Below are positions 1 through 49,646 of a stretch of 49,646 nucleotides of DNA, in pieces. The notes under the pieces are model-generated. The model worked only from the letters and a program-made list of their open reading frames with translations. It had not been told where the DNA came from and did not search any database. The stretch is from a virus (lineage: Duplodnaviria > Caudoviricetes). A program made the translations under genes and the position numbers. The stretch covers positions 1-49,646 of the IMG/VR virus record IMGVR_UViG_3300008050_000064. One strand, given 5' to 3'. The number at the start of each line of letters is the position of its first letter. The stretch's first letter is position 1.

Positions 1-20
1 ACCCTTTATGAAAAGAATAA

Positions 21-41
21 CCGAAAGGATAAATGAAAATG
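21..41 (+). repeat. 21-nt RBS/start element CCGAAAGGATAAATGAAAATG (copy 1)
   Basis: Identical to 37876-37896; first 18 nt also at 37521-37538. Confidence 0.9.
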
Positions 42-245
42 AATAACGAAAATCTATATGACAAACTGCCTGTGGTCGGGCAAATACTAATGTGCGTAGC
101 GATGGTGTTGACAGTTCCAATTTGGTTTCCGTTTTGGATTTTACAAGAACTAAAACAAGATAAAATCGAACGAGAAATCGAGCGCAAACTAGAAGACGAA
201 AAAGCTATTGAGAAAATTTTTGAAAACATAAGGAAAGAAATATAA
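33..245 (+). CDS. hypothetical protein with one transmembrane segment
   Basis: ORF with GAAAGGA SD; hydrophobic stretch VVGQILMCVAMVLTVPIWFPFWIL followed by a charged tail. Confidence 0.6.
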   Translation: MKMNNENLYDKLPVVGQILMCVAMVLTVPIWFPFWILQELKQDKIEREIERKLEDEKAIEKIFENIRKEI

Positions 246-412
246 TGAACAAGGCACTTAAAAAACAACGAAGGCAACACAAGGGTGGCATTGGAAATAT
301 GCACAGCTTGGGTGGCGACATGGTTATATACGAAGATGGCAAAGACGAACAACGCAAGTCAACCAAGATTAGCAAACACAAACAAGGTTTTAAGAAAAGG
401 AAATTAAAATGA
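245..412 (+). CDS. small basic hypothetical protein (55 aa)
   Basis: Translated by hand (MNKALKKQRRQHKGG...); TAATG and ATGA overlaps with both neighbours suggest translational coupling. Confidence 0.5.
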   Translation: MNKALKKQRRQHKGGIGNMHSLGGDMVIYEDGKDEQRKSTKISKHKQGFKKRKLK

Positions 413-1200
413 ACTACTTTGATAACCCCGCTATTAGCGCAACACTACTAAAAACTATTGCCAAACAATCTCCTGCACACGCAGTTGAGCGCATGAGGTC
501 ATTTCAATCGACAGCGAATATGAACTTGGGTACAGCCGTACACACTATGATTCTTGAGCCAAATAGATTGGACGAGGAAATTGCCATTGCGCCAGATTGC
601 GACAAACGAACTAAAGCAGGAAAAGAAACCTTTGCAAAGTTCAAAGAAACAATTGAACACAGAACAGTTATCACGCAAGAGCAATATAGAACAGCGATGG
701 ATATGGCTTTAAGCTTCTCACAAAATCCTGAAGCCGTCAGCCTGTTAAATGAATTGGACGAACGTGAACAAGAGTTGTACTGGGTCTATGGGCAGAAAAA
801 TTTAGACTGCAAAGCGAAGATAGATATGATGTCTACGAAACACATGGCACTGTGCGATATAAAGACAACAGTTGATGCTTCGCCCGAAGGTTTCATGAAG
901 CAGTCGGCAAATCTAAATTATCACATGCAACTTGCTTGGTACTCTCACGCACTCGGCTTAGAGCCAGAACACGCAAATGCCTACATCATTGCTATCGAAA
1001 ATACTGCGCCATTCTCAACGGCTGTTTACAAACTTACACCAAGAGCATTGCGAGTAGGTTGGGAGATGTGCAAAAAAGCTGTTAAAGATTATGAGTCGTA
1101 CAAACTCAAAATAGCTTTGAACGAAAATGTAAACATGTACTCGCCTGAAGTGCTTGACTTAGACCTTCCTGCGTGGGCTATAAAGGAAAAAGGAAAATAA
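409..1200 (+). CDS. RecE/exonuclease VIII-like PD-(D/E)XK nuclease (DUF3799-like)
   Basis: ISATLLK, GTAVH, DKRTKAGK, CKAKID, DIKTT, YHMQLAWY and C-terminal LPAWA motifs. Confidence 0.85.
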   Translation: MNYFDNPAISATLLKTIAKQSPAHAVERMRSFQSTANMNLGTAVHTMILEPNRLDEEIAIAPDCDKRTKAGKETFAKFKETIEHRTVITQEQYRTAMDMALSFSQNPEAVSLLNELDEREQELYWVYGQKNLDCKAKIDMMSTKHMALCDIKTTVDASPEGFMKQSANLNYHMQLAWYSHALGLEPEHANAYIIAIENTAPFSTAVYKLTPRALRVGWEMCKKAVKDYESYKLKIALNENVNMYSPEVLDLDLPAWAIKEKGK

Positions 1201-1201
1201 T

Positions 1202-1450
1202 ATGCAAAAAGAATATATAGTTTCACATGCAAAATATGGAAAATTGACTATTTGTGCAATTCATAAGTTTGAGGCGTTAAATAATGCGTGGCGCAGACTT
1301 GTTGGACACCATCAGCCACCAGTAGTTTGCGGTATAAACAATTTACACTCGCACTGGAATGCTTGTAAAACATTAAATGATTACGAAGAATTTAATAATA
1401 ATTTGTTGAATAGTGGATGGAGTGTAAAAGAACAACATGCCACTACTTAA
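1202..1450 (+). CDS. hypothetical protein
   Basis: ORF tightly packed in the operon with upstream AAGGA. Confidence 0.55.
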   Translation: MQKEYIVSHAKYGKLTICAIHKFEALNNAWRRLVGHHQPPVVCGINNLHSHWNACKTLNDYEEFNNNLLNSGWSVKEQHATT

Positions 1451-1670
1451 ACGAATACACATCAATCAGCATGTGATTAAAAGAAACAACAAAACTGGAG
1501 AGCGAGAGCCAGTAATTACTTGCAAGACATATAAAGAAAACAATTACTGTCACGAGGTAATCATAAACAAACACACAAAGGTTATTTACAGTCCAGACAA
1601 ACCCCTGTCTTGCGGGGCTACAGTCTGGATTGAAACAACTGAAGAAGTGGAGTGTGTAGGCAATGGATAA
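1437..1670 (+). CDS. conserved phage hypothetical protein
   Basis: IHINQHVIK...YSPDKPLSCGATVWIET resembles a small protein common in aquatic phages. Confidence 0.6.
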   Translation: MPLLKRIHINQHVIKRNNKTGEREPVITCKTYKENNYCHEVIINKHTKVIYSPDKPLSCGATVWIETTEEVECVGNG

Positions 1671-2178
1671 TTTAATAAAAACAATGGCGGGTATTGTAGA
1701 TACAGCCAACTCACGCATAGGAGGCGATATGAGTTTTGAAACGGATTTGGAGTTCGGCAAGGATGCCGAAAAAACAATACTTGATAGAGTGCGAAAAAAA
1801 TACCCTTTGGCTTTTATGATTGAGGGCAAGCACAAAGCGTATGATATTTTTGTCCCAGAAAAAAACATGGGAATAGAAATTAAATGCGATAGGCAAGCCG
1901 AGCAGACTGGCAATGCGTTCATAGAAATTGAATGCAATAAAACCTACTCAGGAATAATTACAACGACAGCCGAGTGGCTCGTGTATAAAACAAGTAATAG
2001 AACATTTTGGATAAAAACAAAAGAATTAAGGGATTACCTTATAGCTGAAGCAAAGGAATTGCCGATGTTTAATAGTACCCCACGAGGTGAAACATCATCA
2101 GTAAGGGGTTATCTAGTTCCTGTACAAGACTTTAAGCTGTTATCCTTTAGTGTGGAGAATACAGAATGCCTCACATAG
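1663..2178 (+). CDS. PD-(D/E)XK restriction-endonuclease-fold protein
   Basis: G..AE, YDIF, IEIKCD, TGNAFIE motifs. Confidence 0.65.
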   Translation: MDNLIKTMAGIVDTANSRIGGDMSFETDLEFGKDAEKTILDRVRKKYPLAFMIEGKHKAYDIFVPEKNMGIEIKCDRQAEQTGNAFIEIECNKTYSGIITTTAEWLVYKTSNRTFWIKTKELRDYLIAEAKELPMFNSTPRGETSSVRGYLVPVQDFKLLSFSVENTECLT

Positions 2179-2348
2179 ACGAAAACATAAATGGTAAGTA
2201 TTGCGAAATTTGTAAAAAGAATATCGCTATGCGTATGAAACTTTTTGATACAACTTACATATGCGAAAGTTGTGTAAGCAAAATAAGTACCTCATTGACT
2301 CCGTTAGATGTTATACAAGAAGAAAGAAAAAAAAGTAAATGCGACTAA
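2166..2348 (+). CDS. small zinc-finger protein
   Basis: CEIC...CESC. Confidence 0.5.
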   Translation: MPHIDENINGKYCEICKKNIAMRMKLFDTTYICESCVSKISTSLTPLDVIQEERKKSKCD

Positions 2349-2683
2349 ATATCAAGCGCAAGCAAAAATACAACGCCAAGCCAACAGAGTACAAGGGAAG
2401 AAAGTACGACTCTAAGGCAGAGGCGTTGTTTGCATTTCACTTGGATGAGTTGATAGATAGCGGTGAAGTATATCTGTGGATACGACAAACACCGTTTGAC
2501 CTAGGAGAAGACACCCGATACCGAGCAGATTTCTTTGTAATAGAAACGAATGGTGACTTTTACGCAGTTGATGTAAAAGGGATGGAAACGCCATCATTTA
2601 AAAAGATAAAGAAGCTCTGGAAGAAATATGGCGAAATGCCACTTCATATTGTCAAAAAAAACAAGGTAACAGAAGTCTTATGA
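2339..2683 (+). CDS. DUF1064-like endonuclease (possible resolvase)
   Basis: KYNAK, YDSKAEA, YRADF, DVKG motifs. Confidence 0.8.
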   Translation: MRLNIKRKQKYNAKPTEYKGRKYDSKAEALFAFHLDELIDSGEVYLWIRQTPFDLGEDTRYRADFFVIETNGDFYAVDVKGMETPSFKKIKKLWKKYGEMPLHIVKKNKVTEVL

Positions 2684-3072
2684 CCAAATCACTTATAGCA
2701 ACGGAAGCAAATTTTAAACGCCTTGAAAAAATCACTAAAGACACATGGGTGGGCAGAGATGAAATAGCAGAGAGGATGTTTCTGACACCGCAACAGGTAA
2801 CAACCGTTATTTCTAAAGCTAGATTAAATGGCTTGCCAATAATTACAAGAACACACATGAATAAAAGTCGTGGGTTCAAACAATATAAAGTTGCGAACGA
2901 AAAAGAAGAAAAGGTGTTGTTCCATATAGAAGAAAAAACAGCCACAAGGAACATTTTGATTTTAACCGCAGTTCTAAACAGCATTTTGGATATGCAAGAT
3001 ATTACGGAAGTACACGACATGGCGATGAATGGACTAACGTGTACTGGGCTTGGGCGGGAATCTGGCGAATGA
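2680..3072 (+). CDS. putative winged-HTH DNA-binding protein
   Basis: RDEIAERMFLTPQQVTTVISKARLNG HTH pattern; resembles 45482-45886. Confidence 0.55.
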   Translation: MTKSLIATEANFKRLEKITKDTWVGRDEIAERMFLTPQQVTTVISKARLNGLPIITRTHMNKSRGFKQYKVANEKEEKVLFHIEEKTATRNILILTAVLNSILDMQDITEVHDMAMNGLTCTGLGRESGE

Positions 3073-3170
3073 CCACAACAGACCAAAAGCGTAAATATAA
3101 TGAAAAAAAGGAAAACAATCCGTTTGTTCGATGTTAAAGTTACCAACTGTAAGGAGGGTTAAGGTGAATC

Positions 3171-3434
3171 ATGTTAAAAACATCATTAGAAGCTGTTACT
3201 CTTTCTGTACTTGGTTTTTCATCAAGTGGAACAAGCGCAATTGGTCTAGCATCAATGGCTGTGGAAGAAAACAATACTTTGACCGAACACACATGGATTC
3301 CCCTTGGCTTATTTCTCGCAGGTATAGCCATGACCGCAACAGTTGTATGGAAAGTGGCATCTCACAAAACAAATACGGATGCAAAGCTATTAGATTTACA
3401 GAAGCGAATAAAACGGCTAGAAAAAGAGAAATAA
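3171..3434 (+). CDS. small membrane protein (holin-like candidate)
   Basis: TM segment WIPLGLFLAGIAMTATVVW plus basic coiled-coil C-terminus; position before terminase. Confidence 0.5.
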   Translation: MLKTSLEAVTLSVLGFSSSGTSAIGLASMAVEENNTLTEHTWIPLGLFLAGIAMTATVVWKVASHKTNTDAKLLDLQKRIKRLEKEK

Positions 3435-3509
3435 GTACGCACTTTTTCCTTTCAGCAGTCCTTGTTGCATACATTGTGGCAGGGATTGTTTTGTTATTAG
3501 GAGGTATAA

Positions 3510-4067
3510 ATGTATAACTATTTATTCTGGAACAGATTGAAAGTGATAATTGGAGTTTCGGCTTTAAACTTCGCAGTTGCTTGCTCGTCACCAAAAACCT
3601 TAATTGACGATGGGGCAATCTACATAAACGAAAGAGCTGATACAACCAAAGAGATTGCTAGAGATATTTTATCTACTACCGCAGAGCCAGACACAGCAGA
3701 AAAAGCACAAGAAATAGTAGTTGTTCAGGATGACATTATCGAAACAACCAGTGAAATTAGAACTAATTTGCATGGTGTACAAGACACAACACCTTGGTGG
3801 GCTAGGATGATTTCACAGTTTTCTATCGCTTTAATCACGATAGGCGTAATTGTACTATTGTGGCAAACTGGAGTAGGAATGTTTATTAAGAAGTTATTTT
3901 GGATGATGGGCTTGTTTATTCCACAAAGAGCGATGCGGTCAGCAGAAGTTGATAGCAAGGCTCTTGACGAAACAAATCCATTGTCATATCGTGAGTCAGT
4001 AGCGGTTCGCAGGTCGAGTGACCCTGCATACGAATACGCATTGAAGAAAGTAAGAAACAGGAGTTAA
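3510..4067 (+). CDS. putative lipoprotein with internal TM helix (spanin-like candidate)
   Basis: GGAGGT SD; signal-like N-terminus ending FAVAC-SS; helical acidic region; TM ISQFSIALITIGVIVLLW. Confidence 0.5.
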   Translation: MYNYLFWNRLKVIIGVSALNFAVACSSPKTLIDDGAIYINERADTTKEIARDILSTTAEPDTAEKAQEIVVVQDDIIETTSEIRTNLHGVQDTTPWWARMISQFSIALITIGVIVLLWQTGVGMFIKKLFWMMGLFIPQRAMRSAEVDSKALDETNPLSYRESVAVRRSSDPAYEYALKKVRNRS

Positions 4068-4070
4068 TAT

Positions 4071-4193
4071 ATGTTATTAGCAACAATTAGCGAGTTACTT
4101 GGAACTACGTGGTGGTGTATACTTTGCTTTATTGGTGGCGCACTTATTGGCGCACCACTATGGAAGATGATGCGAGAGAAAATGGGGTTTTGA
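4071..4193 (+). CDS. 40-aa membrane peptide
   Basis: Hand translation MLLATISELLGTTWWCILCFIGGALIGAPLWKMMREKMGF; AGGAG SD; paralog at 48794-48916. Confidence 0.7.
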   Translation: MLLATISELLGTTWWCILCFIGGALIGAPLWKMMREKMGF

Positions 4194-4219
4194 TTTAGGT
4201 TCAGGGAGGTTTTGAGGAA

Positions 4220-4486
4220 TTGCGGTTGGCGAAGCGAGTGAATCATCAAGGAGTTATGTTCCCGACTCCCAATAGGTTGCTTCTTGAAGGTATGGCTCTT
4301 GCGGGTTACATCGCCTTCGCTAACAGCATTTCTCTGGAGCTTGAGGGAACAATAAAAGAATGGGACGAAACCTCGGACTTTGTTCGTGATGCTTGGATTG
4401 ACTCAGCGAGGGCAATGTTTGTAATGCTTGCAGTAGCTTCTGGCGCAACAGTCACCGAAATTCCCGAAATTCCTAAAGACAAATAA
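4220..4486 (+). CDS. hypothetical protein, paralog of 48922-49209
   Basis: V.H.G...P.P...LLE..A and WD....V...W...AR shared with the paralog. Confidence 0.7.
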   Translation: MRLAKRVNHQGVMFPTPNRLLLEGMALAGYIAFANSISLELEGTIKEWDETSDFVRDAWIDSARAMFVMLAVASGATVTEIPEIPKDK

Positions 4487-4592
4487 AAAAAACGTGGTAT
4501 CCTACCGTTTTACAATAACGGTGGAATAACGGTGAAAGGATAAATTCATGGTCGGAGGTCGGCATGAAAACAAATTTCATAGGGACATACGG

Positions 4593-4967
4593 ATGCCAAA
4601 AAAACCAAGCGATAGAAGTGAAAACGGAAAGTTTGCCAAGGGCAACTCATTTGCCATACAAAAGGGTGAGGTGAGGAATCCCAAGGGTAGACCAAAAGGC
4701 GTGTCAATACACCAGAAGTTGCGTGACCTGCTTGAGGGCGAGGACGGTGAAGCTCTGGTGAGTGCAATCGCACAGGCAGGTATAGACCACGCTTGTGGCG
4801 GTAATCCAAAGTTTTGGGAAATGGTCGTAGCGATTATTGATGGCAAGATTCCCGACAAGATTGAACAATCGAATAGAACCACTATCGAGTTTGACGATGA
4901 GGCAAAAGAGCGCATTAGAAAAATAATCGAGGCATCCGATTATGTGAGCGATGACAAAGATAATTAG
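4593..4967 (+). CDS. terS: terminase small subunit (ORF open from 4548)
   Basis: GKFAKGN...KGEVRNPKGRPKG motif typical of TerS/DUF5681-like N-termini; directly upstream of TerL. Confidence 0.7.
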   Translation: MPKKPSDRSENGKFAKGNSFAIQKGEVRNPKGRPKGVSIHQKLRDLLEGEDGEALVSAIAQAGIDHACGGNPKFWEMVVAIIDGKIPDKIEQSNRTTIEFDDEAKERIRKIIEASDYVSDDKDN

Positions 4968-6399
4968 TAGCGAACTGGTCGAGGCGTGTAGGCACTCGCC
5001 AAATGTATTTGCTAACTGTGTTATGGGATTTGCTCAAGGCGAGATACACAGAAAGATGCAAAAGCATTTAACAATGTACGACAATTGCTATATTGAGTAT
5101 CCTAGGGGTCATGGCAAAACAGCGCAAATGACGATGCGGGTAGCATGGGAAATTGGTAACGACCCAACTGTGCGAATCAAATACATACAGCAAGCTGAAA
5201 CAGAAGCCAAGAAAACAACAGGGCTTATCAAGTCAATCATCGAAAGCGAATTGTATAAAGTTGTTTTTCCTGAGATAGAACCCGACATGGATACGTGGAG
5301 GAAAGCCGACTTTAAAGTGAAGACCGAAAAGTGGCAAAGAGATGCAACGGTAGAAGCAAAACCTATATTCGGTCGTGCAGGTGGTCGTGCAGATATTCTC
5401 ATTGCAGACGATATTTGCGACTTGAGAAACGCCATTCAACAATCAGCGTTGCGTGAACAAGTCAAAGAGTTTTGGAATACAAATTGGTTGCCTATGCGTG
5501 ACTTTACAAAAGACCGACCCGCAAGAACATGGAAGGTAGGAACTTGTTATCACGCAGACGACATAACGGCTGATTGGAGAAATATGCACAGAGATACAAC
5601 TGGTTTACTGCGGTTGCCAGTTGTAGACTTTGAATCACCCTGGCACGAAGCAATCACAAGAGATGAACTAATCGGGATTAAAAAAGAGATTGGCACATTT
5701 GCTTTTGCTAGGTCTTACGAGTTAGAACCTGTATCAAGTGACTTAATCATATTCGATGGCGAGTGGATTAAAAGTTCAATGTACACAGAGATACCAGAGT
5801 GGGAAAGTCAAAACGGAATAATGATTGCATCAATGGACTTTGCTTTCACAGAGAAGAAACTAGATGGCGACCCTGATTGGTCTGTGTGTATCATTGCTTG
5901 GAAAGACCGACACAATGGAATATGGCTCAAAGACATAATTAGACAGCGTTCAACATTTCCTGAGTTCAGCAGAAATGTCATCGAGGCATTAAGGCGCACA
6001 GGAGTTTCTCAAGCTGTTGCAGAGGCGAATGGACCACAACGAGGTTTGGTACAGCAAATGCAACAAGATTGTCCACACACGCCAATACGCCCACTAAATC
6101 GTGACAAGGATAAAATCACAAGAGCTTCAGAAAGACAGGGTTTTGTCGAGGCGGGGATGTTGCATTTTCCAATGGCTAATGGATTTGTGCGGGATGACTT
6201 TCGTGTTGTCTATGATGAGATGACAACATTCCCTGTTGGCGGTCACGATGATACGGTCGATGCAATCATTGACTTAATCGAAATAACAGTAAACATGGGC
6301 GAACCATTGAAGACACAAAGAATTGATAACCGTAAAAAGAATGTTGGAAGTTTGTACGGCATCACAAACAAGAAATGGGAAAAACACGAAAGACCGTAA
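4951..6399 (+). CDS. terL: terminase large subunit
   Basis: Walker A PRGHGKT, Walker B ILIADD, nuclease DFA...D.D.S and FPVGGHDDTVDA. Confidence 0.93.
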   Translation: MTKIISSELVEACRHSPNVFANCVMGFAQGEIHRKMQKHLTMYDNCYIEYPRGHGKTAQMTMRVAWEIGNDPTVRIKYIQQAETEAKKTTGLIKSIIESELYKVVFPEIEPDMDTWRKADFKVKTEKWQRDATVEAKPIFGRAGGRADILIADDICDLRNAIQQSALREQVKEFWNTNWLPMRDFTKDRPARTWKVGTCYHADDITADWRNMHRDTTGLLRLPVVDFESPWHEAITRDELIGIKKEIGTFAFARSYELEPVSSDLIIFDGEWIKSSMYTEIPEWESQNGIMIASMDFAFTEKKLDGDPDWSVCIIAWKDRHNGIWLKDIIRQRSTFPEFSRNVIEALRRTGVSQAVAEANGPQRGLVQQMQQDCPHTPIRPLNRDKDKITRASERQGFVEAGMLHFPMANGFVRDDFRVVYDEMTTFPVGGHDDTVDAIIDLIEITVNMGEPLKTQRIDNRKKNVGSLYGITNKKWEKHERP

Positions 6400-6412
6400 A
6401 AACTTTTTTTTC

Positions 6413-6441
6413 TTGCAACGAATCTTTGTTCTGAATATATA
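6413..6441 (+). promoter_or_regulatory. putative sigma70 promoter P1
   Basis: TTGCAA-17 nt-TATATA with upstream A/T tract. Confidence 0.45.
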
Positions 6442-6590
6442 AACAAAGAAAGTCGTAACCAATCTTAAACAAAAACAATCAAAAACCACACGAAAAAGAT
6501 TTTTGAAAAAAGTTTTTGGTGGGTTTGCGTTTCATAAATAAAACTTTTCTATTCGTTTTGTTGAGTTGGCACGAAAACGCAAATAAAATT

Positions 6591-6619
6591 TTGAACGCAA
6601 AAACGAATTATGGTAAAAT
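6591..6619 (+). promoter_or_regulatory. putative sigma70 promoter P2 with extended -10
   Basis: TTGAAC-17 nt-TAAAAT preceded by TGG; AT-rich UP-like region. Confidence 0.65.
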
Positions 6620-6624
6620 ACACA

Positions 6625-6666
6625 TATCGAAAGGAAAAACACTTTTGATAAATTGCTCTTTGACAA
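6625..6666 (+). promoter_or_regulatory. boxB-like hairpin followed by boxA-like antitermination site 1
   Basis: TATCGAAAG/CTTTTGATA stem (6625-6650), then TGCTCTTTGACAA (6654-6666), compared with E. coli rrn boxA TGCTCTTTAACA. Confidence 0.6.
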
Positions 6667-7006
6667 GTGAAGATGTGTTGTTCAAGAAAGGAAACTTTTA
6701 TGAGTACAGATAAACACATAACGATTTATCAATTAGAAAAAATCCTTGCAAAGGATAAAAGATTTGAAGATGCCCCTGAAAATGTTGGGGGGATGGATAA
6801 TGAAACGACTCGATACTTCATACACTCCCACAGCGGTTGGGTTCGTGACGAAGGATGCCACAGTGAATATGTAGAGTTCTACGATGACAATGGCAAATCG
6901 GTTGAAACACTTTCTAAGATTACGGAACTTCTCGATGCCTTTTATTGGTGGGCAGAAGACCCAGAACTGACAGACTAAAACTAAACCCGAACAGCACATC
7001 TTCACT
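6666..7006. repeat. 18-bp inverted repeat enclosing ORF 6700-6978
   Basis: AGTGAAGATGTGTTGTTC (6666-6683) pairs with GAACAGCACATCTTCACT (6989-7006); only deviation is a G.U. Confidence 0.92.
6700..6978 (+). CDS. acidic hypothetical protein
   Basis: ATG at 6700 after AAGAAAGGAA SD. Confidence 0.7.
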   Translation: MSTDKHITIYQLEKILAKDKRFEDAPENVGGMDNETTRYFIHSHSGWVRDEGCHSEYVEFYDDNGKSVETLSKITELLDAFYWWAEDPELTD

Positions 7007-7019
7007 GGCAACGGTCAGT

Positions 7020-7032
7020 CGCTCTTTGACAA
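7020..7032 (+). promoter_or_regulatory. boxA-like site 2
   Basis: CGCTCTTTGACAA; 14-nt GCTCTTTGACAAGT identical to 6655-6668. Confidence 0.6.
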
Positions 7033-7342
7033 GTAAATACCGCACTGCTCAAGAAAGGAATACTTATGAATAAGAAATATGAGTTTTTAGCAGACACCGT
7101 AAGCGATGCGTTTGCGTGGTTGAAAGTGTGGTCGGAGAACGATGTCCCAGAATTACTGGGGTGGAACACTTCACCAAAAACATTCAGGTCTGATGTGGCG
7201 AACTGCGACATCAAAAAGTGGATAGCAACAGAGAAACATTTACGAGTCAGCGACTCTGGGATTTGTCAAGACATAATCTCAGACCTAGACTCTCGATACG
7301 AATAAGATAAATAGAAATTAGACCGAGCAGTGTGGTATTTAC
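7033..7342. repeat. 18-bp inverted repeat enclosing ORF 7066-7305
   Basis: GTAAATACCGCACTGCTC (7033-7050) pairs with GAGCAGTGTGGTATTTAC (7325-7342); one G.U; extends to 25 bp with 2 mismatches. Confidence 0.92.
7066..7305 (+). CDS. hypothetical protein
   Basis: ATG after AAGAAAGGAA SD. Confidence 0.7.
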   Translation: MNKKYEFLADTVSDAFAWLKVWSENDVPELLGWNTSPKTFRSDVANCDIKKWIATEKHLRVSDSGICQDIISDLDSRYE

Positions 7343-7368
7343 ATGCCAAACAACAAAAGGAGAACAGC

Positions 7369-7539
7369 ATGAAGTTATGGACAATCTACAACACGACCAT
7401 CAAGGACTACTTGGTGGACAACAAAGGCAAGGTAGCCACCTACACGATGCGGAGGCAAGCGAAGCAGGAAGCTGATGACTTCAACTCAATGCGTAAGGAC
7501 AAGCCGTATGAAGTACGAGAATACAAAAGGAGAAAATGA
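7369..7539 (+). CDS. small basic hypothetical protein
   Basis: ATG at 7369 after AAGGAG. Confidence 0.6.
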   Translation: MKLWTIYNTTIKDYLVDNKGKVATYTMRRQAKQEADDFNSMRKDKPYEVREYKRRK

Positions 7540-7790
7540 AAATGGAAAAACAAATACCAACAACAGTAAGCGTGAAATTAACCGAGGCACAGATTGATTG
7601 GATTATCAACGAGTGTGAGCATTGGCATCATGGCACTGACATTGAAGAAAATGACACTAGGCATATTGACCTTGCCAAAAAGTTGCAAGGCAGATTAGAA
7701 GCTAGAGGTCTGGAGCAAACACATCCATTTGGAAGAAAGCCAACAGAAAGAGAGATTGCAGATGCCCAGTTTTTAAAACTGTTTGGCTAA
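7536..7790 (+). CDS. hypothetical protein
   Basis: AAGGAG SD, ATGA overlap. Confidence 0.6.
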   Translation: MKMEKQIPTTVSVKLTEAQIDWIINECEHWHHGTDIEENDTRHIDLAKKLQGRLEARGLEQTHPFGRKPTEREIADAQFLKLFG

Positions 7791-7872
7791 TCACAAATAG
7801 CCACTACAAACCAAATCGGTAAATCGGTCTAATTGATTGATGTATCGGTTTTTTTTCGGTTACTATACGGAC

Positions 7873-9435
7873 ATGGCTAAAAGAGGAAAACACGCAATTA
7901 CTCAAACTAGGGATAACAAGGGAAGATTTGCTCAAAGCGATGACACCCTTGACAGAAGCAAAAGTCCAGAACAGGTGTTACAACCACCATTTGCCTCGGT
8001 CGTAGAATTACAACGGTCGTACATGAGCCACTTCACGAAAGTGTTGAGGCGTTCGGATATGGCACTTCGCCAAGACCGCCAACTACAAAGGCAGATGAGG
8101 CGTGACCCAGATGTCATGTCCCCATTGTTCCAAAGGCAGTCGGCAGTTGCGCTATTGGATTGGGAGATTGTCCCAGAAGATTCAACCGATGAGGTGCAAG
8201 TCGAACAGGCAAAAGAGCTTCAGAGAATTATCCAGAATAACCTTACTCAACCCGTTGAGTTTTTCAAGAGCATGTTGGAAGCAGTTTGGTACGGTCCATC
8301 CGCAATTCAGATAACGCCAGAAGTTCGTGGTGAAGATATAGTTCCAGGAAAGTGGATGCCAATACACTCAGACACCTTGGCGTTTACTGAAGAAGGCGAA
8401 CTTGGTTTATATGTTGGTCGAAGGTATGAGGGAGCATGGCAACAAGGTCCGTATGGTCTGCTACATATTCTTGAAGAAGAAGAACGAGAGCAAATCATAT
8501 TCCACACACACAATACCGAAGGTGCAGATTACGAAGTAGCAGAAGAAGCGGGATATGTTTATTCGGGTCGTGGACTTCGTGATGTTGTGTGGTTTCAGTG
8601 GGTTATGAAACAGACTGCCCTGCAATTCTACATGACCTACGTAGAGAGATATGGCATGGGCATACGTGTTGGCACATACCCAGACGGCAACGCATCTGCA
8701 CAATCTGTCATGCAAGATGTAATGGAAAACTTGGTCGGTGATGTTTCGGTTCTTATACCCAAGCAATCAGGTGGGGAAGATTTATATTCGCTCGATATTA
8801 AAGAGGTCAATGGAAACAACGCAAGAATCTTTGCAGATTTAATCGAAGGATACTTGGCGGGTCAGATTAAAGAACTCATTATTGGTCAGACAGCTACGAC
8901 AGAAGCCACAGCAACAGGTCTTGGTTCTTCGGTTGGCGACCAACACGCAGAAACATTTAGGCGCATTATTCAAACGGATGCAATTGGTCTTGCCAATACT
9001 CTTACCGAAGAATTTGTCCGAAGGTATCACAAATACAACTTTGGCGAAACGGACTACCTGCCACGTTTTGAGTTCGCACTAGAAAAGAATGACCCTCGTG
9101 AGTTTATGGAAGGTGTACGTTCGTTTGTCGAACTAGGTGGCTCAGTTTCCCAACGGCAAGCAAGGGAAATCTTGGGTATTACAGAACCAGAAGAAGGCGA
9201 AGAAGTATTATCATCACAGCAAGACCAACAACAAGCTATGCAAGAAGAAATGATGCAACAGCAAGGAATGGGTCAGCCACAACAGCAGGGACAAGGACAG
9301 CCAAGCCAAGATGATATAATGAGCCAGTTGTTTGGCGGTGGTATGCCCAAACCACCTAACGCAGAAAAGGCAGATAAAGCATTCAAGGAATTTGCAAAGA
9401 GTTTGAAGAAACACAATTTAGGTAAAAAACAATGA
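7873..9435 (+). CDS. portal protein, Mu gp29/DUF935-like
   Basis: QMRRDPDV, EAVWYGPS, YVERYGMGIRVGTYP, IKELIIGQTATT...GLGSSVGDQH; follows TerL; Q-rich C-terminal tail. Confidence 0.9.
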   Translation: MAKRGKHAITQTRDNKGRFAQSDDTLDRSKSPEQVLQPPFASVVELQRSYMSHFTKVLRRSDMALRQDRQLQRQMRRDPDVMSPLFQRQSAVALLDWEIVPEDSTDEVQVEQAKELQRIIQNNLTQPVEFFKSMLEAVWYGPSAIQITPEVRGEDIVPGKWMPIHSDTLAFTEEGELGLYVGRRYEGAWQQGPYGLLHILEEEEREQIIFHTHNTEGADYEVAEEAGYVYSGRGLRDVVWFQWVMKQTALQFYMTYVERYGMGIRVGTYPDGNASAQSVMQDVMENLVGDVSVLIPKQSGGEDLYSLDIKEVNGNNARIFADLIEGYLAGQIKELIIGQTATTEATATGLGSSVGDQHAETFRRIIQTDAIGLANTLTEEFVRRYHKYNFGETDYLPRFEFALEKNDPREFMEGVRSFVELGGSVSQRQAREILGITEPEEGEEVLSSQQDQQQAMQEEMMQQQGMGQPQQQGQGQPSQDDIMSQLFGGGMPKPPNAEKADKAFKEFAKSLKKHNLGKKQ

Positions 9436-11243
9436 GTAAATATAAAAGTTCATACGCAAAATTAGCGGTCAATCGAAAGAACAAATACGCAAGTGATTGC
9501 GGTGCAGGTAAAGAAGGCTCAAGTGGATTCCAACCTGGCAACACCTGTGCGGGTGACGGTGGTACGGGTGGTGGTGATGCTAAACAGAAGCCCAAAATGC
9601 CAAAGAAACCAAAAGACCCTTTAGACAAAAAACAATTAGGCATTGCCATTGATACGCTAGAAAATCCCGCCAAAGCGTTAATGGGTGGACCATCTGTATC
9701 CGAATCAAGAGAAATGTTGGCAGAAAAGTTTGGATATAATGACGAGCAACTAGATTGGCTTCAATACGGTCAGCATGGCGAAGATGCCCCCGACACAGGT
9801 GGTGGCGAAGGTTCAATACCCGAAGGTGCAAAACTACACAAAGGCGATTACTATTGGGAAGATTACAACGATGCTAAAAATTGGGCATCAGAAAACGGTT
9901 GGGAATTAGAAACAGACGGACACGACAATATAAAATCTTTTGGTCAAGGTTGGTCAGTACAAGCAGGTCCAAGTGGAAATTATGCAGGTCAAGACCCAGA
10001 AACAGGAGAAGAAGTCAATCCAAGAGAATGGAAAGGCATTGATGGAATGGACGATGCCGACACAGGTGCGGGCGAAGGTTTCGATGAAACGCCTGGAGCA
10101 GATGCACCAAGCAAAGAAGATATTGAAGCGATGGAAGGTCTTGACATCATGCAACCCGACACAGGTGCGGGCGAAGGTTTGGCAGATGAGGATGTATTGT
10201 TTACTGGTTCTGGAAAAATTGAACTTCCACTTTCCGAAGAAGCAAAAAGAGATGGTGCAACAATTTACAATACCGATATGAGTCATATTTCAGATGAAAT
10301 TTTAAATGAAGAACTAAATCAAATAGGTGACGGTTGGGATGTTGAAAATATGGATAGGCAAGAGAGGGAGGGTCTAATGTTGGAATCGCTCGTCATGGAT
10401 GCCGAAGATAGAGCATTTGAAACAGGTTCGGGCGAAGGTGGTGGCGAAGGTGGAGTCCCAGACTCCCCAACGAGCGAAGGTGGCAAGCCATACGGAACAG
10501 ATTCAGATATGCGGGTTTGGATTGGCGACTTGGGTGCACACAACGCAGGAGAACTTAAAGGCGAATGGGTAAACGCATCTGATGTTCAAGAAGCATGGGA
10601 ACACTTGCGTGAGAATGAAGGGTACGGTGAAGAATACTATATTGGTGATGTTGAGGGTGTTCCAAGAGATTTGGCAGGACAATACGGTTATGGTGATTTA
10701 GATGAAATAGCAAACTACGCAAACACTATGGAATCACATGACAACCCTGAAGCATTCCAGGCGTATGTTGATGCAACAGGTTTAAATATGGAAGATGCTG
10801 TCGAACAATTTGAAGATAGATACGCAGGTGAAGCAGGTGATATGGGTAGGCGAGGAAGTTACGATTTGCCTATGGGATTCGTTTATGATTTGATAGATGA
10901 CACAGGCGGTGTAGAAGAAATCATGAAAAACAATCCTGGTTCTTATGTAGACCGAGAAAAACTTGTGCGTGATTTAAGTTACGACAACAGATACGATATA
11001 CAGGAAGATGATGAGGGTTCAAAAGTTGTCGATGAAGATGGAGAGGTCGTATATCATGGAAGCGACTTTGATGATGCAGAAGGGTGGATTAAACAATCTG
11101 ACGAAGAATTAGCAGACGAACTTATTGAAGGCGGTGGTTTGTCAAATCCAGATTCTTACTTCGACTACGAACAGTACGCATTTGACTTGGTTATAGGTGG
11201 CGACATTATGGTTTCAGATGGCTATGTATTCTGGAATCAGTGA
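9432..11243 (+). CDS. ardA: multi-module acidic protein with N-terminal C-x15-C tag and C-terminal ArdA-like anti-restriction domain
   Basis: From 10509: RVWIGDLGAHNAGELKGEWV...EEYYIGDVEG...FEDRYAGE...YFDYEQYAFDL...GYVF match ArdA signatures; very D/E rich. Confidence 0.8.
   Translation: MSKYKSSYAKLAVNRKNKYASDCGAGKEGSSGFQPGNTCAGDGGTGGGDAKQKPKMPKKPKDPLDKKQLGIAIDTLENPAKALMGGPSVSESREMLAEKFGYNDEQLDWLQYGQHGEDAPDTGGGEGSIPEGAKLHKGDYYWEDYNDAKNWASENGWELETDGHDNIKSFGQGWSVQAGPSGNYAGQDPETGEEVNPREWKGIDGMDDADTGAGEGFDETPGADAPSKEDIEAMEGLDIMQPDTGAGEGLADEDVLFTGSGKIELPLSEEAKRDGATIYNTDMSHISDEILNEELNQIGDGWDVENMDRQEREGLMLESLVMDAEDRAFETGSGEGGGEGGVPDSPTSEGGKPYGTDSDMRVWIGDLGAHNAGELKGEWVNASDVQEAWEHLRENEGYGEEYYIGDVEGVPRDLAGQYGYGDLDEIANYANTMESHDNPEAFQAYVDATGLNMEDAVEQFEDRYAGEAGDMGRRGSYDLPMGFVYDLIDDTGGVEEIMKNNPGSYVDREKLVRDLSYDNRYDIQEDDEGSKVVDEDGEVVYHGSDFDDAEGWIKQSDEELADELIEGGGLSNPDSYFDYEQYAFDLVIGGDIMVSDGYVFWNQ
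9492..9560 (+). repeat. coding repeat copy 1, SDCGAGKEGSSGFQPGNTCAGDG
   Basis: One of five in-frame copies. Confidence 0.95.
10057..10180 (+). repeat. 25-nt direct repeat CCGACACAGGTGCGGGCGAAGGTTT (DTGAGEG linker)
   Basis: Identical at 10057-10081 and 10156-10180; degenerate copies near 9790 and 10419. Confidence 0.9.
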
Positions 11244-12911
11244 GTGTCAAAACTATCCGACCAGATACGACAGGAATATCGTGAAGCGGTAGCATGTGCG
11301 GTAGAGGGCAAGGACGATATACAGGCGTGGGGTAAAGTATATCAATCGCTATCGCAAGCTATCTTTTCCGCTTGGCTATCCTCGGTTGCAGATAACACCG
11401 AAGGCATAGAAGAATGCGATGTTGCAAAACTAATCTTTGCCAAGTCCGACTGTGGTGCAGGAAAAGATAACGCCCCAGGTTTCCAACCTGGAAACACTTG
11501 TGCGGGAGAAGGCGGTGGTGAAGACATACTGACATCTGCAATTAAAAAACATGATTACAAATCTGAAGATTATAGAAATAAGAGTAGACTTGCAAAACAA
11601 CTAAAGGATATAGTTTTAGACAGCAATAACAAATCTCAAATAACCAACAATGTCGAATCAGGCACAATTTTTGCTGTACACGAATCTTTAAAAGACCTCG
11701 AAAATTTTAACTTGAAAGATTTATCACGTTGGTATGGAGAACATTATCAACCCGATGCAAACAGAATTTATAAAACAGGCAACAAATCAGATTTGGCTTC
11801 TACTGAGTTTTACGAATTTGTAAAATCGTATGTCACGATGTCAGAAGAAGAACAGTTAGAAAATCAAAACAAACTAGTAAAAAAAGCAGACGATTTTGTT
11901 TGTTCGGTCTACTTAGACGGTGCAAACATTGCTTACGATAGCGAATCAGGTGTTGAAGATTATGAGTACACAAACAAAAGTGGTGAAAAATCTGGCATAA
12001 CAATGATTTCGAAAACAAAAGTCTTTGAAGATGTAGAAGAATTTATAGACGACAGGTTTACATTAAGAGATGCAGACAAAGCTGAAATTAGAGTTCTGAC
12101 GGAATTTGGAGAAGAATTAGACGGTACAGTTAAAAGCGGTAAGATAAAAGAATTGTGGAAACACAAAACCAAGAACTTTTTAGAAGCATTATCTGATGTT
12201 AAAAAAATACTAAAAGAGAAAAACATACAGATACCAAATTTAGAAATTCACATGAGTATGTACCCATTTCATAAAAAACACACCTCATTAGCCGTATTTA
12301 CAAACCCAGGCAGAGGTCTTACTGAGTTCAAGTCACCATTAAGTTTTAACCTAGAAGATTTTGTTTGGGAAAATTCTGAAAGAGTAAGAGAGAGTACAGA
12401 GTATGAAGATGATGACGGAAATGAAGTAGAACAATTTAAATTTGTAGCAGGACGATTAGAAAAAGAAGATGCACTTAGACAAGTTATTTTGCATGAAATA
12501 GGACACCAGTTGCACCACACCAACTTAGCGTTTGATAGTATTAAAAGAAGGCACAAAACACCCGACAGTGTAGAAAATTTAATTAAACATCATAAAGAAG
12601 GGCAATTAACAAGGGGTACAAAGTCGGGTGAGGAGCTTATGTACAGGACATCGCAATTTTTGTCTGACTTAGAAGTAACACATGCTCAATATGAGCAAAA
12701 ACCTTGGGACATAGCTCAGTTTGAAGAAGGTTTAGATATAGTTGATGGTGGTGATTGGTTTAGATATATAAATGCAAATGTATCCAATTATGCCTCACAA
12801 AATCATTCCGAATTTATAGCAGAAACTTTTTCGGGTTTATCGCTTGGTTTGGAGTTTGACGACCTAATTATGAAAATGTACGAAAACTTAGGTGGACCAT
12901 TGGTGGGCTAA
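11244..12911 (+). CDS. protein with C-x15-C tag and C-terminal zincin-like metallopeptidase
   Basis: HEIGH at 12492 followed by VSNYASQNHSEFIAETF, typical of phage head-associated HExxH peptidases. Confidence 0.75.
   Translation: MSKLSDQIRQEYREAVACAVEGKDDIQAWGKVYQSLSQAIFSAWLSSVADNTEGIEECDVAKLIFAKSDCGAGKDNAPGFQPGNTCAGEGGGEDILTSAIKKHDYKSEDYRNKSRLAKQLKDIVLDSNNKSQITNNVESGTIFAVHESLKDLENFNLKDLSRWYGEHYQPDANRIYKTGNKSDLASTEFYEFVKSYVTMSEEEQLENQNKLVKKADDFVCSVYLDGANIAYDSESGVEDYEYTNKSGEKSGITMISKTKVFEDVEEFIDDRFTLRDADKAEIRVLTEFGEELDGTVKSGKIKELWKHKTKNFLEALSDVKKILKEKNIQIPNLEIHMSMYPFHKKHTSLAVFTNPGRGLTEFKSPLSFNLEDFVWENSERVRESTEYEDDDGNEVEQFKFVAGRLEKEDALRQVILHEIGHQLHHTNLAFDSIKRRHKTPDSVENLIKHHKEGQLTRGTKSGEELMYRTSQFLSDLEVTHAQYEQKPWDIAQFEEGLDIVDGGDWFRYINANVSNYASQNHSEFIAETFSGLSLGLEFDDLIMKMYENLGGPLVG
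11445..11513 (+). repeat. coding repeat copy 2, SDCGAGKDNAPGFQPGNTCAGEG
   Basis: In frame, preceded by LIFAK. Confidence 0.95.
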
Positions 12912-14201
12912 ATGACATATTTCATAGAAAAACCAAAAACTATACAAGAACTAGATGAGCAATTAGAGTTTAGTTATGCAACACTAGGCAAGCCAACAAA
13001 CTGGAAAGAAAATAGACAAAGACTTATTAAATTGTACAACCTGAAGATAACACACGCTAAAAGTGACTGTGGCGCAGGTAAAGACAACGCTCCTGGTTTT
13101 CAAGAAGGGAATACTTGTGCGGGTGACGGTGGTGGAAAGACAGAAAGCGGTACAGCTCCATATAGTATAGGCACAGAAACAATAGGCAAGCTCAAAGGTG
13201 CGGGTGTGTTTATACACGAAGGTGTAGAATCTTCAATTATCGAATACGAAGAAATGTTAAAAGCGGTACTTGACAACCCAAAGCCACAAAGAAAACAATC
13301 TAGTAAAACGAACGAAAACCTAAGAGAAGTTACTGAATCATACGCAGAAAACTTCTATTCTAAACAAGCTTCGTGGTTAGCAAACATTGATGGATTTGAT
13401 AGAGATGCGTTACATGAATACACAACTGGTGATTACGGTGCAATGAACAGACTGTTACTAATGGTAAAAGATGGTGAGGTAGACGAATCGGAAATGTACG
13501 ATACTGCTACTTACCGATTGCAAAAAATGATAGAAGATGCTCCAGAGTTTGATGGTTCGCAAAAAGTTTATAGCGGAATATCACCTGGAAAAATCCTAGA
13601 CATAGTAGATGATAACTACAACAGAAGTAATGGACTGTATGATTTGTTTGCAAAAAAACTTTTTAAGTTGGCAGAAAGTTCAGAGCAAAGATACGAAGAC
13701 GGAACGGGTTTTATAGATGAAGATAAATTTAATTCCGAGGCAAAAGAACTAATAAGAAACGCAGTTATAGACAAAATTAAAAAACGATGGTCTGAAAACA
13801 GAAACTCGATAATAAGTATAGATGGACTAATATCTACTTCTTCAGACATAGATGTTGCGTTACATCATTCGTCACCAGAAGACATAAAACTTGGCAGGGG
13901 ACTAAACGAAGCAAGTAGAATGTCACGAATGTACTTGCGTAAGCTAAATAAACTACTACAAAAAAACGGTTTTGATTCAGTAACTTCTAGTTTTCTAAAT
14001 GAAAACATGGCAAGCATTCCAAAAACTATACTCAGAATAAATGGACTTAAAAAAGGAGTTGCGGTTGAGCCGTTTGCCAACCAGGCATATCCTGACGAAT
14101 TTGAAATTATTGTTGGTGCAGGACACAACACATGGAAATTAAATTCAATAGAGCATAACGAAGATGACGATAAAATTTATGTAGATGTGGAGGAAGTATG
14201 A
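12912..14201 (+). CDS. protein with C-x15-C tag and VIP2/exoenzyme-type ADP-ribosyltransferase-like domain
   Basis: ALHEYT..DY..MN..L, VYSG (R position is S), ISTSS, DEFEII (ExE). Confidence 0.7.
   Translation: MTYFIEKPKTIQELDEQLEFSYATLGKPTNWKENRQRLIKLYNLKITHAKSDCGAGKDNAPGFQEGNTCAGDGGGKTESGTAPYSIGTETIGKLKGAGVFIHEGVESSIIEYEEMLKAVLDNPKPQRKQSSKTNENLREVTESYAENFYSKQASWLANIDGFDRDALHEYTTGDYGAMNRLLLMVKDGEVDESEMYDTATYRLQKMIEDAPEFDGSQKVYSGISPGKILDIVDDNYNRSNGLYDLFAKKLFKLAESSEQRYEDGTGFIDEDKFNSEAKELIRNAVIDKIKKRWSENRNSIISIDGLISTSSDIDVALHHSSPEDIKLGRGLNEASRMSRMYLRKLNKLLQKNGFDSVTSSFLNENMASIPKTILRINGLKKGVAVEPFANQAYPDEFEIIVGAGHNTWKLNSIEHNEDDDKIYVDVEEV
13062..13130 (+). repeat. coding repeat copy 3, SDCGAGKDNAPGFQEGNTCAGDG
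   Basis: In frame, preceded by THAK. Confidence 0.95.
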
Positions 14202-16687
14202 GTAGGTTTATACTTTTGCCAGAACGTGTAACATTATCAAAAGCTAAAGATACTTTTGCCAAGTCCGACTGCGGAGCAGGTAAAGATAACGCACCTGGAT
14301 TCCAAGAAGGGAACACTTGTGCGGGAGAAGGTGGTGGTGCGGGTGAGGGCAAACCCAAACCGTTTCTTCACAAACCGAACAAAGAGCTTGCGAAGATGTA
14401 TGGTGCAGAACAAGTGTTTCACGATAGCCCAGGGGGGGAATGGGAAGAAGAGAAAAAGAAAGAAGTTTTAGCAAGAGATGTAGAAACTAGAGAATACAAA
14501 TGGCAAGATGATTTCCAAAAAAAGTATTATCCAGAATTAAGCGAAGAAGAAAGACACAAAAGAATAGTTAGGGAATTAAGTGGTAGGCGAATGGGTGCGC
14601 CTACATTAGTGCTAAGAAACATATCAGTAAACCCAAATATACTTGAGTTTGTTAATGGTTTTTATAATGAAATAAGAGAATTGTCTTCGCCTAGAACACA
14701 GGTGTTAGTTGATTCTATGAAGAAAGATGGTTGGAAAGAAGACAGTTGGATACACATTGCTGTTCTAAGTGATGGCGATGTTCGTATCATGGAAGGCAAC
14801 CATAGAAAAGTAGCATCATTAGAAGCGGGTCTTGATAAAGTAAATTTAGAAGTCAATTATCACCTTGGAGCAGAAAAACTTGACCCAGAAGAATACAGTG
14901 ACGAAATTTTTCATCCAGAAAATCTATACGAATACATTGAACAGTTAAGAAGTAAAGATAAATCTGAACATAAGAAAAAGTTCGCATCTGATTGCGGAGC
15001 AGGTAAAGAGGGTAGTGCAGGGTTTCAGCCAGGTAATACTTGTGCGGGTGAGGGCAACAGCCAAACATCTACACCAGAGTTTAAGAACTGGTTCGGTGAT
15101 AGTTGGACTCTTGATATGGATGGAAACGCTCAAGTTTTATATCATGGCACTACCGAAGATTTTGATGAATTTGAAATTGAATCACAAAAAGAGGGTATGT
15201 TTGGTAGTGCTTTTTATTTTGCTGAAGAAGTAAGTGTTGCGGGTTCACACACAATACTTGACAAGGGCGAGTCGGGTCAGAACATTAAACCTGTTTACAT
15301 AAAATTAGAAAAACCTATATTCATACCGCCTTCAAACGACTTTACATCAAGACCTGTTAAAAACAATTACACAGAAGAATGGGAATATAATACAGAAATA
15401 ACCACAGGAGAATTTTTTGATTCTTTAAGCGAATCCGAAGATAAAGATTTTGGCAAATATCTTAAATGGCTAAAAAAGAAAGACGAGGAGAATTTTTGGG
15501 AATTTGATAATTCCTTGAATGATGGTGTTGTCTATTATGATGACATTTGGGATTTCTTTGCGTGGAGAAAAAACCCAAGAAAGAGGAAGCGAATAAAAAG
15601 GGGTTCTTATGGACTAAAGGGTGGTTGGGAAGACCAATCAGACATATACACAGACACGCACGAGTTTTACCAACGACTTGGATATGATGGTTTTGTTGTC
15701 TACGACAATACAAACTATTACACAACCCTGTATGACGAAGAAAGTCCAGAGGGATATATAACAGATGTTGAGGGCGGTCAAACATACGGAGTTTTTGACC
15801 CTACACAAATTAAATCAGCCACAGGCAACACAGGTGACTTTGACCCAGACAATCCGAAGATTACACATAAGCGAGAGTTTGCCAGAGATAAGGACATACA
15901 AGAAGAATTTGACTTTATGTTTGACGAGTTCAGAATTGATTTCGATTTTGAATCAGCTCCTAACCTAAGAGCATTGGCAGATTTAGAAGGCAGAGTCCCA
16001 ATGCTACGCATGCAAGTAGAGCAGATGGAACGAATAGCCAACAACATGGCTATGGAAATCGTTTCTACTGAACGGCTTAACATACTACCTTACCTACAAA
16101 AAACATCGCATGCTATAAAGTCTGCTTTGCGTAATGCTTTTTGGGTATCCGATGTGGACCATGCAACTGTTGTCAATCTTCAAAAACTTCTAGCTGATGC
16201 TATTCGTGGCGTTATGCCAGATAAGTCGCTTAGTCTTCCAGAATTTATTGATAGTTCCAAGTTAGAAGGCGCAGTAAATTTAACCGATGCTCGGCTAGAA
16301 ACTATCTATCGCACCAACATTATGACATCGGCTAACGAAGGAGTCATGTCTGTATTGCGTTCGGACGAGGGGCAAGATGCGTTTCCGTTAGTGATGATTA
16401 CTGAAATTGTAGATGATAGGAGTAGACCACACCACGCAGTAATGGACGGATACATCACAACTCCAGGCGAAATGGATAGGCAAAACCTAAGACCGCCAAA
16501 TGGTTACAACTGTCGGGCTACACTAATAAAGATAGATTGGGATTCCGCAAACGACATGGGTTTACTTGACGAATATGGTAATCCAGATATGATTGCAATA
16601 AATAAGAAGAATACGCCAGAACAGCAAGGTTTAATAAAAGCAGGAATTTACCCAGACGAAGGTTTTAAACGAGGGAACTTTATATGA
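14198..16687 (+). CDS. MuF (Mu gpF/SPP1 gp7-like) head morphogenesis protein fused to ParB/Srx-like and ART-PolyVal-like domains
   Basis: MEGNHRKVA (ParB-like); TPEFKNWFGDS..YHGT..FYFA..PVYI..GYDG..FDPTQIKSATGN.G.FD (polyvalent-protein ART-like); RLETIYRTN..DDRSRPHH..PPNGYNCR (MuF). Confidence 0.85.
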   Translation: MSRFILLPERVTLSKAKDTFAKSDCGAGKDNAPGFQEGNTCAGEGGGAGEGKPKPFLHKPNKELAKMYGAEQVFHDSPGGEWEEEKKKEVLARDVETREYKWQDDFQKKYYPELSEEERHKRIVRELSGRRMGAPTLVLRNISVNPNILEFVNGFYNEIRELSSPRTQVLVDSMKKDGWKEDSWIHIAVLSDGDVRIMEGNHRKVASLEAGLDKVNLEVNYHLGAEKLDPEEYSDEIFHPENLYEYIEQLRSKDKSEHKKKFASDCGAGKEGSAGFQPGNTCAGEGNSQTSTPEFKNWFGDSWTLDMDGNAQVLYHGTTEDFDEFEIESQKEGMFGSAFYFAEEVSVAGSHTILDKGESGQNIKPVYIKLEKPIFIPPSNDFTSRPVKNNYTEEWEYNTEITTGEFFDSLSESEDKDFGKYLKWLKKKDEENFWEFDNSLNDGVVYYDDIWDFFAWRKNPRKRKRIKRGSYGLKGGWEDQSDIYTDTHEFYQRLGYDGFVVYDNTNYYTTLYDEESPEGYITDVEGGQTYGVFDPTQIKSATGNTGDFDPDNPKITHKREFARDKDIQEEFDFMFDEFRIDFDFESAPNLRALADLEGRVPMLRMQVEQMERIANNMAMEIVSTERLNILPYLQKTSHAIKSALRNAFWVSDVDHATVVNLQKLLADAIRGVMPDKSLSLPEFIDSSKLEGAVNLTDARLETIYRTNIMTSANEGVMSVLRSDEGQDAFPLVMITEIVDDRSRPHHAVMDGYITTPGEMDRQNLRPPNGYNCRATLIKIDWDSANDMGLLDEYGNPDMIAINKKNTPEQQGLIKAGIYPDEGFKRGNFI
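14264..14332 (+). repeat. coding repeat copy 4, SDCGAGKDNAPGFQEGNTCAGEG
   Basis: In frame, preceded by DTFAK. Confidence 0.95.
14987..15055 (+). repeat. coding repeat copy 5, SDCGAGKEGSAGFQPGNTCAGEG
   Basis: In frame, internal, between the ParB-like and ART-like domains; preceded by KKKFA. Confidence 0.95.
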
Positions 16688-16869
16688 GGCACAAGACATT
16701 TTACACTTTGACCGAAACAGCTTCCATGTTGCGAGTAAGCGAAAATACGATTTATCGGATGGCAAGGCGAGGGGACATCAATGGAACGAAGGTTGGAAGA
16801 CAGTGGAGATTTTCCGATGAATCCATCCAGAACATGAAAAAAGCTTCTGACAAAAAAACCCACTACTAA
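16684..16869 (+). CDS. excisionase-family (HTH_17-like) DNA-binding protein
   Basis: YTLTETASMLRVSENTIYRMARRGDI.G.KVGRQWRF. Confidence 0.85.
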   Translation: MRHKTFYTLTETASMLRVSENTIYRMARRGDINGTKVGRQWRFSDESIQNMKKASDKKTHY

Positions 16870-16932
16870 CCACAACTGCCCAAACACTAAAAAAACCGCA
16901 CATATTCTGATAAATGTGTAGATAATCATAGT

Positions 16933-18225
16933 ATGGGTAATAATCCGCACATGCCTTCGCATTCAGTATCCGACAATGGCGATAAAGTCACAATACACGA
17001 CTTGGAACTATTTGTAGGACACATTGATGGCTTTGATGAAGACGATTCAGATATAAAAGACCTCGACACAGAGGCAATCGAATCTATCATCACAAAGACG
17101 AAAAGGCACATGAGCGCAGGAGCTAACCCAAAGCTAGTCTTGATGCACCAAGACGATAACGGGAACTCGCCAACAGAGTCAATCGGAGATATTGTCAAAA
17201 TACACTCAAAGCCTATACGGATTCTATGCGATGACAACTCTACATTTGAGGGCGCAGGTATTGTTGGCGATGTCGAGATGTCAAAGAAAGATTTTGAAAA
17301 ATATCTTGCATCTAATCAATACCCCAGAAGAAGTGCAGAAATCTGGGAAGACGGACATTTAAGTGAAGTGGCTTTGCTCGGTAGGGAAACTCCTGCCAGA
17401 CCACTTCGGGACACAAAGTTTACACGCACAGGTACTAAAAAGGTTTTTCATAGACCCGCAACCTTTGGAATGGTAGCACCTGGAAGTGGAAATACATACG
17501 TAACAGGGTCAGAACAAGAGGAACACGAGATGCCAGACATCACAATGCCAGACCACGAAGAAGATGCAAGCTTGAAAAAAGACCTGCTCTCCAAATATCG
17601 TGCTGAGAACGATGAGTTAAAGGACAAGATTTCCAAACTAGAAGCGCAAATGGCTGAAACAGAACCACCTTCAGAAGATGAAGAAGAAATGATGTTTGAT
17701 GCTGAAATGCTAGATGAGGAAATGCCAGAAGAAGAAAAATTTTGCAAAGGCGAACACTGTGAAGATGAAGACGAAGAAGTAAAACAAGAGTTCAAAAAAC
17801 TTCGCAAATCTGCATCTGGAACTAAGCTTCTACGCACATATTCCCGCATTAAAAGGCAACGAGATTTGTACAAGAAACGCCTTGACGGAATGGCTAATAA
17901 GGTGAAGAAAGAACGATTCAATCGAGCATTGGACAATCTTGCTTCACAAGGCTACCTCGTAAAAGCACACAGAGATGTAATGCTTGCAGAGTTGATGGGA
18001 TGCAAAGACCCAGTTGCAAAATTAAAGTTCTGGAAATCAACGATGAAACGAGTACCAGTTGGCAAAAAAGTCAATACTAAAAATACTCGGCAACGAACAA
18101 AAGTAAACTTCAGTATTGACCAGAAGAAACAAGCTTCTGAAAATGCTGTAAAACGAATTGCCCAAGAAGGTCTTGAAGCAACACAGTTCCAAAAAGTCTA
18201 CCAAGAAGAACTCCGTAAATCTTAA
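16933..18225 (+). CDS. prohead protease/scaffold, Mu-like (start may be 16951)
   Basis: MH, YPRRSAEI...LSEVALLG..P motifs followed by an acidic/coiled-coil scaffold; position between MuF and capsid. Confidence 0.75.
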   Translation: MGNNPHMPSHSVSDNGDKVTIHDLELFVGHIDGFDEDDSDIKDLDTEAIESIITKTKRHMSAGANPKLVLMHQDDNGNSPTESIGDIVKIHSKPIRILCDDNSTFEGAGIVGDVEMSKKDFEKYLASNQYPRRSAEIWEDGHLSEVALLGRETPARPLRDTKFTRTGTKKVFHRPATFGMVAPGSGNTYVTGSEQEEHEMPDITMPDHEEDASLKKDLLSKYRAENDELKDKISKLEAQMAETEPPSEDEEEMMFDAEMLDEEMPEEEKFCKGEHCEDEDEEVKQEFKKLRKSASGTKLLRTYSRIKRQRDLYKKRLDGMANKVKKERFNRALDNLASQGYLVKAHRDVMLAELMGCKDPVAKLKFWKSTMKRVPVGKKVNTKNTRQRTKVNFSIDQKKQASENAVKRIAQEGLEATQFQKVYQEELRKS

Positions 18226-18247
18226 CTAACAAGAGAGAAATATCATA

Positions 18248-18652
18248 ATGACACATTCAATACAACCAAACCTAGAGGCGGGTGGAACAATTCGTCCATA
18301 CCGTATCATAAAAGTATCTACATCCGCAGATAACCAATGCCTCGAATCCGATGCAAATGAATTATCTATCGGAGTAGTTGCAGGAAGCACTCGTCAATTC
18401 GATTCAGCAAACCACGCAGAAGATGGCGACCATGTAACTTTGCAAATGGGTTCAATCGTCAATGTAGAATGCGGTGGGTCTATTACTCGTGGCAATAGTA
18501 TCGAAAGCGATGCAGATGGCAAAGCGGTAGCAGAAACCGCATCAGGCACATTAAATCGACACACCTGCGGTATAGCGTTAGAGTCAGGTTCAAGCGGAGA
18601 AATAATCCGTATGCTTTGGCGACCGAAAACCGCACGACACGACCTTTCATAA
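18248..18652 (+). CDS. head decoration/cement protein (DUF2190-like)
   Basis: Small Gly/Ala-rich beta protein, V.CGGSITRG..IESDADGKAV...GIALE. Confidence 0.7.
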   Translation: MTHSIQPNLEAGGTIRPYRIIKVSTSADNQCLESDANELSIGVVAGSTRQFDSANHAEDGDHVTLQMGSIVNVECGGSITRGNSIESDADGKAVAETASGTLNRHTCGIALESGSSGEIIRMLWRPKTARHDLS

Positions 18653-18687
18653 TAACTAATAACACTTAAAGAAAAAGAGATACCAAA

Positions 18688-19710
18688 ATGGCAGAAGTAG
18701 CACCAGGACAAGCAAACACCTATGTCCCTACATTCAGTGAAGCGACAGGATTAGTACAGGTTGAGTTTTCACGCAACCCAAGTTCCTTCGCAGTAAACCA
18801 ATACGCAAAATTAGTTCCTGTATCAAAAGATACTGGCTACTACCTCAAGATTGATGAAGAAGAACAAGCACGAGTCGTCAGCACCTCCGATTGGGTTTGG
18901 GGCGATGGCAACGATGCGCCAGAAGGCATCCAACAAGACCACGAGTTCAGCACATTCAGAACTCAACGTCATGCACCAACTTTTCAACTCGGACAGAAAT
19001 CAGCAGGTAATGCCGACTTCGATGTAATCGCATCACACGCTAGAATGTCGGCATCAAAGTGTATGCGTATTCGTTCATACCGATGCGCTGAAGCTCTTAC
19101 TACAACAGGTAACTGGGTAACAGGCACAACTGACACAGCAACTAATATTGGCGGTGGTAAGTGGAGTTCAGCAACATCATCAAACAACTACATTCAAAAG
19201 TCATTTAATGGCGTAGTTGAAGCAATCCTTTCTAACACTAACGAAGCAGTTACAGCAAAAGACATCACAGCAGTAATGTCCGACCAAACCGCACACGCAA
19301 TCACAGAATCTGCGGAATATCGCACGTATTTCCAAGGAAGTCCGTTCTCAGCAAACTTTGTTCGTGGCGCAGGAGAATTTGATGAGTTCCTACTCCTTTC
19401 AACATTCTTTGGCGTTGGTGGAATTATTGTAGACCCAACTAGCCGAGTTACAAATCGTAAAGGTGGCACGAAAGCACGTTCACGAATCTTTGATGACGAT
19501 TGTGTATTCGTTTCACGAGTTGGTGGTCAAATGGGAACAGAAGGCGTTCCAGATTTCTCAACACTTTCAATCTTTGCTTATGAAGATATGACCGTAGAAA
19601 CCGAAGATGACACATGGAATCGTAGAATACGAGGTCGTGTAGTTGATGATTCAGCAGTGGTTCTAACTGCACCTCTAAGTGGGTACTTACTCCAAGACGT
19701 GTGGGACTAA
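18688..19710 (+). CDS. major capsid protein
   Basis: 340 aa, follows scaffold and decoration genes, ends P.SGYLLQDV, followed by a terminator. Confidence 0.8.
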   Translation: MAEVAPGQANTYVPTFSEATGLVQVEFSRNPSSFAVNQYAKLVPVSKDTGYYLKIDEEEQARVVSTSDWVWGDGNDAPEGIQQDHEFSTFRTQRHAPTFQLGQKSAGNADFDVIASHARMSASKCMRIRSYRCAEALTTTGNWVTGTTDTATNIGGGKWSSATSSNNYIQKSFNGVVEAILSNTNEAVTAKDITAVMSDQTAHAITESAEYRTYFQGSPFSANFVRGAGEFDEFLLLSTFFGVGGIIVDPTSRVTNRKGGTKARSRIFDDDCVFVSRVGGQMGTEGVPDFSTLSIFAYEDMTVETEDDTWNRRIRGRVVDDSAVVLTAPLSGYLLQDVWD

Positions 19711-19815
19711 TTAGGACACAAATAGTTTTAATCGTTCCCCCTCTGGTTACCTCCTCCAAGATTCGGGGAATTGATTAAGACATATTGGGTTACGATTAAC
19801 CCGACCCCCTACGAG

Positions 19816-19847
19816 GGCGGGAGGGATTTTCCCTCTCGCCTTCTTTT
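19816..19847 (+). terminator. rho-independent terminator after capsid gene
   Basis: GGCGGGAGGGA/TCCCTCTCGCC stem followed by TTCTTTT. Confidence 0.75.
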
Positions 19848-19858
19848 ATGGAGATTAC

Positions 19859-20350
19859 ATGGCACAAGCAACTTACATCACAGCATCCGAACTAGCAGAG
19901 TCTTTTGATTCTAGGATGATTAAACAATTGTCTTCGTATACGGGAAGTCCACAATCTAGCGTGGACAACTCAACTGTAACGAATGCTATTGAAAAAGCAT
20001 CTTCAGAAGTTGAGTCTTATGCGTTGCGTGGTGGTCTTTACACATCTACTAATTTGTCTGATTTACAAACCTCGGACGATTGGGCTTTAAAAACACTTGT
20101 TTCCACCTTGACAATGAAACATTTGTTTCGTGGCAAAACGGGTCAAATACCACCTGACATGATTGCAATGGTTGGAGAAGCTACAGCGACTCTTGAAGAA
20201 TTGCGGGAAGGCAAGAGGGTGTTCAATCTAAGTACCACCCACGATGCAGGTAAGGCAAAGGCGTTTACTATTAGCTCAAACGTGAGAAGTAATTTAAATA
20301 TGCCTTCTGATGGCATGAACTTCCCTAGAAGGATTACCAATAAATACTAA
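19859..20350 (+). CDS. head-tail adaptor, Mu gp36/DUF1320-like
   Basis: YITASEL...IKQLS...AIEKASSEVESY...LEELREGK. Confidence 0.8.
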   Translation: MAQATYITASELAESFDSRMIKQLSSYTGSPQSSVDNSTVTNAIEKASSEVESYALRGGLYTSTNLSDLQTSDDWALKTLVSTLTMKHLFRGKTGQIPPDMIAMVGEATATLEELREGKRVFNLSTTHDAGKAKAFTISSNVRSNLNMPSDGMNFPRRITNKY

Positions 20351-20970
20351 TGGCAACACTACGCATTAAATCCAGTGAACTTGGTGGTGCTTTGATGACA
20401 CGAATTACCGACTTGGTAAATAGCCAAGAGCTATCTACTGTGTTGGTTGATAGGGCTAAAACTAGAATTAGAAACCAAGGCGACTCAACACATAAGTACG
20501 AGGAGCTTTGGGCAACAAGGTTTAGCGCAGGATACAGAAAAGGTGGAAAAGCATTACGTGACACTGGTGTTCTAATGTCCAACCTGCACTCGGAATCTTT
20601 AAAAAATTCGACAAATAGGGTTCGGTGGATTCTTAAAGACGGAACGGGATATGGTTTAAAACACCAAGAGGGTTACACAGTCAGAGGACCAATTGCTATA
20701 CCCCTTAACAAAAAGTGTGCAAGCATTCTAGCTCGGCTTGGCGACCCTCCCCATGACATTAGTGCTATTCCAGATTTTTTAGAAGAAGCACCTAGTTTGA
20801 AAGAGGCTCAAAAAGGTAGTAACGCATCTATTAAATGGGACTATTATGTAATAGATTATGAAGGCGATATGGAAGTAAAGCCAAGAAAGATTGCGAATGC
20901 TCCACCAGAAGACATTAAAGCTATATCAAGAGTAATAAAAAGAAGAATTAGAAAACAAGGACAAAAATAA
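20350..20970 (+). CDS. virion morphogenesis protein, Mu gpG-like
   Basis: GGKALRDTGVLMSNL...YG..HQEG. Confidence 0.7.
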   Translation: MATLRIKSSELGGALMTRITDLVNSQELSTVLVDRAKTRIRNQGDSTHKYEELWATRFSAGYRKGGKALRDTGVLMSNLHSESLKNSTNRVRWILKDGTGYGLKHQEGYTVRGPIAIPLNKKCASILARLGDPPHDISAIPDFLEEAPSLKEAQKGSNASIKWDYYVIDYEGDMEVKPRKIANAPPEDIKAISRVIKRRIRKQGQK

Positions 20971-20971
20971 A

Positions 20972-21538
20972 ATGGCAAACATTTTTAACATAAGCGGAGC
21001 TACAACCGTCCAATATGATACAAGCAGTACTGCGGGGTCAAGTTTTAGTGGGACGGCTTTAGGACAAACCGACAGTAACGATTTAATTTCATTTGAACTA
21101 GAGTATTTTAAAGAGCCAATCCACACGACAGAGTTTGGTCCTCATATACCCGCCCAATACGTCAATCATGGTGCGTTGGGCTATTTAAGCATGACATTAG
21201 TTAAGTGGGACTTAGATGCACTAGAAGATTTAACACAAATGTTGCCTGGCACAATAGTTGAATCATCCATCGGTAATATAGGTGCATTGATGCTTGGTGC
21301 TGATACAGCCGTAGGTGTTGCAGACCAAACATATTCGGCAGGTGGGCAATGTGCTATCAAACTTGTGACCAGTATTGGAAGCGACTACACTTTTCGCAAC
21401 TGTATTATAGACGGTAGAATCAGGGTTATGGACTTCGGAAATAGACCACAGAGATTGGCTTTAAATTTCCTTTGCTTGCCATTTGCAGAATCAGACGGCA
21501 ATTTAACAGACGGAAGCGTAATTTACACAGAATCTTAA
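20972..21538 (+). CDS. putative tail tube protein
   Basis: 188-aa Gly/Ser/Thr-rich protein immediately before a frameshifting chaperone pair. Confidence 0.6.
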   Translation: MANIFNISGATTVQYDTSSTAGSSFSGTALGQTDSNDLISFELEYFKEPIHTTEFGPHIPAQYVNHGALGYLSMTLVKWDLDALEDLTQMLPGTIVESSIGNIGALMLGADTAVGVADQTYSAGGQCAIKLVTSIGSDYTFRNCIIDGRIRVMDFGNRPQRLALNFLCLPFAESDGNLTDGSVIYTES

Positions 21539-21560
21539 TTTTTAACAGGAGGATATTTTA

Positions 21561-21830
21561 ATGAAAGTAATTGAAACAAGCAACGATGACCATGTATTCC
21601 AAGTCACAGTTAAAAACAAGGGCATTATATTTATTGATGGGTTTGAATTGGCATCAAGATGTGCGGAGATACCAGGCGTTGATGATGGCAATGCAAAAGC
21701 CACAGATATTGCACAGGCAGTTTCAGATGTTGGGTGGAGCGAGTCGCAAATGTCTAGTTTCAATAGCCACGAATTGTTTTCGGTCGGCTCAAAAGTGTTG
21801 GTGGCAATTGAAAACATGGGAAAGTCGTAG
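21561..21830 (+). CDS. tail assembly chaperone (lambda G-like)
   Basis: AGGAGG SD; ends G GGA AAG TCG TAG. Confidence 0.75.
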   Translation: MKVIETSNDDHVFQVTVKNKGIIFIDGFELASRCAEIPGVDDGNAKATDIAQAVSDVGWSESQMSSFNSHELFSVGSKVLVAIENMGKS

Positions 21831-22096
21831 AACCGTATGCAAATTTTGCCAAAGTATATGGTTGGTGTCCAAATGTCAGGGGCTTGTCAAGAGGAGAAGT
21901 CGAACTTGGTTTAATGGCAAGAATTACGAAGATGAGAGCATTAACTTGTTTGGAATACTTCCAAGGTGTTGGAGCAATACTAAATCCAGAAGTTCTTGTG
22001 GGACTAGCATCTCAAGCAGGATTACCAGATAACGAATTGGTTAAATTACAAATGAACATAAATAAGCAGAATATGAGGAATCAATCATGGCAGTAG
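21818..22096 (+). CDS. -1 frameshift extension of tail chaperone (lambda T-like)
   Basis: GGGAAAG slippery heptamer at 21818-21824; the -1 frame is open to 22096. Confidence 0.75.
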   Translation, partial: GKVVEPYANFAKVYGWCPNVRGLSRGEVELGLMARITKMRALTCLEYFQGVGAILNPEVLVGLASQAGLPDNELVKLQMNINKQNMRNQSWQ

Positions 22097-23460
22097 CATT
22101 AGAAACATCAAACGGTCTATTTAAAAGACTAGGAAAACTATTTTTTATTGCAAGAAAAGTTGAAGCGCATCAAGGCACAGGTTCAGGAAGTTTGGCAGAT
22201 GAAATCGAAGATGTTGTGGATGAATTTACTTCGGCTGACATGCACATGGTTTCTGATTTTACAGCGAAAGATGCCATCTTAAATTGGCAAAAAAGTGCGG
22301 GTGACATTATGTACACAATTTCAAACATCGCAAAGCGATGCGTTATTGAAATGGTAAACGATGACACAACCTTGAACCAAAAAACATTACGGCAAGCATT
22401 GGAAGAACTTGTAGACCAAATGAGTACCTCGGCTCATGTTGAAGATGCGGTCTTTTCATTAGGTGGCGATGATTCACCCACCAGTTTTACGGGTACAGGT
22501 AGTGGCAGATACTTCACTTCTACATCCAATGGCGAGGGTAAAAAATTCCAATACTTGCGAGTAGGTGGCACGACACTTGAGTGTGTAAAAGATGCACAGG
22601 TTTCTGGAACAGCAGGGCGTGAAAGCTTTACTCTTATGAGCGACAAGGCAATATCAGATATTCGTGACCCTGCATTTCCAGGTGGTTACGGAAGTACCAA
22701 CACCATTGCGGTATCAGACCCAACATATTCGCAGTCCAATGCTGTTGGTCGTAACATGTTAAATAATGGAGATTTTGAAACCTTCACAGTGGCTAACACA
22801 CCAGACAACTGGACAGTGGCGACAGGCACTATTGGCACAACACTTTTAGAAAACACAGGTTATCACAGGGGTGCTAAATGTTTACGTATTAAGGGTGACG
22901 GCTCACAGCTTACAAAAATTACTCAAACATTTAATACAGCAGGACAGACTACTGCAAAGTTTAAACCCGAAACCAGATATGGATTATGCTTTTGGATTAA
23001 AGTAGATGCGGGTGTATCAGCAGGAGTTTTAAAAATACGTATTTACAAAGCAGACGGCTCAACAGTTTTAGATACTGCTGATGAGTCTGTTACTTTAACA
23101 GGGTTGGTGGATGACTTCTGGACTGCGAAGGCAGTAACATTTTCAACCCCATTAGTGCTAGATTCTAGTTACAGCATAAGTGTAGAACTAACAACGGCTG
23201 TGACAAACAATGGAAACGTATACATAGACGGCTTGCAAGTAATAAGGATGCAACATTTAACCAACGAGTCAAGTTTCCATATTGCAGTTATTCCAGGCGC
23301 AACGGATTTCATTTTAGAAGATGTGGCTAAAGTTACTATTACTCAGTCCACAACCAGTGAGTTTCAAAAATACTTAAATAAGTTTTTAGGTCTTGAGGAT
23401 TTGGGTATACAAATACCCTATCACACATCCGCTTCTATTGCGGATAGTTTGATTGCGTAA
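22087..23460 (+). CDS. virion protein with carbohydrate-binding-module-like C-terminal domain
   Basis: NMLNNGDFE...PDNWT...YIDGLQV pattern of galactose-binding-like jelly rolls. Confidence 0.6.
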   Translation: MAVALETSNGLFKRLGKLFFIARKVEAHQGTGSGSLADEIEDVVDEFTSADMHMVSDFTAKDAILNWQKSAGDIMYTISNIAKRCVIEMVNDDTTLNQKTLRQALEELVDQMSTSAHVEDAVFSLGGDDSPTSFTGTGSGRYFTSTSNGEGKKFQYLRVGGTTLECVKDAQVSGTAGRESFTLMSDKAISDIRDPAFPGGYGSTNTIAVSDPTYSQSNAVGRNMLNNGDFETFTVANTPDNWTVATGTIGTTLLENTGYHRGAKCLRIKGDGSQLTKITQTFNTAGQTTAKFKPETRYGLCFWIKVDAGVSAGVLKIRIYKADGSTVLDTADESVTLTGLVDDFWTAKAVTFSTPLVLDSSYSISVELTTAVTNNGNVYIDGLQVIRMQHLTNESSFHIAVIPGATDFILEDVAKVTITQSTTSEFQKYLNKFLGLEDLGIQIPYHTSASIADSLIA

Positions 23461-23466
23461 TACTTT

Positions 23467-23922
23467 ATGGCAACTACTACGCAAAGAGAAGTCTATGAGG
23501 GTTTGCTAACCGACCTAAAAACTGTATCTGATGTGCATGATGATTTTATCTACATCACGCCAATGCCTGTGTTTTCCCCTGCGGATTCGCTTTTTATACA
23601 GCTTATTCCTGGAGTTCCACTACCACAAACTGAGGTTTCGGGACTAGGTTTGGTGGAAGAAACATTTAAAGTAGCTGTATGGACTAGGGTGTTTCTTGAC
23701 CAATCTGGACACTCTACCGAAAGAATTACCGATGCAACATTTGGTGTAATGAAAACAATAGGCGATGTTCGTCAGGTGTTAATACACTCGACTGCAAATG
23801 GCGAATCAACAATACCTGTCCGTTGGATTTCTGGTTCAACGCCAACAGAATCAGATGCAGAACCAGGTTGGGTATATTACGAAGATACTTACCAGGTAGG
23901 ATACGAAATAGTCTGGAGTTAA
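23467..23922 (+). CDS. putative tail terminator/completion protein
   Basis: 151 aa; size, beta pattern and position. Confidence 0.45.
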   Translation: MATTTQREVYEGLLTDLKTVSDVHDDFIYITPMPVFSPADSLFIQLIPGVPLPQTEVSGLGLVEETFKVAVWTRVFLDQSGHSTERITDATFGVMKTIGDVRQVLIHSTANGESTIPVRWISGSTPTESDAEPGWVYYEDTYQVGYEIVWS

Positions 23923-23923
23923 A

Positions 23924-25024
23924 ATGGCTGAAAATCTTGGAACAATTGATATAGCGGTAAAGGCAGACGAATCACAAGTCAAAGAAACTTTTGATAAAGC
24001 TTTAGGTGACGGTGGTAAAAAAGCGGGTAAGTCAATTTCCGATTCCCTAAGTTCAATAATGGGTAAAACAGGGAAGAAAATAGGCGACCTAACACACAAA
24101 GCACTTGGCAAAGTATATGGCGTTGGTGGCATGCGTGGTCCTGAGTCTGGACCAACAAAGTACGGTAGTGCTTTTGGGTCGAGCATGAAGGGTTCTATGG
24201 CAGGGACTCGAATAGGTGCAATTGCGGGTCGTATTGGGGCAATCGCAGGACCAATTGCGGTTGTGGCGGGTGTTGTGATTTCTCTAGGGGTCATTGTTAA
24301 AAAAATAATTTCCGCGTTTATTGGCTTGGCAAAAACACTATCGTCAATGGCACATAAATATGCGGGTATAAATGCAGAGATGGCTGTTTTGTCTGCAAAG
24401 AAAAAGGTCGGTGGGCTTGCGAGGGATATGCGATTTGCACACATGATTGCACCCGCCACGAAAGAAGCATCAAAAGCTTTGAGTGGGTTGAAAGATGCGG
24501 TACTTCCACTCAAGGCGTATGCTATGACAGTTTTACAAATGCTAGGAACAGAGGTTATAGGTATTGTCACAGATATATTAAAGTCTTTGGGTGAACTTCT
24601 TGTCACTTTTGGTCCTCTTATCGAAGCCGTTTTGATGCTAACTAGGGTTATATTAAGAATGTTACGTATTATTTTTACGATAAGAAGTAATCCAATTGGT
24701 TTTTTGCAGGGCTTAATAACTGGAAAGTCATTTGATATGTTCAATTTCAACGACCTAAAAGAGGGTATTGAAGGAACGAACACAGCACTAGGTAGAATAC
24801 TCAAAGAGATTAAAGATGGCAAAGACGACCAGTGGATAGAAAACTGGAATGCTTACATGGCTAATGTTGGCGCACAACTCTCAGGCGGTGCTTGGAATCC
24901 AAAGTTTAATACCCAAGCTCAAACAGTTCCTTCAAACGGTAGTAATTCACCATCATCGTCATCATTGAATACAGGTTTAACAATTGGTTCGTGGCTTTTA
25001 AGCAATGGGCTTAGGTGGATGTGA
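23924..25024 (+). CDS. short tape-measure-like protein
   Basis: MAENLGTIDIAVKAD N-terminus; Gly/Ala/Lys-rich amphipathic helices and hydrophobic segments. Confidence 0.7.
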   Translation: MAENLGTIDIAVKADESQVKETFDKALGDGGKKAGKSISDSLSSIMGKTGKKIGDLTHKALGKVYGVGGMRGPESGPTKYGSAFGSSMKGSMAGTRIGAIAGRIGAIAGPIAVVAGVVISLGVIVKKIISAFIGLAKTLSSMAHKYAGINAEMAVLSAKKKVGGLARDMRFAHMIAPATKEASKALSGLKDAVLPLKAYAMTVLQMLGTEVIGIVTDILKSLGELLVTFGPLIEAVLMLTRVILRMLRIIFTIRSNPIGFLQGLITGKSFDMFNFNDLKEGIEGTNTALGRILKEIKDGKDDQWIENWNAYMANVGAQLSGGAWNPKFNTQAQTVPSNGSNSPSSSSLNTGLTIGSWLLSNGLRWM

Positions 25025-25025
25025 C

Positions 25026-26996
25026 ATGGCTTACAAAATAACGTACAACAATTTTGGGTCAGAGGGTTCTGGAAATACTAAGTGGACTCACATACGCATT
25101 GCCAACTATTCAAGCAGTCCATTGTTTGCAGATGATACTCAAACGCACTGGACAACCGAGCATACGATTTCGGGAACAGCTTTGTTAAATGTTGTTGAAA
25201 ATGATTTACTTACCTCAATAGATAAGTGCAGAACACATCTATCTAAAGTTGGTCGCAACTTAGTAATTAAAGAGGATACCACCACGATTACCAGTGTTGG
25301 CAACAATGACTTCGACAAAGTTGATGGGTTGGCGTTGCCATACTCAGATTCTAGTGGCGCAGAATACAACTTTGCAGGAAATACTGATGCGGTCGGTTTC
25401 CCGAAGTGCGATTTTGAAATAAATGAATTTTATGGAACTGCAAACGCAATGGTTTCGTTCACCTTTACGTGGGTCGAATCAATGAATGATGGAAGTGCAG
25501 ATGAAGATTTATCTTATTCAGTTCTTTCCCACGTTTGGAAACAAACATTCACGATTGCCGAGGGAGGGTTACAGACTTGGAGAGTTAATGGAACATTAAG
25601 GATTAAACCCTATGCGCCCGTTCCAGGTACTTCTGGGTCTGCGGATTTAGGAAGAAACCCAGACTCATACAGAAATCTGGTTATGCCCAGTGTTCCACCA
25701 ACATTTAGATTAAAGTCTATGGAGTGGGCAACCAACCAACAGGGCGACACTTTGTTGTACTCTCTAGTATTTCAAGAACACGCAAGAAGATTGCCTAGTC
25801 CCGCAAAAAGAGGTTCGGGTTCGTTTACGTTTAAGAAAATGTTAGATGCAGGTGCGGGGCTTTTGGGGATAAAAACTTTTGAAGCAGAGCTAGAAGGTGG
25901 TGCAAATGCAAAGACTACGGATTTACTTGCAAGTCTTCTTGATGCAAGCACAAAAAGAATACAGTGGACAGGGGCTACAAAAGATTTAATAACATCTCTT
26001 ACGATTAGCGAACGAGATATATTTTCAAAAAAGGTAATAGGTTTGCGGGTTACTGCCCAAGGTTTAGATACAAATGTTACGGGTTTACTTAGGGGAGGTT
26101 CTTTTACTAATTTAAACTTTGGGATACTAGGAGATTTTGTCACTGACACCAACATTGCAACGTCTGGTAGCGAGTGGGGAGATGCTTTAATATGTTCGTT
26201 CAAACGACAAATGTTTATTCCGTATGCGGGATATGATGGCGGTGATTTTCCTAAAGCGCAGTTGATGACTATGCCAGGTAGCCCGCATACGGGAAGTGGT
26301 GGTATTACGGGTGGACAAAATAATCAAGGAACTGTAGTTGAAGATATTTACAATCTGGATGAAATAGACTTAGGGAAGCCAGTACCGACTCCCAAGGCAG
26401 AAGATTTGCTAGGAGAGGAATTTGGAGAAGAAGCGCAATCTCCAGATGCTATTGCTCATAAGTACATGAATGTTACTGGTATCGAACGAGTAACTATTCA
26501 GCAAAACATAGCTGTTACCTCTACGAATGCTATGGTTTCAAAGCACATACCAATTACAACTGGTCCACCAGATATATATATAACGAGTGAATATACATTG
26601 ACACGTAGCGGTTCTCCACCACCAATGTTGCATTTTGGTGTAAACAAAAATCACATTACTGTTGATGAACAAACGTCAGTAACCGCAGGTGAAATAGATG
26701 CTAGTGGCAACAGGGTTTACACAAGGACGATAAACCGAACACTTCGATACCTCTATGGTCATGGTGGTGGTGGTGGGGTTGATGAAGGTGAAACAATACC
26801 AATAACCTATTATCTTGGCGAGGAAGCTACTTTGACCGTTTGTTTCAACAATCCAGTAGGATACGTTATGTCAAGACCGTTTGACCCAAGAACCGATAGT
26901 GAAATAGACATAAAGGGTTCTACTATATGGAATCCAAGTACAAATTTTGGGGAAACGTATGAACTTGATTTTAGTATTCCAGTAGGGCAAATTTGA
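25026..26996 (+). CDS. putative tail tip/baseplate protein
   Basis: Long beta-rich ORF after the tape-measure-like gene. Confidence 0.5.
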   Translation: MAYKITYNNFGSEGSGNTKWTHIRIANYSSSPLFADDTQTHWTTEHTISGTALLNVVENDLLTSIDKCRTHLSKVGRNLVIKEDTTTITSVGNNDFDKVDGLALPYSDSSGAEYNFAGNTDAVGFPKCDFEINEFYGTANAMVSFTFTWVESMNDGSADEDLSYSVLSHVWKQTFTIAEGGLQTWRVNGTLRIKPYAPVPGTSGSADLGRNPDSYRNLVMPSVPPTFRLKSMEWATNQQGDTLLYSLVFQEHARRLPSPAKRGSGSFTFKKMLDAGAGLLGIKTFEAELEGGANAKTTDLLASLLDASTKRIQWTGATKDLITSLTISERDIFSKKVIGLRVTAQGLDTNVTGLLRGGSFTNLNFGILGDFVTDTNIATSGSEWGDALICSFKRQMFIPYAGYDGGDFPKAQLMTMPGSPHTGSGGITGGQNNQGTVVEDIYNLDEIDLGKPVPTPKAEDLLGEEFGEEAQSPDAIAHKYMNVTGIERVTIQQNIAVTSTNAMVSKHIPITTGPPDIYITSEYTLTRSGSPPPMLHFGVNKNHITVDEQTSVTAGEIDASGNRVYTRTINRTLRYLYGHGGGGGVDEGETIPITYYLGEEATLTVCFNNPVGYVMSRPFDPRTDSEIDIKGSTIWNPSTNFGETYELDFSIPVGQI

Positions 26997-27008
26997 CAAG
27001 GAGGTTAT

Positions 27009-28850
27009 ATGTCAGCTTTAAACCAATTCGGGATAGCGTACGATGCGGGTGGGCAACTGACAGAGTTGGCTATGTCGATGAAGGTCACAGACGAGATAGC
27101 TATACTTTTAATGCAACAAGGGGTTGATGTATCTAGTATAAACAAACTGTCTGTACCTTCGGGATTTACAAATGTAGGGCAAATGTCTATCTTGTGTTAT
27201 TTGCCTATAAACATGAATTGGATGGATTTAGATTTGTGGGCAATAGTCGGTCCATGCAAGTGGAAGTTGTCCAATAATTATAGGATTCACAGGGTTTTTG
27301 CACAGCCCAGTTCTGGAGTTGACAGGACAACATTGGCGATAGTTTCGGTTGATGATTGGAGATACAACCTAAATATATTTGGTTCTAACAATACGGGTCA
27401 AAGCAGTAATAATAAATATGGAAGCGATTTCTCTATTGCAAGCGAGGACGTAACAAACGAAATAGAGGGTGACGTACCAGTACAGGCGGGTTCTTTAGAT
27501 TCAGATAAGTTACACTTGTGGTATGACCTGAATTGGCTGAAGACACTAGACAACTCATTTAACGCATGGGGATATGAGAGGGAAATGTCAGATGCGGAAC
27601 TTGCAGACAGGGTGTTGATGTCTTGCGGTGCTATTGCTTGTCCTCAGTTACAGTTAAGAGAGCCGACAAATTGCGGGGTCAATTACGAATCTGAATATGT
27701 ATATGGAAGTCAAGAACCATCAATGGAATATAATGATTCTACGCATTGGATGGTGGCAGAGTATATTGGAGATGGTTGGAGATGTGCGACCCAACTGTGG
27801 AACAGGTTGTCAGAGTTTTACAAAAGCGGTCAGTTAGAATGTGCCTTTGGGAGTCCAGAAAGAAATGATGATTGGGCAGAGGATGATTTCCCAGACCCAC
27901 TTGATAGAATCCCAGAAGAACCCGAAGTTTTAATGAACAAATGGATGGCTAGGGCAGAAGATGGCAACCAAGAAATACCCTCATCTGTTGATGTAAATTT
28001 TCCTGCACGAACCCCAACTGGTAAATATGTAATGTATCAGGTCAATGGGTGTGAGCATGGAAAGCCGTTTACGGGAAATCAACATTATTCTTATAGTGGG
28101 AATGCGGTTAGTTTAACCGACCACATAAAAACAAAAACAACAGAAATACCTGCAAGCGAATTGGCGGTTGGTGGCATTACATACATCACCATAGACCCGC
28201 TAGAAACTGATTTGCCTCTAGGCTTGACTCAAGCAAGAAAAGATGATTTGCTTCAAAGAGCTTTGCACCTATCGAAGTGTTATTACGCAAGGTATTACGC
28301 CTGTTCGGGAACTGCAATGTTTGTAGGTTGGCATCATGCTAGGGCTATACCAGGATGTACTTTGCAAGAGTATGGATTTTCAAGTAGTGTGCAATATACA
28401 AGGATTTTAGGTGGCAAACACAATCCTGCATTTGGTTTTTCAACAACAAGTTTTTCAAATTCTTCAGTGGTTACGGGTGGAGGGCTTCTTCTAAACAGAC
28501 CAGACGGGCAAGCTGAAGTTATTACAGGTGGGGCTTCTTCCTCAAACGATTTGCTTTGTAGTGTTGTTGGAATAATAATGGATGCGGGTGGGTGTGTGGC
28601 GAAGGGTTATGTGTTGGAAAGGTTATCTGACGAAGAAACATTTGGAAATGACCAAGACTTGTTAAAGCCGACCGACCGTAGTATTCCAAACATGTGCTAT
28701 GAGCCACTTAAAATAGGCGACTTGGTTTTGTTTGCCTTTGTTCCAAGGGGAACTGCTGATGATGAGCCAGAGATACCGATGTGTGACCAAGGTGGTTGCA
28801 ATTATTTGTTTATAGCAGGGGAAGAAGTACAAACTCAGGAGTGTCAATAA
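27009..28850 (+). CDS. putative tail protein
   Basis: AGGAGGT SD; position in the tail module. Confidence 0.5.
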   Translation: MSALNQFGIAYDAGGQLTELAMSMKVTDEIAILLMQQGVDVSSINKLSVPSGFTNVGQMSILCYLPINMNWMDLDLWAIVGPCKWKLSNNYRIHRVFAQPSSGVDRTTLAIVSVDDWRYNLNIFGSNNTGQSSNNKYGSDFSIASEDVTNEIEGDVPVQAGSLDSDKLHLWYDLNWLKTLDNSFNAWGYEREMSDAELADRVLMSCGAIACPQLQLREPTNCGVNYESEYVYGSQEPSMEYNDSTHWMVAEYIGDGWRCATQLWNRLSEFYKSGQLECAFGSPERNDDWAEDDFPDPLDRIPEEPEVLMNKWMARAEDGNQEIPSSVDVNFPARTPTGKYVMYQVNGCEHGKPFTGNQHYSYSGNAVSLTDHIKTKTTEIPASELAVGGITYITIDPLETDLPLGLTQARKDDLLQRALHLSKCYYARYYACSGTAMFVGWHHARAIPGCTLQEYGFSSSVQYTRILGGKHNPAFGFSTTSFSNSSVVTGGGLLLNRPDGQAEVITGGASSSNDLLCSVVGIIMDAGGCVAKGYVLERLSDEETFGNDQDLLKPTDRSIPNMCYEPLKIGDLVLFAFVPRGTADDEPEIPMCDQGGCNYLFIAGEEVQTQECQ

Positions 28851-29224
28851 TGGCTATTAAATACACAACTCAAGAATCTGCGGAGTTAGCATACAGTAAA
28901 ATTATTACAGGTTTGTTCGATGGGACAAACGAGGTAATTTTAATGGAGGGGCAACCATCCCGTTCTAATTTTATTTCAAAGATAATCATTACAAATACTG
29001 ATACAGCAAAAATTACGCCTAAGATAAGAATACACAACACCTTAAAGTCGGGTGAAGATGATGAGTATATACAGCTTATGCCAGAGATTGAACTATCCTC
29101 AGACGAAAGATTGGTATACGAATCGCCTATCACGCCCTATGGTGGACAGAATCTTGTGATTGAACTTAATGGGGATGTGACAACATCTCAGCCCCAGTAT
29201 ATGATGGTGGTTAAAAATGTTTGA
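28850..29224 (+). CDS. small structural protein (putative)
   Basis: TAATG coupling, AGGAG SD, beta-sandwich-like pattern. Confidence 0.5.
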   Translation: MAIKYTTQESAELAYSKIITGLFDGTNEVILMEGQPSRSNFISKIIITNTDTAKITPKIRIHNTLKSGEDDEYIQLMPEIELSSDERLVYESPITPYGGQNLVIELNGDVTTSQPQYMMVVKNV

Positions 29225-29765
29225 CTTACTTACATACGACAACGAGGGCAGACCAAGATTAACTGTAACGGTTGAAAATCTTACACCTACACTTGCTGTG
29301 TTCACAGCCAAGAATGCTTTGTTCCCTACAGCGAATTATGCCACAAAAGATATTAGGAATGTGTATTCTGTTTTAGATTTTGATGACACTACAAATGAAA
29401 AAACTATTTTTTTAGGTTTGATGCCTAAACAATATAGGGGTGGTAATATAGAGGTTCATTTGCACTTTATGATGACAACAGCAACTTCTGGTGATGTAGA
29501 TTGGATTGTATATTTTGACCGTTTTGGCTCTAATGATATAGACGTAGATACTAACACTTGGTCAAACACGACAACTGTGACGGATACATCTGTACCGAGT
29601 ACATCGGGGCAAATAGCAATTACAACAGTAACGGTAACTGAAGGTGCGAACATGGATAACATTACCGCAGGAGATTTGTTTTCTATACAAATTGAGCGTG
29701 ATGCTTCAACTGATACGGCTACGGGTGATGCGGAACTTTTAGGGGTGGAGATACGAGGAACTTAA
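29217..29765 (+). CDS. putative tail-associated beta protein
   Basis: Thr/Asp-rich; LDFDDTTNE...IERDASTDTATGDAELLGVEI. Confidence 0.5.
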   Translation: MFDLLTYDNEGRPRLTVTVENLTPTLAVFTAKNALFPTANYATKDIRNVYSVLDFDDTTNEKTIFLGLMPKQYRGGNIEVHLHFMMTTATSGDVDWIVYFDRFGSNDIDVDTNTWSNTTTVTDTSVPSTSGQIAITTVTVTEGANMDNITAGDLFSIQIERDASTDTATGDAELLGVEIRGT

Positions 29766-30451
29766 TGGCTATAGTATTTGATTCAACCGATGGGGACGGT
29801 GCAGACTACCTAGCCAATGAGTCACCAATAATATCTTTAACTTCTGCCCCACTAACTTTGGCATGTTGGGTTAATCCAAATTCAATAACAGCCCACGATG
29901 CTTGTATAACCATAGGTTCATCGTCAGCCAACCAATTATTTGCATTAAACCTTAGAGCTAACAAAAAAGTTACAATGGAGGTACGTGACTCCTCTGGCGG
30001 GAGTTGGGCTTCATCAACAGGGCTTTATCGTGCTTCTGCTTGGCAACATGTTGCGGGTGTTTGTACATCAACTGTTTCAAGGCAAGCATTTTTAGATGGG
30101 GTGGGTGGAACAGTTAATACGACAAGTCGAACACCATCATCGGTTGATAGGATAAGAATTGGCGAGTGGTCATCTACGTGGTCAAGACCTTTTGATGGCA
30201 TGATTGCTGAATGTGCAATATGGAATGTTGCTTTGAGCGATGGGGACATACAAGCAATGGCAAGCGGTTTAACACCTACATTGATTCGCCCAGACTCTCT
30301 GGTTTCATACTATCCTCTTGTTCGTAATTATATTGATGAGTTTGGGGTTCAAGAAGTCACACCGAACAATACAGTTGTTTGGGCAAATGAACATCCTATT
30401 GCTGTCGAGGATGCACCTTCTACTCATAGGAGCGCATGGGGTGGTATATGA
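29765..30451 (+). CDS. LamG/concanavalin A-like lectin domain protein
   Basis: TLACWV, WQHVAGV, FLDG, FDGMIAECAIWNVALSDGDI, LVSYYPL. Confidence 0.85.
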   Translation: MAIVFDSTDGDGADYLANESPIISLTSAPLTLACWVNPNSITAHDACITIGSSSANQLFALNLRANKKVTMEVRDSSGGSWASSTGLYRASAWQHVAGVCTSTVSRQAFLDGVGGTVNTTSRTPSSVDRIRIGEWSSTWSRPFDGMIAECAIWNVALSDGDIQAMASGLTPTLIRPDSLVSYYPLVRNYIDEFGVQEVTPNNTVVWANEHPIAVEDAPSTHRSAWGGI

Positions 30452-32766
30452 TGGGTCAAGACCCACAGGGCATTTGTTGTTATTGTAATTCGTTTCCTCA
30501 GTGTGGTCATTTTTGTGAAACGACAGACGAATTTGAATGCTTACAGCAAGGCGGTACTTGGCTAGGTGCGGGGCAATTAGATTGCAACGACTGTGATGAA
30601 GTATGCGCTAACTGCGAACAAACCTGTACAGATAATTCTCAATGCCCAGATGGATATATTTGTGAATTTGGACAATGTGTTGTAGACCCTGATGCGAGTG
30701 GTTGGGGCGATGACAATGTAATGCCTTGCAATAGACCTGGTATTAGCGGGTCTAAAAATTGTCAAAAAGTTCTTCATGTAAAACGACCATATTTCCCAAA
30801 TGGCATACCCAACTACAATGCGTGGGGAGTTGCAGTATGGCATCCACCTTGCGATGAGGATTGCGATGGAAGCATTCAGGACGATGGGGAAGTAGACACA
30901 GATGGAAACTGGATAATAAAACAGGAAGATTTAGGACCAATATCTTTTGAGCTTGGCACAGACATTTACGATGGAGATGGCGACCCAATAGGAAAATATG
31001 AAAGTGGTTGTTGTTGCGAATTGTATCTTATTGTCGCACAGTGTTGGGGTGGTGTTGAATGTATAGGTTTGAATAATATATGCAAATCGGATATACCAGA
31101 GTGGAATCCGCAGATTGGTGAGGTGTTAATTCTACGAGGAAAAGACGGAACACCCGCAGAGGGGTGGTGTGGATATACCTTGTACAATTTCAATGAAGAT
31201 GGTAGTCAAAGATATGGTCCATGCAATAAACCTTTTTATGAATGGGTGTTAAATAATGGTTGCAAGCTAGGTGGTGGCAAATCTGGTTCTGGTGGGTGCG
31301 CTGAGTCAGTTAGTCCAGGACCGCTTTTCTGTGATTTAGATATTGAGGTATTCCAAGTTCCAGACCCAAGTTGGGTTTACGGAGGAGGGGATAGATTGTG
31401 TAGGTATGCTTGCGATTCGTGTTATGGAATCTTTGAGCAATGCGGAGCTTGTGACTGTCATCCTGAATATCCACAGTGCAAGTGTATAAAATCTGTTGAT
31501 TGTGACACAGATAGAACTGCCATGAAAATCATTTTCTCAGGAGATGAACAAGACCTTTGTGGACCAACTCACCCTGATGGTGAGTGTTTGTTTATGAATG
31601 AGGAGATTACCAGTAGACAGTATGCGTTAAATGATTTCTATTGGAATCTTCCGACTTGCATTACGAATAACACAACGCCTGTGGATGGTGGTACACCATG
31701 TCAAGACTGCGAAGTATTACTCTTACAAAGAGAAACTTCTGTATGTTGGTGCGGTGATTTACCGCCTGGTGTTACTTGTGACTTTCCAGAATATGCGTAC
31801 ACTTGGGCAACAAATGATTTATGGAACTCTCGGAGTTACCTAAAACTGTCCGTTCAAAATAGTACGGGAGGTCATAGCCCTGGGTGTTACAAAGTTGTAG
31901 GAGTTATTGAAGCAAGACTTTTGCCACCAGATGCGGTGTGGCACACGTTCTGGACATCGGGTGAATGTCATAAATTTCCTGATGGTCATGTGGAATGCCA
32001 CCCAACCGATGATGACGTTCTGGCAGATTGCGTTTTTTGTACGGGCGACTGCTATGGAGAAAATCCTATACTGAATGGACGGTTTGATTGTATGAGTTTC
32101 TGCCCACAAGTCGAGTGTGATGCTCCTTGCGGAACTGCGGGGCATCAGTGTTGGGCTTGTTGTATTACGGACTCTGATGGTAGCCCAAACTGTTGTGACC
32201 ACCCACCACCTCCTCCTAATGGTAGCCCACCAGAACCGCCACCAAGACAGAAACAAATGGGAGATTGGGATTCTATATTTTTATTCCCAACCAATATAGA
32301 AACTGAAATAGATATTGACATCAATAATGTTAAGACCTCAGTGCCTATTTCATTTTCAGATGCACTACAGATTCCCATGATAGATAGTCCAACTGCACAA
32401 GATGTTGAAACATATAACAGGTTGTCACCCTTCCAATATGCCCCGAATTATCTCAAAGAGTCATTAAACAAAACTGTGCGAACAGGTGCGGTTGCAGACA
32501 AGAGAGCAAAAGTTCCGCAGGTGGACGAAGCTAACTACCTAGGTAATTACTCAGAAGGTTCGCTTGAATGGTCTATGTGGTTGCATATTGGTAATTGCAT
32601 AGCAGTAAACTCTGAGCAGGATATGACTCGTAAGTGCAGTTTTGACTATACGGTTTTTGCTTATTGTCAGTCAAAAAAATGTAAAGTAGATTCAAAAGTG
32701 TTGGAGCATAAGGTTGTACAATTCAATTTAGATACTAATTATTTTGGAGTATCTGATGAAACTTAA
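30448..32766 (+). CDS. large cysteine-rich protein
   Basis: About 770 aa with many CC/CxxC clusters and a poly-Pro linker near the C-terminus. Confidence 0.75.
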   Translation: MMGQDPQGICCYCNSFPQCGHFCETTDEFECLQQGGTWLGAGQLDCNDCDEVCANCEQTCTDNSQCPDGYICEFGQCVVDPDASGWGDDNVMPCNRPGISGSKNCQKVLHVKRPYFPNGIPNYNAWGVAVWHPPCDEDCDGSIQDDGEVDTDGNWIIKQEDLGPISFELGTDIYDGDGDPIGKYESGCCCELYLIVAQCWGGVECIGLNNICKSDIPEWNPQIGEVLILRGKDGTPAEGWCGYTLYNFNEDGSQRYGPCNKPFYEWVLNNGCKLGGGKSGSGGCAESVSPGPLFCDLDIEVFQVPDPSWVYGGGDRLCRYACDSCYGIFEQCGACDCHPEYPQCKCIKSVDCDTDRTAMKIIFSGDEQDLCGPTHPDGECLFMNEEITSRQYALNDFYWNLPTCITNNTTPVDGGTPCQDCEVLLLQRETSVCWCGDLPPGVTCDFPEYAYTWATNDLWNSRSYLKLSVQNSTGGHSPGCYKVVGVIEARLLPPDAVWHTFWTSGECHKFPDGHVECHPTDDDVLADCVFCTGDCYGENPILNGRFDCMSFCPQVECDAPCGTAGHQCWACCITDSDGSPNCCDHPPPPPNGSPPEPPPRQKQMGDWDSIFLFPTNIETEIDIDINNVKTSVPISFSDALQIPMIDSPTAQDVETYNRLSPFQYAPNYLKESLNKTVRTGAVADKRAKVPQVDEANYLGNYSEGSLEWSMWLHIGNCIAVNSEQDMTRKCSFDYTVFAYCQSKKCKVDSKVLEHKVVQFNLDTNYFGVSDET

Positions 32767-33163
32767 AATAACCTACCACGATTCAAATATGCCTATAAAA
32801 GAAGTTATTGCCAATGTTACGAGTGTGGGTGAAAATAACTTATCTAAACTTTCAATGGTAAAAAATATAGAGAAGCAAACAAAAGAAAGAATATCACGCA
32901 TTGAGAAACTTAGAATGGGAGTGACGGGCATAGCAAAAGCAACACTTGGTATAGGATTGGCAAGTAAATCTGAAATTGAAGGGAGAAGAAGTATATGCGA
33001 AGTGTGTGAGTTTCGGCAGGGAAGTTCGTGTGGGGCGTGTGGATGCTTTATTAGTCCTAAGACGAAACTAGCAAAAGAACAATGCCCGAAGGGGTTTTGG
33101 GGTCAAGCAATTACAATAGAAAACCAGAGGAGTGGAGGATGTGGGTGTGGGAAAAACAAATAA
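32756..33163 (+). CDS. Cys-cluster (zinc-binding) protein
   Basis: RRSICEVC...CGACGCFI..KT.L..EQCPKGFW. Confidence 0.7.
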   Translation: MKLKITYHDSNMPIKEVIANVTSVGENNLSKLSMVKNIEKQTKERISRIEKLRMGVTGIAKATLGIGLASKSEIEGRRSICEVCEFRQGSSCGACGCFISPKTKLAKEQCPKGFWGQAITIENQRSGGCGCGKNK

Positions 33164-34031
33164 TAAAATAACATGGGAAGTAGTAGAGCAAAACAGAAAT
33201 TGTCATACGGTTCGTGTGGATGCGACTAACTCAAAGTGGGAACAATACTTTCTGTTGTCTAGTGACAGACATCACGATAATGCTCACACTGACCATGCTT
33301 TAGAATTGAAGCACCTAAAGTTAGCAAGGGAAAGGGGTGCAGGGATAATAGATGTCGGGGATATGCACTGTGCGATGCAAGGCAAGTGGGATAAAAGGTC
33401 AGACCTTACGGCAACAAGACCCGAACAGCAGGAAGGTAGATACATTGACTCTTTGGTTGAGTGTGCATCTAATTTTTACGCACCATTTGCCGAGAACTTT
33501 GTAGTAATAGGACGGGGTAATCACGAAACATCTATACTGAAACGACATGAAACAGACTTAACCGAAAGAACTTGTGAACGTATGTCTGCCCTTTCGGGTC
33601 ATAAAGTTCATACTGGCGGTTACGGTGGTTGGATTCGGTTTATGATTAAACTGAATGGCTCTATCAATCAGTGCAACATGAAGTATTATCATGGCTCAGG
33701 TGGCGGTGGTCCAGTTACCAGAGGGGTTATCCAGACAAATCGTATGGCGGTGATTTATCCACAAGCTCATATCATTTGTTCTGGTCACACCCACGACCAA
33801 TGGATTGTTCCTATAGCAAGGGAGAAGTTATTTAAATCGGGTCGTATCGGTATGGACGAAGCATTACATGTGCGCTGTGGAACTTACAAAGATGAGTACA
33901 TGGACGGCTTTGGTGGTTGGCATATCGAGCGAGGAGGACCACCAAAAGGTTTGGGAGCAATGTGGCTTCGGTTCTATGTGACGGATTCAACAAACAATGT
34001 AATAGGTTGGGAAGTTGTTAGGGCTAAATAA
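33132..34031 (+). CDS. calcineurin-like metallophosphoesterase
   Basis: SDRH, VGD, GNHE, YHG, SGHTH motifs. Confidence 0.85.
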   Translation: MEDVGVGKTNNKITWEVVEQNRNCHTVRVDATNSKWEQYFLLSSDRHHDNAHTDHALELKHLKLARERGAGIIDVGDMHCAMQGKWDKRSDLTATRPEQQEGRYIDSLVECASNFYAPFAENFVVIGRGNHETSILKRHETDLTERTCERMSALSGHKVHTGGYGGWIRFMIKLNGSINQCNMKYYHGSGGGGPVTRGVIQTNRMAVIYPQAHIICSGHTHDQWIVPIAREKLFKSGRIGMDEALHVRCGTYKDEYMDGFGGWHIERGGPPKGLGAMWLRFYVTDSTNNVIGWEVVRAK

Positions 34032-34321
34032 TGAAAATGATACGGGTAACTTGGGTTGATGCTGAAACCATCGGGGATTCTGGTTGGCAAGATTTGTCTG
34101 ACATGCAGGATATAAAGGAAATTAAGCCACCAGTAATGCAAACCGTTGGTTTTGTTTTAGGTGATTTTGATACGCATATAACAATTACGGATTCAATAGG
34201 AGAAAAAGAGTGTGGTCATGTAACAAAGATACCAAACGAAATGATTAGAACAGCGTGTTTTCTTGGGGAGATAGTTAAAGCGAAAGAGGAAATAAAAAAC
34301 CCCGCCCAACGAGAGGGATAA
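34031..34321 (+). CDS. conserved phage hypothetical protein
   Basis: RVTWVDA..GW..TVGFV..IP..MI pattern; TAATG coupling. Confidence 0.65.
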   Translation: MKMIRVTWVDAETIGDSGWQDLSDMQDIKEIKPPVMQTVGFVLGDFDTHITITDSIGEKECGHVTKIPNEMIRTACFLGEIVKAKEEIKNPAQREG

Positions 34322-34344
34322 GTTCTCGCAACTATGGGCGGGGT
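34291..34344 (-). terminator. terminator between convergent operons
   Basis: ACCCCGCCCA/TGGGCGGGGT stem with inner CGAGA/TCTCG; U-tract on the minus strand. Confidence 0.7.
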
Positions 34345-34391
34345 AAAGGAAATTGTGACTTTCGCCACCAGTTATGAATAGCGTAATTATA

Positions 34392-34613
34392 TCATTTTAC
34401 ATCATAAATATCAATACCAAGGTTTGCGGTTGGTAGTATAACACCAGGGTGATTAGAATTTACCCACTCTACAAAACTATCTCTATTCCATCGCATACCA
34501 CCAAGACGAATTGGCTTTGGAAGCTTACCTGAATCCACCCATCGGTAAATAGTTGAAACTTCAACACCAAACGCCTTAGCAACATCTGACGTATAAATAT
34601 AAATTAAACACAT
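34392..34613 (-). CDS. AlpA/excisionase-like HTH protein
   Basis: DVAKAFGVEVSTIYRWVDSGKLPKPIRLGGMRW. Confidence 0.8.
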   Translation of the reverse strand: MCLIYIYTSDVAKAFGVEVSTIYRWVDSGKLPKPIRLGGMRWNRDSFVEWVNSNHPGVILPTANLGIDIYDVK

Positions 34614-34625
34614 AAAATACTCCTC

Positions 34626-35030
34626 TTAGAATGGTATGTCATCATCTGGAACTTTTGTCGCTACAGATGAAACTGGAATCTCTTTTTCCTGTGAATCGCC
34701 TGAAACATTCTTGATGTTCCTAACTTCGACAACGGTAAACTTACCTCTTTTCCCTTCGACTTCTTTGTTTGAGAAATCTGCTTGAATGCGAAGACCTATT
34801 AAATCAAATACATCTTGATTAAAAAATGTATCCCAATCTGCGGATGTGTAACCAAGCATTGAAAACCATCTTAGCGCAACGGAGGCAGGGGCGGTTTTCC
34901 CAATGTAGTCGTGCGTGTACCGTTCTTTGTTCGGAAGGTTTACGTCTTCACGACACAAGCAAACCTTAATCGCAGGACCACCTGCGTGTTTAATTAGTTC
35001 TACTTTTGTAACTGTTGCAAATTCCATCAT
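34626..35030 (-). CDS. putative single-stranded DNA-binding protein
   Basis: C-terminal PDDDIPF acidic tail; follows the Sak gene. Confidence 0.65.
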   Translation of the reverse strand: MMEFATVTKVELIKHAGGPAIKVCLCREDVNLPNKERYTHDYIGKTAPASVALRWFSMLGYTSADWDTFFNQDVFDLIGLRIQADFSNKEVEGKRGKFTVVEVRNIKNVSGDSQEKEIPVSSVATKVPDDDIPF

Positions 35031-35611
35031 TTTTTCTCCTGTGTTGGGATTCTTTCGTGTGTTGCTACTAATTGCTCATCTGAAAACTCGTCTACATCGG
35101 TTAAATCCCAATGCTCAAATACAGCACCCGCCCATTTAGTATCTTTGTCCATGTGTGACCTAATAGCTTTGACGAGTTCTTTTCGACAATCTTCTGTAAG
35201 TTTAAGTTCATCCTCAAACATTACGGTGTCTTCACCTGCGTAAACATTTATTCCTAAGCCATGAAAAGCTAACGCCTTTACCAAGCATCTTTTTAATGAG
35301 TTGTTGATGTCGGTTGAGGATGGGTGAAGAATCGGGTTGTTGTAATTATCCATAACTGGCAAATCTTCTGTAAGGGTCTGTTCGTCAATCGTCACAGACA
35401 CAGAAACAAATGCGTTACCTTCTTCGTCTTTAAATACTGGATACTCTTGTTCGTTCTTCTTGTACTCAAAGCTTGCTGTTGGGTAATTTTCTTTGCAGAT
35501 GCTCCAAGCCCAAGCCCACGATAGATAGTTGAATCTACCCTTTTTCTCGACATGCTCTGAGCAGTCTATTCGGGAAAGTGTTTCCCATGCTGATAATTTT
35601 TCTTTAGACAT
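35027..35611 (-). CDS. sak: Sak/Rad52-like single-strand annealing protein (DUF1071-like)
   Basis: VEKKGRFNYLSWAWAW...LPVMD..N...INNSLKRCLVKALA.HGLG..VYAGED; GGAGGT SD. Confidence 0.88.
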   Translation of the reverse strand: MSKEKLSAWETLSRIDCSEHVEKKGRFNYLSWAWAWSICKENYPTASFEYKKNEQEYPVFKDEEGNAFVSVSVTIDEQTLTEDLPVMDNYNNPILHPSSTDINNSLKRCLVKALAFHGLGINVYAGEDTVMFEDELKLTEDCRKELVKAIRSHMDKDTKWAGAVFEHWDLTDVDEFSDEQLVATHERIPTQEKK

Positions 35612-36068
35612 TTGCGACCTCCTCGCTTTTAAGTTCTTGTGGCAGTTCTGGTAGTTCCATCCAGGCAACAACTTTTTTTACTTTGTTGCCGTCCTTAAAC
35701 TGAACTACACCCTCGACTGTATTCTGAGATATAAATTCATCTATCCATTCAGATGTAAACAAAACCTTCTTGCCAATTCTGCAATGCCGAATCTGACCTG
35801 AATTTTTCAGTTCCCAAAGCTTTCGTGCTGAAATGTTTAGCCAACTTGCAGTTTCTTTTGAATCTAATAACTTGCCGTCTTGTTGTTTTCTATCACCACT
35901 AGAGGTACTGTGTTTCCCATTCCATACCATCAATATCTGGTGGTGATACAATCCTTCGCCCGCCTCAACCAAGCATAAATAACTGTGACATGGAACGCCA
36001 TCGGGACATTCTTTTGTCTTTGGTAATTCGGGCAACCGTTCTTTTACTGATATCCATTCTTGTGACAT
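35604..36068 (-). CDS. DUF551-like protein with an inserted excisionase-type HTH
   Basis: WISVKERLPE ... VVAWMELPELP bracket LLDSKETASWLNISARKLWEL...IGKKVLF. Confidence 0.7.
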   Translation of the reverse strand: MSQEWISVKERLPELPKTKECPDGVPCHSYLCLVEAGEGLYHHQILMVWNGKHSTSSGDRKQQDGKLLDSKETASWLNISARKLWELKNSGQIRHCRIGKKVLFTSEWIDEFISQNTVEGVVQFKDGNKVKKVVAWMELPELPQELKSEEVANV

Positions 36069-36086
36069 AATTTCCTCCTATGTCTT

Positions 36087-36338
36087 CTAATTGTTTTTAC
36101 CTTCTAACCACTGTTCGACATTGAACAAAGTACCCTTTGCATTTGATGGAACTCGGTCTTGGATATATTTGACCGCATCCACCAAATCGTTTGGACTAAA
36201 GCAAAGCTTACAAGCACTGTACAAATCGTTGGAGAGTACAGCTATATAGAACGGAGAGGGCTTTACTTTGTGGTTCACATAATTGTCTATTTCAAATAAG
36301 TGCATACTAAAAATAAGATAATAGCAAAAGTTCAGCAC
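36087..36338 (-). CDS. hypothetical protein (start probably 36305)
   Basis: ORF at the head of the leftward operon; PSPF..AVLSNDL pattern. Confidence 0.55.
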   Translation of the reverse strand: MLNFCYYLIFSMHLFEIDNYVNHKVKPSPFYIAVLSNDLYSACKLCFSPNDLVDAVKYIQDRVPSNAKGTLFNVEQWLEGKNN

Positions 36339-36388
36339 AAGTGTAGAATTTTGTGTATATTATTCAAGAATAAAAAAAGGAGGCAAAT

Positions 36389-37333
36389 ATGCCAAAAGTA
36401 CAAAAGATGCCCGCAATATTATTTTACACAGGCGATTGGTTAAAAGACCCTGCTGTAAGAATGATGACACTTACTCAGCGTGGCTTATGGATAGACATGT
36501 TATCGCTCATGTATGAAAGTTCAGACCGAGGATACCTTTCGCTCAAGAATGGTCAGCCAGTTTCTACTGAACAGCTATGCAGAATGGTTGGTTGTTTGGA
36601 TATCAAAACAGTAGAAGAATGTCTTGAGGCGATGGAATCTGTAGGAGTATTCTCACGCACAAAAGATGGAGTTATCTACTCTAGGCGCATGGTAAATGAC
36701 GAGAAGATTCGTGAAGCAAAGGCGAAAGCGGGTCGTGCTAGTGGGAAGTCTAGGAATAAAAAACGAACACAACTTGAACAAAATCTGAACAAAGAGGCAA
36801 CACCCCTTGAATATGAATATGAAGATGAAACTGTAATTGAAAAACCTGTTGTTATAAATTCATCCGAAAGAGCAAATTCATCTTATATGAACAGGACTCA
36901 AGTTCAAGATGCTTGGAATGTTATCCCAGAAAACCGACAACGAGGTTTTGGAAAGTTTCAGACGGCTTTTATTGACAATGTTATTCATGGCTGTGTAGAT
37001 ATTAAGCGAGTAAAGTCTGCGCTTCGTGAATACTTTTCTTCCAGTGAGGGTATGGGCGAGTATTGGCGCACACCTGCGACCTTGATGGAAGATTTTATTT
37101 GGGAAGAAAACCCTGCGCTGTGGGGCAGGGGTCGTGCAAAAGAGTCTGTGTTTCCCAGTGACGTTTTTGAACATCAGAAAATAATTACTCGATACATCAG
37201 CGCATCGGATGAGAATAAAGAAAACTACGCAAAGCTTTACGAGCATCAAGAGTCTGCGGGAAAAGTAGAATCTCAAATAAAAGCTACGATAGCTTACCGA
37301 GTTTGGAACAAATATCCTGAGTATCGAAAATAA
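36389..37333 (+). CDS. replication initiator (YdaU/DUF1376-like N-terminus)
   Basis: PAILFYTGDWLKD..LTQRGLWIDML..IYSRRMV; AGGAGG SD; internal iteron-like repeats. Confidence 0.75.
   Translation: MPKVQKMPAILFYTGDWLKDPAVRMMTLTQRGLWIDMLSLMYESSDRGYLSLKNGQPVSTEQLCRMVGCLDIKTVEECLEAMESVGVFSRTKDGVIYSRRMVNDEKIREAKAKAGRASGKSRNKKRTQLEQNLNKEATPLEYEYEDETVIEKPVVINSSERANSSYMNRTQVQDAWNVIPENRQRGFGKFQTAFIDNVIHGCVDIKRVKSALREYFSSSEGMGEYWRTPATLMEDFIWEENPALWGRGRAKESVFPSDVFEHQKIITRYISASDENKENYAKLYEHQESAGKVESQIKATIAYRVWNKYPEYRK
36754..36830. repeat. putative origin A: GAACA-like motifs at 11-bp period, then TGAATA repeats
   Basis: GAATA 36754, GAACA 36765/36776/36787, CAACA 36798. Confidence 0.55.
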
Positions 37334-37510
37334 GACCCAGATGGACTATTACGTGGGTTCTTGCGGTCAATATGCCCTAGTTACGCCAAAAACCCCAAAG
37401 CCCCTGTATGGGCTTATATGGGGCTGTATAGGCATCCTGCTAAAAAGAGTGATTTCTAATAATATCAACACACATAAAGAAAATTGTGTATATTACCGAT
37501 ATGAACAAAA

Positions 37511-37896
37511 AGGCGAAAAGCCGAAAGGATAAATGAAATGAATGCAGAATTAGTACAAGATAAAAAATCGGGATGTTGGGTTGCCAATAGCCATGAGGCA
37601 TGGTTTAACCACAAGTGGGTTTGCAATATATGTAAATGCAATGTAAGTGGTGCGATGCCGAAAATTATTGGCATCAATGGTGAAACAACTATCAACTGTC
37701 CAGAATGTTTTTATGAAGATACAGGCACATCACCAGATTGGATTTGTTGTAATAGCGATTACGATAAAATCCCCATTGAAAATTATTGTGAATGTGCTGA
37801 ATGTCGGGGAATATAAAACAGGCGAGGTGCATCTCACCGCATAACTTTGTGCGAATAAACTAAAACAGGCGAAAGCCGAAAGGATAAATGAAAATG
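37511..37896 (+). repeat. two copies of AGGCGAAA(A)GCCGAAAGGATAAATGAAA leader
   Basis: 37511-37538 and 37867-37896; GGC-GAAA-GCC mini-hairpin abutting the SD. Confidence 0.85.
37538..37816 (+). CDS. Cys-rich zinc-finger-like protein
   Basis: CNIC, CPEC, CC, CECAEC. Confidence 0.6.
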   Translation: MNAELVQDKKSGCWVANSHEAWFNHKWVCNICKCNVSGAMPKIIGINGETTINCPECFYEDTGTSPDWICCNSDYDKIPIENYCECAECRGI

Positions 37897-38139
37897 CGAA
37901 TAATTAAAGAAAAAGACGCAATCACTATTGCTACTGAAGGCGTGGTTTTAGCACTCTCAGAAAAATTATATCGCCAGCAACGTGCAGAATATATTGCACA
38001 GAATAAATGCAATGGTGGTGAGCCGTTGCTGTGTGAGTATTTTGAACAGAGTAAAACGGGCAGGAATGTCAAACGATATTTGCCGCTATCAATTCACCGA
38101 TGGCAAAAGGTACAAAAACATGAACAAGCAAACAAATAA
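37888..38139 (+). CDS. hypothetical protein
   Basis: GAAAGGA SD. Confidence 0.55.
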   Translation: MKMRIIKEKDAITIATEGVVLALSEKLYRQQRAEYIAQNKCNGGEPLLCEYFEQSKTGRNVKRYLPLSIHRWQKVQKHEQANK

Positions 38140-38341
38140 GTTTCATTGTGATTTGAAACACCCAACCAGAAAAGAAATAATTGCCCGCCAAAATGTTCTC
38201 GCAATGTTAAAAATGTACCAAATGGCGAACGCATCATTAAGCCGAAAAGAATGTTTTGAATTGATGCTAAAAAAAGAACGAAAGTTTTTGGGGTTGGATA
38301 TAAAACTAAAACCAAACAAGAATAGGAAAAAACGAAAATGA
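38120..38341 (+). CDS. basic hypothetical protein
   Basis: Internal ATG of ORF 37982-38341; ATGA overlap downstream. Confidence 0.45.
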   Translation: MNKQTNKFHCDLKHPTRKEIIARQNVLAMLKMYQMANASLSRKECFELMLKKERKFLGLDIKLKPNKNRKKRK

Positions 38342-38523
38342 AAAACGGAAAAAAAATAACTTGCCCACATTGCAAAAAACAAGCAACAATTTATCATGGC
38401 AAATTTACCGCGCTAATGTGCGGGCGAATGCAGGATGGTGCAGTTGTTGAGGGTTGCGGTAAAATGGTCGATAAAGCAGATTGGCTGGAAGGCACAAAAG
38501 CAAGTAAGCCCGAAACCTGTTAA
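38338..38523 (+). CDS. small zinc-ribbon protein
   Basis: CPHC...C...CG. Confidence 0.55.
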   Translation: MKNGKKITCPHCKKQATIYHGKFTALMCGRMQDGAVVEGCGKMVDKADWLEGTKASKPETC

Positions 38524-38603
38524 GATAAAACAACAATTTGACCGTTGTTCAAAAAAGCGCACAACGCGCACCAACGGCGAATGTAAAACGAAAGGAGTGC
38601 AAT

Positions 38604-39446
38604 ATGGCACTACGCGCAACGAAACCGTCGGCGCGAACAAGACGGTTAAAATTATTGATGTACGGTGATGCAGGAGTTGGTAAAACAACCGCTTGCTGCC
38701 AAATGCCCGCGCCGTACTTGATTGATTCCGAACGCGGTACGGATAATTACCACGAACTTGTCAACGCGGTTGGTGGTGCAGTTTTCCAAACAACTTCAAT
38801 TGAAGATGTGATTGATGAAGTGCGCAATTTATCAATCGAACCGCATGATTTTAAGACGTTGGTAATTGATTCTATTTCACCCTTGTTTTTTGATTTGGTC
38901 GAAAAGTGTGAAAAAGAGGTTGGCAATGAGTGGGGCAAACATTACCAAGAAGCCAGCAAGCACATGAAACGCTTGGTGAATTTGTTGCTGCGCTTGGATA
39001 TGAACGTTGTTATCACTGCGCACGCAAAGCCAGAATACGGTGACGAAATGAAAGTGATTGGTACAACCTTTGAAGGTTGGAAACGATTGCCTTACATTTT
39101 CGATTTGGTATTGCACTTGGAAAAGCCAACACCAACGAAGCGATTTGCGCGAGTTTGCAAAACTCGAATTGAGGGTTTTCCTGATGGCGAAACATTTGAA
39201 TGGACATTTGAAGAATTGGCCAAACGCTATTCGATGCAAGAACTTGAACGAACTGCGAAGGTCGTTACGCCAGCAACTTCAAAACAGGTTGCAGAAATTG
39301 AAGCGTATGTAATTAACTACGTAAGCGGTGGCGAATTTGTAAGCAATTGTTTGACAAAACTCGGCATTGATGAATTGAAGGATTTAACAAAAGAACAGGC
39401 AACTAAAATGGTTGCCGCAATTAAAAAGAAAGTGAGTGTAAAGTAA
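38604..39446 (+). CDS. sak4: Sak4-like AAA ATPase recombinase
   Basis: YGDAGVGKTT, IDSERG, TLVIDSIS, VITAH; followed by an SSB-like gene; AAGGAG SD. Confidence 0.85.
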   Translation: MALRATKPSARTRRLKLLMYGDAGVGKTTACCQMPAPYLIDSERGTDNYHELVNAVGGAVFQTTSIEDVIDEVRNLSIEPHDFKTLVIDSISPLFFDLVEKCEKEVGNEWGKHYQEASKHMKRLVNLLLRLDMNVVITAHAKPEYGDEMKVIGTTFEGWKRLPYIFDLVLHLEKPTPTKRFARVCKTRIEGFPDGETFEWTFEELAKRYSMQELERTAKVVTPATSKQVAEIEAYVINYVSGGEFVSNCLTKLGIDELKDLTKEQATKMVAAIKKKVSVK

Positions 39447-39874
39447 TGACATTTAATTTTGATGCAACTGGAGTAGAGGAAAAAACCTTTATCTGTTTTC
39501 CTGCGGGTGAATATGAAGCCGAAATTGTTGAGATAAAACAACAGGTTTCAAAGAAGGGTAACGATATGCTAAAACTTGATATTGATTGCTATTCAAACGA
39601 TGGCAAGAAGGTGCGGGTTTTTGATTATATTGTTGCGCCTTCATCACTGTACAAATTAAAAGCAATCTGCAAATTTACTGGGATTGCTTTTGATGGTAAA
39701 ATCGAGGAACAATTGCTGAAAGGCAAGCGCGTATTTGTGAAGTTAAAGATTGACCCAGAAGGCGAATACCCTGCGCGTAATTCAATCGCAGCATATATTG
39801 GGGCTTGTAGTCAAAAACAGCAACCCCAACCTGAAACAACGAAGCCAATAATAGATGATGATATTCCATTTTGA
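39446..39874 (+). CDS. DUF669-like SSB
   Basis: PAGEYEAEI...SKKGNDMLKL...DDDIPF. Confidence 0.8.
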   Translation: MTFNFDATGVEEKTFICFPAGEYEAEIVEIKQQVSKKGNDMLKLDIDCYSNDGKKVRVFDYIVAPSSLYKLKAICKFTGIAFDGKIEEQLLKGKRVFVKLKIDPEGEYPARNSIAAYIGACSQKQQPQPETTKPIIDDDIPF

Positions 39875-39961
39875 TATTTAACCTTTCGTGCCGTGGGCGG
39901 TGTAAAAACCGTCTGCGGTGAAAGGTAACGAAAAGACAACAAACGAAAGGTAAAGTAAGTA

Positions 39962-40642
39962 ATGAAAAAAAAACACGATGAATGTATTAGTGGGATTAAA
40001 ATTATTGCCAAGATTTTATTCAAAATGAAAATCGAGGAACGCATTAATTGCTTAAATGAAATACGGATGGAGTTGCACAGAGTTTCGCCATTTAAGAATG
40101 AACCTGTTGATTGTGTGCAGTGGATTAAATGCGAAGATGTTTTTGCGAACGATTACAACCCCAACAGCGTTGCCCCACCAGAAATGAAACTTTTAGAACA
40201 TAGTATTGACGAGGATGGTTATACGCAACCAATTGTTGCGTGGGAACGCGAAGAGCATTTTGAGGTTATAGATGGTTTCCATCGAAATCGAGTTGGACGG
40301 GAGTGTCCGAGCGTTACAGATAGGATACACAATCATTTACCGTTAGCAGTAATAAATACAAACCGCGAAGATAGAAACGATAGAATCGCATCGACAATTC
40401 GACACAATCGCGCAAGGGGCAAGCACAAAATTGATGCAATGGCTGAAATTGTGATTGAATTAAAACGGCGCAATTGGTCGGACAAGCGCATATCTAAAGA
40501 ACTTGGCATGGATGCAGATGAAGTTTTGCGTTTATCACAAATTACTGGTCTTGCAGAAATGTTTGCAAATCATGAATTTAGTGAAGCGTGGGAAGCAGAA
40601 TCTATTGACGAAAGCGATACATTAGATGAAGCAAATATTTAG
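39962..40642 (+). CDS. ibrB: IbrB/YbdM-like ParB-domain protein
   Basis: SPFKNEPVDCVQW, ANDYNPNSVAPPEMKLL, IDGFHR, STIRHNRARGKH. Confidence 0.9.
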   Translation: MKKKHDECISGIKIIAKILFKMKIEERINCLNEIRMELHRVSPFKNEPVDCVQWIKCEDVFANDYNPNSVAPPEMKLLEHSIDEDGYTQPIVAWEREEHFEVIDGFHRNRVGRECPSVTDRIHNHLPLAVINTNREDRNDRIASTIRHNRARGKHKIDAMAEIVIELKRRNWSDKRISKELGMDADEVLRLSQITGLAEMFANHEFSEAWEAESIDESDTLDEANI

Positions 40643-41015
40643 AAACTATCTTGAATGGGAAGATTGGCAACGAGGGATGTATGCGCCAATGAAACCCGAA
40701 TTAGAAGAACGCATGATTGAGGATGCTATACAATTGTTGTCTAATTCGGACAAATGTTTAGCGTTCATGGAGCGTGTAACAATAACAATGCCTATTGCAA
40801 CACTTGTAAATTTAACTAATTTAGGTTGTAATCGTAAGGCGTGGATTGGTCAAGCATCATGTTTTGAATATGCTGGCTGTGTTGATTTAGCGACACGAAT
40901 AGCATGGTGGAAACTAGAACCACAACAACAAAACGAAGCAAATGAAATCGCAAAATTAGTAATAAATGAATGGGAGCAACAATGCCTAAACAAGCAATTG
41001 GTATTAATGTTTTAG
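40626..41015 (+). CDS. hypothetical protein between the ibrB- and ibrA-like genes
   Basis: WEDWQRGMY...NRKAWIGQASC; overlaps both neighbours. Confidence 0.7.
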   Translation: MKQIFRNYLEWEDWQRGMYAPMKPELEERMIEDAIQLLSNSDKCLAFMERVTITMPIATLVNLTNLGCNRKAWIGQASCFEYAGCVDLATRIAWWKLEPQQQNEANEIAKLVINEWEQQCLNKQLVLMF

Positions 41016-42223
41016 AAGCAGCAAAACAGCGCATAGGTTGGACTTTTGATAATTATGAAAACATATACATTAGTTTTAGTGGGGGCAAGGATTCAACGGT
41101 AATGCTTCATCTTGTAATGGACGAGGCGATAAAAAGAAAGCGCAAGGTCGGGGTTATGTTTATTGATTTAGAAGGTCAATATAAAATGACTATTTCGCAT
41201 ACTCAGGCGTGCTACGATTTATATGAAAAGCATATCGAACCGCATTGGATTTGTTTACCAATTCATTTGCGAAATGCAGTAAGTGTATACGACCCATTTT
41301 GGGTATGTTGGGAAGAATCAGAAAAAGAAAATTGGATTCGTTCCAAACCGAAAACATGTATTGACGATGAAAATTTTTACCCTTTCTTTTGTGAAGGTAT
41401 GGAGTTTGAAGAGTTTGTACCAGAATTTGGTGATTGGTTTGCAGGTGATAAAACGGCTGCGTGTTTTGTTGGTATACGAACCGATGAAAGTTTGAATAGG
41501 TATAGAACTATTACACATAAAAACAAAAAGCGTGTAGATGATTTGGGTTGGACAACACGTGTAACTGAGCGGTGTACAAATATTTATCCGATTTATGATT
41601 GGAGAACAGAAGATGTTTGGGCATATCATGGAAAGAATCCCGATAGACCATATAACAAATTATACGATTTAATGTACAAAGCAGGTTTGACAATACACCA
41701 AAGTAGGATTTGCCAGCCCTATGGCGATGACCAAAGAAGGGGGTTATGGTTATTTCATTTAATCGAGCCAGAAACATGGTCAAGGGTTGTTGCAAGAGTA
41801 AATGGGGCAAACTCTGGTGCGTTATATGTAAATGAATCTGGAAATATGACGGGTTATAGAAAGATAAGCAAGCCAGAGGGGCATACGTGGGAAAGTTTTG
41901 CAAACCTGCTTGTAAATTCAATGCCACCAAAAACTTGCGAACACTATAAAAACAAAATTGCGAAGTTTTGTCAATGGTGGCAAGAACGAGGGTACAGTGA
42001 GGGTATTCCTGATGAAGGGGATTTGCGGCTGGAACAAGATAGAAAAATTCCATCTTGGCGCAGGGTGTGTAAATCATTGTTGCGTAATGATTTTTGGTGT
42101 AAGGGATTAAGTTTTACGCAAACAAAATCAACGGCATATCAAAAATATTTGGATTTTATGAAGCAAAAAAGAGAAACAATGGAATTGAGTGGCATGCTAT
42201 TTGAAAAACGAAAGGTAAAGTAA
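40982..42223 (+). CDS. ibrA: IbrA/YbdN-like PAPS-reductase-family protein (DUF3440)
   Basis: SFSGGKDS PP-loop, FIDLEGQY, GIRTDESLNR, YPIYDW, PSWRRVCK.LL.ND.WCK.LSF. Confidence 0.9.
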   Translation: MPKQAIGINVLEAAKQRIGWTFDNYENIYISFSGGKDSTVMLHLVMDEAIKRKRKVGVMFIDLEGQYKMTISHTQACYDLYEKHIEPHWICLPIHLRNAVSVYDPFWVCWEESEKENWIRSKPKTCIDDENFYPFFCEGMEFEEFVPEFGDWFAGDKTAACFVGIRTDESLNRYRTITHKNKKRVDDLGWTTRVTERCTNIYPIYDWRTEDVWAYHGKNPDRPYNKLYDLMYKAGLTIHQSRICQPYGDDQRRGLWLFHLIEPETWSRVVARVNGANSGALYVNESGNMTGYRKISKPEGHTWESFANLLVNSMPPKTCEHYKNKIAKFCQWWQERGYSEGIPDEGDLRLEQDRKIPSWRRVCKSLLRNDFWCKGLSFTQTKSTAYQKYLDFMKQKRETMELSGMLFEKRKVK

Positions 42224-43107
42224 TGGTTGAAGAAAATAAAATTATTTCGATAGTTGATTGGAATGAGCATTTTGAAAAATCTCAAACGCGAAAAATAGCC
42301 AAGCATTCTTGGGTTGCAGTGCCAAATAAACACGATGGTTTGGGATTGAAAAAGATGCTACGCGAAGAAAATGGGCTTGAAATCTTTGCCATTTGGATTT
42401 TCTTAATTCAGATTGCAAGCAAATGCGAAACGCGCGGTATTCTTGCAGACGAAAAGGGGCGGGGTTACTCAATTGACGATATTGCCTTGAAGGTTGGCTG
42501 CAAAACGCAAACAGTTGAATGCGCAATTCCGTTTCTAGTGTCAATAAACTGGGTTTCTATAGTCACTGGTAGCACGCTACCAGCAGACTACCAGCACGCT
42601 ACCACCGCGCTACCACCAGACTACCACGGCACTGGTAGCACACTGGTAACTACATTACATAACAATACAGAACATAACACTACAGAACAGCATATAACAA
42701 AACAGGATAAAACAGAACCATATTTTCCAGAAGGCAATTCTGTTGAAGATGAGGCTGTTAGGGCGTTCGCTACTGGATACCTGCGAAATCCCATAATTCA
42801 AACCGTAATTTCGGCGATTCCTAAACATAGGCTGGTTAGCCCAGTGCCAACCGCGCGTGCAATCATCGCTGCAATCAATCGCACCAACGCTAAAACGCAC
42901 GAAGAACGTAAAATTGCAGCAGTCGCGCTTGCTGAACGTTTTGAGTTATATTACGCTTCGTCCGAAGGGCAACAGGAATATTTCAAAGACCCAGATAAAT
43001 GGTTGAATGAAGATAGGCATTTGGTTGACCCAAGCGTTTGGGATTCACGAAAAAAACAAACAGAGGCTACACCGTGGGAACGAATACACGAATTAAACGA
43101 GGAATAA
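42223..43107 (+). CDS. replisome organizer/replication initiator
   Basis: DWNEHFEKSQTRK..WVAVPNKHDG N-terminus; internal iteron array; C-terminal YYASSEG..EY..P shared with 36389-37333. Confidence 0.7.
   Translation: MVEENKIISIVDWNEHFEKSQTRKIAKHSWVAVPNKHDGLGLKKMLREENGLEIFAIWIFLIQIASKCETRGILADEKGRGYSIDDIALKVGCKTQTVECAIPFLVSINWVSIVTGSTLPADYQHATTALPPDYHGTGSTLVTTLHNNTEHNTTEQHITKQDKTEPYFPEGNSVEDEAVRAFATGYLRNPIIQTVISAIPKHRLVSPVPTARAIIAAINRTNAKTHEERKIAAVALAERFELYYASSEGQQEYFKDPDKWLNEDRHLVDPSVWDSRKKQTEATPWERIHELNEE
42564..42718. repeat. putative origin B: iteron array
   Basis: CTACCA at 42577, 42588, 42599, 42610, 42621 (exact 11-bp period); inverted TGGTAG/TGGTAA at 42567, 42633, 42644; A-rich ACAG repeats follow. 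Confidence 0.75.
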
Positions 43108-43108
43108 A

Positions 43109-43450
43109 ATGCTATTAACAAATAAACAAATGAACGCTATGATTGAAAAAGTGGAAACGCTAGAAACCACAATTAGACCAGATGAAATAACAGATATTAG
43201 ATATGCAGTTAAAACAATCAAATTACTAATTGAACTAAACAAAAATTCGGTTGATGGAATTTTGCAACACCACAAAGCACTTGACACATTGCTAACAATA
43301 CGAAGTATTGAAAAGGCAATAGACACTGCTGAGATATGCACAAAGTGTGATGGAACTGGTGGTGTTGCCAGTAATAAAGTTTTTGGTTCAATGCTCGGTG
43401 CAATTGACGAATGCCCTGAATGTAATGGAACTGGCGAGAAAGTAGGATGA
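43109..43450 (+). CDS. protein with DnaJ-type zinc finger
   Basis: CTKCDGTG...CPECNGTG. Confidence 0.7.
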   Translation: MLLTNKQMNAMIEKVETLETTIRPDEITDIRYAVKTIKLLIELNKNSVDGILQHHKALDTLLTIRSIEKAIDTAEICTKCDGTGGVASNKVFGSMLGAIDECPECNGTGEKVG

Positions 43451-44244
43451 AAATGGAAAACACAAATTTGAAGTTTGACTATTTTTCTCGCGTTGGCATT
43501 TCTGCAACATTATTAAAATCAATCATAAAACAATCGCCAGTACACGCAGCAACCCGAATGCGAACCTTCAAGCCATCGCCAACGATGAACCTTGGCACGG
43601 CTGCACATTGCGCAATCCTTGAACCCCATCGCTACAATGAGTTGATTGCCATTTGCCCAGATTGCGACAGGCGAACAAAAACGGGCAAAGCAGAATACGC
43701 TTCGTTTGTTGAAAGTGCTGGCAAAAAGACGGTTATCAAATACGACCAGCATGAAGCAGTAATAGCAATGGCAAATGCGGTTGATGAACATGAACACGCT
43801 ACTGAATTGATGCAGGATACAAAGCGCGAAGTTGAAATTGATTTTGCATTTGATGGCGAAACGTGCAAGGCAAAAATTGATGCAGTCAAGGGTGATAATA
43901 CAATTATTGATATTAAAACAACCATTGATGCAAGCCCAGATGCCTTTGCAAGACAATCTGCAAGTTTGTTTTATCAAATGCAAATGGCGTGGTACGCGAA
44001 GGCAATTGGTAGCAGTTGGAAAACGTGCAACTGTTATGTAATTGCGGTTGAAAATACAGAGCCTTATGGCGTTGCTGTTTATCGCTATGATGTTGATGTA
44101 CTCGATAACGGCTGGAAGTTATGCTGTAGGGCATTACGACAATGGCGCGATTACAACGCAACAATTTCAAAAAATGAAACGCCAAAAGCGTATGGCGATT
44201 GTGTTTACGATATTGAATTGCCCGCGTGGGCAGAAAGGGTTTGA
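43447..44244 (+). CDS. RecE/exonuclease VIII-like nuclease, paralog of 409-1200
   Basis: ISATLLK, NLGTAAH, PDCD.RTK.GK, CKAKID, DIKTT.DASP, LPAWA. Confidence 0.85.
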   Translation: MKMENTNLKFDYFSRVGISATLLKSIIKQSPVHAATRMRTFKPSPTMNLGTAAHCAILEPHRYNELIAICPDCDRRTKTGKAEYASFVESAGKKTVIKYDQHEAVIAMANAVDEHEHATELMQDTKREVEIDFAFDGETCKAKIDAVKGDNTIIDIKTTIDASPDAFARQSASLFYQMQMAWYAKAIGSSWKTCNCYVIAVENTEPYGVAVYRYDVDVLDNGWKLCCRALRQWRDYNATISKNETPKAYGDCVYDIELPAWAERV

Positions 44245-44245
44245 A

Positions 44246-44656
44246 ATGAATAAAGAAAAACTAAACGAACAACGGGTTAAGCAGGAAGGGCTTATTCAGT
44301 CACTTGCAAATCAACAAACGGTTTTGCACAAATCGCGCGTTGATGTGTATTCGCTATTGAGCGAAGGATGCCTGTATGAAGTACACGTTGAAACAGAAAA
44401 CTACAGTAAAACGCGCGAAGAATTGAACTGTTCGCCAAATGTTGTTGGGGTTTGGCACGTTCCCAGTATCTTGGGCAGATTAGAGCGTTTGACAAATCCT
44501 CAAGAAGTTACATTGATTGCAAATGAATTGATGTATGAACTGTATGAAATTACACCGTACGTGGCTACAGATTTTGGTTTACAACTTGATGAACCTGAAT
44601 CGGGTGACCAAGATGCTGCGGATGATATGAAAGAAAGGGAGTTTTTGAATGATTGA
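44246..44656 (+). CDS. hypothetical protein
   Basis: Internal ATG just after the upstream stop; GAAAGGG SD. Confidence 0.55.
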   Translation: MNKEKLNEQRVKQEGLIQSLANQQTVLHKSRVDVYSLLSEGCLYEVHVETENYSKTREELNCSPNVVGVWHVPSILGRLERLTNPQEVTLIANELMYELYEITPYVATDFGLQLDEPESGDQDAADDMKEREFLND

Positions 44657-44792
44657 CAAAACAACAGAAAAACTAGGTTGCGTGGGGTTGTTTTTTGTAG
44701 TGTTTGCAACACTTTTAATGCTTGCAGTACGGGGCTTTGCATTTGGTGTTGGTGTGTATTTTGCGTTTCGCGTTTTGGGAGTTGAAATATGA
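44649..44792 (+). CDS. 47-aa membrane peptide
   Basis: Hand translation MIDKTTEKLGCVGLFFVVFATLLMLAVRGFAFGVGVYFAFRVLGVEI; GGGAG SD; ATGA overlap. Confidence 0.5.
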   Translation: MIDKTTEKLGCVGLFFVVFATLLMLAVRGFAFGVGVYFAFRVLGVEI

Positions 44793-44983
44793 AGAACAGT
44801 ATATTTTTCTCAAAAACGTACGAAGAAATGCAGGTTGCAATCGCAATAAAAAAAGCAAACGATTATGAAAACGGAACAACAAAATGGCAATTTGATAAAC
44901 TGCGCAAGCGAATTATTGAACTTGAAAGTGAACTTGAAAAAATGAAAGGCGTAACGAATGAACGAAATAGAAACAACAATTGA
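44789..44983 (+). CDS. coiled-coil hypothetical protein
   Basis: ORF coupled to neighbours. Confidence 0.5.
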   Translation: MKNSIFFSKTYEEMQVAIAIKKANDYENGTTKWQFDKLRKRIIELESELEKMKGVTNERNRNNN

Positions 44984-45485
44984 CAGGGGTGCAGAATGGA
45001 AAAAAACGCTTGAACTTATGGCGGGGCTTTTTCCAAAGTGGGCGGTTACGCCACAACAATTTAATTCGTGGAAGGAACAATTCGGGATGCTAAACCCAGA
45101 GTGGTTTCGTGAAGCATTGAAAGTTGTATACCATCGCTATAATTCTGAAACGCCAAAACCCAAATGGGTGGCGGATGCGTTCAAAGAGGTACGTGCTGGG
45201 CATCGCGGCGTACCTTTAACCGAAAGCGATAGCGCAGAATCGCAACGGCAAAAAGCAATACAAGAACGAAAAGAAGAAGAATATCAAGTGAATTTGGAAC
45301 GCGAAAACGCTTGGCTGGTTGTTGCAAGTTGGGATAACGAAGAACGAATAAACTGGGCTACACAATTCAAAGAACGATTTGAGGGGATTGCAGAACTTAA
45401 CGATACGGCGAATATGAATACATGGTCTAAAACATTTGCACAATTTGTAAAAGCATTTCGGGTAGTTGAGGAACGAAACGCATGA
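44958..45485 (+). CDS. hypothetical protein
   Basis: 175-aa ORF with coupled start and stop. Confidence 0.6.
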   Translation: MNEIETTIDRGAEWKKTLELMAGLFPKWAVTPQQFNSWKEQFGMLNPEWFREALKVVYHRYNSETPKPKWVADAFKEVRAGHRGVPLTESDSAESQRQKAIQERKEEEYQVNLERENAWLVVASWDNEERINWATQFKERFEGIAELNDTANMNTWSKTFAQFVKAFRVVEERNA

Positions 45486-45886
45486 ACGGAATAAAATCAA
45501 GCAAGGCAACAACACCATTTTCAAAGTTGTCGCAACGTTGCCAAAATATTTTGATTGAAATGAAAAAAAAAGAATGGACAAGCAGAATTGAAATATCAAA
45601 AACCTTAGATATAACAGTTGCGCAAATAACTTCATCAATGGAGTTATTGAAATACCACGGCTATAAATTTGATTCGCGCATAATTGAAAATAAAAATTAT
45701 TATGAATACAGGTTTACGGATGGTGAACAACGTGAGCAGGTTCAAAGGCTTGCCACACGAAGCGTAAACGCCAGCCTAGAGCGTTTGATAATCGAAATGA
45801 ACCGTATCCGCAATACGTCAAACGAGCGCGGTATACGCAAAATAGCGAGTAATGCGCTTGAAGCGTGCGGTTTATTGACGGATTAG
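45482..45886 (+). CDS. putative winged-HTH protein, similar to 2680-3072
   Basis: WTSRIEISKTLDITVAQITSSMELLKYHG. Confidence 0.55.
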   Translation: MNGIKSSKATTPFSKLSQRCQNILIEMKKKEWTSRIEISKTLDITVAQITSSMELLKYHGYKFDSRIIENKNYYEYRFTDGEQREQVQRLATRSVNASLERLIIEMNRIRNTSNERGIRKIASNALEACGLLTD

Positions 45887-46019
45887 GGCGGGTTTTGTAC
45901 CTTTTCGCTGAATAATGACAAAAAAATGGTAAAATTGCCACATATTGGCTACATTGAGCCGATAAGTTTGTATAATGGAAAGCATGTCAAACGAACAAAC
46001 AACAAAAGGAAACGAAACA

Positions 46020-46181
46020 ATGAACAAACTAAACATCATCATCAAAAAGAACAGAAGCAACAAAGAAGTGGCATTCAAGATTGTGCGAAGTTGTGGTCAA
46101 CTTCTCAAAAGAAGAATGAAATTAAACGATGCGTACTTCATGCTCGCAAACGGTTCAGCAAGAATCGCAAAAGATTTTTGA
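46020..46181 (+). CDS. small hypothetical protein
   Basis: AAGGA SD in an A/C-rich leader. Confidence 0.45.
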   Translation: MNKLNIIIKKNRSNKEVAFKIVRSCGQLLKRRMKLNDAYFMLANGSARIAKDF

Positions 46182-46216
46182 ACAAACACAAACCCCAAAA
46201 CGAAAGGCAAAACAAA

Positions 46217-46525
46217 ATGACAAACGAAACAACAAACAAAGAAACAATCGACACAATCAGTCTTTCGCAGTTGGTTGATATTGTTGAACAGGCAGAGGAT
46301 GAAATCCTTGAAGAAACAGATGAAACAATGGCTTTTCTTCGTATGAAGAATTATCAACAATTGAGTATGCTTCTCGACTATTTGCGAATGGCAAAAAGAG
46401 CAACAGGTGAACGACAGCAAATGATTTTGGAATATGCCAAGAAGCACTACAAAAGTTTGTACACTCGGCAACAGCAAAAAGTCGAGTTCATACAGCCTCT
46501 TTTACGCAGCGTATCTTTTACTTAA
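46217..46525 (+). CDS. hypothetical helical protein
   Basis: GAAAGG SD before MTNETT. Confidence 0.55.
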   Translation: MTNETTNKETIDTISLSQLVDIVEQAEDEILEETDETMAFLRMKNYQQLSMLLDYLRMAKRATGERQQMILEYAKKHYKSLYTRQQQKVEFIQPLLRSVSFT

Positions 46526-46552
46526 TAAACCGCCGAAAAACAGAAAGGGAAA

Positions 46553-46813
46553 ATGAAAATGGAACAAAGAAAATATGACATCAAAGGCATGACCGTCAAT
46601 GGAAGGGAATTGCTTGCACTGATGGGTAATTCATTTGGAATCAGCGGTGGGGCTTGGCTAGATGAGAAGAATGTTCATAATCTCACAGACAAAGCAATTG
46701 AAGGAATTGTTTTTATGTTGTGGACTATGAAGAATCTTCCACCAGACAAAGAAAAAGACAAGCAACTGGTGTTGAAAGAACTTGGCAATGGGTTGTGGGA
46801 AGATAATGAATAA
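46553..46813 (+). CDS. hypothetical protein
   Basis: GAAAGGGA SD. Confidence 0.55.
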   Translation: MKMEQRKYDIKGMTVNGRELLALMGNSFGISGGAWLDEKNVHNLTDKAIEGIVFMLWTMKNLPPDKEKDKQLVLKELGNGLWEDNE

Positions 46814-46931
46814 ACCGCCGCAAGGCACAACGAAAGGATAGCACAATGAAATATTTGAAATTATTACTTGAAGCCACAATAGAATTTTTAACGGTGGGGT
46901 TGAGCAGCAGACCACATAACGGCGGTGAAAA

Positions 46932-47249
46932 ATGAAAACAGCAATTTATTCAATTCAATACAGCAATTGCAAAGAACAACCAAAATGCTTTATTCAACAC
47001 AGACCAGCATTAGCCTGTTTTAATCGTGAGGCTAGCCGTCTAAGAAAGGGCGATGTATCTTGGGGTTCTGTTAGGCTGGTTAAATGGGAAGCAACAGGAA
47101 CGCCGCGCAGCGTTGCAAGTGCAATGGTTGAAATTGGTTCAGCGATTTCGGGTGGTATTCCAATTCGACAAATAAACAATCAGGCGATTGTGCAAATGGC
47201 AAAAATAGAATCGTGGATTCTCCAAGAACAGGTAAGTATTTTGGCGTAA
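46932..47249 (+). CDS. hypothetical protein
   Basis: GGCGGTG SD; terminator downstream. Confidence 0.55.
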   Translation: MKTAIYSIQYSNCKEQPKCFIQHRPALACFNREASRLRKGDVSWGSVRLVKWEATGTPRSVASAMVEIGSAISGGIPIRQINNQAIVQMAKIESWILQEQVSILA

Positions 47250-47304
47250 TCTGCTAGAATATAATTGGTATCGGTATACGCGATACTTTAACATATCCCC
47301 CTTG

Positions 47305-47348
47305 ACCCCTGCCGAGTTTTTTCGTTTACTTGGTAGGGGTTCTTTTTT
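47305..47348 (+). terminator. rho-independent terminator
   Basis: ACCCCTGCCGAGT/ACTTGGTAGGGGT stem followed by TCTTTTTT. Confidence 0.75.
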
Positions 47349-47417
47349 GGGGGCATTATATTTTTTTTAATGTGCAATAATAAAATAGCCGAAACGTATA
47401 TTATTGGAGTAATTAAA

Positions 47418-47930
47418 ATGGCAGAAATTAGGGGAATTGATGTAAACGAAATTTCAAACGCTGCGTTGCGCTGGGCAAAACACGCGCAACATCGCCACGG
47501 TTACGGAAAATGGGAACTGGACGAATTGCACAATGAGGCGTTTATTATTACTGCGCACTTGGTTGAATCTGGACGTTACGACCCCACCAAGGCGAAGTTG
47601 ATTACGTTTCTATCTTACGCATTACCTTTTGAAGTTAGGCGAAAATATAGGCGTATGAATGGCGAAAGATTGCTTACAAATAAAGAAGGCAAAAAAGAAT
47701 ACCAGCGCAAAGAATATGTTAGCAGTGATATAATTGAATCGGCGGAAACCAATTATGATGGTACACTACAAACAATTGAACCCAAGCCAAATAGCGAATG
47801 GGCAAGGGCTAGGATTGCAGGGTTTACGGCTAGGGAATTGACAAAACGCGGGCTGAGTTACAAACAACAAAAACAACAGGCGGAGCAATTCAGAAATGAC
47901 CAACGGAAATCAAAAGGGCAAACGCGGTGA
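47418..47930 (+). CDS. sigma-70 region-2-like late regulator
   Basis: ELDELHNEAFI...RYDPTKAKLITFLSY resembles the sigma region 2 D-L-Q-E...YDP...F.TY pattern. Confidence 0.55.
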   Translation: MAEIRGIDVNEISNAALRWAKHAQHRHGYGKWELDELHNEAFIITAHLVESGRYDPTKAKLITFLSYALPFEVRRKYRRMNGERLLTNKEGKKEYQRKEYVSSDIIESAETNYDGTLQTIEPKPNSEWARARIAGFTARELTKRGLSYKQQKQQAEQFRNDQRKSKGQTR

Positions 47931-48237
47931 ACGGTTTGTTGCGCAATGGCTTAGGGATTCTTTTGGATGTAAAGCGCGGCGGGGGAAACAATACTGTGGG
48001 CTAGAAGGAAATGCCGATGTGGTTGGCGGGTTTCCAAACACGCACTGCGAAGTTAAATTTGTGGAATCCCTGAATTTGTACAAGGCAATGCATCAAGCAA
48101 TAAACGAATGTGGGCAGTCAATACCGTATGTTGCACATAAAAAAAATCGGCAAGAACTCTTGATAACAGTACGCGCAAAAGATTTATTAGCATTTTCTTT
48201 GGCAGTGGTCGAGCAAGATGCGATAAACAAACGATGA
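47896..48237 (+). CDS. Holliday junction resolvase-like PD-(D/E)XK nuclease
   Basis: KGKRGER, ARRG.QY.G, ADV, HCEVK, A..QA, VAHKKNR. Confidence 0.8.
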   Translation: MTNGNQKGKRGERFVAQWLRDSFGCKARRGKQYCGLEGNADVVGGFPNTHCEVKFVESLNLYKAMHQAINECGQSIPYVAHKKNRQELLITVRAKDLLAFSLAVVEQDAINKR

Positions 48238-48455
48238 CAAAAGATAATCAAAATGGTTGGGGCGAACATAAGCGCCTCGTTTTACATAGGCTTGGAGCAA
48301 TAGAAAATGATTTACACACAATTGAAAAGCGCTTGGCACGAATGGAAAAACAAATGGCAGTGCAAGCAAGCCAAGCGCGTTTGGTTGCTGGTGCAATCGG
48401 CGCAGTTGCGGGTTTGTTACCTGCTGTTATTACCATTATTGTTAGCAGGTTGTAG
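48234..48455 (+). CDS. coiled-coil protein with C-terminal TM (holin/XhlA-like candidate)
   Basis: Coiled coil then LVAGAIGAVAGLLPAVITIIV. Confidence 0.55.
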   Translation: MTKDNQNGWGEHKRLVLHRLGAIENDLHTIEKRLARMEKQMAVQASQARLVAGAIGAVAGLLPAVITIIVSRL

Positions 48456-48813
48456 CATGTTTGATTTTATGACAACAAACAAGCCCACGTTTGCGGATGA
48501 TATGCAAGAACTTGTTGTGGATACTGCGCAGCACGCAACGCAGGAACTGGCTGTTCTTTCTTGGGTTGGTGGATTGGCAACAATGGCGGGCGTTGTCGCG
48601 CTAGTTATTACGCGCGGTGCAATGGGAATGCGTGCAATCATCATTGGGTGTTTGCTTATTGTGTTAAACTTTGCCATAGCGAATTATCTTTCTTGGATTT
48701 TGGTGCCTGTTCTTGTAGCAACTGGCGCAATTAGTTTATCTTGGTCGTATGTTACGATTAAAGAAATGTTACTTAAAAAAAAGGAATGCGAACATGATGT
48801 TAGCAACGATTAG
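48406..48813 (+). CDS. putative lipoprotein with TM helices (start uncertain)
   Basis: TTG start gives MRVCYLLLLPLLLAGC, a canonical lipobox overlapping the upstream gene; later hydrophobic helices. Confidence 0.55.
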   Translation: MRVCYLLLLPLLLAGCSMFDFMTTNKPTFADDMQELVVDTAQHATQELAVLSWVGGLATMAGVVALVITRGAMGMRAIIIGCLLIVLNFAIANYLSWILVPVLVATGAISLSWSYVTIKEMLLKKKECEHDVSND

Positions 48814-48916
48814 TGATATGTTGGGGAATATGTGGTGGACGGCTCTGGTGGGTGTGGTTTGTTTTGTTGGCGGTGTGTATTTTTCATCAACAATAAAAAG
48901 TAAGATGGGCAGATAA
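48794..48916 (+). CDS. 40-aa membrane peptide, paralog of 4071-4193
   Basis: Hand translation MMLATISDMLGNMWWTALVGVVCFVGGVYFSSTIKSKMGR. Confidence 0.7.
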   Translation: MMLATISDMLGNMWWTALVGVVCFVGGVYFSSTIKSKMGR

Positions 48917-48921
48917 ACCAA

Positions 48922-49209
48922 ATGCCAAATGGCGAACCAGAAAAATACGCTGTTAAGGTTGACCATTTAGGCGCAATAATTCCTGCACCAACAAAAGAAC
49001 TATTGGAAGAGGTAGCGCGTGGGGTTCATTTAGCGGTTGCTGGTTCTGCGATGGTTGATATGCAAGACAAAGACAACCCCCTACCAAATTGGGATACGCT
49101 GCCCGATAACGTTAAGAACTATTGGAGAGAGGGCGCACGATGTTCGTACGCGATTATCGCATTACACGGCGGTGGTTCGGTTGAACAACTGAAGCCAGAT
49201 GCCAAGTAG
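48922..49209 (+). CDS. hypothetical protein, paralog of 4220-4486
   Basis: Shared motifs and synteny. Confidence 0.7.
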   Translation: MPNGEPEKYAVKVDHLGAIIPAPTKELLEEVARGVHLAVAGSAMVDMQDKDNPLPNWDTLPDNVKNYWREGARCSYAIIALHGGGSVEQLKPDAK

Positions 49210-49582
49210 ACCGCGAACATTCTGCATCAACGGTTGCAAAGCACAATCAATATCAGACTCCCGATTGTGTGCAACCTGCGATGCAGTGCGGCAGAAAAAG
49301 ATAGATGCAAGGCGGGCGGTAATTGCGAAGAAACGTACAGCAAGGTTTGGTACATCGCGCGAACAAGGTTACGATTGGCAGTGGGAAAAAGTGTCTAAGC
49401 ACGTAAGGCGAAACGAACCAATTTGCCGAATGTGCAAGAATGCACTAGCCAGTTGCGTTGACCATATCGTGCCGATTAAACAGGGTGGTGAACGTTTAGC
49501 AATTGATAACTTGCAGCCATTATGCCACAAATGCCACGCCGTCAAGACCGCACAGGACGTTAGCCGATACAAAGTGGTATGA
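49199..49582 (+). CDS. HNH endonuclease (HK97 gp74-like packaging-associated type)
   Basis: GYDWQW, EPICRMC, VDHIVP, NLQPLCHKCH..KT. Confidence 0.9.
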   Translation: MPSRPRTFCINGCKAQSISDSRLCATCDAVRQKKIDARRAVIAKKRTARFGTSREQGYDWQWEKVSKHVRRNEPICRMCKNALASCVDHIVPIKQGGERLAIDNLQPLCHKCHAVKTAQDVSRYKVV

Positions 49583-49646
49583 TACGGATAACGCGCACGA
49601 ATGCAGGGGGGGCGGTTCTAATCGCTACAGGGCTGCGCTACCGTAT

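Follow-up and report, generated by a model that had tools for sequence, protein, structure and literature searches.

Phage T7 makes a polycistronic early RNA that is cut into single messages at RNase III sites, which are local intergenic hairpins without boxA. In phage lambda, repression of N is relieved by RNase III, and the site is a local hairpin 5' of the gene, not a gene-spanning stem. Integron attC arrays hold promoterless, SD-bearing, exchangeable ORFs behind a single promoter, and full-length type I toxin mRNAs (hok, aapA) are kept silent by their 3' end as long as trimming has not occurred. An eLife paper reportedly places boxA at CRISPR arrays. According to excerpts of PMC10250234, the leaders and spacers of rRNA operons (rrn) carry boxB-boxA-boxC, boxA recruits NusB/E and suffices for rrnTAC, and the leader-trailer helices, which must be longer than 17 bp, are cut by RNase III. 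Excerpts of PMC5725501 report that a boxA in the 5'-UTR of an mRNA represses translation in E. coli, and they include the Nus-mediated repression of lambda N. The PeSL cassettes of T4-type phages, as described in a part of PMC2839356, are conserved intergenic modules of promoter and terminator hairpins in hyperplastic regions, where small unknown genes are shuffled by recombination. The combination of boxA with a leader-trailer helix has so far been taken as a hallmark of stable-RNA genes, and our literature search, with most subscription journals outside its coverage, turned up no account of phage ORFs enclosed by boxA-headed stems.

The window, that is, the whole stretch of DNA analyzed here, is a complete-looking record, 49,646 nucleotides long, of an uncultured marine phage. 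On its plus strand, terL (4951-6399; terminase large subunit, PHROG 38, E 7.5e-55) and portal (7873-9435; PHROG 113, E 3.5e-51) flank an optional island (6406-7781), whose borders are marked by a clean 6405-7782 joint in a contig of run X7 and by the empty site of L009, a terL relative in which terL directly adjoins portal. Among six terL relatives, boxA is found in two (L007 and L008, mutually near-identical), the island promoter without boxA in three (L006, L010, L011), and an empty island in one. In relatives, the island lies either after terL (L008, L150, L164, L175, L187) or before portal (L163), or else just 5' of homologues of the window's first genes (L003, L012, L015, L017, L034, L151).

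The first-pass annotation of this DNA described two stem-enclosed ORFs in the island. Both are present (ORF1, 92 aa, 6700-6978; ORF2, 79 aa, 7066-7305), but two further plus-strand ORFs outside the stems had been overlooked, ORF3 (56 aa, 7369-7539) and ORF4 (84 aa, 7536-7790). Because three of the six terL relatives have the island promoter without boxA and ORF3 and ORF4 do without stems, the boxA/stem device is dispensable. ORF1 matched nothing in PHROG, Pfam or Atlas and has two homologues (48% identity to the cassette ORF of L118), and PHROG, Pfam, Atlas and a homologue search assigned no family to ORF2. The stems of the window enclose ORFs, not rRNA or other stable RNA: Rfam and ARAGORN gave no rRNA, other Rfam or tRNA match in the window. 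No terminator-like site was found in 6000-8000. The label "D-mannonate dehydratase" on protein P0002 was rejected, as that protein is merely 97 aa long. Elsewhere in the window, a 66-nt repeat (at 9494, 11447, 13064, 14266 and 14989; peptide CGAGK...GFQPGNTCAG) sits in four successive ORFs 3' of portal, with two copies in the last; these ORFs carry ArdA, ADP-ribosyltransferase-like and MuF domains and are polyvalent-type head-region proteins. Two DUF3799 (PD-(D/E)XK exonuclease-like) paralogues, at 409-1200 and 43447-44244, are also found within this 50-kb genome.

The head of the island had been proposed to carry two promoters in tandem, and one of them holds. A sigma70-type promoter (TTGAAC-17-TAAAAT with a TG extension) is predicted by the promoter scan at 6591-6619, whereas the site at 6413-6441 was not called and has a -10 without the final T; the tandem P1/P2 feature of rrn operons is thus absent. 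Since the scan gave 3 sites in the region against 4.0 expected, which is chance level, support for the promoter at 6591-6619 comes from conservation: TGGTAWAAT stands 23-35 nt 5' of boxA in all six islands that were retrieved with the promoter left out of the query (L003, L008, L012, L015, L017, L034). The A/T-tract region upstream (6400-6590), which encloses the weak first promoter, is also conserved. A blastn search with 6400-6625 matched 11 of 25 loci at 74-97% identity, six of them across nearly the whole length, and one might guess that the region is a UP-like element.

The 5'-terminal hairpin at 6625-6650 folds as claimed and, by prediction, takes the position of boxB in rrn leaders. Hairpins of 6-11 bp and varying sequence are present in 18 of 18 promoter-boxA leaders, one of which (L173) we treated as the window itself. 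The boxA GCTCTTTGACAA, identical to that of rRNA leaders, occurs in exactly two copies (6655-6666 and 7021-7032), in agreement with the repeat described before, and each cassette has the SD AAGAAAGGAA (6684-6693 and 7051-7060), complementary to the 16S end CCTTTCT. In L003, L015 and L117, a conserved additional hairpin (GTTTG(G/A)CTAGGGTAT...CTAG(C/T)CAGAC), which resembles rrn spacer boxB, lies between some trailers and the next boxA.

Each boxA heads a stem that encloses an ORF. The 5' arm of cassette 1 (6666-6683) pairs with 6989-7006, and the trailer tail that follows (to 7013) pairs imperfectly with boxA 1; the 5' arm of cassette 2 (7033-7050) pairs with 7325-7342, and its tail (to 7350) pairs with boxA 2. 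Both stems have the 18 bp and the single G·U reported in the first-pass annotation, and folding gave pair probabilities of 0.83-1.0. They are the sole 18-bp helices in the 49.6 kb with at most one G·U and arms 80-1000 nt apart on either strand, and 0 of 60 shuffles contained a comparable helix. A looser search (unlimited G·U, at least 15 bp) found three further plus-strand helices in the window, within the shuffle range of 0-7, so the claim for the stems rests on their near-perfect pairing. The folding z was -9.55 for the plus strand versus -4.13 for the minus strand (20 shuffles per strand). SD1 is predicted to be partly paired inside a local hairpin.

The unit of promoter, hairpin, boxA, arm, SD, ORF and complementary arm recurs in related phage contigs. 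Pattern scans and scripts gave 32 unique cassettes, with differing ORFs, at 29 hand-picked loci in arrays of 1-4, the largest being that of L163 with four units. We excluded duplicate rows (three in L176 and four more), units with too little downstream DNA (L117 unit 3, L139, L189, L197, L198, L219 unit 2, L225), a degenerate boxA (L015/L126) and two L063 sites without a partner. Alignment of the homologous islands shows the covariation expected if the arms pair. Aligned without gaps, 25 distinct arm pairs over 15 columns make 375 cells, of which 359 are Watson-Crick (WC), 11 G·U, 1 A·C and 4 other, counts that overstate independence because the set was chosen for pairing and its members are related. 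At least two WC pair types are present in 13 of 15 columns, and 5' arms pair at 14.8 of 15 positions with their own 3' arm versus 9.2 with a foreign one. That selection, kinship and a score that favors G·U all inflate the 11:1 preference for G·U over A·C (nominal p 0.006), and as evidence for RNA this preference is tempered by the tolerance of single-stranded DNA for G·T. Homologous ORFs are found with different arms, each self-complementary (for example, ORF1 of the window and L118; L003 unit 3 and L111; L151 unit 2 and L163 unit 2). We make no claim that arms within an array are orthogonal, as their excess difference over random gave just P 0.04-0.21 in nine arrays.

The spacing within cassettes varies little. 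The SD falls directly inside the stem, whose top is 15-18 nt from the ATG in 26 of 31 cassettes; in 27 of 31, 5-23 nt separate the stop codon from the 3' arm that follows, and the perfect stem core is 15-22 bp in 28 of 31. The trailer tail pairs with boxA over a mean of 8.3 nt (5.8 for shuffled tails, maximum 6.7), leaving the A of TTTG-A-CAA unpaired in 28 of 32 cassettes, and the 3' arm ends at the SD, which stays uncovered. All cassette ORFs examined are oriented with the promoter. One stem, in L008, spans 750 nt and surrounds three ORFs. Another (L162 unit 3, L162:1895-2110) surrounds a structured 149-nt segment that has no SD-led ORF and no Rfam match and is a candidate phage small RNA. 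A boxA-headed long-range duplex is also found in eight hand-picked loci (L045, L048, L066, L068, L073, L076, L144, L147) in which none of the 19 window proteins tested had a detected homologue, a count made without a shuffle comparison. In Pyrinomonadaceae (L253:1741-2030 and L256), boxA and a ~30-bp stem surround ~230 nt, without an Rfam match for the L253 segment. In two viral contigs, boxA+GTGAA lies immediately 5' of a tmRNA (L029:2501-2847, by Rfam) and of a tRNA-like sequence (L030, by eye).

The head of the phage cassettes is also the head of bacterial rRNA genes. Comparison of boxA with the rrn leaders of candidate hosts, a check that the first-pass annotation had called for, gave a 17-nt identity, GCTCTTTGACAAGTGAA, with 16S/23S leaders of Phycisphaerae and Alphaproteobacteria. 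By estimate, this sequence is present in ~970 stretches of GTDB genomes, and the records listed are mostly from Phycisphaerae and Alphaproteobacteria. It heads 16S and 23S genes, and Rfam found rRNA in 7 of 20 Planctomycetota loci. In Phycisphaerae, boxA forms the base of the leader-trailer helix in two of three testable 16S genes, one 23S gene and one tmRNA gene. The 16S trailer of the Phycisphaerales G001 and G002, TTCA[C/T]TTGCAAAGAGC, extends its pairing through boxA, where the same A bulges out, and a boxA-based helix likewise encloses the 23S of G001 and the tmRNA of G003. The 16S gene of G005 has no clear helix that includes boxA, and in six Alphaproteobacteria 16S genes the continuous helix begins only past boxA. 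L265 and L275, with too little trailer, and L274, with too little leader, were left out of the comparison. The match extends to the other end of the cassette, where the Phycisphaerales 16S trailer TTCA(C/T)TTGCAAAG nearly matches the commonest phage trailer, TTCACTGGCAAAG. In G003 (L360-L364, L366, L367), seven of nine boxA sites lie away from rRNA inside a dispersed ~110-nt repeat that ends in boxA+GTG(A/C)ATAC, and in G002 a group I intron (L379:3081-3391) lies within the 23S gene.

Full-length portal homologues are present in 3 of 401 Phycisphaerae genomes (E 1e-43 to 1e-51, 30-32% identity); the best portal match among 401 Alphaproteobacteria is partial (1.7e-23). Because of the leader and trailer match and the portal homologues, the host is likely a member of the Phycisphaerae (Planctomycetota). 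In L003, L012, L015 and L034, the ORF 5' of the island ends in what we take, by eye, to be a PSP-type PEP-CTERM-like sorting tail, a hint that also points to a Planctomycetota host. RNase III and NusB were each found in five of five candidate-host genomes tested.

Cassettes are exchanged between phages as wholes. Near-identical phages swap them at the boxA and trailer junctions. A contig of run X4 keeps the terL end of the window, the leader and ORF3, and has both enclosed ORFs replaced by other sequence, with breakpoints at 6692/6994 and 7034/7341; L164, whose partial terL matches at 100% identity across 162 aa, is a genome of this type. Several runs also have loose ends that begin exactly after boxA-GT (7034) or stop at the trailer (7341). 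The simplest account is a PeSL-like exchange between short stretches of homology. These would be supplied by the conserved ends of the cassettes, boxA-GT and TTCAC-TGGCAAAG, so that the junctions double as recombination sites, and the agent is probably the Sak single-strand annealing protein encoded on the minus strand at 35027-35671 (PF06378, E 7e-40).

The cassette ends are complementary and their head exactly copies the host rRNA leader, and the transcript is therefore likely to mimic pre-rRNA. With the same start signal and the same end pairing as the rRNA of its likely host, the phage probably borrows the machinery with which the host transcribes and cuts its rRNA. We thus favor, with somewhat better than even confidence, a reading in which pre-rRNA mimicry leads to loading of host Nus factors, annealing of 5' and 3' ends and likely release of single-gene mRNAs by RNase III. 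The strong promoter would fire, probably early, and NusB/NusE would bind boxA in a complex that keeps hold of the 5' arm as the ORF is looped out. The 3' arm would then anneal and its tail pair into boxA, releasing Nus, which the next boxA, 14 nt downstream, could reload. RNase III would cut the helix of ~18+8 bp and free mRNAs whose paired ends resist decay and whose SD lies directly inside the stem. Since boxA can be a block to translation when it lies in the leader of an mRNA (excerpts of PMC5725501), the ORF may not be translated before the stem has closed. The rRNA-precursor layout proposed in the first-pass annotation is supported by the 17-nt leader identity, the near-matching trailer, the covariation and the 11:1 excess of G·U over A·C. 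Its tandem promoters and circularizable mRNAs have no support, and no RNA ligase family was found among 61 ORFs searched with Pfam. The exchange of cassettes and the known repression of mRNA translation by boxA were not part of that annotation.

Several other explanations share parts of this evidence. The RNA stems could act as uncut clamps that protect or insulate messages, with boxA serving only in antitermination or end annealing. The perfect core of merely 15-22 bp in 28 of 31 cassettes and the imperfect boxA base would suit such a clamp, and a search with the E. coli RNase III consensus, itself weak (PMC4357697, in part), found no cut site (5 of 8 positions at the best offset and ~4 at several others). 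The rRNA helix, moreover, matters independently of RNase III in the excerpts of PMC10250234. We nevertheless judge an uncut clamp unlikely, as the total helix (~25 bp) and trailer sequence copy the host 16S stalk, and arrays of up to four units (L163) would make most sense if cut apart. Control rather than stabilization would be the purpose if boxA-bound Nus blocked translation of possibly toxic small proteins, as in suhB and lambda N, and the gene came on only after the trailer displaced Nus or the stem was cut. Here boxA lies ~18 nt 5' of the SD, the trailer pairs into boxA, and excerpts of PMC5725501 describe how suhB and a ParE-like toxin are repressed through boxA and propose an RNA loop. 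That the promoter and SD are strong and conserved, and that a non-coding RNA occupies the same frame in L162, makes such a switch improbable as the main purpose; it is partly compatible with the mimicry that we favor. Pairing of 5' and 3' ends around small ORFs also recalls the fold-back inhibition of type I toxin mRNAs, where the untrimmed 3' end keeps the message silent. This we consider highly improbable, since the 3' arm halts at the SD without covering it, the encoded proteins look soluble and of diverse families, and boxA would go unexplained.

The remaining alternative places the device in DNA, with the arms as recombination or excision substrates, either attC-like ssDNA hairpins in a circle or inversion sites, and the boxA likeness incidental. 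It would account for the exchange of cassettes as units; the two arms of an excised, circular cassette would make a hairpin, and three joints skip ~300. On the other side, inversion or precise excision at the arms, named at the outset as the outcome that would refute an RNA function, was seen in none of eight DNA runs, nor was any strand-change joint, all eight being contig sets, which lose rare forms. In 61 of ~75 ORFs, Pfam detected neither an integrase nor another recombinase nor a HUH family, the examined cassette ORFs all run in the promoter's direction, and the hairpin at an array junction is weak (-7 kcal/mol versus -30 to -34 for the cassettes' own arm pairs). Nor would a DNA device explain why 17 nt are identical to rRNA leaders and why the trailer is host-like. 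We regard it as very unlikely.

If pre-rRNA mimicry is correct, it would be a new way in which phages make use of Nus factors and RNase III, one that needs no N protein. The cassettes would be natural, translatable substrates with which to ask if 5'/3' annealing is chaperoned, and translation blocked, by the Nus complex, and the leader and trailer match may predict hosts of uncultured phages. More tentatively, we speculate that the cassettes are a portable expression frame, in which a small gene or RNA is filed between a host-matched boxA leader and trailer and the rRNA machine makes, gates and releases a stable, end-paired RNA. The stripping of Nus by the trailer might then be a completion checkpoint, and the junctions integrase-free exchange sites. 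Such a frame suggests a compact design for stabilized single-gene mRNAs.

Among known systems, the rrn precursor of PMC10250234, as excerpted, is the closest, with the 16S, 23S and tmRNA precursors of Phycisphaerales as the nearest instance. The island shares with it a promoter, a hairpin, an identical boxA+GTGAA, an end-joining helix of more than 17 bp with covariation, repetition unit by unit, and pairing of boxA with the trailer that leaves one A unpaired. In contrast to rrn precursors, the phage cassettes enclose an SD and protein ORFs (Rfam found no rRNA in the window), their arms differ from cassette to cassette, and they are exchanged. As in the lambda nutL/N leader (PMC5725501, in part), a phage boxA lies on an mRNA 5' of a gene and is predicted here to recruit host Nus; unlike lambda nut, the island repeats boxA for each gene, and no N protein family was detected among 61 ORFs by Pfam, a search that short N proteins can escape. 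Gene exchange at a conserved junction is common to the island and to PeSLs, but the island has one promoter and no terminator call where PeSLs, in the part of PMC2839356 cited, have promoter and terminator hairpins, and its junctions consist of boxA and the halves of gene-spanning stems. With T7 early RNA, the island model has in common that host RNase III splits a polycistronic phage RNA (cutting being predicted here), whereas the T7 sites are local and lack boxA. The array of promoterless, SD-bearing, swappable ORFs behind one promoter resembles an integron, but no integrase was detected, and the complementarity spans a gene and not a single site. Unlike an invertible DNA segment, no ORF was found in both orientations in eight contig sets. 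The features tested set the device apart from nut sites, PeSLs and integrons; it appears to work like an rrn precursor without being one.
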